NCBI GenBank assembly: GCA_029246605.1 | Contig: JAQWMV010000278.1 | Location: 1 to 63,054 of the forward strand | Direction of reading: 5' to 3' | From: Pseudomonadales bacterium | Lineage (GTDB): Bacteria > Pseudomonadota > Gammaproteobacteria > Pseudomonadales > Azotimanducaceae | DNA length: 63,054 bases | Shown: one piece after another, positions 1 to 63,054 of the stretch | How positions within the stretch are numbered: the stretch's first letter is position 1 | How the letters are laid out: each line of letters opens with the position of its first letter | Notes under the pieces: model-generated | Told to the model about the DNA's origin: nothing | What the model saw: the letters and a program-made list of their open reading frames with translations, nothing else | Database searches by the model: none | Translations under genes and position numbers: made by a program

Positions 1-54
1 CTCGAATTCCATAAGAAACTCTATCCCCAATGGGTGATTATAGAGTGATAGCCA

Positions 55-993
55 ATGACAACGTTCACAACTTTTAAAAAGGACGCGTTAGCGCGTTACC
101 TCATCATGTTTGGCCTGGGAGATCTACACGCCTTCACAGCAATTGCTAAAGGCATAGAAAACTCCAACTATTTCGTCACTCTGGATCAGCATGATGAAAA
201 GTCAGAGTACGTTCTATCGATCATTGAAGGGCTGACTTTTGACGAAATGCCATTTTTTAATCGCATTCTGCAGCATCTATTTTATTATGGACTTCCCGTA
301 CCAGCACCGAGGCACACTCTGGATGGCATGAGTTCCACCATTTTCTGTGGTAAGCCAACGTTTTTGTTCCCAAAACTTCCTGGCTCACATCTAACAGAGG
401 TCGGTATTGAGCAGTGCACCGCAATCGGTAAAGTACTCGCTGACATCCACACCACGCTCGCAACTGAGGCACTTCATCGTGACAATCCTTTTTCACCGGA
501 CTGGATGGAAGACACCCTACAGACAGTGGCGAAACGGGTAACAACAGACGAACTCACTTTACTCACTCGAATCGCGGGCGAGTACGAAGCAGCGCAAGAC
601 CTAGATTTACCCAAAGGTGTCATTCACGGTGACCTATTTCGTGACAACGTGCTCTTTGAAGGCGGTGAGGTAACTGGAATACTCGATTTTTTTCACGCCT
701 GTGATGATTTTTTGGTTCAGGACATTGCCATTACAATCAATGACTGGTGCCGAGATGAAGATGGTGACAGATGCACCGATCGACGCCTCGCATTGATCGA
801 TGGATACTGCAGCAAGCGTGAGCTGACCCCCACAGAATTTGAATACCTAATGATGTTTGAAAAGTTTTCAGCCGCAAGGTTTGCGTTAACCCGTTTCATT
901 TCTGGTGAGCCTGGAGAATACCTGAAAGATCCCAAGGAATTTTTAAGCCTCACTCGCCAACTTGACGAACAAACCCAATCTGTCGTCAGCTAG
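55..993 (+). CDS. thrB: Homoserine kinase, type II (APH-fold ThrB as in Pseudomonas)
   Basis: 312 aa. It has the aminoglycoside-phosphotransferase-like catalytic motif 'VIHGDLFRDNVLF' and 'GILDFFHAC'. The N-terminus is typical of the ThrB type II family. Confidence 0.75.
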   Translation: MTTFTTFKKDALARYLIMFGLGDLHAFTAIAKGIENSNYFVTLDQHDEKSEYVLSIIEGLTFDEMPFFNRILQHLFYYGLPVPAPRHTLDGMSSTIFCGKPTFLFPKLPGSHLTEVGIEQCTAIGKVLADIHTTLATEALHRDNPFSPDWMEDTLQTVAKRVTTDELTLLTRIAGEYEAAQDLDLPKGVIHGDLFRDNVLFEGGEVTGILDFFHACDDFLVQDIAITINDWCRDEDGDRCTDRRLALIDGYCSKRELTPTEFEYLMMFEKFSAARFALTRFISGEPGEYLKDPKEFLSLTRQLDEQTQSVVS

Positions 994-1004
994 ACCTCCA
1001 GCGA

Positions 1005-1964
1005 TCAGGTCAGGTAAAAGATACCAAACCTATTGTTGTTATCGGTCCAGAAATGATACTGAGTGAATCCGGCATCCAATGCCATATAGAGAAACTCTTC
1101 TTTCGTGTATTTATGTGAATTCTCAGTATGAATCTTCTCGCCTGCCTTAAAGGAAATTGACGTGTCAGCAATTTGGACTTTCTGCTCTTGTAGGCTAGTG
1201 AGATACATCGCGACACAGCCTTTTTCTGGTTCATAGACCGCTGAGTGAACAAAATTCTTGAGGTCGAAGTCGGCATCAAATTTTTCATTCAGGTGAGTTA
1301 AAACATGAAGGTTGAACTTCTCAGTGATGCCATTGCTATCATTGTATGCTGCGTTTAACACAGCAATGTCTTTTTTTAGATCAACACCTACTAACATACC
1401 ACCTTCGTCACCGACCAAACGCCGCGCCCGACCCAGAAAAGCCCTGGCCTCAATCCGTCCAAAATTACCAATACTGGAGCCTGGGAAAAAAGCGACTCGT
1501 CTTGCGTCCATCGTAAAAGGCAGCTCAAAGTCTTCGGTAAAATCCAGGCAGGTAGCATGTACTTCAAGCCAGGGGAACTCCGAGGCCAATGCACCAGCTG
1601 CCGCACCCAGGTACTCTTTAGAAATATCCAGCGGTGCATATGCCCTTGGCCGTAAACTCTCCAGAAGAATACGAATTTTTTCACTGCTGCCACTGCCATA
1701 TTCAATCAGTAGACAATTTTCGCCCATCAAATCAGCCATCTCATCAGCATATTCCCGCAACAGCGAGATCTCTGTCCTGGTCAGGTAGTACTCCGGCTGG
1801 CGAGTAATTTCCATAAATAATTCAGAGCCCATTTCGTCGTAGAAAAACTTTGGCGAAATCATTTTTTGTGGGCGTTGCAATCCCAAGGTTACCTCATTTC
1901 GGGTATCTTCCAATACGGTGTTGATATCATAAAAGAAAAGTGAAGATTGACTGGGCACTGGCAT
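1005..1964 (-). CDS. egtD: L-histidine N-alpha-methyltransferase (ergothioneine biosynthesis EgtD)
   Basis: 319 aa SAM methyltransferase with 'LIEYGSGSSEKIRILL' and 'YAPLDISKEYL'. The stop of egtB lies 3 nt upstream of its start. Confidence 0.75.
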   Translation of the reverse strand: MPVPSQSSLFFYDINTVLEDTRNEVTLGLQRPQKMISPKFFYDEMGSELFMEITRQPEYYLTRTEISLLREYADEMADLMGENCLLIEYGSGSSEKIRILLESLRPRAYAPLDISKEYLGAAAGALASEFPWLEVHATCLDFTEDFELPFTMDARRVAFFPGSSIGNFGRIEARAFLGRARRLVGDEGGMLVGVDLKKDIAVLNAAYNDSNGITEKFNLHVLTHLNEKFDADFDLKNFVHSAVYEPEKGCVAMYLTSLQEQKVQIADTSISFKAGEKIHTENSHKYTKEEFLYMALDAGFTQYHFWTDNNNRFGIFYLT

Positions 1965-1967
1965 TGC

Positions 1968-3215
1968 TTACACGTCATTGGCAAGACGAATGCCAGTAAA
2001 CTGCCACCGATCTGCCGGATAGAAGAAATTTCGGTAACTGGGTCGAATATGCGACCGCGGCGTCACGCAGGAGCCTCCGCGCAGTACCAACTGATTGGCC
2101 ATAAACTTCCCATTGTATTCACCGAGTTGTCCTTGGAAAGATTTGAATCCAGGATAAGGCGAGTAGCTGCTTTGAGTCCACTCCCACAGGTTGCCAAACA
2201 TACCACTCAGTTCGCCAGTGTCAGCGGCCAGAGGATGAAAAAAACCGTCCTCCACAAAAACACCCGTTTGCTCCTGGCTGTTCGCAGCCACCTCCCATTC
2301 CATTTCTGTAGGCAATCTTGCGCCCTTCCACCTGGCAAAGGCATCGGCCTCATATCCACTCACGTGGCAAACAGGTTCCAGAGGATTTACGGGAGCAAGC
2401 CCAGCCAGGGTATACACGAAGTATTCGCTCTGTCGCTGTTGCCAATAAAGTGGCGCATAGTGTTTTTCTTCACTACGTTGCAAAGCCCATGCATCAGCCA
2501 ACCACAACTCCGGCCTTTGATATCCACCATCTTCCATGAACTCGATAAATTCGGCATTCGTAACCAGCCGATTAGACAGACAAAAGTCCCTGATGAGGAC
2601 ATCGTGGCATGGTGACTCGTTGTCAAAAGCAAACCCATCGCCCGCATTCACTCCGATTTGATAAATGCCTCCAGAAAACTCCTGAAAATTAAGCGTCTGG
2701 GGTTGTACATCCGGGACCGGCTTTCCTTGTTGATACATCGGCGATAGTGGATTGTGGCCAAGGTTGTACTTGAGATCAGTAAACAATAGTTCCTGATGCT
2801 GTTGCTCGTGGTGCAAGCCAAGAGTAGTTCGAAAACTGACTTCGGGGGATATTTTGCCAACCAGGAGCGATTCCATATGTCGATCAACATACGCACGATA
2901 ATCAAAGATGTCGGCTACGGTAGGTCGAGAAAGCAAGCCACGTTTTGCTCTCGGATGCTGTTCGCCAACGCCATTGTAGTAAGAATTAAATATCACTTCG
3001 TACGCAATGGAAAAAGGCTGATATCCAGGCAAAAATGGTTTCAAGACAAACGTTTCAAAAAACCAGGTGACATGGGCCAGATGCCATTTTGGTGGACTGG
3101 CATCCGGCATGGGTTGAACCAAGTAGTCTTCGACTTCAAGCGGTTGACAGATACGAACAGATTGTTTCCGCACTGACTCGTACTGGTTACAAATGCCAAC
3201 TTGCATCTGGTTCAC
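1968..3215 (-). CDS. egtB: Hercynine/cysteine sulfoxide synthase EgtB (DinB-like plus FGE-sulfatase domains)
   Basis: 415 aa. It has the DinB-type metal motif 'LGLHHEQQHQELL' and a C-terminal FGE-sulfatase-like region ('GNLWEWTQS', 'RGGSCVT'). Confidence 0.75.
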   Translation of the reverse strand: MNQMQVGICNQYESVRKQSVRICQPLEVEDYLVQPMPDASPPKWHLAHVTWFFETFVLKPFLPGYQPFSIAYEVIFNSYYNGVGEQHPRAKRGLLSRPTVADIFDYRAYVDRHMESLLVGKISPEVSFRTTLGLHHEQQHQELLFTDLKYNLGHNPLSPMYQQGKPVPDVQPQTLNFQEFSGGIYQIGVNAGDGFAFDNESPCHDVLIRDFCLSNRLVTNAEFIEFMEDGGYQRPELWLADAWALQRSEEKHYAPLYWQQRQSEYFVYTLAGLAPVNPLEPVCHVSGYEADAFARWKGARLPTEMEWEVAANSQEQTGVFVEDGFFHPLAADTGELSGMFGNLWEWTQSSYSPYPGFKSFQGQLGEYNGKFMANQLVLRGGSCVTPRSHIRPSYRNFFYPADRWQFTGIRLANDV

Positions 3216-3299
3216 TTATTTAGCCCTGAATTTTAATAGCATTCTAGGTGAACAGTAGAGCGATAACCAGCCTCGAATACTAACAATAATACTATGGCG

Positions 3300-3920
3300 C
3301 TAATCAAATGTGCTGACGATGGCGCGGATATTCTGGGGTTGGTGTGGCGACCGGATAAATCCCGCATATTTTCCCTCAGGATTAATGACGATAATATTTG
3401 CACTATGGTCTACTGAATACGTACTAGGTTCCCGTCCAGGTACTTTGCCAAAGGCCACATTTACCTGCGTAGCTAAACCAATAAGATTATCGAACGTTCC
3501 TGTGTATCCTCTAAATTCTGGATCGAAACTCTTAATGTACCTTGCAAGTACTTGTGGTGAATCTCGTTCAGGGTCTACGCTCACTAATATTACCTGCGGC
3601 CTAATGTCAGTGTCTGCCAACGCGTTGCTAAGAACCGCCAGTGTCGTTGGGCAGACATCGGGGCAATAAGTAAAGCCAAAGAAAAGTAGCGACCAGCGAT
3701 TTTTCAGCGAAGAATGGCCAACCGGATTTTCCTCGTGGTCTATAAGCTCAAAATCACTTAGCGGTCGTGGTGACTCGAACCGATAATATCCAAGGGACTG
3801 CAATTGTTCCTGGGATGGTTCACGAGTAACGATATTGGCAAACAGCGCACCCAACACCAGACAGATGAACGCTACTATCCACAACAAGGTGCGGCGAATA
3901 CTGTTATCCATCAATTTCAA
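3300..3920 (-). CDS. SCO1/SenC family copper chaperone for cytochrome oxidase
   Basis: 206 aa with an N-terminal TM anchor, a thioredoxin-fold 'FGFTYCPDVCPTTL' CxxxC motif and a downstream 'VDHS' His ligand. It is the last gene of the cox assembly operon. Confidence 0.8.
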   Translation of the reverse strand: MKLMDNSIRRTLLWIVAFICLVLGALFANIVTREPSQEQLQSLGYYRFESPRPLSDFELIDHEENPVGHSSLKNRWSLLFFGFTYCPDVCPTTLAVLSNALADTDIRPQVILVSVDPERDSPQVLARYIKSFDPEFRGYTGTFDNLIGLATQVNVAFGKVPGREPSTYSVDHSANIIVINPEGKYAGFIRSPHQPQNIRAIVSTFD

Positions 3921-4871
3921 TCATGAGACAAGATACGTCACAGGCATCAGGTAATGATCAAGCAATAACGCGATAAAAAGGGCCATTAGATAGACTATCG
4001 AATAGCGAAACGTTTCCATTGGGGCTTTTCTATTGTGACCAACCAGTAAGACCACACTCCAATAAAGAAACCCTGCGCCTAGTGCTATCGCACAAATGAA
4101 ATACAATAGATTGCTCATACCAATGAGGTAGGGCAGGAAGGTCGTTAGAATAAGGATGATGGTATACAACAAGATATGCATCTTGGTGTATTGCTCACCG
4201 TGAGTGACCGGTAGCATGGGAATGTCGACTTCCCGGTACTCATCTATACGATCAATCGCCAAAGCCCAAAAATGTGGTGGTGTCCAGGCAAATATAATCA
4301 GGACCAGAATCAACCCTCCACCATCAATACTGCCAGTGACCGCTGTCCAGCCAAACAATGGCGGTGCCGCCCCAAACAGCCCACCGATCACTATGTTTTG
4401 TGGGGTCGCTCGTTTAAGAAACATGGTGTAAATCACCCCGTATCCAATCCAGGAGGCCAGATTCAACCAGGCTGTTACAGGATTAATAAGCCCATATAAG
4501 ATCACGAACCCGGAAATGCCCGTCACAGCAACAAAAACACCACCCTGAAGATTGCTGATCCGGTCCTGTGCAATAGGTCGATTGCAAGTTCTGGCCATTC
4601 TTGCGTCGATGGATGAATCGAGCAGATGGTTAAGTGCTGCAGCAGAGCCTGCTACAAGCGCAACACCGAGATTTCCAAACACCAGTATCTGCCATGCAAC
4701 CATGCCGGTGGTTGCCAGAAACATCCCCACAAGCGTACAGAGCAACATGAGCAGCACAACTCTCGGCTTACAGATTTCCAGATAGTCACGCCACGGGGTG
4801 GGGATTGTTAAACTTATATCAGACACAATCGCTTCAACGGATTTGAGGGCAGGAGAGTTTACCGGATTCAA
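3921..4871 (-). CDS. ctaB: Protoheme IX farnesyltransferase (heme O synthase)
   Basis: 316 aa polytopic UbiA-superfamily protein ('LNHLLDSSIDARMARTCNRPI', 'PPHFWALA'). Confidence 0.85.
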   Translation of the reverse strand: MNPVNSPALKSVEAIVSDISLTIPTPWRDYLEICKPRVVLLMLLCTLVGMFLATTGMVAWQILVFGNLGVALVAGSAAALNHLLDSSIDARMARTCNRPIAQDRISNLQGGVFVAVTGISGFVILYGLINPVTAWLNLASWIGYGVIYTMFLKRATPQNIVIGGLFGAAPPLFGWTAVTGSIDGGGLILVLIIFAWTPPHFWALAIDRIDEYREVDIPMLPVTHGEQYTKMHILLYTIILILTTFLPYLIGMSNLLYFICAIALGAGFLYWSVVLLVGHNRKAPMETFRYSIVYLMALFIALLLDHYLMPVTYLVS

Positions 4872-5416
4872 CCAATTCTTGAAATCCGTAAAAGGTGGCG
4901 CAAATCCTCCATTAACGGTTTGCCTACCTTGTCCGGTGGAAAATACATCATGATATTGCCCAGTGGATCGATCAAAAACACCATATTATCGACTTCCGCT
5001 GTGATCTTGAGGAGCCGTTCAACAGATTCCGCGTCAACGAGTACGAGCAGAGACCTGTGTTCATTTTGAATCAAATCCATAAACGTCGTCGATAACTCAC
5101 GACGGGAAAGTGTCGCGCGGTGCACCCGTGCCGCATCCTTACCCAGCGCTATTCGCGCCTGTCTCGTCAAATATAATGTTTGTTCACAAACCTCAGCACA
5201 ATCTTCTTTAACAACCTGTATCAATGACCATTGCTTCGCCGCTGAGCGTAAAAATTCTATCTGAACCGGGGGATAAACCAACGTCCCCTGGTTCTTAGTA
5301 CTATCCGGGGTCTGATCCATCTGGAAACCTAGAAACGTAATGCCAGCAATAACAAATGGCAGTATCGCTATGCCAAGAATCGCCAGCAGTTCGCATCGTC
5401 CTGCACGTTTAGACAC
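4868..5416 (-). CDS. Membrane-anchored hypothetical protein of the cox cluster, SCO-like thioredoxin-fold candidate
   Basis: 182 aa with one N-terminal TM helix. 'WSLIQVVKEDCAEVCEQTL' parallels SCO1 'WSLLFFGFTYCPDVCPTTL'. It overlaps both flanking genes, which suggests translational coupling. Confidence 0.5.
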   Translation of the reverse strand: MSKRAGRCELLAILGIAILPFVIAGITFLGFQMDQTPDSTKNQGTLVYPPVQIEFLRSAAKQWSLIQVVKEDCAEVCEQTLYLTRQARIALGKDAARVHRATLSRRELSTTFMDLIQNEHRSLLVLVDAESVERLLKITAEVDNMVFLIDPLGNIMMYFPPDKVGKPLMEDLRHLLRISRIG

Positions 5417-6095
5417 TACTCACCACCCTTCGTCTTATACAAAAACAACTATATGCAATCGCAATCGCTGCTGCCATCAAAAACCACTGTATCGCATAGG
5501 CCCGATGTTTTTCCGGCAGTATGGTCGTTACTGGCCAATTTCGCGGCAGTGCATTTAGATCCGATTCACGCAAGCGAACGACCCATGGATAGGCAAGCTG
5601 ATTGGCCACCAAGACTTGCGGCTGCTGAGTTTGCACAATGGGGCCGGCTGTCGCCTGGGGATGACCTGCTAGAAACGGTGCCGATGGGTGGTAAACATGA
5701 CCGTAAAGAAACTTTGATTCCACAAGAGCAGGGATCTTGGGTTTGTCTTCACGGTCACGGCCCATGGGAACAAAACCTCGATTTATAAGTACACGCTTGG
5801 CGGTAGATTCCTCAAAAAACACATTCAGTACCTCAAACCCGACCACACCCTTCAGTATTCTATTGTCGAGTAGAAACAAACTTTCTGGATCATAGTGCCC
5901 ATGCAGTTGTATTGGGGTACCTGTCACCATTTCATCATCTGGCGCTTGCCAGGGGGAGGTAGCAAGTGCCTGTTGATCTGCTATCAAGACTAGCTTCTCT
6001 TCATAGCGACTGAGTTGCCAAAATCCAAGATAGACAAAGATCGTCAAAAAGCCCACTGAAAAGAGTGTCATCGGCCAGTTAAAAATAAAATGCAT
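5409..6095 (-). CDS. SURF1 family cytochrome oxidase biogenesis protein
   Basis: 228 aa with N- and C-terminal TM helices. It has 'LGFWQLSRYEEK' and 'HRAYAIQWF', both typical of SURF1/Shy1. Confidence 0.75.
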   Translation of the reverse strand: MHFIFNWPMTLFSVGFLTIFVYLGFWQLSRYEEKLVLIADQQALATSPWQAPDDEMVTGTPIQLHGHYDPESLFLLDNRILKGVVGFEVLNVFFEESTAKRVLINRGFVPMGRDREDKPKIPALVESKFLYGHVYHPSAPFLAGHPQATAGPIVQTQQPQVLVANQLAYPWVVRLRESDLNALPRNWPVTTILPEKHRAYAIQWFLMAAAIAIAYSCFCIRRRVVSSV

Positions 6096-6165
6096 TTAAT
6101 CGTTAATCGCGTAACAATGTCGCATGCGAATTCTTAAGCGACATTGGTCGTAGTAGAGAGGATAT

Positions 6166-6387
6166 TTGTTAAAAGTAACCATCATCATTCTATTCATTGC
6201 CAACCTCGTGGCGCTGGGCACTGCGTTCTATACGCTACTCGTTGATCAAGGCAGGGGTGGCAAGCGAACAGCGAATCTATTGTTACTTCGCGTATCACTG
6301 GCTGCGCTACTAATGATAGTTGTAATCTACGGATTCTGGAGCGGACAACTTTCACTATCTGCCCCGTGGTCGCGGGCGTCCAGTTAA
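6166..6387 (+). CDS. Twin-TM-helix small protein (DUF2909-like), common in cox clusters
   Basis: 73 aa with two hydrophobic helices separated by 'DQGRGGKRTANLLLLRV'. It uses a TTG start and lies on the strand opposite the surrounding cox genes. Confidence 0.5.
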   Translation: MLKVTIIILFIANLVALGTAFYTLLVDQGRGGKRTANLLLLRVSLAALLMIVVIYGFWSGQLSLSAPWSRASS

Positions 6388-6512
6388 TAGTTGTCCTGAA
6401 ATTAAAGACCGTACCTCATGATTTCTGATAACCAATTGATTTTTATATCAATTCTTTTGCAATGCCGCATCAGTTTGCCTCGAATAACTGAACGCCGGAC
6501 GGAATCGATTGG

Positions 6513-7415
6513 TCAGCCTCCGAGCACATAAACAAAAATAAACAGTGCAATCCAAACAACATCGACAAAGTGCCAATACCACGCCGCGGCTTCAAATCCG
6601 AAGCAGTTATCATCTGTAAAGTGGCCCTTTAGCGCACGAAACAACATGATTAACAACATGAAGGTACCCAGCGTGACATGCGCACCGTGGAACCCCGTTA
6701 GCATAAAGAAGGTCGTGCCATAGATCCCGGAACCTAACGTCAAACCCAGATCATTATAGGCATGCACGTACTCATATCCTTGAACGAACAAAAAGATGAG
6801 ACCCAATGTGACAGTCACCGTCAGCCACTGAATGATCCTCTTTCGATTGCCTTCCTTAATTGCGTGGTGTGCAAAACTCACTGTGAAACTGGAGGTAACC
6901 AGGAGCAACGTATTTACCAGCGGCAACCCCATTGCTGGAATGACCCCACTTGCACCAGGAAACCGCTCCGGATCCGGCGTATTCAACAACGGCCAGTGCG
7001 GTTCATAGTTAGGCCACAACATGCCACTTGGACCACGATCCCCAACACCCCCAATCCAATCAACCACGAATACCCGAACATAAAACAGGGCACCAAAAAA
7101 AGCCGCGAAGAACATGACTTCCGAAAAAATGAACCAACTCATACCCCAAACATATGACCGATTCATCTGATTGCTATATAACTGTTTATAATTTTCCTCT
7201 ATGACTTTGGAAAACCAGAAAAACAGGGTCAACCCCATCACCAGACCACCTAATATCAAGGTCACCATACCGAAGGCGGAATCAACTCCAGCACTCAGGT
7301 CGTTGAGGATATGCCCTATACCAAAGACAGTCAGGAAAATTCCAATGGAAGCAAATATTGGTAATTTGCTGCTGTGTGGAACGTAATAGGGTTCGTAGGC
7401 ACTATCGGTCATCAT
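6513..7415 (-). CDS. coxC: Cytochrome c oxidase subunit III
   Basis: 300 aa with 7 TM helices and 'GFHGAHVTLGT...WYWHFVDVVW'. Confidence 0.9.
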   Translation of the reverse strand: MMTDSAYEPYYVPHSSKLPIFASIGIFLTVFGIGHILNDLSAGVDSAFGMVTLILGGLVMGLTLFFWFSKVIEENYKQLYSNQMNRSYVWGMSWFIFSEVMFFAAFFGALFYVRVFVVDWIGGVGDRGPSGMLWPNYEPHWPLLNTPDPERFPGASGVIPAMGLPLVNTLLLVTSSFTVSFAHHAIKEGNRKRIIQWLTVTVTLGLIFLFVQGYEYVHAYNDLGLTLGSGIYGTTFFMLTGFHGAHVTLGTFMLLIMLFRALKGHFTDDNCFGFEAAAWYWHFVDVVWIALFIFVYVLGG

Positions 7416-7425
7416 CGTCTCCGTA

Positions 7426-7962
7426 TCATCTCGCTACCGCGAGAGCTTCTTGCGAAACATTAAAAAGTGTATAAGACAACGTTAGCGTGGTTACGTCTGC
7501 TGGCAATTCATTATCGACAATGAAACGCAACGGCATGTCTAAAGCCTCCCCCTCGGCCAATTGTTGTTGTTCAAAACAAAAACATTCAGTTTTGTGCAGA
7601 TAAGAAGCGGCATGAAACGGACTAACGCTGGGCACTGCCTGTGCAGTTATTGTCCGGGCAACAGGATTTCTGACAAAAAACTCCGCCGTGTTTACTTCCC
7701 CAGGATGTACCCGCATCGAACGTTGTTTGGGTCGGAACTCAGCAGGCATACCAGCATTATTGTTAGTAATAAACTGCACCGTAACCCAACGATCCTTGTC
7801 TATTTCAGGTGCTTTTTCCGAAACATATTGGCCAGCAGTCTTGCCATTAAATCCAGTAACAGCACATAAAACATCATAGAGCGGCACCAGAAGAAAACCG
7901 AATGCGAACATAAACACTGCCGTGCCGAGTAAACGCACAGCAGTTTTTGTATTGTCCGTCAT
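7426..7962 (-). CDS. ctaG: Cytochrome c oxidase assembly protein CtaG/Cox11
   Basis: It has one TM helix and the copper-binding 'CFCFEQQ' motif. The start is placed at 'MTDNTK'; the longer ORF to 7992 only adds the repeat-derived 'MRMVKMRMVN'. Confidence 0.8.
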   Translation of the reverse strand: MTDNTKTAVRLLGTAVFMFAFGFLLVPLYDVLCAVTGFNGKTAGQYVSEKAPEIDKDRWVTVQFITNNNAGMPAEFRPKQRSMRVHPGEVNTAEFFVRNPVARTITAQAVPSVSPFHAASYLHKTECFCFEQQQLAEGEALDMPLRFIVDNELPADVTTLTLSYTLFNVSQEALAVAR

Positions 7963-7963
7963 A

Positions 7964-7993
7964 TTAACCATGCGCATCTTAACCATGCGCATC
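7964..7993. repeat. Perfect 15-bp tandem duplication (TTAACCATGCGCATC x2) spanning the coxA stop codon
   Basis: Read directly: 7964-7978 and 7979-7993 are identical. On the minus strand this reads GATGCGCATGGTTAA twice (…D A H G stop). Confidence 0.9.
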
Positions 7994-9565
7994 GTTCAAA
8001 TCAGACGGTGGTGTAGCAAATGTATGGTAGGGAGCTGGCGACGGAAGTGTCCATTCCAAACCATGCGCACCTTCCCAGACCTGCTCTGTAGCCTTCTCAC
8101 CACCGCGAATTGTTTTGATGATGATAAACAGAAACAACAACTGACTAAAACCAAACAAAAATGCACCACAGCTGGAGATCATATTGAAATCTGCAAATTG
8201 TAATGCGTAATCAGGAATTCGTCGTGGCATACCTGCCAGCCCAGAAAAGTGTTGGGGGAAAAAGGTAATGTTAATACCAATAAATGACAGCCAAAAGTGC
8301 GTCTTACCTAAAGCCTCGTCATACATATTGCCAGTCCACTTTGGCAACCAGTAGTACACCGCGGCCATCACTGAAAACACTGAGCCAGGTACTAAAACAT
8401 AGTGAAAATGCGCGACCACAAAATAGGTATCGTGATATTGGAAATCCGCTGGGACAATCGACAGCATAAGACCTGAGAGGCCACCAATCGTAAACAACAC
8501 GACAAACGCGATGGCAAACAGCATCGGGGTTTCAAAGGTCATTGATCCCTGCCACATCGTTGCCACCCAGTTGAATACTTTCACGCCCGTTGGCACCGCG
8601 ATCAACATCGTCGCATACATAAAATAAAGTTCACCGGCAATTGGGATACCTACCGTAAACATGTGGTGTGCCCAAACGATGAACGACAAAAAGGCAATAG
8701 ACGATGTGGCGTAAACCATAGATTCGTAACCAAACAGGCGCTTTCTCGCAAAGGTTGGAATAATCGCAGACACAACACCGAACGCTGGTAATATCATGAT
8801 GTAAACTTCTGGGTGACCGAAAAACCAAAAAATATGCTGAAACAATACGGGATCACCACCACCACCAGCACTAAAAAACGCTGTGTTGAAATGGATATCC
8901 ATCAGCATCATCGTGACTACTCCAGCAAGCACAGGCATCACCGCAATCAATAAATAAGCCGTGATCAGCCAGGTCCACACGAAAAGCGGCATCTTCATCA
9001 ACGTCATGCCAGGTGCTCGCAAATTGAGTATAGTGACAATAATATTGATTGATCCCATGATGGAAGATATACCCATCATATGGACACCGAAGATAAAGAA
9101 AGTTGTACTCGGTGGTCCGAAATCTGTTGATAAAGGTGCGTAGAACGTCCATCCAAAATTGGGCGCACCACCTTCCATAAACAGACTGGATAGCAAAAGG
9201 CCAAAGGCAAACGGCAAAATCCAGAAGCTGAAATTATTCATTCTCGGCATTGCCATATCTGGCGCACCGACCATCATTGGAATCAACCAGTTTGCAAGAC
9301 CAACAAATGCAGGCATAACCGCGCCAAAGACCATGATTAGACCGTGCATTGTGGTCATCTGATTAAAAGACTCGGGCTGCACCAGCTGTAGTCCGGGCTG
9401 AAACAACTCTGAACGAATTATTAATGCCATAACACCACCGGTCAAAAACATCAAAAAACTAAACCAGAGGTACAGGGTTCCGATATCTTTATGATTGGTA
9501 GTAACTACCCAGCGCATAAGGCCTTTATCTGGACCATGCGAGTCATGTGGATGTTCTGTAATCAC
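7979..9565 (-). CDS. coxA: Cytochrome c oxidase subunit I (aa3-type)
   Basis: 528 aa with 'WFFGHPEVYI' and 'HHMF', and 12 TM helices. Confidence 0.95.
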   Translation of the reverse strand: MITEHPHDSHGPDKGLMRWVVTTNHKDIGTLYLWFSFLMFLTGGVMALIIRSELFQPGLQLVQPESFNQMTTMHGLIMVFGAVMPAFVGLANWLIPMMVGAPDMAMPRMNNFSFWILPFAFGLLLSSLFMEGGAPNFGWTFYAPLSTDFGPPSTTFFIFGVHMMGISSIMGSINIIVTILNLRAPGMTLMKMPLFVWTWLITAYLLIAVMPVLAGVVTMMLMDIHFNTAFFSAGGGGDPVLFQHIFWFFGHPEVYIMILPAFGVVSAIIPTFARKRLFGYESMVYATSSIAFLSFIVWAHHMFTVGIPIAGELYFMYATMLIAVPTGVKVFNWVATMWQGSMTFETPMLFAIAFVVLFTIGGLSGLMLSIVPADFQYHDTYFVVAHFHYVLVPGSVFSVMAAVYYWLPKWTGNMYDEALGKTHFWLSFIGINITFFPQHFSGLAGMPRRIPDYALQFADFNMISSCGAFLFGFSQLLFLFIIIKTIRGGEKATEQVWEGAHGLEWTLPSPAPYHTFATPPSDLNDAHG

Positions 9566-10743
9566 TGGGCGCCTCCACTTAGGATTTCATTTATTCGACT
9601 GGGTTGTATATGGTCACCCAAGTTATTACCCCAGGCATTACGCTCATAGGTAATGACTGCTGCTAACTGTGCGGGATTGAGCTGTGTGCCAAAGGCCTGC
9701 ATTGCCGTGCCTGCCTTGCCGTTTAGAATGATGTCTGTGTGCGCCGCGATGGGCCCTACAGCTAATCCCTGGCCCTTGAGGGAAGGAAACACCGGAGGAA
9801 TTCCTTCGCCATTCAACTGATGGCAAGCTGCACAACTTTGCTGGTAAACAGTTTCTCCGGTTGCCATTAGCTCCTCGAAAGTCCATTCCTTGCCTATCGT
9901 TTCGTAGACAACTCGCGCCGCTTCCTGCTTTTCAGCGAGCCATATCTCATAATCTTCTTCACTTACGGCATGAACTTCGATGGGCATGAAGCCGTGATCT
10001 TTGCCGCAGAGTTCAGCACATTGGCCACGATAAATACCGGGTTCATCTACAATGGTCCATGACTCATGTATAAAGCCTGGAATCGCGTCTTTTTTCACTG
10101 CAAATGCCGGGACCCACCATGCATGTATTACATCTTCGGAAGTAATCAAAAAGCGTACGCGCTTATTAATTGGGATAACCATCGGCTCATCAACTTCGAC
10201 CAGGTAAAACTCATTTTTGGTGGCGCGGTTTTCAATTTCGTCCCTAGGCGTAGACAGGCTACTGACGAATCGTACTTCTTTTGCAGGATCATCATTCAGG
10301 TAAGTGTACTGCCATTTCCACTGAATCCCTCTGACTTCAATATCGATGTCTGATTCACCCGCATCATACATATCTTGTAGCGTACTCGTCGCTGGCAACG
10401 CCATAACAACAAGTATAACAATGGGGATAACAGTCCACAGGTATTCCAATTTTGTATTCTCATGAAAAGTAGCCGGAACCGCACCGCGTGACTTGCGATG
10501 CAAAATCATAGACACCATCATTGCACCGAATACCACAATGCCAATGACGACACACAAAATGAAAATAATCATATGCAGGTCGTATACCTGCCGACTAATT
10601 TCAGTAACACCCTGGGTCATGTTAACTGCCCAATCAGCCATAGCAGCATTGCCACCAAGCAACATAACAAGTCCTGCTGACCAAGGAATGGGGTTAGCTC
10701 TACGCATCAAAAAGCTCCGAGTAATTACGATCAACCCTCGCAC
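9562..10743 (-). CDS. coxB: Cytochrome c oxidase subunit II with C-terminal cytochrome c domain
   Basis: 393 aa with the CuA site 'CAELCGKDHGFM' and the heme c motif 'CAACH'. Confidence 0.9.
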   Translation of the reverse strand: MRGLIVITRSFLMRRANPIPWSAGLVMLLGGNAAMADWAVNMTQGVTEISRQVYDLHMIIFILCVVIGIVVFGAMMVSMILHRKSRGAVPATFHENTKLEYLWTVIPIVILVVMALPATSTLQDMYDAGESDIDIEVRGIQWKWQYTYLNDDPAKEVRFVSSLSTPRDEIENRATKNEFYLVEVDEPMVIPINKRVRFLITSEDVIHAWWVPAFAVKKDAIPGFIHESWTIVDEPGIYRGQCAELCGKDHGFMPIEVHAVSEEDYEIWLAEKQEAARVVYETIGKEWTFEELMATGETVYQQSCAACHQLNGEGIPPVFPSLKGQGLAVGPIAAHTDIILNGKAGTAMQAFGTQLNPAQLAAVITYERNAWGNNLGDHIQPSRINEILSGGAQ

Positions 10744-10820
10744 ATGCGGGGGCCCGCATTCTATATATTTTATCTAGGTAAATGAACTATCGATTGAGGT
10801 TTTTTGACAGACTTAACCTA

Positions 10821-11024
10821 TCAATCTTTTTGCCGGGAGGATCTGACAATAATTTCCGGTTCTTCTTTCTCTCTGGTCTCATGGTGCCCACAACTTATAC
10901 AACTTAAAGTTTGTGTACCGTCCTCGATATAGATTTTATCAACCTGACTACAGACAGGACAAGAGGCACCAGCGATAAATTTTCTCGTCTGGCTCTTTTG
11001 GGGTTTTTCAGGGCGATAGATCAT
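10821..11024 (-). CDS. yheV: YheV-family small zinc-ribbon protein
   Basis: 67 aa with 'KFIAGASCPVC...CISCGH', the two CxxC pairs arranged as in E. coli YheV. It overlaps the aroE stop by 4 nt. Confidence 0.5.
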   Translation of the reverse strand: MIYRPEKPQKSQTRKFIAGASCPVCSQVDKIYIEDGTQTLSCISCGHHETREKEEPEIIVRSSRQKD

Positions 11025-11812
11025 TGCCTCAGGGCCGCAATCACGTCAGCGGTTTCAACCTGCACGTCGAACCAGATGTTAAACGCCAGCGCGGCTTGTT
11101 CCACAAGCATACCTAAACCATCTGCCAGCTGAGACACTCCTGAATCTGCACACCAGCTCAAAAAGGCTTTATTTCCATAACTCATGTCGTAGCAACAACT
11201 TTTTGGGGTGATGATTGATGTCGGCAAGTCCAGGCTCGCCCCCTGCAGAGCTACTGATGTACCATTGATAATGACATCAAAGGCATCATTTGGCACCTCG
11301 ATCGCTCGAACACGTGGATCATTATGTTTTTCAACAATTGCGACCGCTTTGCTTAGCGTACGATTTAGTATCTCCACGGTGCTTGGCGCACCAGCAAGTA
11401 GATTACTTACAACACCGCTGACCGCGCCCCCCGCGCCGAGGACCAGGACCTTTTTGTCCTTTATCGTCCAGCCAAGGTTGGCTGAAATATCTTTCATCAA
11501 TCCGGCACCGTCGGTATTGTCACCGTAAATCACACCTTTCCTGACGCTAATCGTATTAACGGCTTCAGCAAGGACGGCAGCGTTAGAGCACTGTTCAGCA
11601 AAGTGATATGCATCATTTTTGTATGGGACGGTAATATTGAATCCCTTTGCTCCACCTTCAAGAAACTGCTCGGCGTAGCGCACAAACTCTCCCGGTGGGA
11701 CAAATATCGGTTCATAGTCAATTTCAAGACCATGTTGCTTCGCAAACAGCTGATGAATTTCAGGAGAACGGCTATGACCTATAGGGTTACCAAACACTGC
11801 TAGCTGGTGCAT
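11021..11812 (-). CDS. aroE: Shikimate dehydrogenase
   Basis: 263 aa with 'GNPIGHSRSP' and the 'VLGAGGA' NADP site. Confidence 0.85.
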   Translation of the reverse strand: MHQLAVFGNPIGHSRSPEIHQLFAKQHGLEIDYEPIFVPPGEFVRYAEQFLEGGAKGFNITVPYKNDAYHFAEQCSNAAVLAEAVNTISVRKGVIYGDNTDGAGLMKDISANLGWTIKDKKVLVLGAGGAVSGVVSNLLAGAPSTVEILNRTLSKAVAIVEKHNDPRVRAIEVPNDAFDVIINGTSVALQGASLDLPTSIITPKSCCYDMSYGNKAFLSWCADSGVSQLADGLGMLVEQAALAFNIWFDVQVETADVIAALRQ

Positions 11813-12384
11813 TATGCTCCCTGACGCAAAACATCGCCGCTCATCAAATCTCTTATTTCGCTTGCCCCTGTTGCACAGCCCAGCTCGCCATGCACTATCT
11901 GATCAACATCAGTACCGAAATATTGCCTAACCCGAAGTGCACTCCTCGCTGCTTCCCGGCCTGTCGGATTCGCAGAAGTTGACACTATTGGACCACCGAG
12001 GTGATCACAAATTGACCTGACAACAGGGTGGGCTGATAGACGAAGCGCCACTCGCTGATGGCGACCTTTTATCCACGTGGGGGCGACACCGTTGTCTGGT
12101 ATTAGATAGGTGACTGCTGACGGCCATGTCTTTTCCAGTTGACGACGTGCTTCGTCGCCAAGACCCGCCAAATAATCTTCAACCTGCTCAAATCTAGATG
12201 CGACGAGTATAAGCCCCATATCCCAGGGTCTACGCTTAATACGAAGAATGTGTGCAACCGATTGCGCTAACTCGGGAAGACAACCTAGACCCCACACACC
12301 CTCAGTAGGATAGGCGATAACATCACCCTGGCAAAGATTCCTGGCTGTCAGGGTGGCACGCCATGATGGCAAAGCCTTAGGCAT
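11812..12384 (-). CDS. tsaC: L-threonylcarbamoyladenylate synthase (YrdC/TsaC)
   Basis: 190 aa with 'IAYPTEGVWGLGC' and 'STSANPTG'. Confidence 0.8.
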   Translation of the reverse strand: MPKALPSWRATLTARNLCQGDVIAYPTEGVWGLGCLPELAQSVAHILRIKRRPWDMGLILVASRFEQVEDYLAGLGDEARRQLEKTWPSAVTYLIPDNGVAPTWIKGRHQRVALRLSAHPVVRSICDHLGGPIVSTSANPTGREAARSALRVRQYFGTDVDQIVHGELGCATGASEIRDLMSGDVLRQGA

Positions 12385-12865
12385 TCAAACCGGCGTTTTT
12401 CTGCCGCACAGCTTCAGCATTTTTTTCACGGTCTTCTCGCAATTTCCCTGCAAGATTTTCGTCTGCAGTTGCCAAAATCTGTGCCGCGAGATATCCAGCA
12501 TTCTTAGCACCCGCCTTACCAATTGCGACACAAGCTACCGGTATACCACCAGGCATCTGTACCGTTGACAGCAATGCGTCGATGCCGTTTAAGGGTCCAG
12601 CATCAATAGGCACACCAATCACAGGTTTTAGGGTTTGAGCCGCTACCGCACCGGCTAGATGCGCAGCCATCCCTGCTGCCGCAATGAATACACCACAACC
12701 TCTGGACTCGGCATCATGTACATAGTCTCTAGTGTCTTCTGGCGTTCTATGTGCTGAAGTGACTCGCACTTCATAGTCTACCGCTAAATCCTTGAGGACT
12801 CCGATAGTGGATTCCATCACCGGTAAGTCTGAATCAGAACCCATTAAAATGGCAACAAATGGCAT
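12377..12865 (-). CDS. purE: N5-carboxyaminoimidazole ribonucleotide mutase (class I PurE)
   Basis: It has 'VAILMGSDSDLPVM', 'SAHRTPE' and 'AGMAAHLAG'. The start is placed at 'MPFVAIL'. The stop overlaps the tsaC start by 8 nt. Confidence 0.85.
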   Translation of the reverse strand: MPFVAILMGSDSDLPVMESTIGVLKDLAVDYEVRVTSAHRTPEDTRDYVHDAESRGCGVFIAAAGMAAHLAGAVAAQTLKPVIGVPIDAGPLNGIDALLSTVQMPGGIPVACVAIGKAGAKNAGYLAAQILATADENLAGKLREDREKNAEAVRQKNAGLNA

Positions 12866-12901
12866 CGCTACTCCAATTTTCAAAAAGGAAGGCAAATTAA
12901 C

Positions 12902-13102
12902 CTAGACACCATCAGGTTTCAAGCTGAGATAACCTCCTCGTTCCTAAGCAACAAGACCCAGCACCTCCAACTCAACAAGCGCGCACAACACTTCATCTAT
13001 AGAAAGGCCAAGTTGTGCTTCCAGCTGGTCAGTATTTTGCGGTTCCCATCTAGAATGGACAAAAACAGTTGTTGGTGACCCGTTAACGTCTGATAGGGCA
13101 TT
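12902..13102 (-). pseudogene. dprA: Remnant of dprA (smf): C-terminal winged-helix segment only, with an in-frame TAG
   Basis: My minus-strand translation reads '...WEPQNTDQLEAQLGLSIDEVLCALVELEVLGLVA*ERGGYLSLKPDGV*'. This matches the DprA C-terminal pattern (..LLELEL.G.V...GGY.RL). It sits where dprA lies in Pseudomonas-type synteny (tsaP-dprA-tsaC). Only about 420 bp of non-coding DNA is available for a gene of about 1.1 kb. Confidence 0.5.
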
Positions 13103-13121
13103 TTAGTCAATGCCCTATCAG
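13090..13121. repeat. Perfect 13-bp inverted repeat (CTGATAGGGCATT-ttagtc-AATGCCCTATCAG)
   Basis: Read directly. The loop is 6 nt and there is no flanking T-tract on either strand. Confidence 0.7.
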
Positions 13122-13316
13122 CAACAAATGACAACTATTACAATACATCCTAGGCATTTTGGGTCGATCACATAACAGACGAAACAGGCAAAGCAGATCT
13201 ACATCAAATGCTGGCACATTGGTGCCCTTGTTAATTCCAGTAGGGCAAACCTATCAGGCACAGGTAATCTGGCGCAGTCAAATTCGCTGAAAAATTAGTA
13301 ATAAATTTCTTAGATG

Positions 13317-14228
13317 CTAGGGGCTCTTTACGACATCGCCAATTCTGAGAGGTTCTTCGGTCTCCAGCATCAGGCCATAGGCCATTTTATCGGAGCTGCT
13401 AAACACCATGAGAAGGCCGGCACGCTCTGCAGGCAGACGAACTCTGTCACCTTTCATTCGATCTCTAGCGACATTTCCGCTCTTATAGATCGCAAGCACA
13501 ACCTAGACTGAGGCCATTCTGAAGACCTCGATTAACAACTACGGCGCTACGACCAACCTGTGTGACACCACCGAGGACCGTCATGATGACACCCTCAACG
13601 TACTCTTTCGGTGCTTTCGGATAGAACGTAGATTCAACACGTCTTTCTTCGGTCGGCATCAGGCGATCACCTACACGAACATCTGTATTCACCTGGGTCA
13701 ATTTGAGCGTAACAATGTCCTCACTGCGAGACATCACTCTGGCCGCGCCAACTTGGGTCGCTTCAAAGCCAAGGACTTCATCCATTCCCGAGTCCATGTA
13801 AAAATTGCCTTGGCGAAAAATTCCATAGACTGTCGTATCGTCATCCCACTCTCCGCGGCCATACGGCTCATCTCCTGGGCCAAAGATCAATCGATCCGCT
13901 GTTCCAGACAGAATATAAGGTGCAGTTGTGTTCTGGATTTATTACCACGTTGAACGGACAACTGTGGCTGACCATCCACGTAGGTCAATACAATTTCATC
14001 ACGGGGGTATATAAGGTGTGGGTTCTCAATGTCTGGAGTGATATGCCAGATTTCTGGCCAAAGCCAGGCATCTGTATGAAACATCCTTTCGATATCCCAC
14101 AATGTGTCACCATCAGCGACCGTATAGTTGTTGGGATGATCTGCCTTTAGTGCAACCTCTTCCGCACAGACATATGGTTATACGACCCTGGCAAAAACCA
14201 GTATCAGGGACAGAAGAGTTTTCTTCAT
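13317..14228 (-). pseudogene. LysM-domain protein (TsaP-like, divergent from def) disrupted by one nonsense codon and two frameshifts
   Basis: The signal peptide '[16 protein letters not shown]' is followed by an in-frame TAA (14178-14180), then the LysM region 'YTVADGDTLWDIERMF...PHLIYP'. The frame shifts near 13900-13940 ('APYILSGTADRLIFGPGDEPYGRG...') and shifts back near 13495-13510 ('VLAIYKSGNVARD...LPAERAGLLMVF'). The fragments correspond to track ORFs 14178..14360, 13887..14102, 13483..13890 and 13317..13499. Confidence 0.65.
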
Positions 14229-14360
14229 AGGGCGAATCCCACCATTAAAAAGGGTACAATACCAGGTTTTTCGAGGGACATATTCCACAGGAATGTCCAT
14301 TATGATCATAATCTTAGCAGCACAAGTTACATTATTACTATAGGTATATTGCAAAACCAT

Positions 14361-14861
14361 ATGGATTTATTAGAAATTTTGGAATTCCCAGATCCCCGGT
14401 TGCGCACAACGGCAAAGCCTGTAAAAAATGTTGATGGCAAGATCGCTGACCTCGCAGATCAGATGCTCGAAGCAATGTACGTGGCACCTGGTATCGGCCT
14501 CGCGGCAACTCAGGTGAATGTACACCTGGAACTTATTGTGGTGGATGTCACTGAGGACAAAGACTCGCCTATTGTGCTCATTAACCCCACAATCATCAAT
14601 ACTGAGGGTGAATTAGAGACTGCAGAAGGCTGTTTATCGGTCCCGGGCTTCTTTGAACCCGTTAATCGCGCCGAAATGATCACTATTGAAGCAATCAACA
14701 CAGCTGGAAACCCTTTCACGATGGAGGCCTCGGGACTGCTGGCGGTATGCATTCAACACGAGATGGATCATCTGAAAGGCAAGCTTTTTGTCGACTATCT
14801 ATCCAGTACAAAGCGTCAAATGATCCGCAAAAAACTTCTGAAGCAGCAGAAACAACGTTGA
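14361..14861 (+). CDS. def: Peptide deformylase
   Basis: It has 'GIGLAATQV', 'EGCLSVPG' and 'HEMDHL'. The start is the ATG at 14361. Confidence 0.9.
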
Positions 14862-15802
14862 AAATTATTTTCGCAGGCACACCTGAATTCGCTGCGGCCC
14901 ACTTGTCAGCCTTAGTCGATAGTCCACATCAGGTCTTGGCCGTCATCACTCAACCTGATAAACCCGGGAAAAGGGGCAAGAAAACAGTGCCGAGCGCTGT
15001 AAAACAGGTGGCACTGGCCAATAATCTCGCGTTATTGCAGCCCAAACGGCTCAGTATCGCTGATATTTGCAAATACAATGCAGACCTTTTGATTGTCGTC
15101 GCATTTGGCCAAATCCTAAAAAAGGACATCCTTGACTATCCGCAACTGGGTTGTATCAATGTTCATGCATCTCTTTTGCCTCGTTGGCGCGGTGCGGCAC
15201 CGATTCAACGTGCACTTCAGGCTGGAGATGCCGAAACTGGGGTGTGCATTATACGGATGAATGAAGGACTGGACACTGGAGATGTGCTGTCCGTTGCGCA
15301 CGTCTCCATCAATGACAACGATACCGCTGCGACGCTGACCAAAACACTCGCGACACTGGGTGTTAACTGCCTACTAGAAACATTGCCGACGATCGCTGCA
15401 TCTACCTGTATTGCAGTACCCCAACAGGATCATGGTGCAAGCTACGCCACTAAACTCTTAAAGGATGAAGCTATTATCAACTGGTGCGATAACATAACCA
15501 ATATTGAACGAAACATTCGGGCATTTAATCCCGACCCAATCGCATACAGCTATCTTGGAGAACTTAGGATTAAAATATGGGCAGCGCAGGTTTTAGAATC
15601 AGACATCAACGCCCCACCGGGAGAGATCCTCAAACTCGATCGTGAAGGGGTTCATGTAGCAGCCGGCGGTGGGACGGTCATATTACAAAAACTGCAGTTA
15701 CCATTAGGCAAGGGTACCGTGTTGTCATCTAAAGATATCTTGAATTCCCGACGCGATTTGTTGCAGGTCGGAAAAACCTTTGCCGATCATGCAAGAGTAT
15801 AA
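14858..15802 (+). CDS. fmt: Methionyl-tRNA formyltransferase
   Basis: A TTG start at 14858 overlaps the def stop (TTGA). The protein begins '[11 protein letters not shown]' and contains '[15 protein letters not shown]'. Confidence 0.9.
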
Positions 15803-17033
15803 AGACGCGATAGATGTTCTAAGCGTTGTTCTAACAAGAGGACAACCCCTGGAATTTAAACAGCACCATTCTTCGTTATGCAAACAACTATGCTATGGCG
15901 TACTTCGAGACTACTACCAGTTAGTTTATTTTAGAGATAGTTTGCTTTCTAAAAAAACAAAGCATCAGGATCTAAACATCCTTCTGCTTTGCGGTATCTA
16001 CAGTATTTGTGAACTTAATAGACCTGACTATGCCAGCGTCAACGCGGTAGTGGAAACCGCTGTGGCAATCAAAAAACCCTGGGCTAAGGGCCTTTTGAAT
16101 GGCGTCTTGCGGAATTTCCAACGTCGTCGTGAAACACTCACTGCCAGTATTGATCAAGACACGAATCTCAACCATCCCAAGTGGTTAGTCGATGAGCTTC
16201 GTCTGGCTTGGCCGACACAGGCTGACAGCATTATCGCTGCAAACAACCATCCTGCACCCATGACATTGCGGGTAAACCTTTCGAAAACGGATCTAGTAAC
16301 CTATCAATCCCTGCTCAAGGATAAGGGCCTGACCACCAAAAAAATTCCTACTGTTCCTGGCGCGTTACAATTGCAGGACGCCGTTTCCGTAGAGTCTCTC
16401 CCTGGATTTTCCGAGGGTCTCGTCAGCATCCAGGATCAGGCTTCACAATTGGTGGCGCCATTACTGGACGCGAAACCCGGGCAGAAGATACTCGATGCCT
16501 GCGCAGCACCCGGCGGAAAAACTTGCCATCTGCTTGAACTACAACCTGACCTCAATTTGCTTGCTATGGATTGGGATCGCCATCGCATCGATCAAATCCA
16601 ACAGAATCTCGATCGATTGGGAACTACATGTCGGATAGCTCGATCAGATTTTCTTGACTATACGGGCAAGAATTTTGACAGGATCCTGCTGGATGTGCCC
16701 TGCTCGGCAACAGGTATTATCCGGCGTCATCCGGACATTAAATTGCTGCGAGATCGAGACGATGTTGGTAAGCTTTCCATCACACAATCCAGACTGCTAG
16801 CCACCGCATGGAATTATCTGGAAACCGGAGGGGAACTCCTATACTCCACCTGCTCGATCCTGCCACAGGAAAACGAGTCTGTCGTGAGTGATTTCGCCAA
16901 TCAGCGGGAAGACTTGGTCGTACTACCGGTCGATATTGCTGAGGGCATTGCCCTCTCTATTGGTCGCCAGCTATTTCCCACTATTGATGGCCATGATGGC
17001 TTTTACATTGCGCGCCTTAAAAAGGTAGCTTAA
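15789..17033 (+). CDS. rsmB: 16S rRNA (cytosine967-C5)-methyltransferase
   Basis: It has an N-terminal NusB-like region, '[10 protein letters not shown]', 'DVPCSATG' and 'YSTCS'. The start could instead be the TTG at 15780. Confidence 0.85.
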
Positions 17034-17035
17034 CG

Positions 17036-18406
17036 ATGAAGATCATAATACTCGGTGGTGGAGAAGTGGGTGGGAACCTGGCCCATAACCTAACCCAGGA
17101 AGCTAGTGATATCACGGTCGTCGACATAGACGCAGATCGTCTACGGGACCTCCAGGACAGATACGATATCAGGACGGTTCGTGGCATGGCTTCACACCCG
17201 GACGTATTACGCTCCGCCGGCGCCGAAGATGCTGATATGTTGATCGCAGTCACCAATAGCGACGAAGTTAACATGGTCGCCTGTCAGGTTGCCTATACCG
17301 TATTTCATACGCCAACCAAAATAGCCCGTGTGCGCTCCAGTGCATACATCTCTGGGGGCAGTATATTTCGAGATGACGCCATGCCTGTGGACGTGACGGT
17401 TAATCCGGAAGCGATCATCAAAGATGATATACGCCGTCTGATCGAAAACCCCGGGGCCCTACAGGTGATGGATTTCGCAGACGGACAGGTCCAAATGGTC
17501 GGCATCAAGGCCTACTATGGTGGACCACTTGTTGATCAGAAGTTACGAGACTTTCGTAAACATATGCCCATGGTTGATACCAGGGTTGCGGCAATTTTTC
17601 GAGACAATAAACCAATAATTCCCGAAGGTGACACGATTATTGAGGCCGATGATGAAGTGTTTTTCATCGCAGCCACCCGCGATATTCACACGGTCATGAG
17701 TGAGCTACGGCGTACAGAACCGCCCAACAAGCGAATCGTTATTGCGGGTGGTGGACATATTGGACAGGGCCTCGCCGAATCAGTGGAAGATCACTATGGT
17801 GTACGCATCATCGAACGAAGCCGTCAAAGAAGTTATGAGTTATCAGAAAAACTCGACAGAGCCATTGTACTTATTGGCGATGCCTCGGATCGAGACCTGT
17901 TGATCGAAGAAAATATCGCCGAAACTGATGTTTTCTGCGCCGTGACCAATGATGACGAGGCCAACATCATGTCATCACTTTTGGCAAAAAGCCTCGGTGC
18001 CAAGAAGGTCATCACACTGATAAACAATCCTGCATATATTAATCTAATTGGCAGCGATATAGACATCGCGATATCACCCCAGCAGGCAACCCTCGGCACA
18101 ATACTCACACATATCCGCCGTGGCGATGTCGTCAAAGTACACTCTCTTAGGCACGGTGCTGCAGAAGCCATCGAAGCGATTGCACATGGCGATGAATCTA
18201 CGTCAAAAGTTATTGGCAGGACATTAGGCGAGATCAATCTGCCACCCGGCACATCAATAGGCGGCCTGGTGCGTAGCGGAGACGTCGTAATCGCACACGA
18301 TGACATCATCGTAAAACCTGATGATCACCTCATCTTATTCCTCGTCGACAAATCGCGTATCAAAGATGTGGAACGCCTGTTTCAGGCACCCTTAAGTTTT
18401 ATCTAA
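17036..18406 (+). CDS. trkA: Trk potassium uptake system NAD-binding protein TrkA
   Basis: 456 aa with two RCK/Rossmann repeats ('ILGGGEVGG', 'IAGGGHIGQ'). Confidence 0.9.
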
Positions 18407-18410
18407 CGCC

Positions 18411-19862
18411 ATGCATCTACAAATCGCTTTTCGTATTGTGGGCAGTTTACTGATGATTTTCAGCGTCACGATGCTTTTGCATCTGGCTCTTTCATATTTT
18501 GTTTTCGAAGATGGCGTGGCATCCGTTTTCCTCAATGCTTTTGCAGTGACATTCATTATTGGGTTCTGCATGTGGCTCCTATTTAGACGTTTCGAAGCAG
18601 AGATGCGAATTAAAGACGGATTCTTAGTCACTGTTCTGTTCTACGTTGCCCTAGGATCCTTTGGTTCTATTCCCTTTGCAGACAGCGATGGTATTGGTCT
18701 TTCTATTCCAGATGCACTCTTCGAATCTTTCTCGGGGCTTACAACCACCGGGGCTACTGTACTGACCAACATAGATGACCTGCCAAAAACCATTCTGTTT
18801 TATCGGCAGTGGCTCCAGTGGTTGGGGGGCATGGGCATTATCGTACTGGCGGTGGCAATATTACCGATGCTCGGTGTCGGTGGCATGCAGCTCTATCGTG
18901 CTGAAACGCCGGGACCCATGAAGGACAGCAAGCTAACCCCCCGCATTCATCAGACAGCGGTGGCGCTCTGGTCAATATATGTCGGTCTGACCTTATCTTG
19001 TGCCTTGGCATACTGGATTGCTGGCATGAATTTATTTGATGCGATATGCCATAGCTTTTCCACCGTCGCAATTGGTGGCTTCTCTACCCACGATCTCAGC
19101 ATCGGTTACTTCAAATCCCCTGCCATCGAAGCCGTTGCCATTGTTTTTATGATTATTTCCGGGATTAATTTTAGCCTGCATTTCTATACCTTCAAAAACC
19201 ACTCGGCACGGCACTATTTCGCAGATGATGAGACCAAGTTTTACCTGATAATTTTATTGATCGCGTCGGTTATCACCGCCCTTATCCTTGCGCATTACCA
19301 TACCTACGAGGGTTTTCATTCTCTAAGGATGGCAGTCTTTACTGTCGTTTCTATCTTCACGACCACTGGATTTGCAACGGACAACTTCAGCGTTTGGCCC
19401 AGCATGCTACCTTATTTTATTTTCCTCGGCGCGTTTGCAGGGGCATGCGCAGGTTCCACCGGCGGTGGCATGAAGGTTATGCGGGTTTTGCTTATCTGGA
19501 AGCAAGGATTACGTGAAATCAGTCGCTTAATCCATCCCAACGCTGTTTTTCCCATCAAGCTCAATCATAGACCGGTCACCAACTCAGTCGTCGAAGCAGT
19601 CTGGGGGTTTTTCTCAGTCTATGTGATTTTATTTTTGTTTCTGCTGCTGGCGATGGTAGCTTTTGGTATGGATTTTGTGACGGCATTCTCTGCTGTTGGT
19701 GCTTGTATAAACAATCTAGGTCCTGGTCTTGGTGATGTTGCACAACACTACGCAAACATCAGTGACCCTGCAAAAATAGTCCTTACGATTGCCATGATTC
19801 TGGGTCGACTAGAGATATTTACCCTGCTAGTACTATTCACCTTCATGTTTTGGCGCAAATAG
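18411..19862 (+). CDS. trkH: Trk potassium uptake membrane protein TrkH
   Basis: 483 aa polytopic protein with repeated 'TTGF/TTGA' selectivity-filter-like motifs. Confidence 0.9.
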   Translation: MHLQIAFRIVGSLLMIFSVTMLLHLALSYFVFEDGVASVFLNAFAVTFIIGFCMWLLFRRFEAEMRIKDGFLVTVLFYVALGSFGSIPFADSDGIGLSIPDALFESFSGLTTTGATVLTNIDDLPKTILFYRQWLQWLGGMGIIVLAVAILPMLGVGGMQLYRAETPGPMKDSKLTPRIHQTAVALWSIYVGLTLSCALAYWIAGMNLFDAICHSFSTVAIGGFSTHDLSIGYFKSPAIEAVAIVFMIISGINFSLHFYTFKNHSARHYFADDETKFYLIILLIASVITALILAHYHTYEGFHSLRMAVFTVVSIFTTTGFATDNFSVWPSMLPYFIFLGAFAGACAGSTGGGMKVMRVLLIWKQGLREISRLIHPNAVFPIKLNHRPVTNSVVEAVWGFFSVYVILFLFLLLAMVAFGMDFVTAFSAVGACINNLGPGLGDVAQHYANISDPAKIVLTIAMILGRLEIFTLLVLFTFMFWRK

Positions 19863-19936
19863 CCCAATGCAGAAATACCTATAGCTGGTCCTAAAAAGCT
19901 GATTGCTGGAAAACTATCTCTAGCTGGTTGCAGAAA

Positions 19937-20839
19937 CTAGTGAAGCCCTCCAGGTTTATGGAAGCGATATAGCCTTTTTTGACCAGGGGGTCGCTCTCGG
20001 AAACGCTTGTACTCCCATTGATATTGCGACGGTGCAAGCGCTACACAGGATTCGATAGTTTTATTGATTGCCTCAACCGCCAATGATTCAGATTGGTCAT
20101 ACACAAGCGCGTTGGGTTCCTGCCAGGCAATAGTGAATTTTCCATTGTGAAGGCGCTGTACCGTCACTGCGACCACCCGCGCTCCCGTCTTCTGGATCAG
20201 GCGTGGAATGAGGCGATCAGTCAATGCTTCATGACCGAAAAAAGGACTGAATACACCGCTACCCGGTACCTGGTCCGGCAGGATGGTGACAACACCGCCA
20301 GACTCCAGACGACGATACAGTCGAGCTACACCCTTTACATTCGTCTCTACTAGCTCATTACCAAAATTTTGGCGAATGTCTCGCATCACTGCCTGCAGGA
20401 ACATCTGCCGGGGGGGGTGGTACAGCGCCGTCATCTTACCGTGCCGAGAATAGTACACGTTGAACAGTTCCCAGTTTCCGAGGTGTGGCAAGAGCACTAT
20501 GACTCCTCGACCCTGATCTTTGGCTTCATTCAACAACGATTCATCACTAACCTTCTCTATCCAGGTTTCAAGCCTTGGTCTTGAACCCAGCCATACTGCA
20601 GGTGTTTCAAACATCGTCTGTGCGGTGTGCTGAAGGCTCTTGTCTACCAGAAGATCCTTTTCTGACTCGGGTAATAGCGGATAACAAAGGCCAATGTTCT
20701 CTCGTGTAATTTTTGCCGCTCGCGTATCGACAATATAGTGTAAACGACCGACGATTTGACCGAGAATCTGACTCACCTTCCTTGGCAATAACGATAGTAT
20801 GTTTAGGAAGACAGCCGCCAGGGTTCCTGTCATGAACAT
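19937..20839 (-). CDS. lpxL: Lipid A biosynthesis lauroyl/myristoyl acyltransferase (LpxL/HtrB family)
   Basis: 300 aa with an N-terminal TM helix and the 'LLPHLGNWE' HX4E acyltransferase motif. Confidence 0.7.
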   Translation of the reverse strand: MFMTGTLAAVFLNILSLLPRKVSQILGQIVGRLHYIVDTRAAKITRENIGLCYPLLPESEKDLLVDKSLQHTAQTMFETPAVWLGSRPRLETWIEKVSDESLLNEAKDQGRGVIVLLPHLGNWELFNVYYSRHGKMTALYHPPRQMFLQAVMRDIRQNFGNELVETNVKGVARLYRRLESGGVVTILPDQVPGSGVFSPFFGHEALTDRLIPRLIQKTGARVVAVTVQRLHNGKFTIAWQEPNALVYDQSESLAVEAINKTIESCVALAPSQYQWEYKRFRERPPGQKRLYRFHKPGGLH

Positions 20840-21396
20840 TCCTTATGGCGAAAACATGCGACCTCATGGTCATTGACCATGCCCATCGCCTGCATGAAGG
20901 CATAGCAGATGGTTGGGCCAACGAAGCAAAACCCCTTTAATTTCAATCCTTTGCTCATTGCTTCTGACTCTTGAGTTTGCGCCGGTATATCTGATATCTG
21001 CTGCCAGGAATTTTGAATCGGCTTATGCCCGACAAAAGACCACAAATAATTAGCGAAGCCTTCATTGGCTTCAAGCGTAAGAAAGGCTTGGGCATTGCTA
21101 ATAGTGCTGTTGATTTTCAATTTGTTGCGGACAATGCCAGCATTACTAAGAAGCTCGTTAATTTTTTTGTCACCGTATTGCGCGATCAACCTTGCATCAA
21201 ATCCATCAAATGCCTGTCGATAGTTTTCCCGTTTTCTCAAAATGGTAATCCATGACAAACCCGCCTGTGCGCCTTCGAGAATAAGGAACTCAAACAACAC
21301 CGCAGGGTCGAACTGCGGCACTCCCCACTGGGTATCGTGATACTCAATATACAATGCATCCCCTTCGCACCATACACATCGATAGTCCTGATCCAA
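20830..21396 (-). CDS. tag: DNA-3-methyladenine glycosylase I
   Basis: 188 aa with 'RCVWC...YHDTQWG' and 'GLSWITIL'. Confidence 0.85.
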   Translation of the reverse strand: MDQDYRCVWCEGDALYIEYHDTQWGVPQFDPAVLFEFLILEGAQAGLSWITILRKRENYRQAFDGFDARLIAQYGDKKINELLSNAGIVRNKLKINSTISNAQAFLTLEANEGFANYLWSFVGHKPIQNSWQQISDIPAQTQESEAMSKGLKLKGFCFVGPTICYAFMQAMGMVNDHEVACFRHKECS

Positions 21397-21475
21397 GCTT
21401 TCACCTCGCTAAACATGTGTCAAATTTATACTGTCAGGTATACTTACGCATTTTTTGCTCCGGGGTAAAGCCTCG

Positions 21476-22405
21476 ATGTCTGACACTTTTCAAAATTTGA
21501 TCCTCGCCCTTCAGAAATATTGGTCTGAGCAGGGGTGCGTATTGATGCAATCCTATGATCAGGAAATGGGTGCTGGCACCTTTCATCCTGCGACGTTTCT
21601 GCGCTCAATTGGTCCTGAGAACTGGCGGGCGGCTTACGTTCAGCCATGCCGCCGACCAACAGATGGGCGTTATGGCGAGAACCCGAATCGCTACCAGTAT
21701 TACTACCAATTTCAGGTTGTAATGAAGCCTTCCCCGGAAAATTTCCAGGAACTTTACCTCGATTCCTTGAAGGCGCTGGGGATAGACCCCCTGGTCCACG
21801 ATATCCGATTTGTCGAGGATAATTGGGAGTCCCCAACATTGGGCGCCTGGGGACTAGGGTGGGAAGTTTGGATGGACGGTATGGAAATCACCCAATTTAC
21901 CTACTTCCAACAGGTTGGTGGTCTCGAATGCTATCCCGTTATGGGCGAGATTACCTATGGCCTGGAACGCCTAGCCTTGTACTTACAGGGTGTCGAAGAT
22001 TTTAAACAATTGATCTGGACCAAAACTGGTAATCAAACGGTTACTTATGCAGATATCTTTCATCAATACGAAGTTGAAATGTCAGCCTTTAACTTTGACG
22101 AGGCCAATATTGAAGGCTTACTGACTCAGTTTGATTTCTTCGAAAGTGAAATAGAACGTCTTCTTGAAGCGGGCCTGTCGCTACCAGCTTACGAGTACGT
22201 GCTCAAGGCATCCCATGCGTTTAATCTACTAGACTCGAGGCACGCAATATCGGTGACTGAACGACAGCGTTTCATTCTCAGAGTCCGTACTTTGTCACGA
22301 GAAGTCGCAAAGGCCTACTTTGAGTCCCGCCGAGCCCTTGGCTTTCCGCTTGCAGACGATGATACCCGTGCGCACGTATTGAAGGAACTTGCTAATGCGC
22401 AATGA
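21476..22405 (+). CDS. glyQ: Glycine--tRNA ligase alpha subunit
   Basis: It has '[17 protein letters not shown]' and '[19 protein letters not shown]'. The start is the ATG at 21476. Confidence 0.95.
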
Positions 22406-24448
22406 TGATTTCCTTCTAGAGATCGGCACCGAGGAGTTACCACCAAAGTCTCTAAAAAAACTTATCACGAGTTTTGCAGATAACGTTTCAAGCGAACTCT
22501 TGAAGAGGCAGTTTTCCTTTTCTGAAGTGAACGCATATGGCACACCACGACGCCTCGCAATAGTAATTAGTGAGCTGACAGAATTCCAGCCAGAGCAAAA
22601 TATCGAAAAACGCGGTCCTTCGGTTAAAGCTGCTTACAACAGCGATGGTGACCCAACTAAGGCACTAGAGGGGTTCGCTAAATCTTGTGGCGTTACTGAT
22701 GCCTCACTCCTCGAACGACTAACAACAGAAAAAGGCGAGTGGGTTGTTTTTCGAGAAACAAAAGTCGGCAAATCAATTGCTGACGAGATTGAAAATATTG
22801 TCGCTAGCGCCCTAGGCAATCTTCCCATAGAACGACGTATGCGTTGGGGGAAAAGCCGAACAGAATTCGTTCGACCGGTACATTGGGTTGTTGCTCTGTA
22901 TGGGCAAGACATCCTGGATATCGATGTCCTGGGACAAAAAGCCGATCGCCATACCCATGGACATCGTTTTATGCAACCCGGTACTGTAGCTATTAACGCA
23001 GCTAACCGTTACGTCGATATCTGTAGAGACGCCAGTGTCATCGCCGATTTTTCAGAACGTCGAGATATCATAAAAAGCGGTCTCGAATCGGAAGCAAACA
23101 AGTTTGAGGTAAATGTTGAGGTCGATGAAGACCTGCTAGATGAGGTGACTTCACTTGTGGAATGGCCAGTCGTTCTAAGTGGACAATTTGACGAACAATT
23201 TCTCAACATTCCAGAGGAAGTGCTGATCTCTGCAATGAAAGAACATCAGCGATATTTTCACATGCGTGACAACAAAGGAAATTTGCTACCACGCTTCATC
23301 ACGGTTGCAAATATTTCTAGCAAGGATCCCGCCTCAGTTATTGCCGGAAATGAACGTGTTATCCATCCTCGATTATCTGACGCCTCCTTCTTTTTTAACA
23401 ATGACACCAAGACTTCACTTGAAGATAGCTTGCCGCGCCTTAATCAGGTCGTTTTTCAAACTATGCTTGGGACCTATCACGACAAAGCAACCCGCATCAG
23501 CGAGCTGGCTCGTTTTATTGCACAGCAACTCGATGGAAATACCGAAAGTGCGGCCCGTGCCGGTCTGCTTTGTAAAGTAGATCTCGTTTCTGATTTGGTT
23601 GGCGAGTTCCCTGACCTGCAAGGCACCATGGGCGGGCACTTTGCCACGACAGGCAAAGAGGAAAAAGATGTATGCCAAGCAATCGCGATGCAGTATTTTC
23701 CTACATCATCCGGCGCAAAACTGCCCTTAGGCGATGTCCCCTGCAGCGTAGCCATTGCTGACAAACTCGACACCCTCGTAGGAATTTTTGGTATTGGGCA
23801 ACCACCAACTGGATCCAAGGACCCCTATGCTTTAAGGCGTCAAACACTCGGTGTAATCCGAATTATCATCGAGAACGAACTGACAGTTGACGTAAAATCC
23901 TGCCTCACTAAAGCGGCGGCACTTTATTCGCAACATCATTTTGATATTGAGCAAGTCTACCAATACATGCTTGACAGACTGTCCAATTGGTACCAAGACG
24001 CTGGTATCGATGGGGATGTGGTGAAAGCCATTCGAGGCAGCAACCAAAGCGTTGCAAACCTGGTTCAGACCAATCATAGAGTACACGCACTTAATGATTT
24101 TAAGACGTCTGATAAAGCAAAAAATTTGATTGCCGCGAACAAGCGCGTCGCTAATATACTAAAGGACGTCGATGGCTTACCCAATATTGACGAGCAATTG
24201 TTTGAGCAATCCGTCGAAAGTGAGTTACACAACGCACTCATTCAACTGAGCAATGAACTACAGACTACTGAGGATTATAGTCAGAAGTTAATCATCCTTG
24301 CCGATCAGCAGGATTTGATAGATGCATATTTTAACGATGTACTGGTTATGGCTGACCAAGAAGACTTGAAGCAAAATCGCCTGGCCACTATTTCTCGTAT
24401 GCGAAATCTTTTTCTAGAGGTTGCCGATTTGTCACTATTACAAACAAC

Positions 24449-24452
<4 letters not shown>
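22395..24452 (+). CDS. glyS: Glycine--tRNA ligase beta subunit
   Basis: It begins '[13 protein letters not shown]' and is about 685 aa. It overlaps the end of glyQ. Confidence 0.9.
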
Positions 24453-28434
<3,982 letters not shown>

Positions 28435-28438
<4 letters not shown>

Positions 28439-29532
28439 AGCTTCATTGGCATGACCACGTAGATAGCATCTTCATTATCCGGTTCTTCCAAAACTGCGCT
28501 GCTATTGGCGTCTAGCACTGTTATTTTGATTTTATCGCTATCGAGGACACTCAATACGTCCTGCAAATAGCTTACGTTAAAGCCAATCTCTACAGTATCG
28601 CCTTGATAGTCTACCGATACTGTTTCCTCGGCTTCTTCTTGTTCTGGATTATTGGCGGACAACTGTATATTGCCACTGCTGAAACACACCCTAATGGCAC
28701 GAAATTTTTCATTAGACAAAATTGCCGTCCGACTTAGCGCTTGCCGCAATTCATCCCTGTCAGCAAGTATTGTTCGATTACCACCCTTTGGGATGACTCT
28801 TTCATAATCCGGGTATTTACCATCTAAAAGCTTGGTCGTGAGACTGAACTCTTCGGTAGTCGTACCCAGGTGATTGCTACCAATGGAAATATCCACATCA
28901 CCCTTTACTTCCTGTAACAGCCTTTGCAGTTCCACCACGCCCTTACGAGGCAAAATCACCTGCCGTGAGGATTTCGATCCTGGCACTTCTAAGCTATTTA
29001 GCGCTAATCTATGACCATCCGTCGCGACAGCACGAATGACGCCATCTCCCGTTTCTAGTAACATACCATTCAAGAAAAACCGCACATCCTGTTGCGCCAT
29101 GGCGAAACCGGTTTTATCAAGCAGGTTTTTCAATGCTTTGCTATCGACACTTATGTTCATCTCATCGGCGGTTTTTTCTACCGATGGAAAATCTTGTGCA
29201 GGTAGCGTAGAAAGTGTCGAGCGAAAACGGCCAGATTTGATAACCAAACGCTGCTCCATTTGCTCAAATTCAACCTCTGCCCCATCTGGCAGTTGGCGAC
29301 AAATATCCATAAGCTTCCTGGCTGGAACCGTAATTTCTCCAGGTGTCGCATCTTTAATGCCCACCTTGCCTACCAATTCCACTTCCAGATCCGTTCCTGA
29401 TAACGACAACTGATCAACGGAGACTTGGAACAACACGTTTGATAGTATCGGTAGTGTCTGCCGCCGCTCTACAACACCAGCTACCTGCTGTAAGGGCCTT
29501 AGCAAGGCATCTCTATTAATTGAGAACTTCAT
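28435..29532 (-). CDS. dnaN: DNA polymerase III beta sliding clamp, canonical-looking copy (recF-proximal)
   Basis: 365 aa. It retains E. coli-like motifs: 'ATDGHRLA', 'YPDYERVIP', 'NNPEQEEAEE', 'GFNVSYLQDVL' and the C-terminal 'YVVMPMKL'. Confidence 0.9.
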
Positions 29533-29632
29533 ATGACTTCCGATTCTTGACCTCTTTTAGTCGTTAGTTTGTTAACTTGTTAATCTATGGCACAGCATGT
29601 TAGTTAGTGCTTACTGATCGTATAGAGCTTAT

Positions 29633-30736
29633 TTAAAGCATCATAGGACTGACAACATAGAGCGAGTTTGGATCCTCCAGATCAGTTAGTACACAGGCGC
29701 TATTGGTATCAATAAACGTTACCCTCACCCGCTCACCCTGCATTGTGGATAACGCTTCGAGCAGAAAGCCAACGTTGAAGGCAATCTCCATAGGCTCACC
29801 ATCGTACTCTACGGCAACAGTTTCTTCCGCCTCTTCGTGTAAAGGATTATTAGCATGCAAATCCAACTTGCCTGACGACAACTGAAGACGAACGTTGCGA
29901 TACATCTCATTAGACAAAATGGAAGTTCTATTAAGTGCCTCGCGGATTTCCAGGCGGTTCCCCTGCATTACTTTGTCACCACCGCTGGGGATGGCTCTCG
30001 AGTAATCTGGATACGTGCTATCGATTAACTTAGTTGTTAAAACGGCATTCGCGATGCTTGCCCGCATATGATTACTCGAAAAATGCAACGCTACAGCTCC
30101 CTTCGGAGCATCACTGAGCAGGCGAGATAGCTCTTGAACACCTTTTCTCGGAACGATGTACTGTTGTAGCTCCCCGGATGTCTGATGTTCACCAAAACAC
30201 GTCGCCAGACGCTGACCGTTAGTAGCAACCATCCGAATCTGATTTTGGTCCAGCTCAACTAAAACACCATTGAAAAACAATCGTACATCTTGCTGGGCCA
30301 TCGCAAAACTGGTTTTGCCCAACAAAGAACTCAACAATGATGAATCAACATCAACTGTTGAACCGTCGGTTTCTGGCTCTACGTTAGGAAAATCCACCGC
30401 CGGGAGCGTCGCCAGATGAGACCTAAAACTCCCACTCACGACGGAAAGCCTGCCTTCATCAAGCTTTAGAGTTAACGACGCTTTATCCGCTAGACTACGA
30501 CAGATATCCATCAATTTCCTTGCTGGAACCGTCAATTCGCCCGCTTCGGCCACCTGCACGTCTGTAATTTTTGCCGTAAGCTCTACTTCTTCGTCTGTGC
30601 CTGTAATTGTCAGGCTGTCATCTTCCGCTACCAATAGCAGATTAGACAAAATAGGTAGCGTTTGACGGCGACCCACGACTCCCGCCACCAACTGCAGTGG
30701 ATCTAACAATGATTCTCGACTTATTGTTAGTTTCAT
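29633..30736 (-). CDS. dnaN: DNA polymerase III beta sliding clamp paralog, divergent copy (dnaA-proximal)
   Basis: 367 aa, full length with no stops. By eye about half of its residues are identical to the neighbouring copy. It has 'ATNGQRLA', 'YPDYSRAIP', 'NNPLHEEAEE', 'AFNVGFLLEAL' and the C-terminal 'YVVSPMML'. It starts 8 nt after the dnaA stop. Confidence 0.85.
   Translation of the reverse strand: MKLTISRESLLDPLQLVAGVVGRRQTLPILSNLLLVAEDDSLTITGTDEEVELTAKITDVQVAEAGELTVPARKLMDICRSLADKASLTLKLDEGRLSVVSGSFRSHLATLPAVDFPNVEPETDGSTVDVDSSLLSSLLGKTSFAMAQQDVRLFFNGVLVELDQNQIRMVATNGQRLATCFGEHQTSGELQQYIVPRKGVQELSRLLSDAPKGAVALHFSSNHMRASIANAVLTTKLIDSTYPDYSRAIPSGGDKVMQGNRLEIREALNRTSILSNEMYRNVRLQLSSGKLDLHANNPLHEEAEETVAVEYDGEPMEIAFNVGFLLEALSTMQGERVRVTFIDTNSACVLTDLEDPNSLYVVSPMML
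29744..29752 (-). promoter_or_regulatory. Perfect DnaA box (TTATCCACA on the minus strand) inside the 3' part of the divergent dnaN
   Basis: TGTGGATAA is read on the plus strand, about 210 nt upstream of the start of the second dnaN. A single perfect 9-mer could occur by chance. Confidence 0.35.
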
Positions 30737-30744
30737 AACCTCTC

Positions 30745-32061
30745 TTAGGATGTCAATATTCGTAACAAGTTATTATAATCCACATCAATATCGCGGTTGT
30801 CCTCACGAAGCTCTTCTATTCTACGAACAGCATGCAAGACCGTTGTATGGTCTTTGCCGCCGAAAGAGTCACCGATTTCAGGTAAACTATGGTTGGTAAG
30901 TTCCTTAGCCAGGGACATAGCCATTTGTCTAGGTCGTGCCACTGACCGGGAGCGTCTCTTAGAGTGCAAATCGCTAATGCGAATCTTAAAGTAGTCAGCC
31001 ACTGTTTTCTGAATATTATCAATACCAACCTGACGATCCTGGATAGCAATTAAATCTCTTAATGACTCTCGTACCTGATCAACCGAGATGCCTCGCCCTG
31101 TAAATTTCGCATTGGCAATGACCCGTTTTAATGCACCTTCCAGCTCTCTAACGTTCGAACGAATACGTTCCGCAACGAAAAAGGCGGGTTCCTGTGGCAA
31201 TTGAACCTGCTCCAAGTCAGCTTTCTTCATCAAAATAGCGACTCTGGTTTCTAAATCAGGCGGCTCAAGCGTTGCTGTCATTCCCCAGACGAAACGGCTT
31301 TCCAATCGCTCTTGAAGATTCTCTATTTCTTTAGGATAGCGATCACAGGTCAGTATTATTTGATTACCATCCTCTTGTAACCTATTAAATACATGGAAAA
31401 ATTCTTCTTGAGACTTCTGACCGTTTGCAAGGAACTGTATATCATCCATCAGCAATACATCTACGGATCGATAGTATTGCGTAAAGTCGGACATGGTGCC
31501 GTGTTCAATGGCCCTTACCATATCCTCCATAAATCTTTTCGAATACATGTAGCTGACATTGAGATGGGGATGTTTCTCTAATATTGAATTGCCGATGGCA
31601 TGCATCAAATGTGTCTTGCCTAATCCCACACCCCCATAGAACAATAACGGGTTGTAAGACGCTCCGCCGACGTTCTCAGAAACCTGTAAAGCTGCTGCTC
31701 TGGCAATTTGGTTCGATTTACCCTCGACAAAAGTATCAAAGGTAAAATCCTTATTCAGTCCAAGTAGGGGGAAAAAAGACTCTCTTTCCACGAACGCATT
31801 ATCGGCCTTTGAACCTTTCGCTCTGTGTGTACTCCCTATTTCTAGGCTCACCGACTGGTCACTGTTTTGCTTAACGAGTTCAATTATCCTCTTAAGAAAC
31901 TGATCGTTTATTTTATCGAGAATATATTTATTAGGCGCTAGTAGGCGTACATCGCCGTCTCCTGGTACTAATTGCAGGGGTCTTATCCAAGTATTAAATT
32001 GCTGTGGTGAGAGTTCGTCTTCCAGACTAGCTAAACATTGTTGCCAAATACTTGTCCCCAC
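30745..32061 (-). CDS. dnaA: Chromosomal replication initiator protein DnaA
   Basis: 438 aa with a GTG start, the AAA+ motif '[13 protein letters not shown]' and the domain IV motif 'DHTTVLHA'. Confidence 0.95.
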
Positions 32062-32305
32062 AAAACCCCCGTGACTACGTTTATGATTATAGCTTCTTGT
32101 TATCTACCAACATGGCTATGCTGAATATACTGAAAAGCTGTTTTGTGCTGTATGTTTGAGTAGTTCATACAGAACACAGAATAGTAACGCCAAACATAGC
32201 GTCAAGCCAAGTGCTGTGATAAAAAAAACAATAAAAAAAATGTTTATTTTTCAATATGTTATACATTAATCACCTCAGTAAGCAGTGATCAACCTGTGTG
32301 TAACT

Positions 32306-32314
32306 TGTGGATAT
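32306..32314 (-). promoter_or_regulatory. DnaA box, 8/9 match (TGTGGATAT on the plus strand)
   Basis: It has one mismatch to TGTGGATAA and lies 39 bp from the perfect box in the same orientation. Confidence 0.45.
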
Positions 32315-32344
32315 AATGCAAATAACCCTAAAGCATTTTTTCTT

Positions 32345-32353
32345 TGTGGATAA
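32345..32353 (-). promoter_or_regulatory. DnaA box, perfect (TGTGGATAA on the plus strand = TTATCCACA)
   Basis: It is an exact consensus 9-mer within the rpmH-dnaA intergenic region. Confidence 0.65.
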
Positions 32354-32440
32354 AGCAGTGTTTAATCCAACAGATATACACATCTTATGACAGGATGTCA
32401 GATATCTAATTCATAAGTTATGCCAACTACAACATACTGA

Positions 32441-32530
32441 TTATTAAATAAAAAATATACTAATCCACAGAAATCTTGCTATTAATAACAATAACAATAA
32501 TTTTATATATATATGTATTATTCATTATTA
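32441..32530. other. AT-rich tract, candidate DNA unwinding element
   Basis: The sequence 'ttattaaataaaaaatatac...attaataacaataacaataattttatatatatatgtattattcattatta' is almost devoid of G/C apart from the embedded DnaA-box-like 9-mer. Confidence 0.4.
32461..32469 (+). promoter_or_regulatory. DnaA box, 8/9 match (TAATCCACA)
   Basis: It has one mismatch, is in the opposite orientation to the other two boxes, and is embedded in the AT-rich tract. Confidence 0.45.
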
Positions 32531-32588
32531 CCCTAAGCTCGGTTTCCTTCTGTTTTTCAAAAACTACCAATTTGAGGTAGTGTTTGGT

Positions 32589-32617
32589 TTGACTGCGATT
32601 AGCTTCTTCTTTAGAAT
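32589..32617 (+). promoter_or_regulatory. Sigma70-type promoter for rpmH-rnpA (TTGACT-17 nt-TAGAAT)
   Basis: The -35 element TTGACT is at 32589-32594 and the -10 element TAGAAT is at 32612-32617, with a 17-nt spacer. It lies about 30 nt upstream of the rpmH ATG. Confidence 0.55.
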
Positions 32618-32646
32618 CCGCGCTCTCTCAATTGGGTCATCCAAAG

Positions 32647-32781
32647 ATGAAAAGAACATTCCAACCAAGTGTAATTAAGCGCAAACGAACCCATGGTTTT
32701 AGAGCACGAATGGCGACTAAGGCTGGTCGTATGGTACTTAAGCGAAGAAGAGCTAAGGGTCGAAAAGCGCTCAGTGCTTGA
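32647..32781 (+). CDS. rpmH: 50S ribosomal protein L34
   Basis: This gene is not in the ORF track because it is under 60 aa. My translation is '[44 protein letters not shown]' (44 aa), the hallmark L34 sequence. Confidence 0.95.
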
Positions 32782-33152
32782 TTAATCGCGGTGTATCAGG
32801 CTTGCCCAAACGAGCACGATTGCAGCAAAGCAGTGAATTTAATGCGGTTTTTGAACAAAATTCATTCCGTATCAACGCGTCTGAATTCTTAATTCTAGCG
32901 CGAAAGAACGATTTTACCTTTAGCAGACTGGGTATGATCATTAGTAAACGCACAACACCCACTTCAGTAAAAAGAAATCTCTTTAAACGACTCACAAGAG
33001 AAGCATTTCGTCATTCCAAACTTAACGAAATACCCTTAGATATCATTGTGTTAGGAAGACCGAAAGCCAATAAGATGACGAAAAAGGAATTATTGAAGAG
33101 CTTAGTAGTGAATTTCCAGCGCCTAAACGAACAGTGGGCGACACAACAGTGA
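32778..33152 (+). CDS. rnpA: Ribonuclease P protein component
   Basis: 124 aa basic protein with '[31 protein letters not shown]' (the RNR-like motif). It lies downstream of rpmH, and its TTG start overlaps the rpmH stop. Confidence 0.85.
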
Positions 33153-33394
33153 AGAAACTGCTCACATCAGGAATATGGCTATATCAGGCAATGCTAAGTG
33201 GATTTTTAGGACCACGATGCCGTTTTTATCCCAGTTGTTCTCAGTACGCTATTGAGTCAATTGAAACACATGGTTTATTGAAAGGCTGTGCACTATCGAT
33301 TCAAAGAATATGCAAGTGCCACCCCTTTCACCCTGGTGGCATTGATGAAGTTCCACCAAAAGAACAGATAACGTCAACCTCGGGGGGAAATTAA
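33134..33394 (+). CDS. yidD: Membrane protein insertion efficiency factor YidD
   Basis: It has '[29 protein letters not shown]'. The true start may be the internal GTG near 33149. Confidence 0.85.
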
Positions 33395-35064
33395 TGGATT
33401 TCCAAAGAATAATCATACTGCTTGGTTTAGCAGTGACATCGTATTTTCTTATTCTTGCCTGGAAGGACGATTATGGGAATGGTCGTAAGGATAGCGTTGC
33501 ACCGGTAACGTTGCAGTCAGAAGAAGAAACTGTCGTACCGGTAGATTTCTTGCCGCTAGTGGACAGTGAAGCTGACGTCGACGTGATCCCGACGGTAGAT
33601 GTCAATGAAACAGCGTCAAGTCAGATGGTTGGCCAACTAGATGATGTTGTGGTCGTAACGACCGATGTATTGAAGGTCATTATTAACAAGAAGGGCGGCG
33701 ATCTAACTTCGGTATCTTTAGTGCAGTTTCCGACCAGCATGGAAACCCAGGACGAACCATTTGTATTGGTAGATCCACGAAACTCCTATAGCGCACAAAG
33801 CGGAATTATCGGTCCTAATGGTACAGACACTCCCAAGGGTAGACCGACTTTTATGACTGCCGTCAACGAATATAGTCTTGGAGATAGTGGTGAACTAACA
33901 GTTCCAATGAGTTTCATTCAGGAAGATGGCGTAAAAATACTTAAAGAGTTTAAGTTCTACCCTGGAAACTATTTGATCGACATAAATTACAGAGTAGAGA
34001 ATCCTACAAGTGAAGCTTGGCAGGCTGCCATATTCGCGCAGATAAAAAGAAACTCAGAAGAGCCTTATGGTGTAGATACAAACGGTCTGGGTATGCGGCC
34101 TTTTATAGGCGGAGCCACCTGGACTGAAGATGCGCCATATCAAAAACTGGAATTTGAAGATATTGAAGAGGAAAGCTATAGAGCAAAAAACACTGGCGGC
34201 TATGTTGCGATGGTTGAGCATTATTTTGTATCAGCGTTTGTGCCAGATAAGGAAAAAGAACACACTTATCAAGCAAGAAAGCTCGCAGACAAAGATGCTT
34301 ACCTTTTCGGTTTCACTTCGTCGCTCTGGACGATAGCGCCAGGAAGTAACGACGAGCAGCAGTTTCAGTTCTATGCGGGCCCGAAAGATCAGTATCGTTT
34401 ACGGGAGATTTCAGAAGGGCTAGACCTGACGATTGACTACGGGTTTCTATGGTGGATGGCGCAGCCGCTATTCTTTTTGTTAACCACCATTCAGCAGTAT
34501 GTTATTAATTGGGGCGTCGCCATAATGCTGCTGACGTTGGTTATTAAGGTGTTTTTATATCCACTGTCAGCCGCTGGGTTTCGTGCAAACGCCGAGCTAA
34601 GAAAATTGCAGCCAGAGATGTTGCGTTTACGAGAACAATATGGGGATGACAAGCAAAAATTATCACAGGGCATGATGGCTCTCTATAAGGAAAAAGGAGC
34701 TAATCCTTTGAAGGGGTGCTTCCCTTTATTATTACAAATGCCTGTTTTCATTGCACTTTATTGGGTTCTCTTAGAAAGTGTTGAGTTGCGTCAGGCCCCG
34801 TTTATGCTTTGGATTCAAGATCTTTCCGTAATGGATCCTTATTTTGTCTTACCCATATTGATGGGTATATCGATGTATTTTGTGACGTTGTTGCAACCCG
34901 AACCACCAGATCCCATGCAGGCCAAAATATTCAAGATGATGCCGATCGTGTTCACGTTTTTCTTTCTGTGGTTTCCGGCCGGACTAGTACTTTATTGGCT
35001 TGTTAACAATGTACTATCCATTTTGCAGCAATTGTATGTTACGCGGCAGATTGAAAAAAGTTGA
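33394..35064 (+). CDS. yidC: Membrane protein insertase YidC
   Basis: 556 aa with a large periplasmic domain followed by the conserved 5-TM core ('GCFPLLLQMPVFIALY'). Confidence 0.95.
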   Translation: MDFQRIIILLGLAVTSYFLILAWKDDYGNGRKDSVAPVTLQSEEETVVPVDFLPLVDSEADVDVIPTVDVNETASSQMVGQLDDVVVVTTDVLKVIINKKGGDLTSVSLVQFPTSMETQDEPFVLVDPRNSYSAQSGIIGPNGTDTPKGRPTFMTAVNEYSLGDSGELTVPMSFIQEDGVKILKEFKFYPGNYLIDINYRVENPTSEAWQAAIFAQIKRNSEEPYGVDTNGLGMRPFIGGATWTEDAPYQKLEFEDIEEESYRAKNTGGYVAMVEHYFVSAFVPDKEKEHTYQARKLADKDAYLFGFTSSLWTIAPGSNDEQQFQFYAGPKDQYRLREISEGLDLTIDYGFLWWMAQPLFFLLTTIQQYVINWGVAIMLLTLVIKVFLYPLSAAGFRANAELRKLQPEMLRLREQYGDDKQKLSQGMMALYKEKGANPLKGCFPLLLQMPVFIALYWVLLESVELRQAPFMLWIQDLSVMDPYFVLPILMGISMYFVTLLQPEPPDPMQAKIFKMMPIVFTFFFLWFPAGLVLYWLVNNVLSILQQLYVTRQIEKS

Positions 35065-35086
35065 CGTGTGCATGTAGGGCAATTAC

Positions 35087-36430
35087 ATGTATGAGAAAGA
35101 TACGATCACCGCGTTGGCAACGCCCCTGGGAAAAGGTGGCATTGGCGTAGTTAGAGTTTCTGGCCCCTTAGTGGAGTTGGTAGCTAAAGAGATGGTAGGG
35201 GAACTGCCAAAGTCAAGAGTTGCAGCCTATCGAAACTTCTTAGATGCCCAAGGGACAGTAATTGATCAGGGCTTGGTGTTGTATTTTAAAGCGCCGAACT
35301 CCTTCACGGGCGAAGATGTTCTGGAGCTACAGGGCCATGGAGGCCCGGTGGTGATGAACCTTGTAGTTGCTCGGGTTCTAGAGCTTGGAGCCAGGTTGGC
35401 GAAACCTGGGGAATTTTCTGAACGAGCCTTTCTGAATGACAAAATGGATCTGTCACAGGCAGAAGCCATTGCAGATTTAATTGACAGCGCCAGCAGTCAA
35501 GCAGCAAAAAGTGCTTTGCGTTCTCTACAAGGAGAGTTTTCAAAAAAAGTTAACAGTATTATCAAGGGGCTTATAGAGCTACGAGTCTATGTCGAAGCGT
35601 CTATCGATTTCCCAGAGGAGGAAATCGATTTTCTAGACAACCCCAAAATTGGAGAAGATTTAGATACCCTAGTCGAAAAGATAGACCAGCTTATAGAACA
35701 GGCGGGCCAGGGGGCGCTTCTAAGAGAGGGCGTTAGTATAGTTTTGGCGGGTCGGCCAAATGCCGGTAAGTCCAGTTTAATGAATTGTCTTACTGGTCAA
35801 GATACCTCAATAGTGACAGAAATTGCTGGTACCACGAGAGACGTCGTAAATGAGCTTATACATTTGGAGGGCGTGCCGGTTCGTTTAATTGATACTGCGG
35901 GCCTGCGTAAAGGCAATAACCCTGTCGAAATTGAAGGAGTTCGTCGCGCAGAAAAAGAGATAGCGTTGGCGGACTATGTATTGGTTGTTGTTGACCTTAA
36001 TGCACATCGACTTGACCTTACGGCACATATTGATGAACTGCTGGCGACACTGCCGAAGGTAGAAAATTACATAGTTGCGCTGAATAAGGCTGACCTTTGG
36101 CAGCCAGAGCACGTATCTGAGAAACAGGTGTTGGTATCGGCAAAAACCGGCAAGGGTGTAGATGATTTACGTGCCCTTATTGCTGAGGGCATTGGCCTTA
36201 GAGTAAGTAGTGAGGGGACCTTTATCGCTAGGGCCCGCCACCTGGATGCCTTGCAAAGGGGTATACAAAGTCTTGTAAGAGGTCAGGCGCTATTCGGAAA
36301 CAATACAGCCGGAGAGTTGTTGGCGGAAGAGCTTCGGAGCTGTCAACAAGCGCTAGGAGAGATTACCGGTGAATTTACCAGCGACGACCTGTTGGGCACC
36401 ATATTTGCCAGCTTTTGTATCGGTAAGTAG
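35087..36430 (+). CDS. mnmE: tRNA modification GTPase MnmE
   Basis: 447 aa with the G1 motif 'GRPNAGKSSL', 'DTAGLR' and the C-terminal 'FCIGK'. Confidence 0.95.
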   Translation: MYEKDTITALATPLGKGGIGVVRVSGPLVELVAKEMVGELPKSRVAAYRNFLDAQGTVIDQGLVLYFKAPNSFTGEDVLELQGHGGPVVMNLVVARVLELGARLAKPGEFSERAFLNDKMDLSQAEAIADLIDSASSQAAKSALRSLQGEFSKKVNSIIKGLIELRVYVEASIDFPEEEIDFLDNPKIGEDLDTLVEKIDQLIEQAGQGALLREGVSIVLAGRPNAGKSSLMNCLTGQDTSIVTEIAGTTRDVVNELIHLEGVPVRLIDTAGLRKGNNPVEIEGVRRAEKEIALADYVLVVVDLNAHRLDLTAHIDELLATLPKVENYIVALNKADLWQPEHVSEKQVLVSAKTGKGVDDLRALIAEGIGLRVSSEGTFIARARHLDALQRGIQSLVRGQALFGNNTAGELLAEELRSCQQALGEITGEFTSDDLLGTIFASFCIGK

Positions 36431-36495
36431 TGCATTCGTGGACTTTGAGAGGCCCATGGGTATACTTGCCGTGGGTCTAATCTGGGTCAGATCTC

Positions 36496-38373
36496 ATGTC
36501 TGAGAAGCACTTCGATGTCATTATAGTTGGTGGCGGTCATGCCGGAACAGAGGCAGCACTAGCCTCAGCCCGTATGGGATGTCGAACCCTTTTGTTGTCA
36601 CAGAATATCGAAACCCTGGGTCAGATGTCATGCAATCCCGCGATTGGTGGGATTGGCAAGAGTCACCTGGTTAAAGAGATAGACGCGTTGGGTGGGGCTA
36701 TGGCGCTCGCGGCGGATCAGGCCGGTATACACTTTAGAACCCTCAATGCGCGCAAAGGACCAGCAGTCCGCGCGACACGGGCACAGTCAGATCGGGCCCT
36801 ATACAAAGCGGCGATTAGGTCTGTATTAGAGAATCAGCAGAACCTATATATTATTCAGCAATCCGTAGAAGATCTCGTGGTTACAGGGGATCGAGTAGAG
36901 GGTGTCGTTACCCAGATGGGCCTGCATTTCTATGCATCAGCGGTTGTATTGACTGTTGGCACGTTCTTGGGCGGTGTTATTCACGTTGGGATGGAGAAGC
37001 AACAGGGCGGTCGAGCAGGCGATGCCCCGTCCAATCGATTGGCATCACGTCTACGAGAATTACCATTTAATGTCGGTCGCCTAAAAACAGGCACACCACC
37101 CCGGATAGATGGCAAAACAGTCGACTACAGCGAATTACAGGCGCAACCCGGCGATGAGCCGAGACCGGTCATGTCCTACCTTTCGACTGGTGAGGAGCAT
37201 CCTCAGCAGGTTTCTTGTTTTATTACGCATACCAGCGAGAAAACCCACGACATCATCAGAGCTGGGCTAGACCGGTCTCCTTTGTATACCGGTGAAATCG
37301 ATGGTGTTGGGCCCCGTTACTGTCCATCCATTGAAGATAAAGTGGTACGTTTTGCTGATCGTTCGTCGCACCAGATATTCATAGAGCCGGAGGGGCTTAA
37401 GACTCATGAAATATACCCGAATGGTATATCTACAAGCCTACCCTATGATGTGCAGCTGGCTTTGGTACGCAGCATCAAAGGCTTTGAGAATGCTCACATT
37501 ACGAGGCCGGGTTATGCGATAGAGTATGACTTCTTCGAACCACGCGACCTGCAATCGTCACTTCAAACCAGACACCTAGCGGGACTTTATTTTGCTGGGC
37601 AGATTAACGGTACAACCGGCTATGAAGAAGCCGCCGCGCAGGGACTGCTCGCCGGCATTAACGCGGCTCGACAAGTTCAGGAACTAACACCCTGGTGCCC
37701 CGACAGAAGTGAGGCCTATATTGGAGTACTTGTAGACGACCTGATAACGCTGGGCACCAAGGAGCCGTATCGTATGTTTACCAGTCGCGCTGAATATCGG
37801 CTGGTACTAAGGCAGGACAATGCCGATCGACGATTGACGGAGCAAGGCCACTCGATGGGTTTGGTGGATGATCGGCGTTGGCGATTATTTAGCGAAAAGC
37901 TTTCCGGTATCGAGACGCTCTCCGAAAAGCTGTCTAAGCATTGGGTGCAGCCAGGGGATGATCGCGTTGAAGCATTTACCGGAAAACAATTGTCTAGAGA
38001 GTACAACTTGCTGGAATTGCTAAAACGACCGGAGGTAGAAATCAAAGCGCTGTTGGCGGCGCTCGATATGGACAACAACAACGTTGCTGAGTCCGAACAG
38101 GTCGAAATTGATGTCAAATATGCGGGCTATATAGTCCGGCAGCAACAGGAGATAGATCGAGTTAAGTCCCAGCAGGACCTAAGCATTCCGTCTGATCTCG
38201 ACTATGTTGCCGTGGCAGGTCTCTCTAATGAAGTGAGTCAGAAACTGTGTGCGGTTAGACCCGAGACGATAGGGCAGGCTGCGAGAATATCTGGCGTGAC
38301 GCCTGCCGCAGTGTCCCTGCTCCTGATTTACCTAAAAAGGCACAAAGCGTCGGCGGCACTTAAGTCGGCATAA
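36496..38373 (+). CDS. mnmG: tRNA uridine 5-carboxymethylaminomethyl modification enzyme MnmG
   Basis: 625 aa with the FAD motif '[14 protein letters not shown]'. Confidence 0.95.
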
Positions 38374-38990
38374 TGGCCGAGAACTGGCACATTGAAGAGG
38401 GGCTGACTCAATTTCCATTTCCGGTTGAACAGGCATTGGCAGGCCGGCTAACTGCTTATGTCCAGTTGCTACTGCGCTGGAACAACGCATACAACCTGAC
38501 AGCCATTAGGGAACCAGAGCAGATTGTCAGCCACCACCTGATGGATTGTCTGGCAATCGCACCGATGATCCACGGTGTCAATATTGTTGATGTTGGCTCC
38601 GGCGCAGGGCTGCCAGGCATTCCGCTGGCGCTGCATTATCCAGAGAAAAAATTCACGTTGCTCGATAGCAATGGCAAGAAGACTCGCTTTCTTACCCAGG
38701 TAAAAATTGACCTTGCCATAGAAAATGTCAGCATCGAACAAGGAAGAGTAGAAGACGTGAGTCATGCATTCGATCAGGTAATTTGCAGGGCATTTGCACC
38801 GTTGGGCGAACTGGCAGATTCCTGTGCGCACTTACTAAGTGCAAATGGTACTCTGCTTGCCATGAAAGGCGCGAATCAAGAGCTGTTGTCGTTGGATTCT
38901 CCACTTGAGCTGGTATCCCGGCGCAAGCTCAATGTGCCGCTTATGGACGAAGAACGGTTCGTCGTTACGCTGGCACCGAGGAAGCCCTGA
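38373..38990 (+). CDS. rsmG: 16S rRNA (guanine527-N7)-methyltransferase
   Basis: 205 aa with 'DVGSGAGLPGIPLA'. Confidence 0.9.
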   Translation: MAENWHIEEGLTQFPFPVEQALAGRLTAYVQLLLRWNNAYNLTAIREPEQIVSHHLMDCLAIAPMIHGVNIVDVGSGAGLPGIPLALHYPEKKFTLLDSNGKKTRFLTQVKIDLAIENVSIEQGRVEDVSHAFDQVICRAFAPLGELADSCAHLLSANGTLLAMKGANQELLSLDSPLELVSRRKLNVPLMDEERFVVTLAPRKP

Positions 38991-39769
38991 TGGCGTTAGT
39001 ATTAGCGGTCGCCAATCAAAAAGGTGGCGTTGGAAAAACCACAACCAGCATTAACCTCGCGGCTAGTCTGGCGGCAATGCAACGAGAAGTGCTGCTTGTA
39101 GACTTGGATCCACAGGGTAATGCGACTACGGGTAGTGGTATACAGAAGGGAGATACAGAGTATTCGATTTATGATGTCTTAATCGACGGCGTTTCAGCGT
39201 CAGAGGCCATGATCAACGCGGAAGCCGCGGGTTATCACTTGTTACCTGCAACTGTAGATTTGACCGGTGCTGAAATCGAACTCCTCGAGATTACTGAATG
39301 GGAATATCGGCTCAAAAATGCGCTGCAACAGGCCAGCGATAGCTATGATTACGTTATTATAGATTGTCCGCCATCGCTGGGGTTGCTAACGATTAACGGT
39401 CTAGCGGCGGCAGATGCTGTCATTATTCCAATGCAGTGTGAATATTATGCATTAGAGGGACTAACGGCTCTCGTCGATACTATTTCACGCATAACTGGCA
39501 AGCTCAATCCTGCGCTGCACATAGGGGGTATTGTGCGCACCATGTTCGACCCCCGAAATAGTCTGACAAAAGAGGTATCCAATGATCTGATGCACCACTT
39601 TGGTGACACTGTCTTTCATACGGTAATACCCCGCAATGTACGTCTTGCAGAAGCACCAAGTTATGGGGTGCCGATATTGTATTATGATAAGCAATCGCGG
39701 GGTGCCAGGGCCTATCTGGCGTTGGCAGGAGAATTGGTCAGGCGCACGCAAAGCACGGGGAATGGTTGA
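38990..39769 (+). CDS. parA: Chromosome partitioning ATPase ParA/Soj
   Basis: 259 aa with the deviant Walker A 'NQKGGVGKTTT'. Confidence 0.9.
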   Translation: MALVLAVANQKGGVGKTTTSINLAASLAAMQREVLLVDLDPQGNATTGSGIQKGDTEYSIYDVLIDGVSASEAMINAEAAGYHLLPATVDLTGAEIELLEITEWEYRLKNALQQASDSYDYVIIDCPPSLGLLTINGLAAADAVIIPMQCEYYALEGLTALVDTISRITGKLNPALHIGGIVRTMFDPRNSLTKEVSNDLMHHFGDTVFHTVIPRNVRLAEAPSYGVPILYYDKQSRGARAYLALAGELVRRTQSTGNG

Positions 39770-40617
39770 TGGTTACAAAGAAAAGAGGTCTTGGGCGTGG
39801 TTTAGAGGCGTTGTTGGGTAGTGATAGCAAGCCTGCACAGGGCGCGATACTTGAGGAATTACCTATTGAATGGATTAAGCCAGGAGAATTTCAACCCAGA
39901 AAGACATTTGATGAGCAGGCGCTTGATGATTTGGCTGCGTCTATCAGGAATCAGGGGCTGGTTCAGCCAATCGTCGTTCGGGAAATTGAACCATCCACCT
40001 ACGAGATAATAGCGGGAGAAAGACGCTGGCGAGCGGCCCAGAGAGCCGAATTGGTCAAGATTCCTGCGATTATAAAGCAGGCTGATGATGAAGCCGTTGT
40101 TGCCATGTCTCTGATCGAGAATGTGCAGCGGGAAGATCTAAACCCAATTGAGCAAGCCCAGGCATTGCAACGCCTGGTGGAAGACTTTGGTTTAACACAC
40201 CAGCAGGTTGCTGATGCGGTTGGAAAAAGTCGGGTTGCGGTGACCAATTACCTGAGGCTGAATAATCTGGGTAGTCATATTCAAGGGATGTTAGCGACTG
40301 GGAGCATCGAAATGGGGCATGCGAGGGCGCTGTTGGGGCTTCCAGACGGTGATCAAGAGTCTTTTGCCAGAAACATTGTGCAAAGACAGATGAGTGTTCG
40401 GGAAGTAGAGCGGGCAATCCAGAAGACTAAGAAGCCTCCTTCAGATAAGGCCGAAAAACCGTCTGATACGCGTCGTCTTGAGACTAAACTTAGCGCGAAA
40501 ATTGGACAACCAGTGGGTATACAACACACAAAAAAGGGCGGCGGTAAGCTGGTTATTTCCTACAACGATCTGGATGAACTGGATGGCATATTACGGCACT
40601 TTGGAGACTTAGAATAA
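39766..40617 (+). CDS. parB: Chromosome partitioning protein ParB/Spo0J
   Basis: 283 aa with the 'GERRWRAA' box and an HTH region. Confidence 0.9.
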   Translation: MMVTKKRGLGRGLEALLGSDSKPAQGAILEELPIEWIKPGEFQPRKTFDEQALDDLAASIRNQGLVQPIVVREIEPSTYEIIAGERRWRAAQRAELVKIPAIIKQADDEAVVAMSLIENVQREDLNPIEQAQALQRLVEDFGLTHQQVADAVGKSRVAVTNYLRLNNLGSHIQGMLATGSIEMGHARALLGLPDGDQESFARNIVQRQMSVREVERAIQKTKKPPSDKAEKPSDTRRLETKLSAKIGQPVGIQHTKKGGGKLVISYNDLDELDGILRHFGDLE

Positions 40618-40632
40618 CAGCGTGTTTGCCGG

Positions 40633-41954
<1,322 letters not shown>

Positions 41955-41980
41955 GGCAATAATTGAAGTTTTTATAGTAG

Positions 41981-42223
<243 letters not shown>

Positions 42224-42266
42224 TGACCACCACGGGAAGAAATGAAGCTATAGAGGTGAAGAAAGC

Positions 42267-42737
42267 GTGAACATTAATGCAACGATGTTGGGCCAGTTAA
42301 TTTCCTTCGTCCTTTTTGTAGGGGTGTGCATGAAATATGTGTGGCCTTTGCTCACGGAAGCGCTACGAGAGCGTCAGCAAATAATTACTCAAGGGCTTGA
42401 GAACGCCGCGGCAGCCGAAAAACAATTAGAAAGCGCCAATGATGCGGCTGATATCGCGTTGGAAGAAGCGAAAAAGCAAGCGGCAGAGCTAATTGGACAG
42501 GCCAGAAGTCGGGCCAATCAAATTGTTGAGGAAGCGAAAGATCAAGCATCGGATGAAGCGACCCGGATTGTTCAAGGTGCTCAAAGTGATATTGATCAGG
42601 AGATCAACAGAGCTAGAGAAGAACTTCGGGCGCGTGTCAGTGACCTCGCAGTAGAGGGTGCTGAAAAAATTCTGGAGAGTTCCGTCGACCGTAATGTTCA
42701 TCAAGGCATGCTAAATAATTTGGCTGCACAGCTGTAG
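42267..42737 (+). CDS. atpF: F0F1 ATP synthase subunit b
   Basis: 156 aa with an N-terminal TM helix and a long charged helix. It uses a GTG start. Confidence 0.9.
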   Translation: MNINATMLGQLISFVLFVGVCMKYVWPLLTEALRERQQIITQGLENAAAAEKQLESANDAADIALEEAKKQAAELIGQARSRANQIVEEAKDQASDEATRIVQGAQSDIDQEINRAREELRARVSDLAVEGAEKILESSVDRNVHQGMLNNLAAQL

Positions 42738-42747
42738 AGTGATGTAG

Positions 42748-43290
42748 ATGGCGGAAGCTGAACTTACAACCATTGCAAGACCATACGCCAAGGCTGCGTT
42801 TGCTTTTGCACTTGATCAGGACCAGGGTCTTACTCACTGGTCAACAATGTTGGGCATTCTTGCTGCTGCGATGGCCGAGGATGTTGTTCGGGAAAAACTT
42901 GATGATCCCAGGTTAACAACAGAGGCTGGTGCAAGAGTCTTAAGCGCCATGTTTGAAAGTGAACTGGATGAAAAGTCGAGAAACTTTTTAGTCGTTTTAG
43001 CCGAATTTGGTCGCCTGGAGCTACTACCGAATATTTCAGAACTTTTCGAATTGCTGAAAGCAGAGCACGAAAGGACGATAAATGTTGAGGTCACCAGTGC
43101 CTTTGAGGTGACTAGTGAAGAAACCGAAAAACTGTCGGATGCACTACACGCGAAGTTACAGCGCGAAGTTAATCTGACAACCCACGTAGATGAGAGCTTA
43201 TTGGGCGGCGTCGTTATCAAGGCCGAAGATTCCGTTATTGACGGTTCGGTTCGCGGGAAATTGAGAAAACTCTCACAGGCGCTGCAATAA
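42748..43290 (+). CDS. atpH: F0F1 ATP synthase subunit delta
   Basis: 180 aa with 'IARPYAKAAF' and 'LLGGVVIKAEDSVIDGSVRGKL'. Confidence 0.9.
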   Translation: MAEAELTTIARPYAKAAFAFALDQDQGLTHWSTMLGILAAAMAEDVVREKLDDPRLTTEAGARVLSAMFESELDEKSRNFLVVLAEFGRLELLPNISELFELLKAEHERTINVEVTSAFEVTSEETEKLSDALHAKLQREVNLTTHVDESLLGGVVIKAEDSVIDGSVRGKLRKLSQALQ

Positions 43291-43343
43291 GCAGCAAGAA
43301 TTTTTAATTTTTGGACACGTAATTACACGTAAAGGAACGGAAC

Positions 43344-44888
43344 ATGCAACAACTGAATCCTTCCGAAATCAGCGAGATCATCAAACAACGTATTGATAAT
43401 CTCGATGTATCTTCAGAAGCACGCAACGAAGGAACAATCGTCAGTGTGTCGGATGGTATTGTGAGAATTCATGGCCTTGCCGACGTACAAAACGGCGAGA
43501 TGATCGAATTCCCCGATAACCTTTTTGGCTTTGCTTTGAATCTCGAGCGGGATTCAGTGGGCGCAGTGGTGCTTGGTGACTACAAAGCTTTAAGGGAAGG
43601 CCAAACTGCCCGTTGTACCGGTCGTATCCTCGAAGTACCGACCGGCCCGGAATTGTTGGGCAGAGTGGTCGATGCGCTGGGTAATCCCATTGATGGAAAC
43701 GGTCCAATTAACGCGAAGACCACCGCACCGGTAGAAAAAGTTGCACCGGGTGTTATTGCGCGTCAGCACGTTGATCAGCCCGTGCAAACCGGCCTTAAGA
43801 GTATTGACTCGATGATTCCTGTCGGTCGAGGTCAGCGAGAATTGATTATTGGTGACCGCCAGACCGGTAAGACTGCTATTGCGATTGATACCATCATCAA
43901 TCAGCAGAAATCGGGTATTAAGTGTGTCTATGTTGCTATTGGGCAAAAGTTTTCATCCATTGCAAATGTTGTGCGTACCCTAGAAGAATATGGCGCGATG
44001 GAAAACACAATCGTAGTCGCGGCAGGTGCTTCAGATCCTGCGCCAATGCAGTATCTGGCGGCATACTCAGGTTGTTCTATGGGTGAGTATTTCAGGGACC
44101 GCGGCGAAGACGCATTGATCATATACGATGATCTGACCAAGCAAGCCTGGGCCTATCGACAGATTTCGCTCTTGCTACGTCGACCACCTGGACGAGAAGC
44201 TTATCCAGGGGATGTCTTCTATTTACATTCTCGATTGCTCGAAAGAGCGGCCCGTGTCAACGCAGACTATGTCGAGAAGGAAACTAATGGTGAAGTAAAA
44301 GGTAAAACAGGATCTCTGACAGCGTTACCAATTATTGAGACCCAGGCCGGTGACGTATCTGCTTTCGTACCGACGAATGTGATCTCGATTACTGATGGCC
44401 AGATATTCTTAGAAACCGATATGTTTAACTCGGGTAATCGACCCGCGATGAACCCGGGTATTTCCGTGTCTCGGGTGGGTGGCGATGCTCAGGTGAAGTT
44501 CATGTCCAAGATCAGTGGCGGCATCAAGCTGGCGCTGGCACAGTTTCGTGAACTTGCTGCTTTTTCACAGTTTGCTTCGGATCTTGATGAAGCGACCCGT
44601 CGGCAACTTGAGCATGGTGAACGTATTTCAGAATTGATGAAGCAAAAACAGTATTCACCGATGACGGTAGCGGAAATGGGTATCGTACTTTTTGCTGCTA
44701 ACGAGGGGTATCTGGAAGATGTTGAGGTAGAAAAGGTTCTCGATTTTGAGGCTGCACTACTCTCCTACATGCACTCAGAGCATGCGGACTTCATGGCACA
44801 GGTTAACGAACGTGGTGAATATACAGACGAAGTTACCGAAACGATGACAAAAGCATTGGATTCGTTCAAATCTACACAAAGCTGGTAA
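43344..44888 (+). CDS. atpA: F0F1 ATP synthase subunit alpha
   Basis: 514 aa with 'GDRQTGKTA'. Confidence 0.97.
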
Positions 44889-44911
44889 ACGAGAGTAATT
44901 GAGAAGCCGAT

Positions 44912-47190
<2,279 letters not shown>

Positions 47191-47200
47191 GGTATAGAAA

Positions 47201-47623
47201 ATGGCATCAACCGTACTTTGTAGCATTGTAAGCGCCGAGCAGGAGATCTTTTCTGGTCAGGTGGAAATGGTCATTGCGACCGGCGCCATTGGTGAACTAG
47301 GCATCATGCCTGGTCATACACCTTTGTTGACGGGCGTCAAACCAGGTCCGGTGCGATTGATACTTGAGGGTGGCGAAGAGGAAATTTTCTATGCTTCTGG
47401 TGGTTTTTTGGAAGTCCAGCCAACAGCAATAACACTCTTAGCCGATACCGCACTACGGGCAGATGATGTCGATGAAGCAGCGGCCGTAGCCGCGCAGCAG
47501 AAGGCAGAACAGGAACTTGGCGACCAGCGAGCTGATCTGGACTTTGCGAGAGTCTCTTCAGATCTGCAGGAACAGGCAGCAATGCTTAGAACTGTACGCA
47601 AGTTACGAGAAAGAAAAGGATAA
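47201..47623 (+). CDS. atpC: F0F1 ATP synthase subunit epsilon
   Basis: 140 aa. It is the last gene of the atp operon. Confidence 0.9.
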   Translation: MASTVLCSIVSAEQEIFSGQVEMVIATGAIGELGIMPGHTPLLTGVKPGPVRLILEGGEEEIFYASGGFLEVQPTAITLLADTALRADDVDEAAAVAAQQKAEQELGDQRADLDFARVSSDLQEQAAMLRTVRKLRERKG

Positions 47624-47681
47624 GCTGCCACCGACCAGTCGTTAAGAGTAAACTGCAGATATCGGTAGTGTAGTTATTCTA

Positions 47682-49049
47682 ATGAGTGAGCAAAATATTG
47701 AAGTCTGTATCCTTGCCGCGGGCATGGGTAAGCGGATGCATTCCACGATACCCAAGGCCATGCAGCGACTGGCGGGTAAGCCGATACTGGCTCATTTGTT
47801 GCAGAGCGCACAGGCGTTAAATCCAAGTCAAATTCATGTAGTGATCGGCCCTGAGGGGAATTCGATCAAGTCTGCATTTCCTGAAATGACCGTAAACTGG
47901 GTCACCCAGACAGACCGACGCGGTACTGGACACGCAGTGTTACAGGCATTGCCGCATTTCGACAGCGATTCGAGGGTTTTAATACTCGTCGGTGATGCTC
48001 CGCTTTTGTCGACTAAGACCATGGCTTCTCTGGCTGCTGTCGAAGCGCCGCTCAGTGTGTTGACGGCCACGATGGAAGATCCCAGGGGATATGGTCGCAT
48101 TGTGAAGAGTGAATCGGGTTTAATCTCAGAAATTGTAGAACATAGAGATGCGACTGATCTGCAAAAACAGATTTGTGAGATCAATACGGGAGTTATGGCC
48201 AGCAGTGCTGCGCATTTACATGACTGGTTACCCCAACTTGATGACGACAATGACCAGGGAGAACTATTGCTGACCGATATTGTGGTCCTAGCAAATCAGG
48301 CGGAACTCGAAGTGAAAGCCTTCTTGAGCAAAGATTTACTTGAAGTGACCGGCATCAACAGTTTTTCACAGCTAGCCGCCCTGGAATCTGCGTTACAAAG
48401 AAGACGAGCAGAAACGCTGCTGGCTAGCGGCGTACACATAATAGATCCGGATCGTTTTGATCTAAGAGGTGAACTGGAATGTGGTACTGATGTCCATATC
48501 GATATTAATTGTGTATTTGAAGGCAAGGTATCCCTCGGTGATGGTGTCAGAATCGGTGCAAATTGCTCTATCAAAGATGCCGTCATTGCGGCAAATAGTG
48601 TAATCAAAGAAAATTCAGTGCTTGATGACTGTCAAGTTGGCCCCGAAAGTCAGGTAGGTCCGTTCGCGCGATTAAGGCCAGGTACGCTACTGCATAGTGC
48701 CGTAAGCATTGGTAATTTTGTTGAAGTAAAAAACACTGAAGTTGGTACAGGTAGCAAAGCAAGCCATCTAACGTATCTAGGTGATTCGGTGATTGGCAGT
48801 GAGGTAAATATTGGTGCTGGGACCATCACCTGTAATTACGATGGAGTTCTCAAGCACACGACGCGAATTGAAGATCATGTATTCGTGGGTTCCAACACGG
48901 CGTTTGTTGCGCCTGTCACTATAGGCGCTCGATCTACAATAGCTGCGGGTTCAACTATTACCAAAGATGTAGACGAAGGTGAGTTAGCGATATCGCGCGG
49001 AAAACAGAAGAGTGTGGCTAACTGGAAACGACCTGAGGGTGACAAATAA
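47682..49049 (+). CDS. glmU: Bifunctional UDP-N-acetylglucosamine pyrophosphorylase / GlcN-1-P acetyltransferase
   Basis: 455 aa with 'ILAAGMGKRM' and C-terminal left-handed beta-helix hexapeptide repeats. Confidence 0.95.
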   Translation: MSEQNIEVCILAAGMGKRMHSTIPKAMQRLAGKPILAHLLQSAQALNPSQIHVVIGPEGNSIKSAFPEMTVNWVTQTDRRGTGHAVLQALPHFDSDSRVLILVGDAPLLSTKTMASLAAVEAPLSVLTATMEDPRGYGRIVKSESGLISEIVEHRDATDLQKQICEINTGVMASSAAHLHDWLPQLDDDNDQGELLLTDIVVLANQAELEVKAFLSKDLLEVTGINSFSQLAALESALQRRRAETLLASGVHIIDPDRFDLRGELECGTDVHIDINCVFEGKVSLGDGVRIGANCSIKDAVIAANSVIKENSVLDDCQVGPESQVGPFARLRPGTLLHSAVSIGNFVEVKNTEVGTGSKASHLTYLGDSVIGSEVNIGAGTITCNYDGVLKHTTRIEDHVFVGSNTAFVAPVTIGARSTIAAGSTITKDVDEGELAISRGKQKSVANWKRPEGDK

Positions 49050-50875
49050 TGTGTGGAATCGTCGGTGCGGTAACGAAACGGAACGTCTCGGGGATCCTGC
49101 TCGAGGGATTACAGCGTTTGAAATATCGTGGCTATGATTCAGCCGGTTTGTGTGTCATTGATCCTAAAAGTGGTGCGCTCAATAGAGTACGCCGCGTTGG
49201 TGATGTTAATGAATTGCAACAAGCCTGCGTGTCAGGACTGGAGGGGGTTGTTGGTATTGCACATACTCGATGGGCAACGCACGGTAAGGCGACAGAAGAC
49301 AATGCGCACCCTCACGTATCTAACGATACTATTAGTGTGGTACATAACGGCATCATAGAAAACTACCAGGAACTAAGAGAGGAACTCAAAAAAGCGGGGT
49401 ACCAGTTTACGTCGGATACCGATACTGAAGTACTGGCGCATCTACTGCATCGTGAAATTATGGATGCATCGGGCTTTAGGGATGGTGTATTCAAGGCGCT
49501 AAACCTACTTGAAGGCGCCTATGCCATTGCCGTTATGCACGTTGACTACCCGAATTCTTTAGTGGCCGCCAGGGTAGGTAGTCCACTTGTCGTTGGTCTC
49601 GGTATCGGTGAGAATTTTGTTGCCTCGGACCCGCAGGCATTACGCCCGGTAACAGATCGTTTTATTTATCTCGATGAAGGTGAAGTGGTAGAACTAAGCG
49701 CGGAAGAGGTGTCGGTATTTGGCATCAACCGCGAAGTGATTGAGCGGCGTAGCATAAAACTCGATGATAGGCAGGATGTGGCAGATAGGGGAAATTTCCG
49801 ACACTACATGGTTAAAGAGATTTATGATCAGCCAGAGGCCTTTGCACAAACACTTGAAGGGCGGGTGACTAAATCCCGAGTTCTAGAGCATGCGTTTGGC
49901 GTTGATGCACACGATATTTTTACCAGGGTAAAGGCGGTAGAAATTATTGCCTGTGGCAGTAGTTTTTATACTGGGCTTATAGCTAAATATTGGTTTGAAC
50001 AGATCGCAGGAATCCCATGTAGCGTAGAGATTGCGAGCGAACAGCGATATCGGGTGACAGCTGTATTGCCGGGTACGTTGTTGGTCACACTATCGCAGTC
50101 CGGTGAGACTGCTGATACGTTGGCAGCGCTTCGTTCAGCTGTGCATGAAAACTATATCGCCAGTCTTTGTCTGTGCAATTCACCTAATAGCACCTTGGTG
50201 AGGGAATCAGATCTGACACTAATGCTTAACGCAGGTCTTGAAGTTTGCGTTGCATCCACGAAGGCCTTTACTAATCAATTGGGCGATTTACTGCTGCTGG
50301 TGCTGGCTCTGGGACGCTACCATGGTGTCGATGAAGCCACGGAGGCGGAAATCGTTTCAGCGTTACATAGCGTGCCGGGATTATTATCCGAGGTATTGAC
50401 GCTCGATGAAAAGATTCAAAAGATGGCGGAGCGCTTTGTGGATAAGCACCACGCGTTGTTTCTGGGTCGGGGTATTCACTATCCTATCGCTTTAGAGGGG
50501 GCGCTTAAGCTTAAAGAAATCTCCTATATCCACGCTGAAGGATATCCAGCAGGCGAGTTGAAACATGGACCGCTTGCCCTGGTTGATGACGATATGCCGG
50601 TTGTTGCGGTGGCACCAGGGGATGAATTGTTGGAGAAATTGAAATCGAATCTACAGGAAGTTAAAGCACGTGGTGGTGAATTGTTTATTATCGGTGATGA
50701 TCAATTTACCGGTGAGGCAGATAGCCATGTCATTAGAATGCCGATATGCCATAGCGTGATTTCACCCATAGTTTACACAATGCCGATGCAACTACTCGCC
50801 TATCACGTGGCCGTGTTCAAAGGTACCGATGTAGATCAGCCTAGGAATCTGGCGAAATCAGTTACGGTGGAGTAG
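49049..50875 (+). CDS. glmS: Glutamine--fructose-6-phosphate aminotransferase
   Basis: 608 aa with the N-terminal 'MCGIVGA', two SIS domains and the C-terminal 'KSVTVE'. Confidence 0.97.
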   Translation: MCGIVGAVTKRNVSGILLEGLQRLKYRGYDSAGLCVIDPKSGALNRVRRVGDVNELQQACVSGLEGVVGIAHTRWATHGKATEDNAHPHVSNDTISVVHNGIIENYQELREELKKAGYQFTSDTDTEVLAHLLHREIMDASGFRDGVFKALNLLEGAYAIAVMHVDYPNSLVAARVGSPLVVGLGIGENFVASDPQALRPVTDRFIYLDEGEVVELSAEEVSVFGINREVIERRSIKLDDRQDVADRGNFRHYMVKEIYDQPEAFAQTLEGRVTKSRVLEHAFGVDAHDIFTRVKAVEIIACGSSFYTGLIAKYWFEQIAGIPCSVEIASEQRYRVTAVLPGTLLVTLSQSGETADTLAALRSAVHENYIASLCLCNSPNSTLVRESDLTLMLNAGLEVCVASTKAFTNQLGDLLLLVLALGRYHGVDEATEAEIVSALHSVPGLLSEVLTLDEKIQKMAERFVDKHHALFLGRGIHYPIALEGALKLKEISYIHAEGYPAGELKHGPLALVDDDMPVVAVAPGDELLEKLKSNLQEVKARGGELFIIGDDQFTGEADSHVIRMPICHSVISPIVYTMPMQLLAYHVAVFKGTDVDQPRNLAKSVTVE

Positions 50876-50878
50876 TAG

Positions 50879-53068
50879 TTGGACGTAAGTCATATTCTAG
50901 ATTCCCTAAACGATGCGCAACGGGAAGCTGTTACGCTGCCAAGAAGTAGTTCGCTGATCTTGGCGGGTGCAGGCAGCGGCAAGACCCGAGTATTAACGCA
51001 CCGTATTGCCTGGTTAATTCAGACCGAAAGCATATCTCCTTACAGCATTCTCGCCGTGACGTTTACCAACAAAGCTGCTGCAGAAATGCGGGGGCGAATT
51101 GAGGCCCTGTTGGAAACACCTTTGCGCGGTATGTGGGTAGGTACATTTCATGGCATCGCGCACCGTTTATTGCGAAGCCATTATCAAGAGGCAAAACTTC
51201 CGCAGAACTTTCAAATTATGGATGGTGATGACCAACTGCGATTGGTTAAACGGGTAACCCAGATGCTCGGTCTAGATGAGAAAAAATGGCCCGCACGGCA
51301 GGCAATGTGGTTTATCAATTCTCAGAAAGATGAGGGGTTGCGCCCACAGCATATTGAAGACTACGGTGATTTATATCTAAAGACACAACTCTCTGTCTAC
51401 CGTGCCTATGAGGAGGCATGTGATCGGGGCGGAATGGTTGATTTTGCCGAGTTGTTACTAAGGGCCCATGAACTCTGGCTCAATAATCCCGTACTGTTAA
51501 AACACTATCAGGAGCGCTTTGCTGCGTTGCTGGTTGATGAGTTTCAGGACACCAATACAATACAGTACGCCTGGTTGCGAATACTAGCGGGAGAACAGGA
51601 TAACCTTATGGTGGTTGGCGACGACGATCAGTCGATCTATGGTTGGCGAGGCGCTCGAATAGAAAATATCCAGCGCTTTACCTCAGATTTTCCCAACAGC
51701 ACAACCATAAAACTGGAACAGAACTATCGGTCGACTGGCACGATATTGAAGGCAGCAAACCATCTTATTGACAATAATGCCGGCAGGCTCGGTAAAGATC
51801 TATGGACCAAGGATGGTGACGGTGAGCTGATTAGCATCTACGCCGGCTATAACGAGATTGACGAAGCAAGGTACATTTCAGAGAGAGCCAAACAGTGGGT
51901 AGCGGATGGTAATCGGCATTCGGAAGCTGCTGTGCTTTATCGATCTAATGCTCAGTCGCGTGTACTTGAGGAAGCGATGTTAAGAGCGGGATTGCCCTAT
52001 CGGATATATGGGGGTCAACGATTTTTTGAACGAGCTGAAATTCGTAATGCCCTCGGATACGTCAGACTGATCAGTCACCGTGATGCGGATGCAGCGTTTG
52101 AGCGCGTAGTTAATGTGCCGCCTAGAGGCATAGGCGACAGAACGTTAGAAGAAATCCGGCTCAGATCGCGGACCGAGGGAATTCCGCTTTGGCGGGCAGC
52201 TGGCCAGCTATCGACAGATCAAGGAGTGACTGGTCGAACTCGTAACGCAATTAAGGGATTTATAGCGGTGGTTGATGCCATGGATGAAGAGACAGAGAAT
52301 GCGGACCTTGAATCGTTAGTGGAAACAGTTATCGAAAAATCGGGCTTGATTCCCTATTACGAGAAAGAGCGGGGGGAAAGAGGGCAGGCAAGATTAGAAA
52401 ACCTCGCGGAACTGATATCTGCCGCCAGAACCTTCAATCCGGATGAGGACCTGTCATTCGATAGTGAAACTACCGACGGGGCGCCAATGTCGCTGCTTGA
52501 TGAATTCCTGTCACATGCATCATTGGAGGCCGGTGAAGGCCAGGGGGACCCTAACCAGGACTGCATTCAGTTGATGACTATGCACAGCGCCAAGGGGCTT
52601 GAGTTCCCAGTGGTGTTTCTGGCGGGGATGGAGGAAGGTTTGTTTCCACACTCAATGTCCCTCGAGGAGCCTGGGCGGTTGGAAGAAGAACGGCGACTTT
52701 GTTATGTGGGCGTCACTAGAGCAATGCGCCAGCTTTACTTCACCCATGCTGAGTCACGACGCTTGCACGGTACGGATAGCTATAATCAATTATCACGGTT
52801 CGTCAGCGAGATTCCAGAAGAGTTATTACAGGAGGTTCGGGTACAGAATACGGTATCCCATCGCCATGGAATATCGTCCAGCATGGTGCCCACGGAAACT
52901 GATATAGCGGGCTTTACACTAGGGCAAAGAGTTCATCACGCGAAATTTGGAGATGGCGTTGTACTGAATTATGAAGGCCACGGTAAGCAGGCTCGGGTTC
53001 ACGTTAATTTCTCAGAAGGTAGCAAATGGCTTATGGTGTCGTTTGCTAATCTACAGACAGTTGGATAG
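50879..53068 (+). CDS. uvrD: DNA helicase II (UvrD)
   Basis: 729 aa with 'AGAGSGKTRVL', 'DEFQDTN' and 'VGVTRA'. It uses a TTG start. Confidence 0.9.
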   Translation: MDVSHILDSLNDAQREAVTLPRSSSLILAGAGSGKTRVLTHRIAWLIQTESISPYSILAVTFTNKAAAEMRGRIEALLETPLRGMWVGTFHGIAHRLLRSHYQEAKLPQNFQIMDGDDQLRLVKRVTQMLGLDEKKWPARQAMWFINSQKDEGLRPQHIEDYGDLYLKTQLSVYRAYEEACDRGGMVDFAELLLRAHELWLNNPVLLKHYQERFAALLVDEFQDTNTIQYAWLRILAGEQDNLMVVGDDDQSIYGWRGARIENIQRFTSDFPNSTTIKLEQNYRSTGTILKAANHLIDNNAGRLGKDLWTKDGDGELISIYAGYNEIDEARYISERAKQWVADGNRHSEAAVLYRSNAQSRVLEEAMLRAGLPYRIYGGQRFFERAEIRNALGYVRLISHRDADAAFERVVNVPPRGIGDRTLEEIRLRSRTEGIPLWRAAGQLSTDQGVTGRTRNAIKGFIAVVDAMDEETENADLESLVETVIEKSGLIPYYEKERGERGQARLENLAELISAARTFNPDEDLSFDSETTDGAPMSLLDEFLSHASLEAGEGQGDPNQDCIQLMTMHSAKGLEFPVVFLAGMEEGLFPHSMSLEEPGRLEEERRLCYVGVTRAMRQLYFTHAESRRLHGTDSYNQLSRFVSEIPEELLQEVRVQNTVSHRHGISSSMVPTETDIAGFTLGQRVHHAKFGDGVVLNYEGHGKQARVHVNFSEGSKWLMVSFANLQTVG

Positions 53069-53077
53069 GAGTTTAGG

Positions 53078-54163
53078 ATGTATAGAGTTTTAGTTGGGCT
53101 GATCGTTGTCAGTTTACTGATGGCCTGTAGCAAAGAAGAATCACAAACCGGCGAGATATCTTCAACGCCCGAAACTATTTATAACTGGAGAATGGTGACA
53201 ACCTGGCCAAAGAATCTTCCTGGCCTTGGTGTTGCGCCGGAAACTCTAGCAAAAAATGTTAAAAAAATGAGTGCGGGCCGTTTGAATATCAAGGTATATG
53301 GGGCAGGTGAAGTTGTGCCAGCGCTGGAGGTCTTCGAGGCGGTATCACAGGGAACGGTGCAGATGGGTCACGGTGCCGCTTACTATTGGAAAGGAAAAGT
53401 GCCTATTGCGCAGTTTTTTACTGCGATTCCGTTTGGCTTAACTGCGCAGGAAATGAACGGTTGGCTGCTCCATGGTGGCGGCATGGAACTATGGGAAGAA
53501 CTATATGATCCATTCAATCTTGTACCGATACCCGGTGGTAACACGGGTGTTCAGATGGCCGGCTGGTTTAATAAGGAGATAAATTCATTAAGTGACCTGC
53601 GAGGCATGATGATGCGCATTCCAGGTTTGGGTGGCGAAGTCTTTGAACGCGCCGGTGGCACAGCGGTAAATCTACCTGGGGGTGAGATTTATACCAGTCT
53701 TCAGACTGGTGTCATTGATGCCACAGAATGGGTTGGTCCCTACAATGATTTAGCATTCGGCCTGCATCAGGTCGCTAAGTACTACTATTATCCTGGCTGG
53801 CAGGAACCGGGCCCGACGCTTGAAGTAATTATTAATAAGCAGGCTTACGAGTCGTTGCCGGAAGATCTAGCGGAAATACTGCGGCAGGCCACCCTCGCGA
53901 TAAACAATGATTTACTGGCTGAGTACACGGCGCGAAATAATGCCGCGTTGACTGAGTTGGTAGATCAACATGGTGTTGAGTTACGGCGCTTACCTGATGA
54001 TGTTCTTGATAAGCTTAAGAAGATTTCTGAAGAGGTAACGGCCGAGATCGTTGATGATGATCCGTTGTCGCAACGAATTTACCAGTCCTTTATGCAGTAC
54101 AGGGAAGGGGTAGTGAATTATCACGAGATTTCCGAAAAAGCTTATATCAACACAAGGGATTAA
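53078..54163 (+). CDS. TRAP transporter substrate-binding protein (DctP-type)
   Basis: 361 aa with a lipoprotein-like signal ('LLMACSK') and a TRAP SBP-like fold sequence. The substrate is unknown. Confidence 0.75.
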   Translation: MYRVLVGLIVVSLLMACSKEESQTGEISSTPETIYNWRMVTTWPKNLPGLGVAPETLAKNVKKMSAGRLNIKVYGAGEVVPALEVFEAVSQGTVQMGHGAAYYWKGKVPIAQFFTAIPFGLTAQEMNGWLLHGGGMELWEELYDPFNLVPIPGGNTGVQMAGWFNKEINSLSDLRGMMMRIPGLGGEVFERAGGTAVNLPGGEIYTSLQTGVIDATEWVGPYNDLAFGLHQVAKYYYYPGWQEPGPTLEVIINKQAYESLPEDLAEILRQATLAINNDLLAEYTARNNAALTELVDQHGVELRRLPDDVLDKLKKISEEVTAEIVDDDPLSQRIYQSFMQYREGVVNYHEISEKAYINTRD

Positions 54164-54169
54164 GTCAGT

Positions 54170-54191
54170 ATTCCTGGCGATCAGGAATTTT
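54170..54191 (+). terminator. Candidate intrinsic terminator after the TRAP SBP gene
   Basis: The hairpin is ATTCCTG-gcgat-CAGGAAT followed by TTT(T). It lies between two convergent genes. Confidence 0.4.
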
Positions 54192-54196
54192 AGCGA

Positions 54197-55555
54197 TTAG
54201 GAATAGAGCAAAGAGGGCAACCAGGTTGCAAGGGATGGTTGCCAAGCCAAGATCAGCAGCATGGCGAGTTGAATGATGACAAACGGGACGACCCCTTTAT
54301 ATATTTGACTCGTTTTGATGCTACCTGGTGCAACACCACGAAGGTAGAAAAGTGCAAAGCCGAAAGGCGGTGTCAAAAAAGACGTCTGTAGGTTAATGGC
54401 AATCATGATTCCTAACCAAATGGGGTCGATGCCCATTGCCATGAGTACTGGACCGACGATTGGGACAACAACGAATGTGATTTCGATGAAGTCTAGTATG
54501 AATCCCAGCAGAAAAATAACCAGCATGACTACAATCATTGCCCCGATGGCGCCGCCCGGCATGTCATCGAACATGTGCTGAACTAATTCATCACCACCAT
54601 AGCCGCGAAACACCAGAGAAAATATGGACGCACCGATGAGAATAAAGAACACCATCGAGGTTGTTTTGGTTGTCGATTGCGTGATCTGTTTTAGATCGTC
54701 AAAGCTAATGGAGCGCATTGCGAGCAGTATTGCACCCAGGGCTCCAACGCCTGCCGCTTCGGTTGGTGTTGCAATTCCGAGCAGTATTGAACCCAGGACG
54801 GCGAAGATCAAAATGAGGGGGGGCGCGATGCTGGTTAGCAGTTCTAAAGGTGAGACACCGCTGGTGGATACTGGTGGTGCTCGATCCGGTTTGAGTAACG
54901 CTGTAATGAAAACATAAGCCGCGTAACACACTACCAGTATCAAACCGGGAATGAGCGCCCCGGCGAAAAGATCACCGACGGAAACCGTTTTTGGATTAAA
55001 AATACCCTGGCTGAGCTGAGCTTGTTGGTAGGCGTTAGAGAGAACATCGCCTAACAGTACGAGCGCAATCGATGGTGGAATAATCTGACCCAGCGTACCG
55101 GTGGCGCAAATTACGCCCGTTGCCAGAGCAGGATCATACTTAGCGCGTAACATTGATGGCAGAGACATCAGTCCCATTGTGACGACGGTCGCACCGACAA
55201 TGCCAGTGCTGGCAGCCATCAGCATACCAACGATGGTGACTGCTAACCCAAGTCCGCCTGGGAGGGGGCCGAACAGGCTGCTCATTGACGCAAGAAGTCG
55301 CTCGGCGATCTTAGATTTTTCGAGAATGACGCCCATGAGCACAAATAGCGGTACTGCCATAAGTGTTTGATTGGAGATGATCCCGAATATGCGATTCGGT
55401 GTTGCCATCAAAAAGGCAGCGTCAAAGGTGCCCGAGATCATACCCACCAGAGCCGCTATCAAGGCTGTACCAGCTAGAGTCAGGGCGACGGGATAGCCCA
55501 GAAGCAACAGCAGGAAGGTCGTACCGATCATGATTAAAGGAGCGAATTCTGCCAT
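54197..55555 (-). CDS. TRAP transporter large permease (DctM family)
   Basis: 452 aa polytopic membrane protein. It lies directly downstream of the small permease gene. Confidence 0.85.
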   Translation of the reverse strand: MAEFAPLIMIGTTFLLLLLGYPVALTLAGTALIAALVGMISGTFDAAFLMATPNRIFGIISNQTLMAVPLFVLMGVILEKSKIAERLLASMSSLFGPLPGGLGLAVTIVGMLMAASTGIVGATVVTMGLMSLPSMLRAKYDPALATGVICATGTLGQIIPPSIALVLLGDVLSNAYQQAQLSQGIFNPKTVSVGDLFAGALIPGLILVVCYAAYVFITALLKPDRAPPVSTSGVSPLELLTSIAPPLILIFAVLGSILLGIATPTEAAGVGALGAILLAMRSISFDDLKQITQSTTKTTSMVFFILIGASIFSLVFRGYGGDELVQHMFDDMPGGAIGAMIVVMLVIFLLGFILDFIEITFVVVPIVGPVLMAMGIDPIWLGIMIAINLQTSFLTPPFGFALFYLRGVAPGSIKTSQIYKGVVPFVIIQLAMLLILAWQPSLATWLPSLLYS

Positions 55556-55557
55556 TG

Positions 55558-56055
55558 CTATTGTGTACGCAGCACGGAGACGTTCCGAAGCAGATCTGCA
55601 AAACCTTGTAAGAATAACAAGAACGCCATAGTCGGGATCAGCGCTTTTATAACGTAAGTTCCTGGCAGACCACCTGGCTGGGCTGAAGATTCACCGAACG
55701 ACCAAGAGAGCGCCACGTAGTCCAGGCTGGCGAAAAAGATAAAAGATGATACAGGAAACAAAAAAATCAGGGTACCGATGATATCGATTACGGCGCGTAC
55801 GCGTGGCGACATGCGTTGATAGATAATGTCTACGCGTACGTGATTTTGGTGTTTCAACGTATAGCCTATGCCCAGCATGAATACTACGCCATGCATATAC
55901 ATGACAGATTCCTGAATCGCGATAGAACCCATGTTCAATAGATATCGCGCAACCACCACGATGCAGGTGACTAGCATCATCAGCAGCGTGAGCCAAGCAA
56001 TCGATTTGCCCAGGAGTTCTGCCAGGTTGTCCAGGATTCGTATGACTGCAGGCAC
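55558..56055 (-). CDS. TRAP transporter small permease (DctQ family)
   Basis: 165 aa with 4 TM helices. It uses a GTG start and is adjacent to the DctM-type gene. Confidence 0.8.
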   Translation of the reverse strand: MPAVIRILDNLAELLGKSIAWLTLLMMLVTCIVVVARYLLNMGSIAIQESVMYMHGVVFMLGIGYTLKHQNHVRVDIIYQRMSPRVRAVIDIIGTLIFLFPVSSFIFFASLDYVALSWSFGESSAQPGGLPGTYVIKALIPTMAFLLFLQGFADLLRNVSVLRTQ

Positions 56056-56059
56056 GATT

Positions 56060-56965
56060 CTATGTGGGTGAGTACATGTAAAAATCTAACACGATGCTGA
56101 TAAAAACAGTCAGACCCAGCCAGTGGTTGTTCAAGAAAGCTTTAAAACATCCTTCCTGTGTTCTACTTTTGATGAGATATTGTTGATATGCACAAAAACA
56201 TGCAGCGAAACATAACCCCATAAAATAGGGCCAGTGCAGCTCTGCAATTTGTCCAACAAGATATAGTCCGTAGATAAAAAGTAGCTGTAGCGTACCGATT
56301 AACAGTCGATCCATGTCTCCAAATAAAATAGCAGAAGACTTTAGACCGAGTTTAATGTCGTCCTTGCGGTCAACCATAGCATACTCAGTGTCGTAGGCGA
56401 CGATCCAGAGCAGGTTTGAGAGAAACAACAGCCCTGTAAGCTTGGTTACATCATTGGCAACTGCCGTAAAAGCCATTGGTATACCGAAAGAAAAAGCGAC
56501 ACCCAGCACCGCTTGCGGCATATAGGTATAACGTTTCATGTAGGGATATATAACTGCAATACCAGCACCGAAAAAGGCGAGAATAACTGTAACTAGATTG
56601 GTACTTAGCACCAGTACCAGCGCGAGAAAACAAAGTATGCCCATGAATGTAAAGGCTTCGCTGATATCGATTACACCTGTGGCAAGGGGTCTGTCCTTGG
56701 TACGTGCCACCGCGATATCGAATTTTCGATCAGCGATGTCATTCATGATACAACCCGCTGACCGGGTAAGTGCGGTGCCAACTAGAAAAACCACGAATAG
56801 ATGCCATCCTGGCCATCCCTTCCCGGCTAACCATAACGCCCACAGGGTAGGCCACAGTAATAAGTAAATGCCGATAGGACGATCCAGACGGGCCAGACTG
56901 ACAAAATCAAAATAACGCGGGAAACGTGACTCGAATACAGAGTGAATCTGGAGAAATCGGATCAT
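56060..56965 (-). CDS. ubiA: 4-hydroxybenzoate polyprenyltransferase
   Basis: 301 aa with 'NDIADRKFD' and a second Asp-rich motif '[13 protein letters not shown]'. Confidence 0.85.
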
Positions 56966-57043
56966 TTTGTCACGTTGCTCTTAAATACGTTAGTATACGT
57001 CGCTGCTAAGCACCTTCAAGTTCGATGTTCAATGAGGATTTCA

Positions 57044-57211
57044 ATGAAAAAGTGGCAGTGTATTGTCTGTGGGTTTACTTATGATGAGAAAGAGGGATTA
57101 GTCTCCGAGGGCCTTGCTCCGGGGACAAAGTGGGATGATATCCCTGATGACTGGTGCTGCCCGGAATGTGGTGTAGCGAAGGAAGATTTTGAAATGGTTG
57201 AGGTCGCATAG
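57044..57211 (+). CDS. Rubredoxin
   Basis: 55 aa: '[15 protein letters not shown]...[24 protein letters not shown]', with two CxxCG knuckles. A GAGGA RBS lies about 6 nt upstream. The track ORF from 56942 is over-extended. Confidence 0.9.
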
Positions 57212-57212
57212 C

Positions 57213-58463
57213 ATGGACAGATCACGATTAACCCGAAATATAGTAATTGGTATGTTGGCGGGGTTAGTCGTCGGCTCGTTATTTCACTGGATGGGCGAAA
57301 GTGTTTTATCGAACTATCTGGTTAATGGATTTTTTGATTTTGGTGGGAAAGTTTTTATCGCAAGTCTTAAATTGCTTGTGGTACCTTTGGTATTCTTCTC
57401 TCTAGTTTGCGGCGTAAGCAATCTTTCTGACGGCTCAAGCATGGGGCGCATTGGAATAAAGACCCTGTCTTTGTACTTAATGACAACAGCCATCGCTGTG
57501 ACACTCGCGCTAACGATTGCTACGACAATTAATCCCGGTGTTGGCATAGATCTTGGAGTGGCTACCGAATTCGTTGTGAAAGAAAGTCCGTCTCTAAAGC
57601 AGGTGTTAATCAATATATTTCCTACTAATCCCTTACAGGCAATGGCTGAAGGGAACATGCTGTAAGTCATTGTTTTTGCGATATTAATTGGTGTTTCTAT
57701 CAGTCGGTGCGGGGATCCCGGTACGCGCGTTAGGTCATCTTTAAATGACTGGAACGATGTGGTCATGCGATTGGTGATTATGTTGATGGCCGTTGCACCG
57801 TTTGGTGTGTTCTGTCTGATGGCAACTCTGTTCACCAACGTGGGTCTGGGTGCAATCGCAGACCTGTTCAAGTATTTCATGACGGTAGTAATCGTGTTGG
57901 TAGTACATTTCCTGTTCACCTATGGTCTTGTTGTACGGTTCATGGCGAAACTAAATCCAGTTACTTTTTACAAACGCTTTGCTCCCGTCATGGCATATGC
58001 ATTTAGTACATCCTCGAGTAACGCTACGTTACCCGTCACGCTGGAAACTGTTGAGCATCGATTAGGTGTTAAAAATGAAATTGCTTCGTTTACAGTGCCG
58101 TTAGGTGCAACCATAAATATGGATGGGACCGCGATCATGCAGGGTGTCGCGACGGTATTTATTGCTCAGGCCTATAACATAGACATATCGATGACCGGTT
58201 ATTTGATGGTTGTTTTGACAGCAACGTTGGCATCCATTGGCGCAGCGGGTGTACCGGGTGTGGGATTAATTACATTGGCGTTGGTTCTGCAACAGGTTGG
58301 ATTGCCGGTGGAGGGCATCGCGCTTATTATCGGTGTTGATCGACTTCTCGATATGATGCGTACTGCGGTGAATGTGACCGGCGATGCAGCGGTATCGACG
58401 GTGGTGGCACGTAGCGAAGATAAGTTTGATTTCGAAGTGTTTGAGGCTGAACAGTCTTCTTAG
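57213..58463 (+). pseudogene. Dicarboxylate/amino acid:cation symporter (DAACS, GltP-like) interrupted by one in-frame TAA
   Basis: Track ORFs 57189..57665 and 57759..58463 are in the same frame. The stop at 57663-57665 reads '...AMAEGNML*VIVFAILIGVSI', where the family has 'NMLQ(I/V)IVFAIL', consistent with CAA to TAA. Confidence 0.65.
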
Positions 58464-60502
58464 ACCTGACTTAGTTCGTCTGGTATTGAGGTCCAGCGTC
58501 GAATTATCATATCGACCTTGTCCGGCTCTAATTCAAATATCGCATTCGATGTTGTACGCACTTCCGTTAACATATGGGCATCTCGGATTAGATCGGCGAT
58601 TTTAAATTGTAGTGCCCCAGATTGCTTACTACCCAGCAATTCACCGGGTCCGCGAATCTTTAAATCTTCTTCGGCGATGAAAAAGCCGTCATTGCTATGT
58701 CGCATTACTGCCAGGCGTTGTTTGCTCATTTCCCGAAGTGGGGGGTGATATAACAACAGGCAATGACTTTCGCCACTGCCACGACCAACCCTGCCACGAA
58801 GTTGATGCAATTGAGACAGCCCGAGCCGTTCGGAGTTTTCAATAATCATTAGGGTCGCGTTGGGAACGTCCACACCGACTTCAATCACGGTGGTCGCGAC
58901 TAGAAGATCAACGTTACCGTTCTTGAATTCCGCCATGGTTTCGGCTTTCTGTGGATAGTTCATACGACCATGGATCAGAGCGATACGAAGCTCAGGTAGC
59001 GCTTCGGTTAGGTCCTTTAAGGTTACCTCAGCAGCCTGACTTTCCAGTACTTCGGACTCTTCGATAAGGGTACAAACCCAGTATGCCTGAGCACCGTTAC
59101 CGCACAATGATCTAATGCGTTCGATCACTTCAGGCCTGCGGCTGTCAGGTAGTACACTTGTAGTAACGGGTGTTCTACCAGGTGGTAGCTCGTCGATGAT
59201 AGAAGCATCCATGTCTGCATACATACTCATGGTGAGGGTTCGAGGTATCGGTGTCGCAGTCATAATGAGCTGATGCGGTGTATTGCCACCACCCTTTTCT
59301 CGTAATGCTAATCGCTGATGGACACCAAAGCGGTGCTGCTCATCGATAATGATCAATCCTAGATTGTGGAAAACAACGTCGCTCTGGAAAAGGGCATGGG
59401 TGCCAACGATAATATTCGCCTGACCGATTTGAATTTTCTCAAGTTCTTGGCCTCTAGCTTTCCCCTTCACCTTGCCTGATAGCCACGCTACAGTGAAGCC
59501 TAACGGAGTAAGCCACTGACTGAAGGTGACGAAGTGTTGCTCCGCCAAGACTTCCGTTGGTGCCATAATTGCGGCCTGCAAATTGTTTTCAGCAGCCTGT
59601 ACGGCCGCTGCGGCTGCGACAACTGTTTTGCCAGACCCGACATCACCCTGGAGCAATCTGAGCATTGGGTTCGCTTTAGCAAGGTCGGCACTAATATCTT
59701 CCAAGACGTGTTGTTGAGCACCGGTCAGTTCGAAACCTAGATTAGTAATGAGTTCAGCACAAAGTTTCGACGGCGGTGCGAGACTGTAAGCGGTATGCGT
59801 ATCTACTTGTGCCCTGATGTAACGTAGACTGGCATGGTGTGCAAGTAATTCTTCAAATGCCAATTGAGCCTGTGCTGGATGGGTACCTGACATCAGCGCC
59901 AATATGTCTGCGTCCGCAGGTGGCTGATGAATCATCATCAGCGCAGCATTGATATCAATCGAGTTATCTCTGTTCAGTAATTCTGCTAGCGGTTCCTCGT
60001 CTAACATTATCAGCACCTGGGTTACCAAGGATCGGTAGCGAGATTGACTAAGCCCGTCGGTTGCGGGATACACCGATGTTAGGGTTTTTTCGAGCGGGCT
60101 TGAAGTTTTCTCATATTCAGGGTGGTAGATCTCGAGTCCGGAAGCGCCATTTCGGACTTCGCCAAAACAACGAATGCTGGTCGCTGAAGCAAGGTTAGCT
60201 TGTTGGGCTTTGGAGAAGTGGAAAAAACGCAGCGCAATTTTTCCAGTACTATCCTGGAGATAAGCCAACAGACTCCGACGTCTGCCATAAGCCACGTCAC
60301 ATGCGACGATGTCTCCTTCGAGCACCACGGTTTGACCTGTTTGTGCGGCGCCGATTGCGGTCACCCGGGTGCGGTCTTCATAACGCAATGGTAAATGGAA
60401 CAGCAGATCATGGAGTGTCGTAATACCCAGTCGTTCTAACTTGGTTGCCAAAGCGGGTCCAATACCCTTCAACGTTAATACAGATTTTTCGGTGAGCGAC
60501 AT
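58460..60502 (-). CDS. recG: ATP-dependent DNA helicase RecG
   Basis: 680 aa with a wedge domain, 'QGDVGSGKT', 'DEQHRFG' and 'QLRGRVGRG'. Confidence 0.95.
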   Translation of the reverse strand: MSLTEKSVLTLKGIGPALATKLERLGITTLHDLLFHLPLRYEDRTRVTAIGAAQTGQTVVLEGDIVACDVAYGRRRSLLAYLQDSTGKIALRFFHFSKAQQANLASATSIRCFGEVRNGASGLEIYHPEYEKTSSPLEKTLTSVYPATDGLSQSRYRSLVTQVLIMLDEEPLAELLNRDNSIDINAALMMIHQPPADADILALMSGTHPAQAQLAFEELLAHHASLRYIRAQVDTHTAYSLAPPSKLCAELITNLGFELTGAQQHVLEDISADLAKANPMLRLLQGDVGSGKTVVAAAAAVQAAENNLQAAIMAPTEVLAEQHFVTFSQWLTPLGFTVAWLSGKVKGKARGQELEKIQIGQANIIVGTHALFQSDVVFHNLGLIIIDEQHRFGVHQRLALREKGGGNTPHQLIMTATPIPRTLTMSMYADMDASIIDELPPGRTPVTTSVLPDSRRPEVIERIRSLCGNGAQAYWVCTLIEESEVLESQAAEVTLKDLTEALPELRIALIHGRMNYPQKAETMAEFKNGNVDLLVATTVIEVGVDVPNATLMIIENSERLGLSQLHQLRGRVGRGSGESHCLLLYHPPLREMSKQRLAVMRHSNDGFFIAEEDLKIRGPGELLGSKQSGALQFKIADLIRDAHMLTEVRTTSNAIFELEPDKVDMIIRRWTSIPDELSQV

Positions 60503-60885
60503 TAGATCACCATAATGGCATCAATCTCGATTTGTGATTGCTTTGGTAGTGCAGTGACTTCGATAACGGCGCGAGCGGGAAACGGCTCGCGTAGAAACTT
60601 ATTCATGATGGTGTTGACCCGCTCAAAGTGATCTAGATTGATGAGGAATACCGTAAACTTAACGACAGCATCAAGGCTACCACCTGCGTTCTTGCAGACA
60701 GCGTTCAGGTTATCCATAACCTGTTGAATTTGCTCGTCTATATCTTGTGAGATCAGTGTCATTGATTCGGGTAATAAGGGAATCTGTCCGCTAATGTAAA
60801 TCGTATTACCCGTTTGAATTGCTTGTGAGTAGGTTCCAATAGCCTTCGGCGCCTGGTCAGTGGTTAAACGCTTTTTTATCACCAT
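60502..60885 (-). CDS. ridA: RidA/YjgF/L-PSP family reactive-intermediate deaminase
   Basis: 127 aa starting at 'MVIKKRLTTDQAPKAIGTYSQAI' and ending '...PARAVIEVTALPK..IEIDAI'. The longer track ORF is an upstream extension into spoT. Confidence 0.85.
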   Translation of the reverse strand: MVIKKRLTTDQAPKAIGTYSQAIQTGNTIYISGQIPLLPESMTLISQDIDEQIQQVMDNLNAVCKNAGGSLDAVVKFTVFLINLDHFERVNTIMNKFLREPFPARAVIEVTALPKQSQIEIDAIMVI

Positions 60886-60892
60886 GGTAGTC

Positions 60893-62992
60893 CTAGTTTC
60901 TTGTGCGTAGGATTCTGTTGATAGACTTGAGCAGTCGTAATCGCTTGATGACCTGGGCAAGATGGACTCGGTCCCGCACAGCAATGACAACATTGACGAT
61001 ACCTAGCCTGGCATCTTTCTCGATCATGCCAATGTGCTCGATATTGGCATCTTCGTTGGTAATAGTAGAGGCCAGAATAGCTATGATGCCTTTCTCGTAT
61101 TCCAGTTCCAGGCGAAGTTCAACGGAAAACTCATGATTCACAGCGGGATCCCAGCGAACCGTCATGACTTCATCTGGTTTGTCCCGTAGGTCTTGCATGT
61201 TGCGGCAAGTATCGGTGTGGATAACGATTCCTCGACCAGCACTGATATGCCCGATAATTGGATCGCCGGGTATTGGTTTGCAGCAGCGCGCACAGGTTAC
61301 AACAAGGCCTTCTGTCCCCATTATAGCCAGCGGACCGTGTTGATCCTCCTGGTGGTCTGTCTCAAGGGTCAACAAATGTCGGGTAATCACATATGCCATT
61401 TGATTCCCGAGGCCGATTTCACTTAACAGTTCATCCATATTCTGTGCTTTCCGGTCTTTTAGAACACGTTGTATGGTTTCTTCTGGAAGATCCTCCAGAC
61501 TGGTGTTGTAAGTCGCGAGCGTTCGATTCAGTAATCGGCCACCTAGCGCAATTGATTCATTGAGTTGCTGATGCTTGAGGGCATGCCGGATACTACTTCT
61601 GGCCTTCCCTGTTATGGCGAAGTTTAGCCAGGCAGGACTTGGTTGAGCGCCTGGTGCTGTTATGATTTCGACGGTGACCCCGCTATCTAGCGTCGCACTT
61701 AGTGGTGCAAGATGTCTGTTGATCCGACAGGCAACACACGTGTTACCGATATCAGTGTGTACGGCATAGGCGAAGTCAATGGGTGTTGAACCCTGGGCAA
61801 GATCATAGATATCACCAAGAGGTGTAAACACATAAACCTCATCTGGGAAAAGGTCGATCTTAACGTTCTCGATAAACTCCAGGGAACTACCCGTACTTTG
61901 CTGGATTTCTAAGAGCCCTTTCATCCACTCTCGCGCTCGAATGTGATTGGGTGACTCTTCTGTAGATTTGTAAAGCCAGTGCCCTGCGAAACCGTTGTTG
62001 GCGATTGTCTCCATTTCGGGTGTACGAATTTGAATTTCGATAGGGAGGCCATGCATGCCGAAAAGTGTTGTATGCAATGACTGGTAGCCGTTGGCTTTGG
62101 GTATCGCGATGTAATCCTTAAAGCGCCCGGCAACGGGTTTATACAAATTGTGCATAGCGCCGAGGGTGCGATAACAAGTGTCAACTTTATCGACGATAAT
62201 ACGAAACGCATAGACATCCATGATTTCGTAAAACGATTTACGCTTGCTGCGCATTTTGTCGTAAATGCTGTACAGGTGTTTCTGACGACCGAATACTTCA
62301 GCCTCGATCCCATATCGCTTCAGACATTGCGCGATTGATTCCTGTATTTTGCCAACCACTTCCTTTCGGTTGCCGCGAGCTCGATTAACGGCTTTCTCAA
62401 TCATTGAGGAACGCAGGGGATATAACGCTCTGAAGCCAAGTTCCTCTAATTCTACTCTGACATTGTTCATGCCAAGTCGATTGGCGATTGGGGCATAGAT
62501 TTCGAGTGTTTCCCGCGCGATTCGCCGTCGTTGTTCCCCATCGAGGGCATCCAGCGTTCGCATATTGTGCATACGATCTGCGAGCTTGACGAGGATAACC
62601 CGAATGTCTTTTGCCATCGCCAGGGTCATCTTTTGGAAATTCTCCGCCTGAGCTTCAGCGCGAGATTCAAACAGCATGGTATTTAGCTTACTGACACCAT
62701 CGACCAGATCAGCAACCTGACTGTCGAATTCTTTACTAATGATGTGCTTGGGTACGCCGGTGTCTTCGATGACGTCATGTAGGAGTGCGGCCATCAGGCA
62801 CTGATGATCCATATGCATATCTGCAAGGATGGAAGCAACTGCCAGGGGGTGAGAAATATAGGGTTCACCGGATTGTCTCGTTTGCCCGGTATGTGCTTCC
62901 TCAGCGAAAAGGTAGGCTTTTTTAACCTGCTGGATGAGCTCGGGTTCCAGGTAGTTATCTAGGGAATGGGCAAGGCTGTCAATAGTTAGCAA
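60893..62992 (-). CDS. spoT: Bifunctional (p)ppGpp synthetase/hydrolase SpoT
   Basis: 699 aa with an intact HD hydrolase motif ('HPLAVA...LLHDVIEDT'), a synthetase domain, and TGS and ACT regions. It uses a TTG start. Confidence 0.9.
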   Translation of the reverse strand: MLTIDSLAHSLDNYLEPELIQQVKKAYLFAEEAHTGQTRQSGEPYISHPLAVASILADMHMDHQCLMAALLHDVIEDTGVPKHIISKEFDSQVADLVDGVSKLNTMLFESRAEAQAENFQKMTLAMAKDIRVILVKLADRMHNMRTLDALDGEQRRRIARETLEIYAPIANRLGMNNVRVELEELGFRALYPLRSSMIEKAVNRARGNRKEVVGKIQESIAQCLKRYGIEAEVFGRQKHLYSIYDKMRSKRKSFYEIMDVYAFRIIVDKVDTCYRTLGAMHNLYKPVAGRFKDYIAIPKANGYQSLHTTLFGMHGLPIEIQIRTPEMETIANNGFAGHWLYKSTEESPNHIRAREWMKGLLEIQQSTGSSLEFIENVKIDLFPDEVYVFTPLGDIYDLAQGSTPIDFAYAVHTDIGNTCVACRINRHLAPLSATLDSGVTVEIITAPGAQPSPAWLNFAITGKARSSIRHALKHQQLNESIALGGRLLNRTLATYNTSLEDLPEETIQRVLKDRKAQNMDELLSEIGLGNQMAYVITRHLLTLETDHQEDQHGPLAIMGTEGLVVTCARCCKPIPGDPIIGHISAGRGIVIHTDTCRNMQDLRDKPDEVMTVRWDPAVNHEFSVELRLELEYEKGIIAILASTITNEDANIEHIGMIEKDARLGIVNVVIAVRDRVHLAQVIKRLRLLKSINRILRTRN

Positions 62993-63054
62993 GGCGTACC
63001 CCCGCTAACACGTTGTCTGTTCTTAGAATATTGAGTCTGGTTGGTCAAATCCAT

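Follow-up and report, generated by a model that had tools for sequence, protein, structure and literature searches.

Published accounts treat the bacterial beta clamp as a homodimer whose two docking clefts are identical, and how its partners share these clefts is still debated. In Sulfolobus PCNA1-2-3 and in Rad9-Hus1-Rad1, paralogous subunits with different partner surfaces hold different clients at defined positions. Among bacteria, a second full-length dnaN gene, about 40% similar to the canonical one, is kept in addition to it in Bacillus anthracis; the role of this DnaN-2 has been called mysterious, replication and repair have been inferred to be partly divided between the two clamps, and deletion of DnaN-2 gave no phenotype (PMC3290774). 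DnaN-2 resembles the gene described here in being a diverged, full-length second clamp retained alongside a canonical one, but it belongs to a Firmicute lineage and represents an independent duplication. In the Bacillus dnaA operon, dnaN-1 presumably does not have dnaN-2 as a neighbour, and we know of no report of fixed cleft remodelling in DnaN-2. A further precedent is GriR, encoded in the griselimycin cluster, which is likewise an extra dnaN paralogue with a changed site and weaker binding of a cleft ligand (PMC11621423). Clamps of the GriR type are found inside biosynthetic clusters of Actinobacteria, whereas the gene described here lies between dnaA and dnaN in marine gammaproteobacteria. 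The mycoplanecin cluster reportedly also carries an extra dnaN paralogue for self-resistance.

We have analysed a stretch of 63,054 nucleotides (hereafter the window) from a Pseudomonadales bacterium, in which a first-pass annotation, made from the sequence alone, had pointed to two complete dnaN genes of 367 and 365 codons between dnaA and recF, a reading with which the list of open reading frames agrees exactly. That annotation did not touch on the non-equivalence of the two copies, the remodelled cleft of the upstream copy or the SlmA-site-like palindrome in the spacer between them. We found no prior description in the literature either of such a tandem pair or of such a palindrome.

Gene organization and occurrence

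The features of the locus are listed in Table 1, where the upstream dnaN paralogue is designated alt and the downstream one canonical. The order dnaA-alt dnaN-canonical dnaN-recF-gyrB was present in all 60 complete tandem loci identified by a genome scan and in four loci from close relatives, and by tblastn a conserved dnaA precedes the pair in every locus. The alt gene begins 8 nt past the dnaA stop codon and is preceded by a Shine-Dalgarno (SD)-like GAGAGG, while the stop codon of the canonical gene overlaps the recF start codon (ATGA), a 4-nt overlap that is kept in 53 of 64 loci. The region between dnaA and rnpA/rpmH has a GC content of 36.5%, the cumulative GC skew is at its minimum at 32-33 kb, and this is the probable dnaA promoter/oriC region. 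A perfect DnaA box within alt dnaN (29744-29752) was discarded as a feature of the clade, being present only in the window and two near-identical relatives. The genes uvrD, recG, spoT and tag are present among the window ORFs; in a Pfam scan of about 20 of these ORFs we found no clamp-loader, Hda or polymerase gene (holA, hda, dnaE, dnaX and dinB were all absent from this set) and no TetR-family ORF.

Table 1. Positions of genes, cleft codons and other features in the window
Feature	Position	Strand	Basis or detail
Low-GC region between dnaA and rnpA/rpmH	32062..32777	.	DnaA boxes at 32306, 32345, 32461
dnaA, 438 aa, first gene of operon-like block	30745..32061	-	ORF; neighbours in relatives with Bac_DnaA Pfam match
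Upstream dnaN paralogue (alt clamp), 367 aa	29633..30736	-	ORF, BLASTP, Pfam, TIGR00663
Alt clamp codon F155 (E. coli L155, cleft subsite I)	30272..30274	-	
Alt clamp codons N173-G174-Q175 (E. coli D173-G174-H175)	30212..30220	-	
Alt clamp codon A248 (E. coli V247, cleft subsite I)	29993..29995	-	
Alt clamp codons covering positions 362 and 365	29636..29650	-	S at 362
Spacer between the two dnaN genes, 100 nt, AT-rich	29533..29632	-	
SlmA-binding-site-like palindrome, GTAAGCACTAAC on coding strand	29603..29614	-	Consensus match
Downstream dnaN (canonical clamp), 365 aa	28435..29532	-	ORF, BLASTP, Pfam, TIGR00663
recF	27383..28438	-	ORF
gyrB	24972..27386	-	ORF

The first-pass annotation had raised the possibility that tandem dnaN pairs are both common and already characterised in this clade. 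They did prove to be common, in that the pair is universal in the 60 species-level genomes recovered from the OM182 / HTCC2089 / Ca. Azotimanducaceae group, but we found no paper describing or characterising the tandem dnaN pair of this group. The OM182 / HTCC2089 group consists of marine bacterioplankton. A 217-nt gap in one single-copy relative (L085), considered as a possible remnant of a lost second dnaN, proved to be the N-terminus of recF with its Walker A motif.

The possibility that the pair is an artefact of assembly or binning, for example a chimeric join of the dnaN genes of two organisms, draws on the general risk attached to metagenome assembly and on one MAG labelled Ca. Fonsibacter whose contaminating contigs bear the tandem dnaN locus. 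Against this, the same architecture recurs in JGI, ENA, Logan and NCBI assemblies and in closed long-read chromosomes (CP121333.1, OZ253942.1, OZ255839.1, OZ242359.1 and OY762456.1), and across 60 genomes the divergence of one copy runs parallel to that of the other. Recurrence in independent assemblies and in closed genomes argues that there is no chimeric join, and we regard an artefact as a negligible prospect.

Relationship of the two paralogues

The alt and canonical proteins share 190 identities over 367 positions (52%; E = 2e-129; two gaps) by BLASTP, in keeping with the earlier estimate by eye that about half of the residues are identical, and the higher similarity noted for the first 35 residues corresponds to 71% identity. 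Both copies match PF00712, PF02767 and PF02768 end to end and in order, and both exceed the cutoff of the NCBIfam equivalog TIGR00663 (alt 311 bits, canonical 349 bits; cutoff 137.65), consistent with their description as three-domain clamps with intact reading frames; both are intact in 64-65 of 65 tandem loci. Nucleotide identity between the genes is 54%, and since identity at third codon positions is only 32% and megablast between the copies gave no match, the DNA is, as had been stated, not recognisably repeated. Synonymous sites are saturated between the copies, which bears out the view that the duplication is old rather than recent.

Strong purifying selection acts on each copy in related genomes, median dN/dS being 0.086 for the upstream and 0.041 for the downstream dnaN, while across these genome pairs the values for dnaA, gyrB and recF are 0.035, 0.042 and 0.136. 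The alt copy evolves at 1.69 times the canonical rate, being the faster of the two in 99% of 1756 genome pairs, with a column entropy of 1.22 bits against 0.80 bits, and identity among members of the alt clade is only about 54%. The duplication is therefore ancient, clade-wide and under constraint. The earlier suggestion of two functional clamps gains support from the intactness of both genes and from this selection, clamp function being something that we infer from constraint.

Which copy is the orthologue of other clamps was a further point raised by the first-pass annotation. Comparison of the sequences identifies the downstream copy as the canonical orthologue: many annotated clamps share about 70% identity with it, and it is closer than the alt copy both to the Amphritea clamp (59% versus 49% identity) and to that of E. 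coli (53% versus 43%). The upstream copy falls in a separate, monophyletic paralogue clade. Two clean clades, alt and canonical, of 121 sequences each were obtained, and in a wider sequence set the corresponding clades (75 and 65 sequences) had bootstrap values of 95 and 99. A neighbour-joining tree unites alt and canonical with one single-copy relative to the exclusion of 157 other clamps, although the grouping of alt with canonical is weakly supported (bootstrap 51%, with or without the single-copy relative). The derived substitutions S104F and F106S are common to both paralogues and rare elsewhere (about 1% of other clamps). An origin of the alt clamp from a phage or plasmid, or a role in defence, was considered and rejected: searches of phage and plasmid sequences found no close relative (best matches about 43% identical) and PADLOC returned no defence-system match. 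The phage and plasmid clamp matches were mostly mis-filed chromosomal dnaN genes.

The docking cleft

The pocket that receives clamp-binding motifs consists of 18 residues in subsites I and II, and H175 of the E. coli clamp bridges both subsites (PMC11139829). When the 58 positions that are at least 90% conserved in canonical clamps were compared with the alt clade, five were found to be replaced, four of them within this pocket (L155F, H175Q, V247A and M362S) and the fifth, D173N, adjacent to it (Fisher p = 0.01). The new cleft residues are 97-100% conserved across the alt clade: at position 155, 97% of alt-clade sequences have F, while 98% of the remaining clamps have L; N173 and Q175 are invariant (100%), where other clamps have D and H in 96-100%; position 247 is A in 97%, as against V in 89-100% of others; and position 362 is S in 100%, as against M in 98-100%. 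Position 365, K or R in other clamps, is hydrophobic (M, V or I) in the alt clade, which also has S346A/P. The upstream copy of the window departs from the canonical pocket at L155F, H175Q, V247A, M362S and R365M and additionally has D173N and S346A, while in the downstream copy all 18 cleft residues are in a canonical or commonly observed state.

A search of 1.84 billion cluster representatives found the alt signature in only about 10 of its 150 best matches, and the signature was absent from the solved clamps among the structure matches; the aligned P. aeruginosa clamp, for instance, has the canonical D173, H175 and M362. The alignments thus show the cleft substitutions to be specific to the alt clade and fixed within it. 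Judged by its sequence, the upstream protein is a clamp in fold and family and non-canonical at its functional surface. A cleft that was rebuilt and then held fixed by selection would suggest a docking motif or client other than the QL[SD]LF type.

Fold, DNA channel and ring interface

The AF2 monomer model of the alt clamp (pLDDT 89.4, pTM 0.85) superimposes on the P. aeruginosa beta clamp 6AMS with a TM score of 0.94 and an rmsd of 1.9 A at 50% identity (Foldseek). Residues lining the DNA channel are conserved in the alt clade (R24 85%, with K in a further 11%; Q149 99%; K198 100%; R73 91%; R/K80 100%), as they are in the canonical copy (R24, Q149, R73, R80 and K198 at 94-100%). As modelled and aligned, then, the alt clamp retains the clamp fold and its DNA-contact residues.

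In the described dimer interface, I78 and F106 pack against I272 and L273, flanked by the ion pairs K74-E298/E300, R96-E300, R103-E304 and R105-E301/E303 (PMC11139829). K74, I78, I272, L273, E300 and E304 are kept in both copies, and both have F104/S106, not S104/F106, in the interface strand; the interface core is thus almost the same in the two paralogues and we saw no negative design against their mixing. The ion-pair residues are 86-100% kept in the canonical copy, while in the alt copy E298 is replaced by L, Q or M, and R is present at position 103 in 69% and at position 105 in 27% of sequences. In the loop adjoining the interface that is contacted by the delta subunit, the alt copy has M, L or V for K277 together with F278Y and G280N. 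The alt interface residues appear compatible with a ring. Compared with canonical DnaN (E. coli 2POL/1MMI, P. aeruginosa 6AMS), the alt copy is therefore alike in its three-domain fold, length, DNA contacts and most interface residues and different in its five replaced positions and in the hydrophobic residue at R/K365, the F104/S106 arrangement being a difference that both copies share.

Covariation across the interface in 64 paired genomes gave no informative signal as to homo- versus heterodimers: the 105-301 pair is the only one to vary, and it does so along phylogenetic lines. One subclade (L071-L080) has R105E together with E301Q in the alt copy (and E303T in L079), the canonical copy remaining acidic at positions 301 and 303. 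A difference in translation signals between the copies was also looked for and discarded, as SD duplex energies (-4.3 versus -3.9 kcal/mol, p = 0.42) and GC3 are similar; they therefore give no hint of the alt/canonical stoichiometry.

The palindrome between the dnaN genes

In relatives, the spacer between the two dnaN genes is 23-514 nt long (median 61 nt) and has a GC content of 39%, compared with 49% in the genes. A consensus scan of the coding strand of the window spacer found no promoter or terminator, and the window had no Rfam match. The palindrome GTAAGCACTAAC lies 17-18 nt past the stop codon of the upstream dnaN and differs from GTRAGYRCTYAC by one mismatch, at the tolerant position 3. 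The SlmA-binding site (SBS) consensus defined experimentally for E. coli SlmA is the 12-bp palindrome GTGAGTACTCAC, in each half-site of which G, T, A and G are required at positions 1, 2, 4 and 5, while the purine at 3 and the pyrimidine at 6 are tolerant (PMC3020112). All 21 strict matches to GTRAGYRCTYAC in 1.04 Mb of related loci fall in the inter-dnaN spacer. With at most one mismatch the motif is present in 56 of 65 spacers, as against 0.2% of shuffled spacers, and if the eight critical positions alone are counted, 62 of the 65 show no more than one mismatch. The palindrome also occurs in single-copy Amphritea loci, but there it is part of the yidC coding sequence and was set aside as coincidental.

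An RNA hairpin with a 5-bp stem and a tetraloop was considered as an alternative and rejected: G-U-type changes (22) are about as frequent as A-C-type changes (21), the bases at 4 and 11 fail to pair in roughly one sequence in three, and Rfam gave no match. A DNA-binding site is favoured instead. The clade site shares with the E. coli SBS the GTRAGYRCTYAC pattern, strict at positions 1, 2, 4 and 5 and tolerant at 3 and 6, and it is also a point of likeness that E. coli SBSs cluster in the origin macrodomain (PMC3020112). E. coli SBSs, however, do not occur in promoter regions and have no reported fixed gene context, whereas in 56-63 of 65 genomes the clade site occupies one and the same intergenic spacer. 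Its binder could be a TetR-family protein other than SlmA. We found no previous description of a SlmA-site-like palindrome between dnaN genes in the literature.

Discussion

Our current working hypothesis, to which we give somewhat better than even credence, is that an ancient duplication of dnaN within this lineage produced two clamp subunits with divided roles, the alt one being altered in docking specificity. According to this hypothesis, a tandem duplication became fixed in the common ancestor of OM182 / HTCC2089 / Ca. Azotimanducaceae. The downstream gene, overlapping recF, would have remained the canonical beta clamp serving the clamp loader and the replicase, while the upstream gene, in close translational coupling to dnaA, would encode a subunit that sequence and model predict to be competent for ring formation. 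The cleft of this subunit would have been rebuilt through the five replacements, S346A/P and the disappearance of a basic residue from position 365, and then fixed by selection, so that it may dock a motif or client different from the canonical QL[SD]LF type. A ring containing an alt subunit might in this way reserve a docking site free of competition from the loader and Pol III. At the putative SlmA-like site between the two genes a TetR-type dimer may bind, and the site could serve as a positionally fixed nucleoid-occlusion site or in the control of read-through into the downstream dnaN-recF.

Because the interface core of the two paralogues is nearly identical and without negative design, rings with zero, one or two altered clefts are to be expected. 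In E. coli, a heterodimer engineered to have only one intact cleft was loaded normally and stimulated Pol III normally (PMC2685083), which by analogy makes a ring with one canonical cleft plausible. Should the delta wrench be unable to bind the altered cleft, rings made of two alt subunits could not be loaded. The same E. coli heterodimer was poorly unloaded, so that asymmetric rings could be longer-lived on DNA (PMC2685083). Heteromeric clamps of the PCNA type provide a working analogy for a mixed alt/canonical ring, although these are trimeric members of the PCNA family whose hetero-oligomerisation has been demonstrated, whereas the clade pair is known from sequence. An extended form of our hypothesis, which we put forward tentatively and as clearly the less probable version, is that of a natural heterodimeric clamp whose canonical cleft would serve the loader and Pol III and whose orthogonal cleft would serve a lineage-specific client, together with a SlmA-type operator tying clamp composition, or the origin-proximal region, to nucleoid occlusion and the cell cycle. 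If this were true, bacteria would have in the asymmetric ring their own equivalent of the heterotrimeric PCNA 'toolbelt'.

It may instead be that the two proteins form separate homodimers, the canonical one acting in the replisome and the alt one in a single pathway such as repair, translesion synthesis or DnaA inactivation, with heterodimers rare or irrelevant; we hold this to be possible but rather doubtful. Such an arrangement would be comparable to Bacillus DnaN-2 or to the eukaryotic 9-1-1 clamp. Known bacterial second clamps do act as separate proteins (PMC3290774), canonical ion-pair residues are kept at 86-100%, as would be expected of a self-pairing protein, and an operator-like site between the genes could allow them to differ in expression. 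The charge changes in subclade L071-L080 look like alt-alt compensation and would be repulsive in a mixed interface, but this signal amounts to one or two evolutionary events and has to be set against the near identity of the interface core and the lack of any general negative design against mixing. Separate rings would moreover require the loader to accept an altered subsite I and an altered delta-contact loop, no second delta being known here.

The position of the substitutions, exactly where cleft-directed inhibitors bind, also suggests a backup clamp that, like GriR, is closed to a clamp-targeting natural product, toxin or phage protein yet continues to serve the partners of the host. Extra dnaN copies are a known resistance device, and in the R. 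rickettsii clamp the affinity for griselimycin falls when the gating methionine is changed (M375L; PMC11621423). The alt gene, however, belongs to the core dnaA-recF block and is flanked by dnaA and dnaN/recF in all 64 loci, and it lies in neither a biosynthetic cluster (the window ORFs scanned within 30 kb being housekeeping genes) nor a defence island, PADLOC giving no match. Its family-wide retention to synonymous saturation argues for a housekeeping role rather than for an arms-race gene, and its new cleft residues are invariant where diversification might be looked for, all of which leaves a resistance function improbable in our judgement. Least convincing among these functional alternatives is a redundant duplicate kept for dosage, its differences from the canonical copy being due to neutral drift and its specificity unchanged. 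The roughly 1.7-fold faster evolution and higher column entropy of the alt copy, and the similar ribosome-binding-site strength and GC3 of the two genes, would fit this account, but drift does not put the same five new residues in place of nearly universal ones and then hold them at 97-100% in a clade of about 54% mutual identity, and a dN/dS of 0.086 is far below neutrality; we consider it very improbable.

Both clamp proteins are small and look soluble, so that tests with recombinant proteins are feasible. The SlmA-like site is a second, independent lead, linking the replication operon to the recognition sequence of a cell-division regulator. The alt cleft may also be relevant to the clamp as an antibiotic target, as an indication of which cleft substitutions a functional clamp can tolerate. 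A whole bacterial family appears to have long kept a second clamp subunit in which the cleft has changed while the rest of the ring is largely intact, and this would constitute a natural experiment on clamp-partner specificity, bearing on which residues set that specificity and on the usefulness of an asymmetric ring.

Organization of the locus

Two complete minus-strand ORFs were found exactly where the first-pass annotation had placed two full-length dnaN genes; the gene directly after dnaA is referred to here as the alt copy and the gene next to recF as the canonical copy. An end-to-end alignment of the two proteins gave 190 identical residues out of 367 (52%) with 2 gaps, in keeping with the earlier estimate that about half of the residues are shared, and identity was at its maximum, 71%, in the first 35 residues, where it had been said to be higher. 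Three clamp Pfam domains are matched by both copies, as expected of the three-domain clamps described, and both pass the NCBIfam equivalog DnaN model (311 and 349 bits, cutoff 137.65). The genes share 54% nucleotide identity, with 32% at third codon positions, and gave no megablast match, so that the duplication is old and has left no recognisable DNA repeat, both of which the first-pass annotation had proposed.

Features of the window discussed in the text, in plus-strand coordinates
Feature	Position	Strand	Remarks
recF	27383-28438	minus	after canonical dnaN; gyrB next
Downstream dnaN (canonical)	28435-29532	minus	complete ORF, 365 aa; stop overlaps recF start
Spacer	29533-29632		between the two dnaN genes
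Palindrome	29603-29614		coding strand GTAAGCACTAAC; one mismatch, at a tolerant position
Upstream dnaN (alt)	29633-30736	minus	complete ORF, 367 aa; start 8 nt past dnaA stop
DnaA box in alt dnaN	29744-29752	minus	perfect; sense strand, 117 nt before stop
dnaA	30745-32061	minus	precedes alt dnaN
ORF	57189-57665	plus	158 aa
ORF	57759-58463	plus	234 aa

The cumulative GC skew has its minimum at 32-33 kb of the window, in a stretch with GC content down to 36.5% and with three DnaA boxes upstream of dnaA; the dnaN pair therefore adjoins the replication origin. The window holds four perfect DnaA boxes against a rough expectation of about 0.5 (63 kb, both strands). One of them, TTATCCACA, lies inside the alt gene and was rejected as a feature of the clade: it is restricted to the window and two near-identical relatives (loci L081 and L082) and is thus species-specific or a chance match. 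Elsewhere in the window, a 158-aa ORF lies just upstream of a 234-aa ORF that covers just positions 169-386 of a sodium:dicarboxylate symporter profile; the two may be pieces of one symporter gene that is split or frameshifted, or may result from a sequencing error.

Distribution of the tandem pair

The best database matches of the two window copies were different proteins, encoded on contigs of equal length. A scan of one genome per GTDB species, for which aligned upstream-type sequences served as the query, gave 157 relatives, from which 80 loci were fetched. The order dnaA, upstream-type dnaN, canonical dnaN, recF, gyrB was present in 60 of these, although, as the scan was seeded with alt-type motifs and covers alt-bearing genomes, not every member of the family, it shows that the pair is always present in alt-bearing genomes, not in the whole family. 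In two further loci the contig stops after the first dnaN, and the other 18, from Amphritea and relatives, carry one canonical dnaN and were used as outgroups. Genomes with the pair are labelled OM182, HTCC2089, K189A, Candidatus Azotimanducaceae (Pseudomonadales, Gammaproteobacteria in the NCBI taxonomy) or plain Pseudomonadales, and include the closed chromosomes CP121333.1, OZ253942.1, OZ255839.1, OZ242359.1 and OY762456.1; at species level the window is nearest to L067 and L001, with which its two copies share about 70% and 79% identity. Two loci (L029 and L030; contigs CAXPUI010000110.1 and CAXPUI010000182.1) are in a MAG that bears the alphaproteobacterial label Candidatus Fonsibacter ubiquis, and most likely reflect binning contamination by two different strains. 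In L081 (JGI contig Ga0315325_0000056, 7095-7299) the recF call is 283 aa, against 351 aa in L082, which is otherwise near-identical, and the L081 start lies about 200 nt further downstream; the gene may have been called differently, or that assembly may have a lesion at the 5' end of recF.

Phylogeny and selection

Trees were built by neighbour-joining on identity-based distances. A tree of 240 homologs and the window copies resolved into two clades of 121 sequences each. A wider set was made up of the paired loci, the outgroups with one copy and the 150 best representatives found by a profile search that was exhaustive over 1.84 billion cluster representatives; here the alt type was monophyletic (75 sequences, bootstrap 95), as was the canonical type (65 sequences, bootstrap 99). 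The alt family is narrow in distribution, since only about 10 of these best 150 representatives have the alt signature. The clamp match of one representative from the search, P0264 (615 aa), is limited to residues 250-615; its extension of 250 residues at the N terminus may stem from a dnaA-dnaN fusion call or be a genuine fusion.

The first-pass annotation had asked which copy is orthologous to other clamps and how each is constrained. Identity to Amphritea (59% versus 49%) and to the E. coli clamp (53% versus 43%) is higher for the downstream copy, whose 4-nt overlap with recF is retained in 53 of 64 loci, and this identifies it by homology as the functional ortholog. Median Nei-Gojobori dN/dS over the 13 genome pairs with unsaturated dS was 0.086 for alt dnaN and 0.041 for canonical dnaN, with 0.035 for dnaA, 0.042 for gyrB and 0.136 for recF, and non-synonymous change was 1.69 times greater in the alt than in the canonical gene across 1756 genome pairs (ratio above 1 in 99%). 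As judged from substitution patterns, selection clearly maintains both dnaN genes, the overall constraint on the alt gene being somewhat looser.

The docking cleft of the alt clamp

Residues were numbered by alignment to the E. coli clamp, a numbering validated by the residues at all named positions, which fit the literature, and pocket and interface definitions were those of a 2024 review (PMC11139829). Across all canonical clamps of the set, 58 positions reach a conservation of 90% or more, and exactly five of them carry a replacement in 80% or more of the alt sequences: L155F, D173N, H175Q, V247A and M362S. Four lie within the 18-residue clamp-binding-motif pocket (Fisher p = 0.01), the fifth (D173N) falls between pocket residues T172 and G174, and the new residues are 97-100% conserved inside the alt clade. 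Subsites I and II of the pocket are bridged by two residues, H175 and M362 (PMC11139829). Further alt-specific changes are R/K365 to M/V/I, S346 to A/P, E298 to L/Q/M and, in the loop beside the interface that is contacted by the delta wrench, K277 to M/L/V, F278Y and G280N. Retained in the alt copy are pocket residues R152, T172, G174, R176, L177, P242, N320, V360, P363 and M364, the DNA-contact residues R24, Q149 and K198, and the interface core (K74, I78, I272, L273, E300 and E304). The AlphaFold model of the alt protein was confident (pLDDT 89.4, pTM 0.85) and superposed on the P. aeruginosa clamp with a TM-score of 0.94. The predicted picture is of a clamp with its ring preserved and its docking cleft selectively rebuilt and then frozen.

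A palindrome in the spacer

The spacers between the dnaN genes have in common a palindrome with consensus wGTrAGyrCTyACw. SlmA, the nucleoid-occlusion factor of E. coli, has the experimentally determined specificity GTGAGTACTCAC: half-site positions 1, 2, 4 and 5 must be G, T, A and G, position 3 accepts any purine and position 6 any pyrimidine (PMC3020112). The invariant and tolerant positions of the palindrome coincide with this specificity. Across the 1.04 Mb of fetched loci, the degenerate pattern GTRAGYRCTYAC was matched perfectly 21 times, always in a dnaN-dnaN spacer. At most one mismatch was found in 56 of 65 spacers versus 0.2% of shuffled spacers, and when the eight critical positions are considered by themselves, 62 of the 65 show no more than one. 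The palindrome is kept at the same position in L001-L084, is perfect in the window's closest relative, and is often followed by TAAC or TTAC. A family-wide site pinned to one spacer is unusual, because E. coli SlmA-binding sequences cluster in the origin macrodomain, with none in a promoter region (PMC3020112). We regard the palindrome as SlmA-site-like and as a putative operator; no TetR/SlmA gene was found among the window ORFs scanned. Reading it as an RNA hairpin was rejected, as the substitution pattern gave no support and Rfam no match. Longer spacers (190-514 nt) in L058, L079, L026 and L031 may contain an insertion, and the downstream copy of L058 is unusually diverged (53% identity to that of the window).

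Origin and possible function of the pair

In the neighbour-joining tree, the alt and canonical types group with a single-copy relative, P0248, apart from 157 other clamps, with a bootstrap of only about 51%. Independent support for this grouping comes from two rare shared states: both paralogs have F104 and S106 where other clamps have S104 and F/Y106. About 1% of the other clamps show F104 and about 1% show S106, the latter in P0248 only. The window motifs here are 'SFRSH' (upstream copy) and 'RFRST' (downstream copy), and P0248 (locus L085) has at least S106 in common with both paralogs. By alignment, the interface phenylalanine is thereby moved two residues along the strand, a change that is specific to the clade and lies in the dimer interface's hydrophobic core. 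The P0248 contig has the same synteny with one dnaN. A phage and plasmid search found no close relatives (best about 43% identity) and defence-system models gave no match; together with the tree grouping and the rare F104/S106 states, this points, with moderate confidence, to in-lineage tandem duplication as the best-supported origin.

All our functional statements draw on sequence constraint and homology. By these measures the pair is ancient, clade-wide and constrained; one copy is canonical, and in the other an alternative cleft has become fixed. We lean towards the view that the alt protein is a specialised clamp subunit with an orthogonal cleft, which would dock a different motif or client from its canonical counterpart. 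Such a subunit may sit in a mixed ring with a canonical one: the interface cores of the two paralogs are nearly identical, no general negative design against mixing is seen, and the two genes lie side by side, with ribosome-binding sites that are alike and little DNA between them (median spacer 61 nt). In E. coli, an engineered heterodimer in which a single cleft is intact is normal in its loading and in its support of Pol III, although it is poorly unloaded (PMC2685083). Two strictly separate homodimers, which we think unlikely, would be consistent with the retention of all interface ion-pair residues in the canonical copy, and with one subclade in which the alt copy has R105E and E301Q/E303T while the canonical copy is still acidic; formal covariation at the interface carried no information on mixed versus separate rings.

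The remaining explanations are weaker. M362 is the 'gating' methionine, and when it is changed an antibiotic directed at the cleft binds with lower affinity (PMC11621423). An alt copy serving as an inhibitor-resistant backup clamp is improbable. Plain redundancy of the two copies is more doubtful still; the cleft pattern would be expected from changed partner specificity, not from neutral drift or decay. An assembly artefact, the caveat of the first-pass annotation, is hardly conceivable, the same tandem pair being present in JGI, Logan and ENA assemblies of close relatives. As to clients of a specialised alt subunit, the window gave no candidate: it encodes uvrD, recG, spoT and tag, and no clamp-loader, Hda or polymerase gene was found among the window ORFs scanned.

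Heteromeric clamps exist in archaea and eukaryotes. Among bacteria, a second dnaN gene of unclear role is known in Bacillus (DnaN-2; PMC3290774), and GriR is a second dnaN that acts as a self-resistance gene in an antibiotic cluster (PMC11621423). Full-text literature searches returned no clamp paralog with the L155F/D173N/H175Q/V247A/M362S signature, nothing on dnaN in OM182, HTCC2089 or Azotimanducaceae, and no description of a tandem dnaN pair. The first-pass annotation had allowed that such pairs might be common and already characterised in this clade; they are common there, and these searches returned no characterisation. The alt paralog differs from the known paralogous beta clamps in its location inside the dnaA-recF block and in being family-wide and ancient and, at the level of sequence, in the defined, fixed remodelling of its docking cleft and in the SlmA-site-like putative operator that lies between it and its canonical twin.

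Follow-up and report, generated by a model that had tools for sequence, protein, structure and literature searches.

The window analysed here, a 63,054-nt stretch of DNA from a Pseudomonadales bacterium, carries two genes for the β sliding clamp (dnaN) side by side between dnaA and recF (Table 1). The dnaA-proximal copy, hereafter N1, is preceded immediately by a GAGAGG ribosome-binding site, and there is a 4-nt overlap between the stop of the recF-proximal copy, N2, and the start of recF. The first-pass annotation had the divergent copy in the canonical position, 8 nt after dnaA; the 8-nt gap between the dnaA stop and the N1 start is there, but the position is uninformative because a tandem duplication put both copies in the dnaA-recF slot. 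A search of the minus strand of the N1-N2 spacer yielded no terminator-like site, so the two clamp genes are probably co-transcribed. On the other side of dnaA, the intergenic region shared with rnpA is probably oriC together with the dnaA promoter region; it holds three DnaA-box-like sites, for which local clustering is the only suggestive feature, the count of DnaA boxes over the whole window being no higher than chance. An Rfam scan of the window returned zero matches at the gathering score, rRNA included, and none of the genes for the clamp clients DnaE, HolA, Hda, DinB and MutS falls within the window.

Table 1. Features of the dnaA-recF region and of the N1 cleft (E. coli β numbering for clamp residues).
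Feature	Position	Strand	Size	Basis or remark
gyrB	24972..27386	minus		ORF list, related loci
recF	27383..28438	minus		ORF list; SMC_N and AAA_23 domains on orthologs
N2, recF-proximal β clamp	28435..29532	minus	365 aa	ORF list, alignment
N1-N2 spacer	29533..29632	minus	100 nt	
N1, dnaA-proximal β-clamp paralog with remodelled cleft	29633..30736	minus	367 aa	ORF list, alignment
N1 C-terminal VVSPMML (M362S, R365M)	29636..29656	minus		
N1 NSACV (S346A, A347C)	29690..29704	minus		beside subsite II residue 344
N1 YPDYSRA (F241Y, V247A)	29993..30013	minus		subsite I
N1 TNGQRL, residues 172-177 (D173N, H175Q)	30206..30223	minus		
N1 F155 codon (L155F)	30272..30274	minus		subsite I; 99% of N1-type proteins have F, 100% of others L
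dnaA	30745..32061	minus	438 aa	ORF list; DnaA Pfam domains on orthologs in related loci
DnaA linker motif SFFPLLGLN, residues 95-103	31753..31779	minus		clamp-binding-motif-like, lineage-specific; lead only
dnaA-rnpA intergenic region	32062..32777	unstranded		at GC-skew switch
DnaA-box-like sites (three) in the dnaA-rnpA intergenic region	32306-32314, 32345-32353, 32461-32469			

N1 resembles the canonical DnaN of E. coli (1MMI) and P. aeruginosa (6AMS) in its three-domain fold, its match to TIGR00663 (311.3 bits, compared with 349.4 bits for N2 and a cut-off of 137.65), its dnaA-dnaN-recF locus, its DNA-contact residues and most of its polymerase-facing surface. PF00712, PF02767 and PF02768 are all present on N1 homologs. 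The AF2 model of N1 has a pLDDT of 88.6 and a pTM of 0.83, and its best Foldseek match is P. aeruginosa β (6ams; TM-score 0.95, rmsd 1.7). Among residues that contact DNA or line the channel, including the 148-152 loop, R24, Q149 and R152 are conserved in 91, 99 and 100% of the N1 clade, respectively. Both paralogs keep I78, I272 and L273 of the hydrophobic core of the dimer interface and share a lineage-specific swap, S104F/F106S, which sets them apart from canonical clamps by placing the interface phenylalanine at 104 instead of 106. In N1, moreover, each face of the interface is short of residues that form ion pairs: E298 is replaced by Q, L or M (100%), and R105 is gone (~86%).

In a MAFFT alignment of N1 and N2 with E. 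coli β, whose numbering is used throughout, N1 is 52% identical to N2 and 43% identical to the E. coli protein, which shares 49% of residues with N2. The alignment reproduces all of the substitutions that had been read by eye in N1, i.e., D173N, H175Q, V247A, S322G, Y323F, M362S and R365M, in the motifs TNGQRL, PDYSRA, NVGF and VVSPMML, and adds three that had escaped notice, L155F, F241Y and S346A. It likewise bears out the description of the N2 cleft as canonical (TDGHRL, PDYERV, NVSY and VVMPMKL), with Y154F and R365K as its departures. The substituted residues had been said to line the partner-binding pocket; by the 18-residue definition of a 2024 review (PMC11139829), this is true of H175, V247, Y323, M362 and R365, while D173 and S322 merely flank it, and L155 belongs to the pocket. 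N1 departs from this 18-residue cleft by L155F, H175Q, V247A, M362S and R365M and, in this window, also by Y323F; N2 departs from it by R365K alone. In E. coli, subsites I and II are linked by H175, which is presumably the target of covalent clamp inhibitors; N1 has glutamine there. Titles of PDB entries among the structural matches mention a "covalently bound peptide" only. M362S removes the "gate" methionine, a role in the cleft ascribed to M362 in PMC11703123.

The N1 signature extends well beyond this genome. A set of 349 aligned clamps falls into three clean sequence classes, N1-type, N2-type and single-copy canonical, the comparison set for the last being drawn from at least 80 loci matched by the peptide FAMAQQDV, most of which are ordinary Pseudomonas or Halomonas dnaN. 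The signature recurs in 144 N1-type proteins, every one with an intact reading frame, and each of the 17 N1-bearing loci examined has the gene order dnaA-N1-N2-recF-gyrB. Relative to canonical DnaN, the clade as a whole has replacements at five of the 18 cleft residues (L155F, H175Q, V247A, M362S and a hydrophobic residue in place of R365) and, flanking them, D173N, F241Y and S346A. At position 365 the clade has exchanged K/R for M, V or I, and some N1-type proteins retain an N2-like K365. S322G and Y323F are the two previously listed changes that are not shared by the whole clade: both are local to this sub-lineage, since 97% of N1-type proteins retain Y323 and position 322 varies to the same extent in each of the three classes.

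Of 366 positions, N1 has a fixed difference at just seven (155, 173, 175, 241, 247, 346 and 362), each of which lies in the partner-binding cleft or at most two residues from it; their concentration at the pocket has a hypergeometric p of 1.3e-4, or 5.6e-6 if the pocket is extended by a residue in both directions. With the recurrence of the signature, this puts the pattern well outside chance. The new cleft residues are 98–100% conserved, although overall identity among members of the clade is no more than about 55–60%, and conservation within the clade reaches at least 88% at 16 of the 18 pocket positions. A further 97 positions, each at least 90% conserved, are identical across all three classes. 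The original proposal that the dnaA-proximal cleft is remodelled is thus upheld, and the remodelling is under selection.

A search of 1.84 billion clusters, judged on its best 150 representatives, places the combined N1 signature in this lineage alone and H175Q in no other, while V247A occurs in four other representatives. M362S and S346A are found together in the sole dnaN, on a 4.29-Mb contig, at the dnaA-recF locus of L094/L095. Because M362S with S346A, and V247A, individually occur in other clamps, a changed cleft is no proof that standard clients have been lost, and N1-type changes need not abolish the binding of standard partners. Two lineages that fall among the tandem-bearing ones inside the N2-type clade, L087 and L088, lack N1, and this absence suggests that N1 is dispensable in some relatives. 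No N1 relic was found in the dnaA-dnaN spacers of N1-less loci. The idea that these loci carry an N1/N2 chimera was rejected, their clamps being N2-type throughout. The carriers belong to a marine Pseudomonadales lineage; every one seen to date is uncultured, and some members are labelled Candidatus Azotimanducaceae, a label that comes from N2 matches. A search for a prior description of a tandem clamp pair with a rebuilt cleft found none.

In the trees, all of them neighbour-joining and with short internal branches in the N2 clade, N1 is recovered in 200 of 200 bootstraps, N2 in 197 and their sisterhood in 179; the N1 stem measures 0.128 vs 0.047 for N2. F104, S106 and F154 are derived residues common to N1 and N2 and not found in other clamps. 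The distances between N1 orthologs and between N2 orthologs correlate over 32 genomes (r = 0.82), N1 evolving at 1.63 times the rate of N2, and the N1-N2 distance inside each genome is constant (0.67–0.84). Both genes are under purifying selection, with dN/dS of 0.036–0.40 for N1 and 0.025–0.13 for N2; the N1 value of 0.40 comes from the closest comparison, with merely 13 amino-acid differences, and that of 0.036 from a larger distance. N1 and N2 are the products of an old duplication, and have been inherited together under purifying selection, and the fixed changes of N1 are concentrated at its cleft.

We favour, as rather likely, a history in which an old tandem duplication of dnaN was followed by the re-specification of one cleft, leaving N1 to a subset of partners or to a lineage-specific partner and N2 to the standard set. 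The duplication would have arisen between dnaA and recF in the ancestor of this uncultured marine lineage. The downstream copy would have remained the general-purpose replicative clamp, and the upstream copy would have kept what a ring clamp requires, i.e., three domains, the fold, R24, Q149, I78, I272 and L273. The N1 cleft would then have been rebuilt by L155F, D173N, H175Q, F241Y, V247A, S346A, M362S and the replacement of K/R365 with M, V or I, after which purifying selection would have frozen the new residues. Such a cleft is predicted to lack the methionine that divides the two subsites, to have a reshaped subsite I, with less bulk at 247 and more at 155, and to be more hydrophobic in the glutamine-recognising subsite II. 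The backbone hydrogen-bond sites should persist, so N1 should still bind short linear motifs, albeit with a shifted preference. On sequence grounds, the conservation pattern of N1 looks like that expected of a binding specificity that has changed but stayed constrained, and we infer both an altered specificity of N1 and a division of labour between N1 and N2. Since the pocket, normally almost invariant, has been rebuilt and then held fixed, N1 is probably a specialised clamp, not a spare that confers antibiotic resistance.

In favour of the spare-clamp idea, producers of griselimycin and mycoplanecin rely on an additional dnaN with an altered pocket for their own protection, and self-resistance of this type had been suggested in the first-pass annotation. 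N1 would then be an inhibitor-insensitive clamp whose cleft escapes a griselimycin-like peptide (from the cell itself or from its neighbours), a SocB-like toxin or a phage protein and still supports replication; the sole housekeeping clamp that tolerates M362S and S346A implies that an altered cleft can do the essential job. GriR and MypR (Streptomyces, Actinoplanes) resemble N1 as second clamps in which changed cleft binding is expected, and N1 shares with a cluster-linked self-resistance clamp the extra dnaN, but neither linkage to a cluster or transposase in the 63-kb window nor a patchy distribution. The window contains no NRPS, PKS or transposase genes, the neighbours of N1 are housekeeping genes, and a PADLOC search for defence systems gave no match. 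Whereas griR and mypR are patchy and lie within NRPS clusters beside transposases, in actinomycete producers only, in 17 of 17 loci the N1-N2 pair of this gammaproteobacterial lineage occupies the core dnaA-recF slot, and it has co-diverged vertically. Its cleft residues are frozen, not diversifying as in an arms race. With no NRPS or PKS cluster within about 30 kb and with vertical, clade-wide inheritance, self-resistance is unsupported, and an inhibitor-insensitive spare of any kind is decidedly unlikely. The elevated rate of N1 (1.6 times that of N2), its loss on at least two occasions and the dN/dS of 0.40 among its closest orthologs would fit a redundant duplicate drifting to loss, with the pocket changes a mark of relaxed constraint. 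This is very improbable: the conservation of the new N1 residues largely refutes it, all 144 reading frames are intact, dN/dS drops to 0.036 at larger distance, the 97 conserved positions common to all three classes are kept, and the AF2 model is confident. Hardly credible at all is a foreign origin, with a clamp acquired from a phage, a plasmid or a distant bacterium and placed beside the native dnaN. N1 is indeed about as far from N2 as from Pseudomonas clamps (about 51% identity), but the derived residues confined to the two paralogs, their sisterhood in the bootstraps, the K365 of some N1-type proteins and a native GC content and codon usage, the same as in the rest of the window, all speak against it. 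A phage source was considered separately and rejected: in a phage collection N1 reaches no more than 43% identity to its best match, and the leading entries there are Salmonella genome records.

A different arrangement, which overlaps with the specialised-clamp reading and is compatible with it, is that N1 and N2 form a heterodimeric ring, exclusively or beside homodimers, so that each ring would carry one canonical and one remodelled cleft. We regard this as possible but unlikely. The two genes lie next to each other without an intervening terminator and cannot be told apart by codon adaptation, taken as a proxy for expression; both proteins share the 104/106 swap and keep I78, I272 and L273. 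Six ion pairs per clamp interface are listed in PMC11139829, and with the N1 losses at E298 and R105 an estimated 6 or so of 12 pairs would disappear from an N1 homodimer, compared with about 3 of 12 from a heterodimer. E. coli is reported to be viable with a clamp that has a single working cleft (PMC3022782). Against this, the interface changes of N1 and N2 show no obvious complementarity. To our knowledge, no natural heterodimeric bacterial β clamp has been described. A narrower version, and a somewhat more doubtful one, is an N1:N2 "toolbelt" ring in which a lineage-specific partner would have the remodelled cleft to itself, with DnaA as one candidate through its linker motif, which reads SF[FY]PLL[DG]LN across the lineage. 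The lineage-specific columns of RecF are few and scattered and offer no lead. If the DnaA motif did bind the N1 cleft, the initiator would be coupled directly to the loaded clamp; if the N1:N2 ring did form, its inherent asymmetry would make it a toolbelt comparable to heterotrimeric archaeal PCNA. In Crenarchaeota, PCNA1, 2 and 3 form a heterotrimer of paralogous subunits with differing partner preferences; they belong to a different protein family, and the N1:N2 heteromer with which they are compared is only putative.

The β-clamp cleft is regarded as among the most conserved bacterial protein-protein interfaces, and drugs are directed at it on the view that it can hardly change and still function (PMC11621423, PMC11139829). 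Here, a lineage-wide second clamp has acquired replacements at about eight cleft positions, since held constant, beside an unchanged copy. The pair is a natural experiment in the encoding of clamp-partner specificity and can serve as a test case for the way cells split clamp traffic among replication, repair and initiation control; it may also be the first heteromeric bacterial clamp. N1 also sounds a caution for cleft-directed antibiotics, since viable alternative clefts exist.

A chromosomal accessory clamp paralog is also known in B. anthracis and other Bacillus (DnaN-2), which belong to another phylum; its gene is not known to stand in tandem at dnaA. The two Bacillus copies are about 40% identical, and the text consulted (PMC3290774) describes no cleft-focused remodelling of the accessory clamp. 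That source reports that the canonical Bacillus copy carries the repair functions and that the accessory clamp is dispensable, as N1 also appears to be from its losses in some lineages.

Both clamp genes of the window, the dnaA-proximal N1 and the recF-proximal N2, pass the TIGR00663 "dnan" cut-off of 137.65 (N1 311 bits, N2 349 bits), and a sign switch in GC skew at ~32 kb places the window in the chromosomal origin region of a gammaproteobacterium. A perfect DnaA box (TTATCCACA) falls within the N1 3' end and three DnaA-box-like sites cluster upstream of dnaA; across the whole window, DnaA boxes are not more numerous than expected by chance. Two adjoining ORFs (319 and 415 aa) resemble by eye EgtD and EgtB, the enzymes that make ergothioneine.

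Features of the window and of the loci compared with it (L numbers)
Locus	Feature	Position or length	Strand
Window	EgtD/EgtB-like ORFs	1005-3215	minus
Window	gyrB	24972-27386	minus
Window	recF	27383-28438	minus
Window	N2 clamp gene	28435-29532	minus
Window	N2-N1 spacer	100 nt	
Window	N1 clamp gene	29633-30736	minus
Window	Perfect DnaA box	29744-29752	minus
Window	N1-dnaA gap	8 nt	
Window	dnaA	30745-32061	minus
Window	SF[FY]PLL[DG]LN, DnaA residues 95-103	31753-31779	minus
Window	DnaA-box-like sites	32306-32469	
Window	rnpA, yidD, yidC, mnmE, mnmG, rsmG, parA, parB	past dnaA	plus
L006	N1-N2 spacer	5096-5606	
L083	recF	11299-12150	
L084	recF	9016-10071	
L087	N2-type clamp	5001-6098	
L088	N2-type clamp	5001-6098	
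L091	Single-copy clamp (P0266)	4001-5110	
L092	N1-type clamp (P0264)	4001-5104	
L093	N1-type clamp (P0263)	4001-5104	
L094, L095	P0313 clamp	4001-5104	

A MAFFT alignment of both proteins with E. coli β reproduces all seven N1 substitutions read by eye in the first-pass annotation (D173N, H175Q, V247A, S322G, Y323F, M362S and R365M) and adds L155F, F241Y and S346A; N2 has the E. coli residue at 173, 175, 247, 322, 323 and 362, and a conservative R365K. An independent 2024 review assigns R152, L155, T172, G174, H175, R176, L177, P242, R246, V247, V360 and M362 to subsite I of the partner-binding pocket and H175, N320, Y323, V344, M362, P363, M364 and R365 to subsite II (PMC11139829). By this list, the proposal that the substituted residues line the pocket holds for H175, V247, Y323, M362 and R365, as it does for the added L155; D173 and S322 are adjacent to the pocket without belonging to it. 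As a lineage trait the altered cleft excludes S322G and Y323F, which lie outside the family signature.

The best 120 N1 homologs (53-97% identity) all come from metagenome bins of uncultured Gammaproteobacteria or "Pseudomonadales", the N1 carriers seen so far are uncultured, and Candidatus Azotimanducaceae (order Pseudomonadales) is the sole family-level name on any member. Nearly all 120 carry F155, N173, Q175, A247, A346, S362 and a hydrophobic residue at 365; the best 120 N2 homologs without exception have F154, L155, D173, H175, V247, S346, M362 and K365, and 75/75 single-copy relatives (Pseudomonas, Halomonas, Marinobacter and others) have Y154 ... R365. The gene order dnaA-N1-N2-recF-gyrB recurs in every N1-bearing locus inspected (the window, L001-L006, L009, L010, L083-L086, L089, L090, L092 and L093), and 31 further N2-type matches sit on contigs as long as that of an N1-type match. 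The two most divergent N1 forms, P0263 and P0264, share ~46-48% identity with other N1-type proteins and are still in tandem; one retains L155, the other K365. The N1-N2 spacer is ~510 nt in L006 vs 25-100 nt in other loci. In the closest relative, the recF call on one contig (L083) is 283 aa long and follows a 200-nt gap, probably owing to a sequencing or assembly frameshift; a second contig (L084) encodes the same clamp, with a 351-aa recF that overlaps N2.

Across 366 aligned positions, only at 155, 173, 175, 241, 247, 346 and 362 does N1 have a residue of at least 90% conservation where N2 and the canonical single-copy clamps share a different one, likewise conserved to at least 90%; the equivalent criterion yields no N2-specific position. 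Of these seven, four are among the 18 pocket residues of the review (hypergeometric p = 1.3e-4), and allowing one residue to either side of the pocket raises the number to six (p = 5.6e-6). N1 departs from otherwise conserved residues at 21 positions, 12 of them at the cleft or next to it (155, 158, 173, 175, 239, 241, 247, 344, 346, 347, 361 and 362); position 344 is variable, and R or K at 365 is replaced by M, V or I. Within the N1 clade, where identity averages below 60%, 16/18 pocket positions show 88% conservation or more. Outside the cleft, interface E298 becomes Q, L or M, K277 becomes L or M, and R105 is mostly lost.

Neighbour-joining bootstraps support an N1-type clade (200/200), an N2-type clade (197/200) and their union (179/200), with stem lengths of 0.128 for N1 and 0.047 for N2. 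The two share derived residues S104F, F106S and Y154F, not found in canonical clamps, and a few N1-type proteins retain the N2-like K365. Among 32 genomes, distances between N1 orthologs track those between N2 orthologs (r = 0.82, slope 1.63), and the N1-N2 distance inside one genome is constant (0.67-0.84). The tree, the shared residues and the co-divergence indicate a single old tandem duplication followed by vertical co-inheritance, with no homogenisation between the copies. Both clamps are under purifying selection as judged by dN/dS against an ortholog pair at 85% (N1) or 91% (N2) identity (0.036 and 0.025, respectively); against a very close pair the values are 0.40 and 0.13, from small counts.

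L087 and L088 (the latter from GCA_004213725.1), two loci that branch within the tandem lineages, have only an N2-type clamp between dnaA and recF. Their dnaA-dnaN spacers contain no N1 relic and their clamps show no N1/N2 chimerism, so N1 was lost at least twice and seems dispensable in some relatives. The deep single-copy clamp of L091 combines F104, S106, K365, N173 and Y241 with H175, V247, S346, M362 and an otherwise canonical cleft, and may resemble the state before the duplication; its neighbouring recF call is short (292 aa). The replacement of the conserved dimer-interface F106 by serine, with phenylalanine two residues earlier, is present in both paralogs (in the window, GRFRSTL in N2 and GSFRSHL in N1) and in single-copy L087, L088 and L091, and is thus a lineage marker older than the duplication.

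When 1.84 billion representatives clustered at 50% identity were searched, just 12 of the best 150 matches carried the complete signature, all 12 with the F104/S106 marker. H175Q appears nowhere else in this set; some of the other changes recur in further representatives (M362S in three, V247A in four, L155F in one). One of these, P0313 (S346A, M362S, M364S), is encoded at the dnaA-recF locus of an unrelated 4.29-Mb contig and is that contig's sole dnaN; the "gate" methionine can thus be lost from a housekeeping clamp, and some of the N1 changes, at least, are compatible with that role. The rnpA and dnaA genes of L095 are separated by an integrase-like gene (rve_3). Another representative, P0284 (615 aa), has a canonical clamp at 250-614 behind ~250 extra N-terminal residues; it is either a miscalled gene or a fusion.

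The AF2 model of N1, based on 29 family members (mean pLDDT 88.6, pTM 0.83), superimposes on P. aeruginosa β with a TM-score of 0.95 and an rmsd of 1.7 Å; no solved structure is nearer to N1 than ~50% identity, and existing ones are all canonical. Methionine 362 separates subsites I and II (PMC11703123; PMC11139829), and the conserved Gln of clamp-binding motifs sits in subsite II. Judging from residue chemistry, M362S would remove this separator from N1 and, with V247A, widen the subsite junction, L155F would partly fill subsite I, and S346A with a hydrophobic 365 would make subsite II less polar. Bound peptides make their main hydrogen bonds with the backbone of G174, M362, P363 and R365 (PMC11703123), so N1 should still bind short linear motifs, with a shifted preference.

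We lean towards an old tandem dnaN duplication after which the upstream copy, N1, had its cleft re-specified. The evolutionary side of this history has good support; on the functional side, we infer that N2 would act as the general replicative clamp and N1 in a specialised role. Drift is excluded as the source of the altered cleft by the selection and cleft-conservation data, foreign origin of N1 by the tree, the shared derived residues, native GC content and codon usage and a search of phage genomes that found nothing nearer than 43%, and an assembly artefact is excluded by the data as well. The first-pass suggestion that N1 could be insensitive to a pocket-targeting inhibitor, like the self-resistance dnaN copy of griselimycin producers, is weak: griR and mypR, the self-resistance dnaN copies of griselimycin and mycoplanecin producers, reside in NRPS clusters beside transposases, the 63-kb window has housekeeping genes only, the pair is clade-wide and vertically inherited, and the N1 cleft is frozen rather than diversifying. 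With lower probability, N1 and N2 may assemble into a heterodimeric ring: their genes are adjacent with no intervening terminator, both carry the F104/S106 interface swap, and N1 has shed interface ion-pair residues.

Known clamp paralogs are Bacillus dnaN-2 (PMC3290774) and the cluster-linked griR and mypR; full-text literature searches turned up neither a gammaproteobacterial tandem dnaN pair nor a clamp family with an N1-like cleft. Lineage-wide conservation of a remodelled, supposedly immutable interface would surprise replication specialists, and the proposed N1 specialisation is directly testable using synthetic genes.

The DnaA linker of this lineage is very short and ends in a conserved hydrophobic motif, SF[FY]PLL[DG]LN, found in 16/17 tandem loci and both N1-less loci (the window, L001-L004, L006, L009, L010, L083-L090, L092 and L093) and absent from DnaA of L091 and of all canonical relatives compared. 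The motif is similar to those through which MutL (QPLLI), Hda (QLSLPL) and Pol IV (QLVLGL) bind the clamp (PMC11139829), with an aromatic residue at the Gln position, and is a candidate clamp-binding motif; the N1-less lineages keep it too, which speaks against a link to N1 alone.
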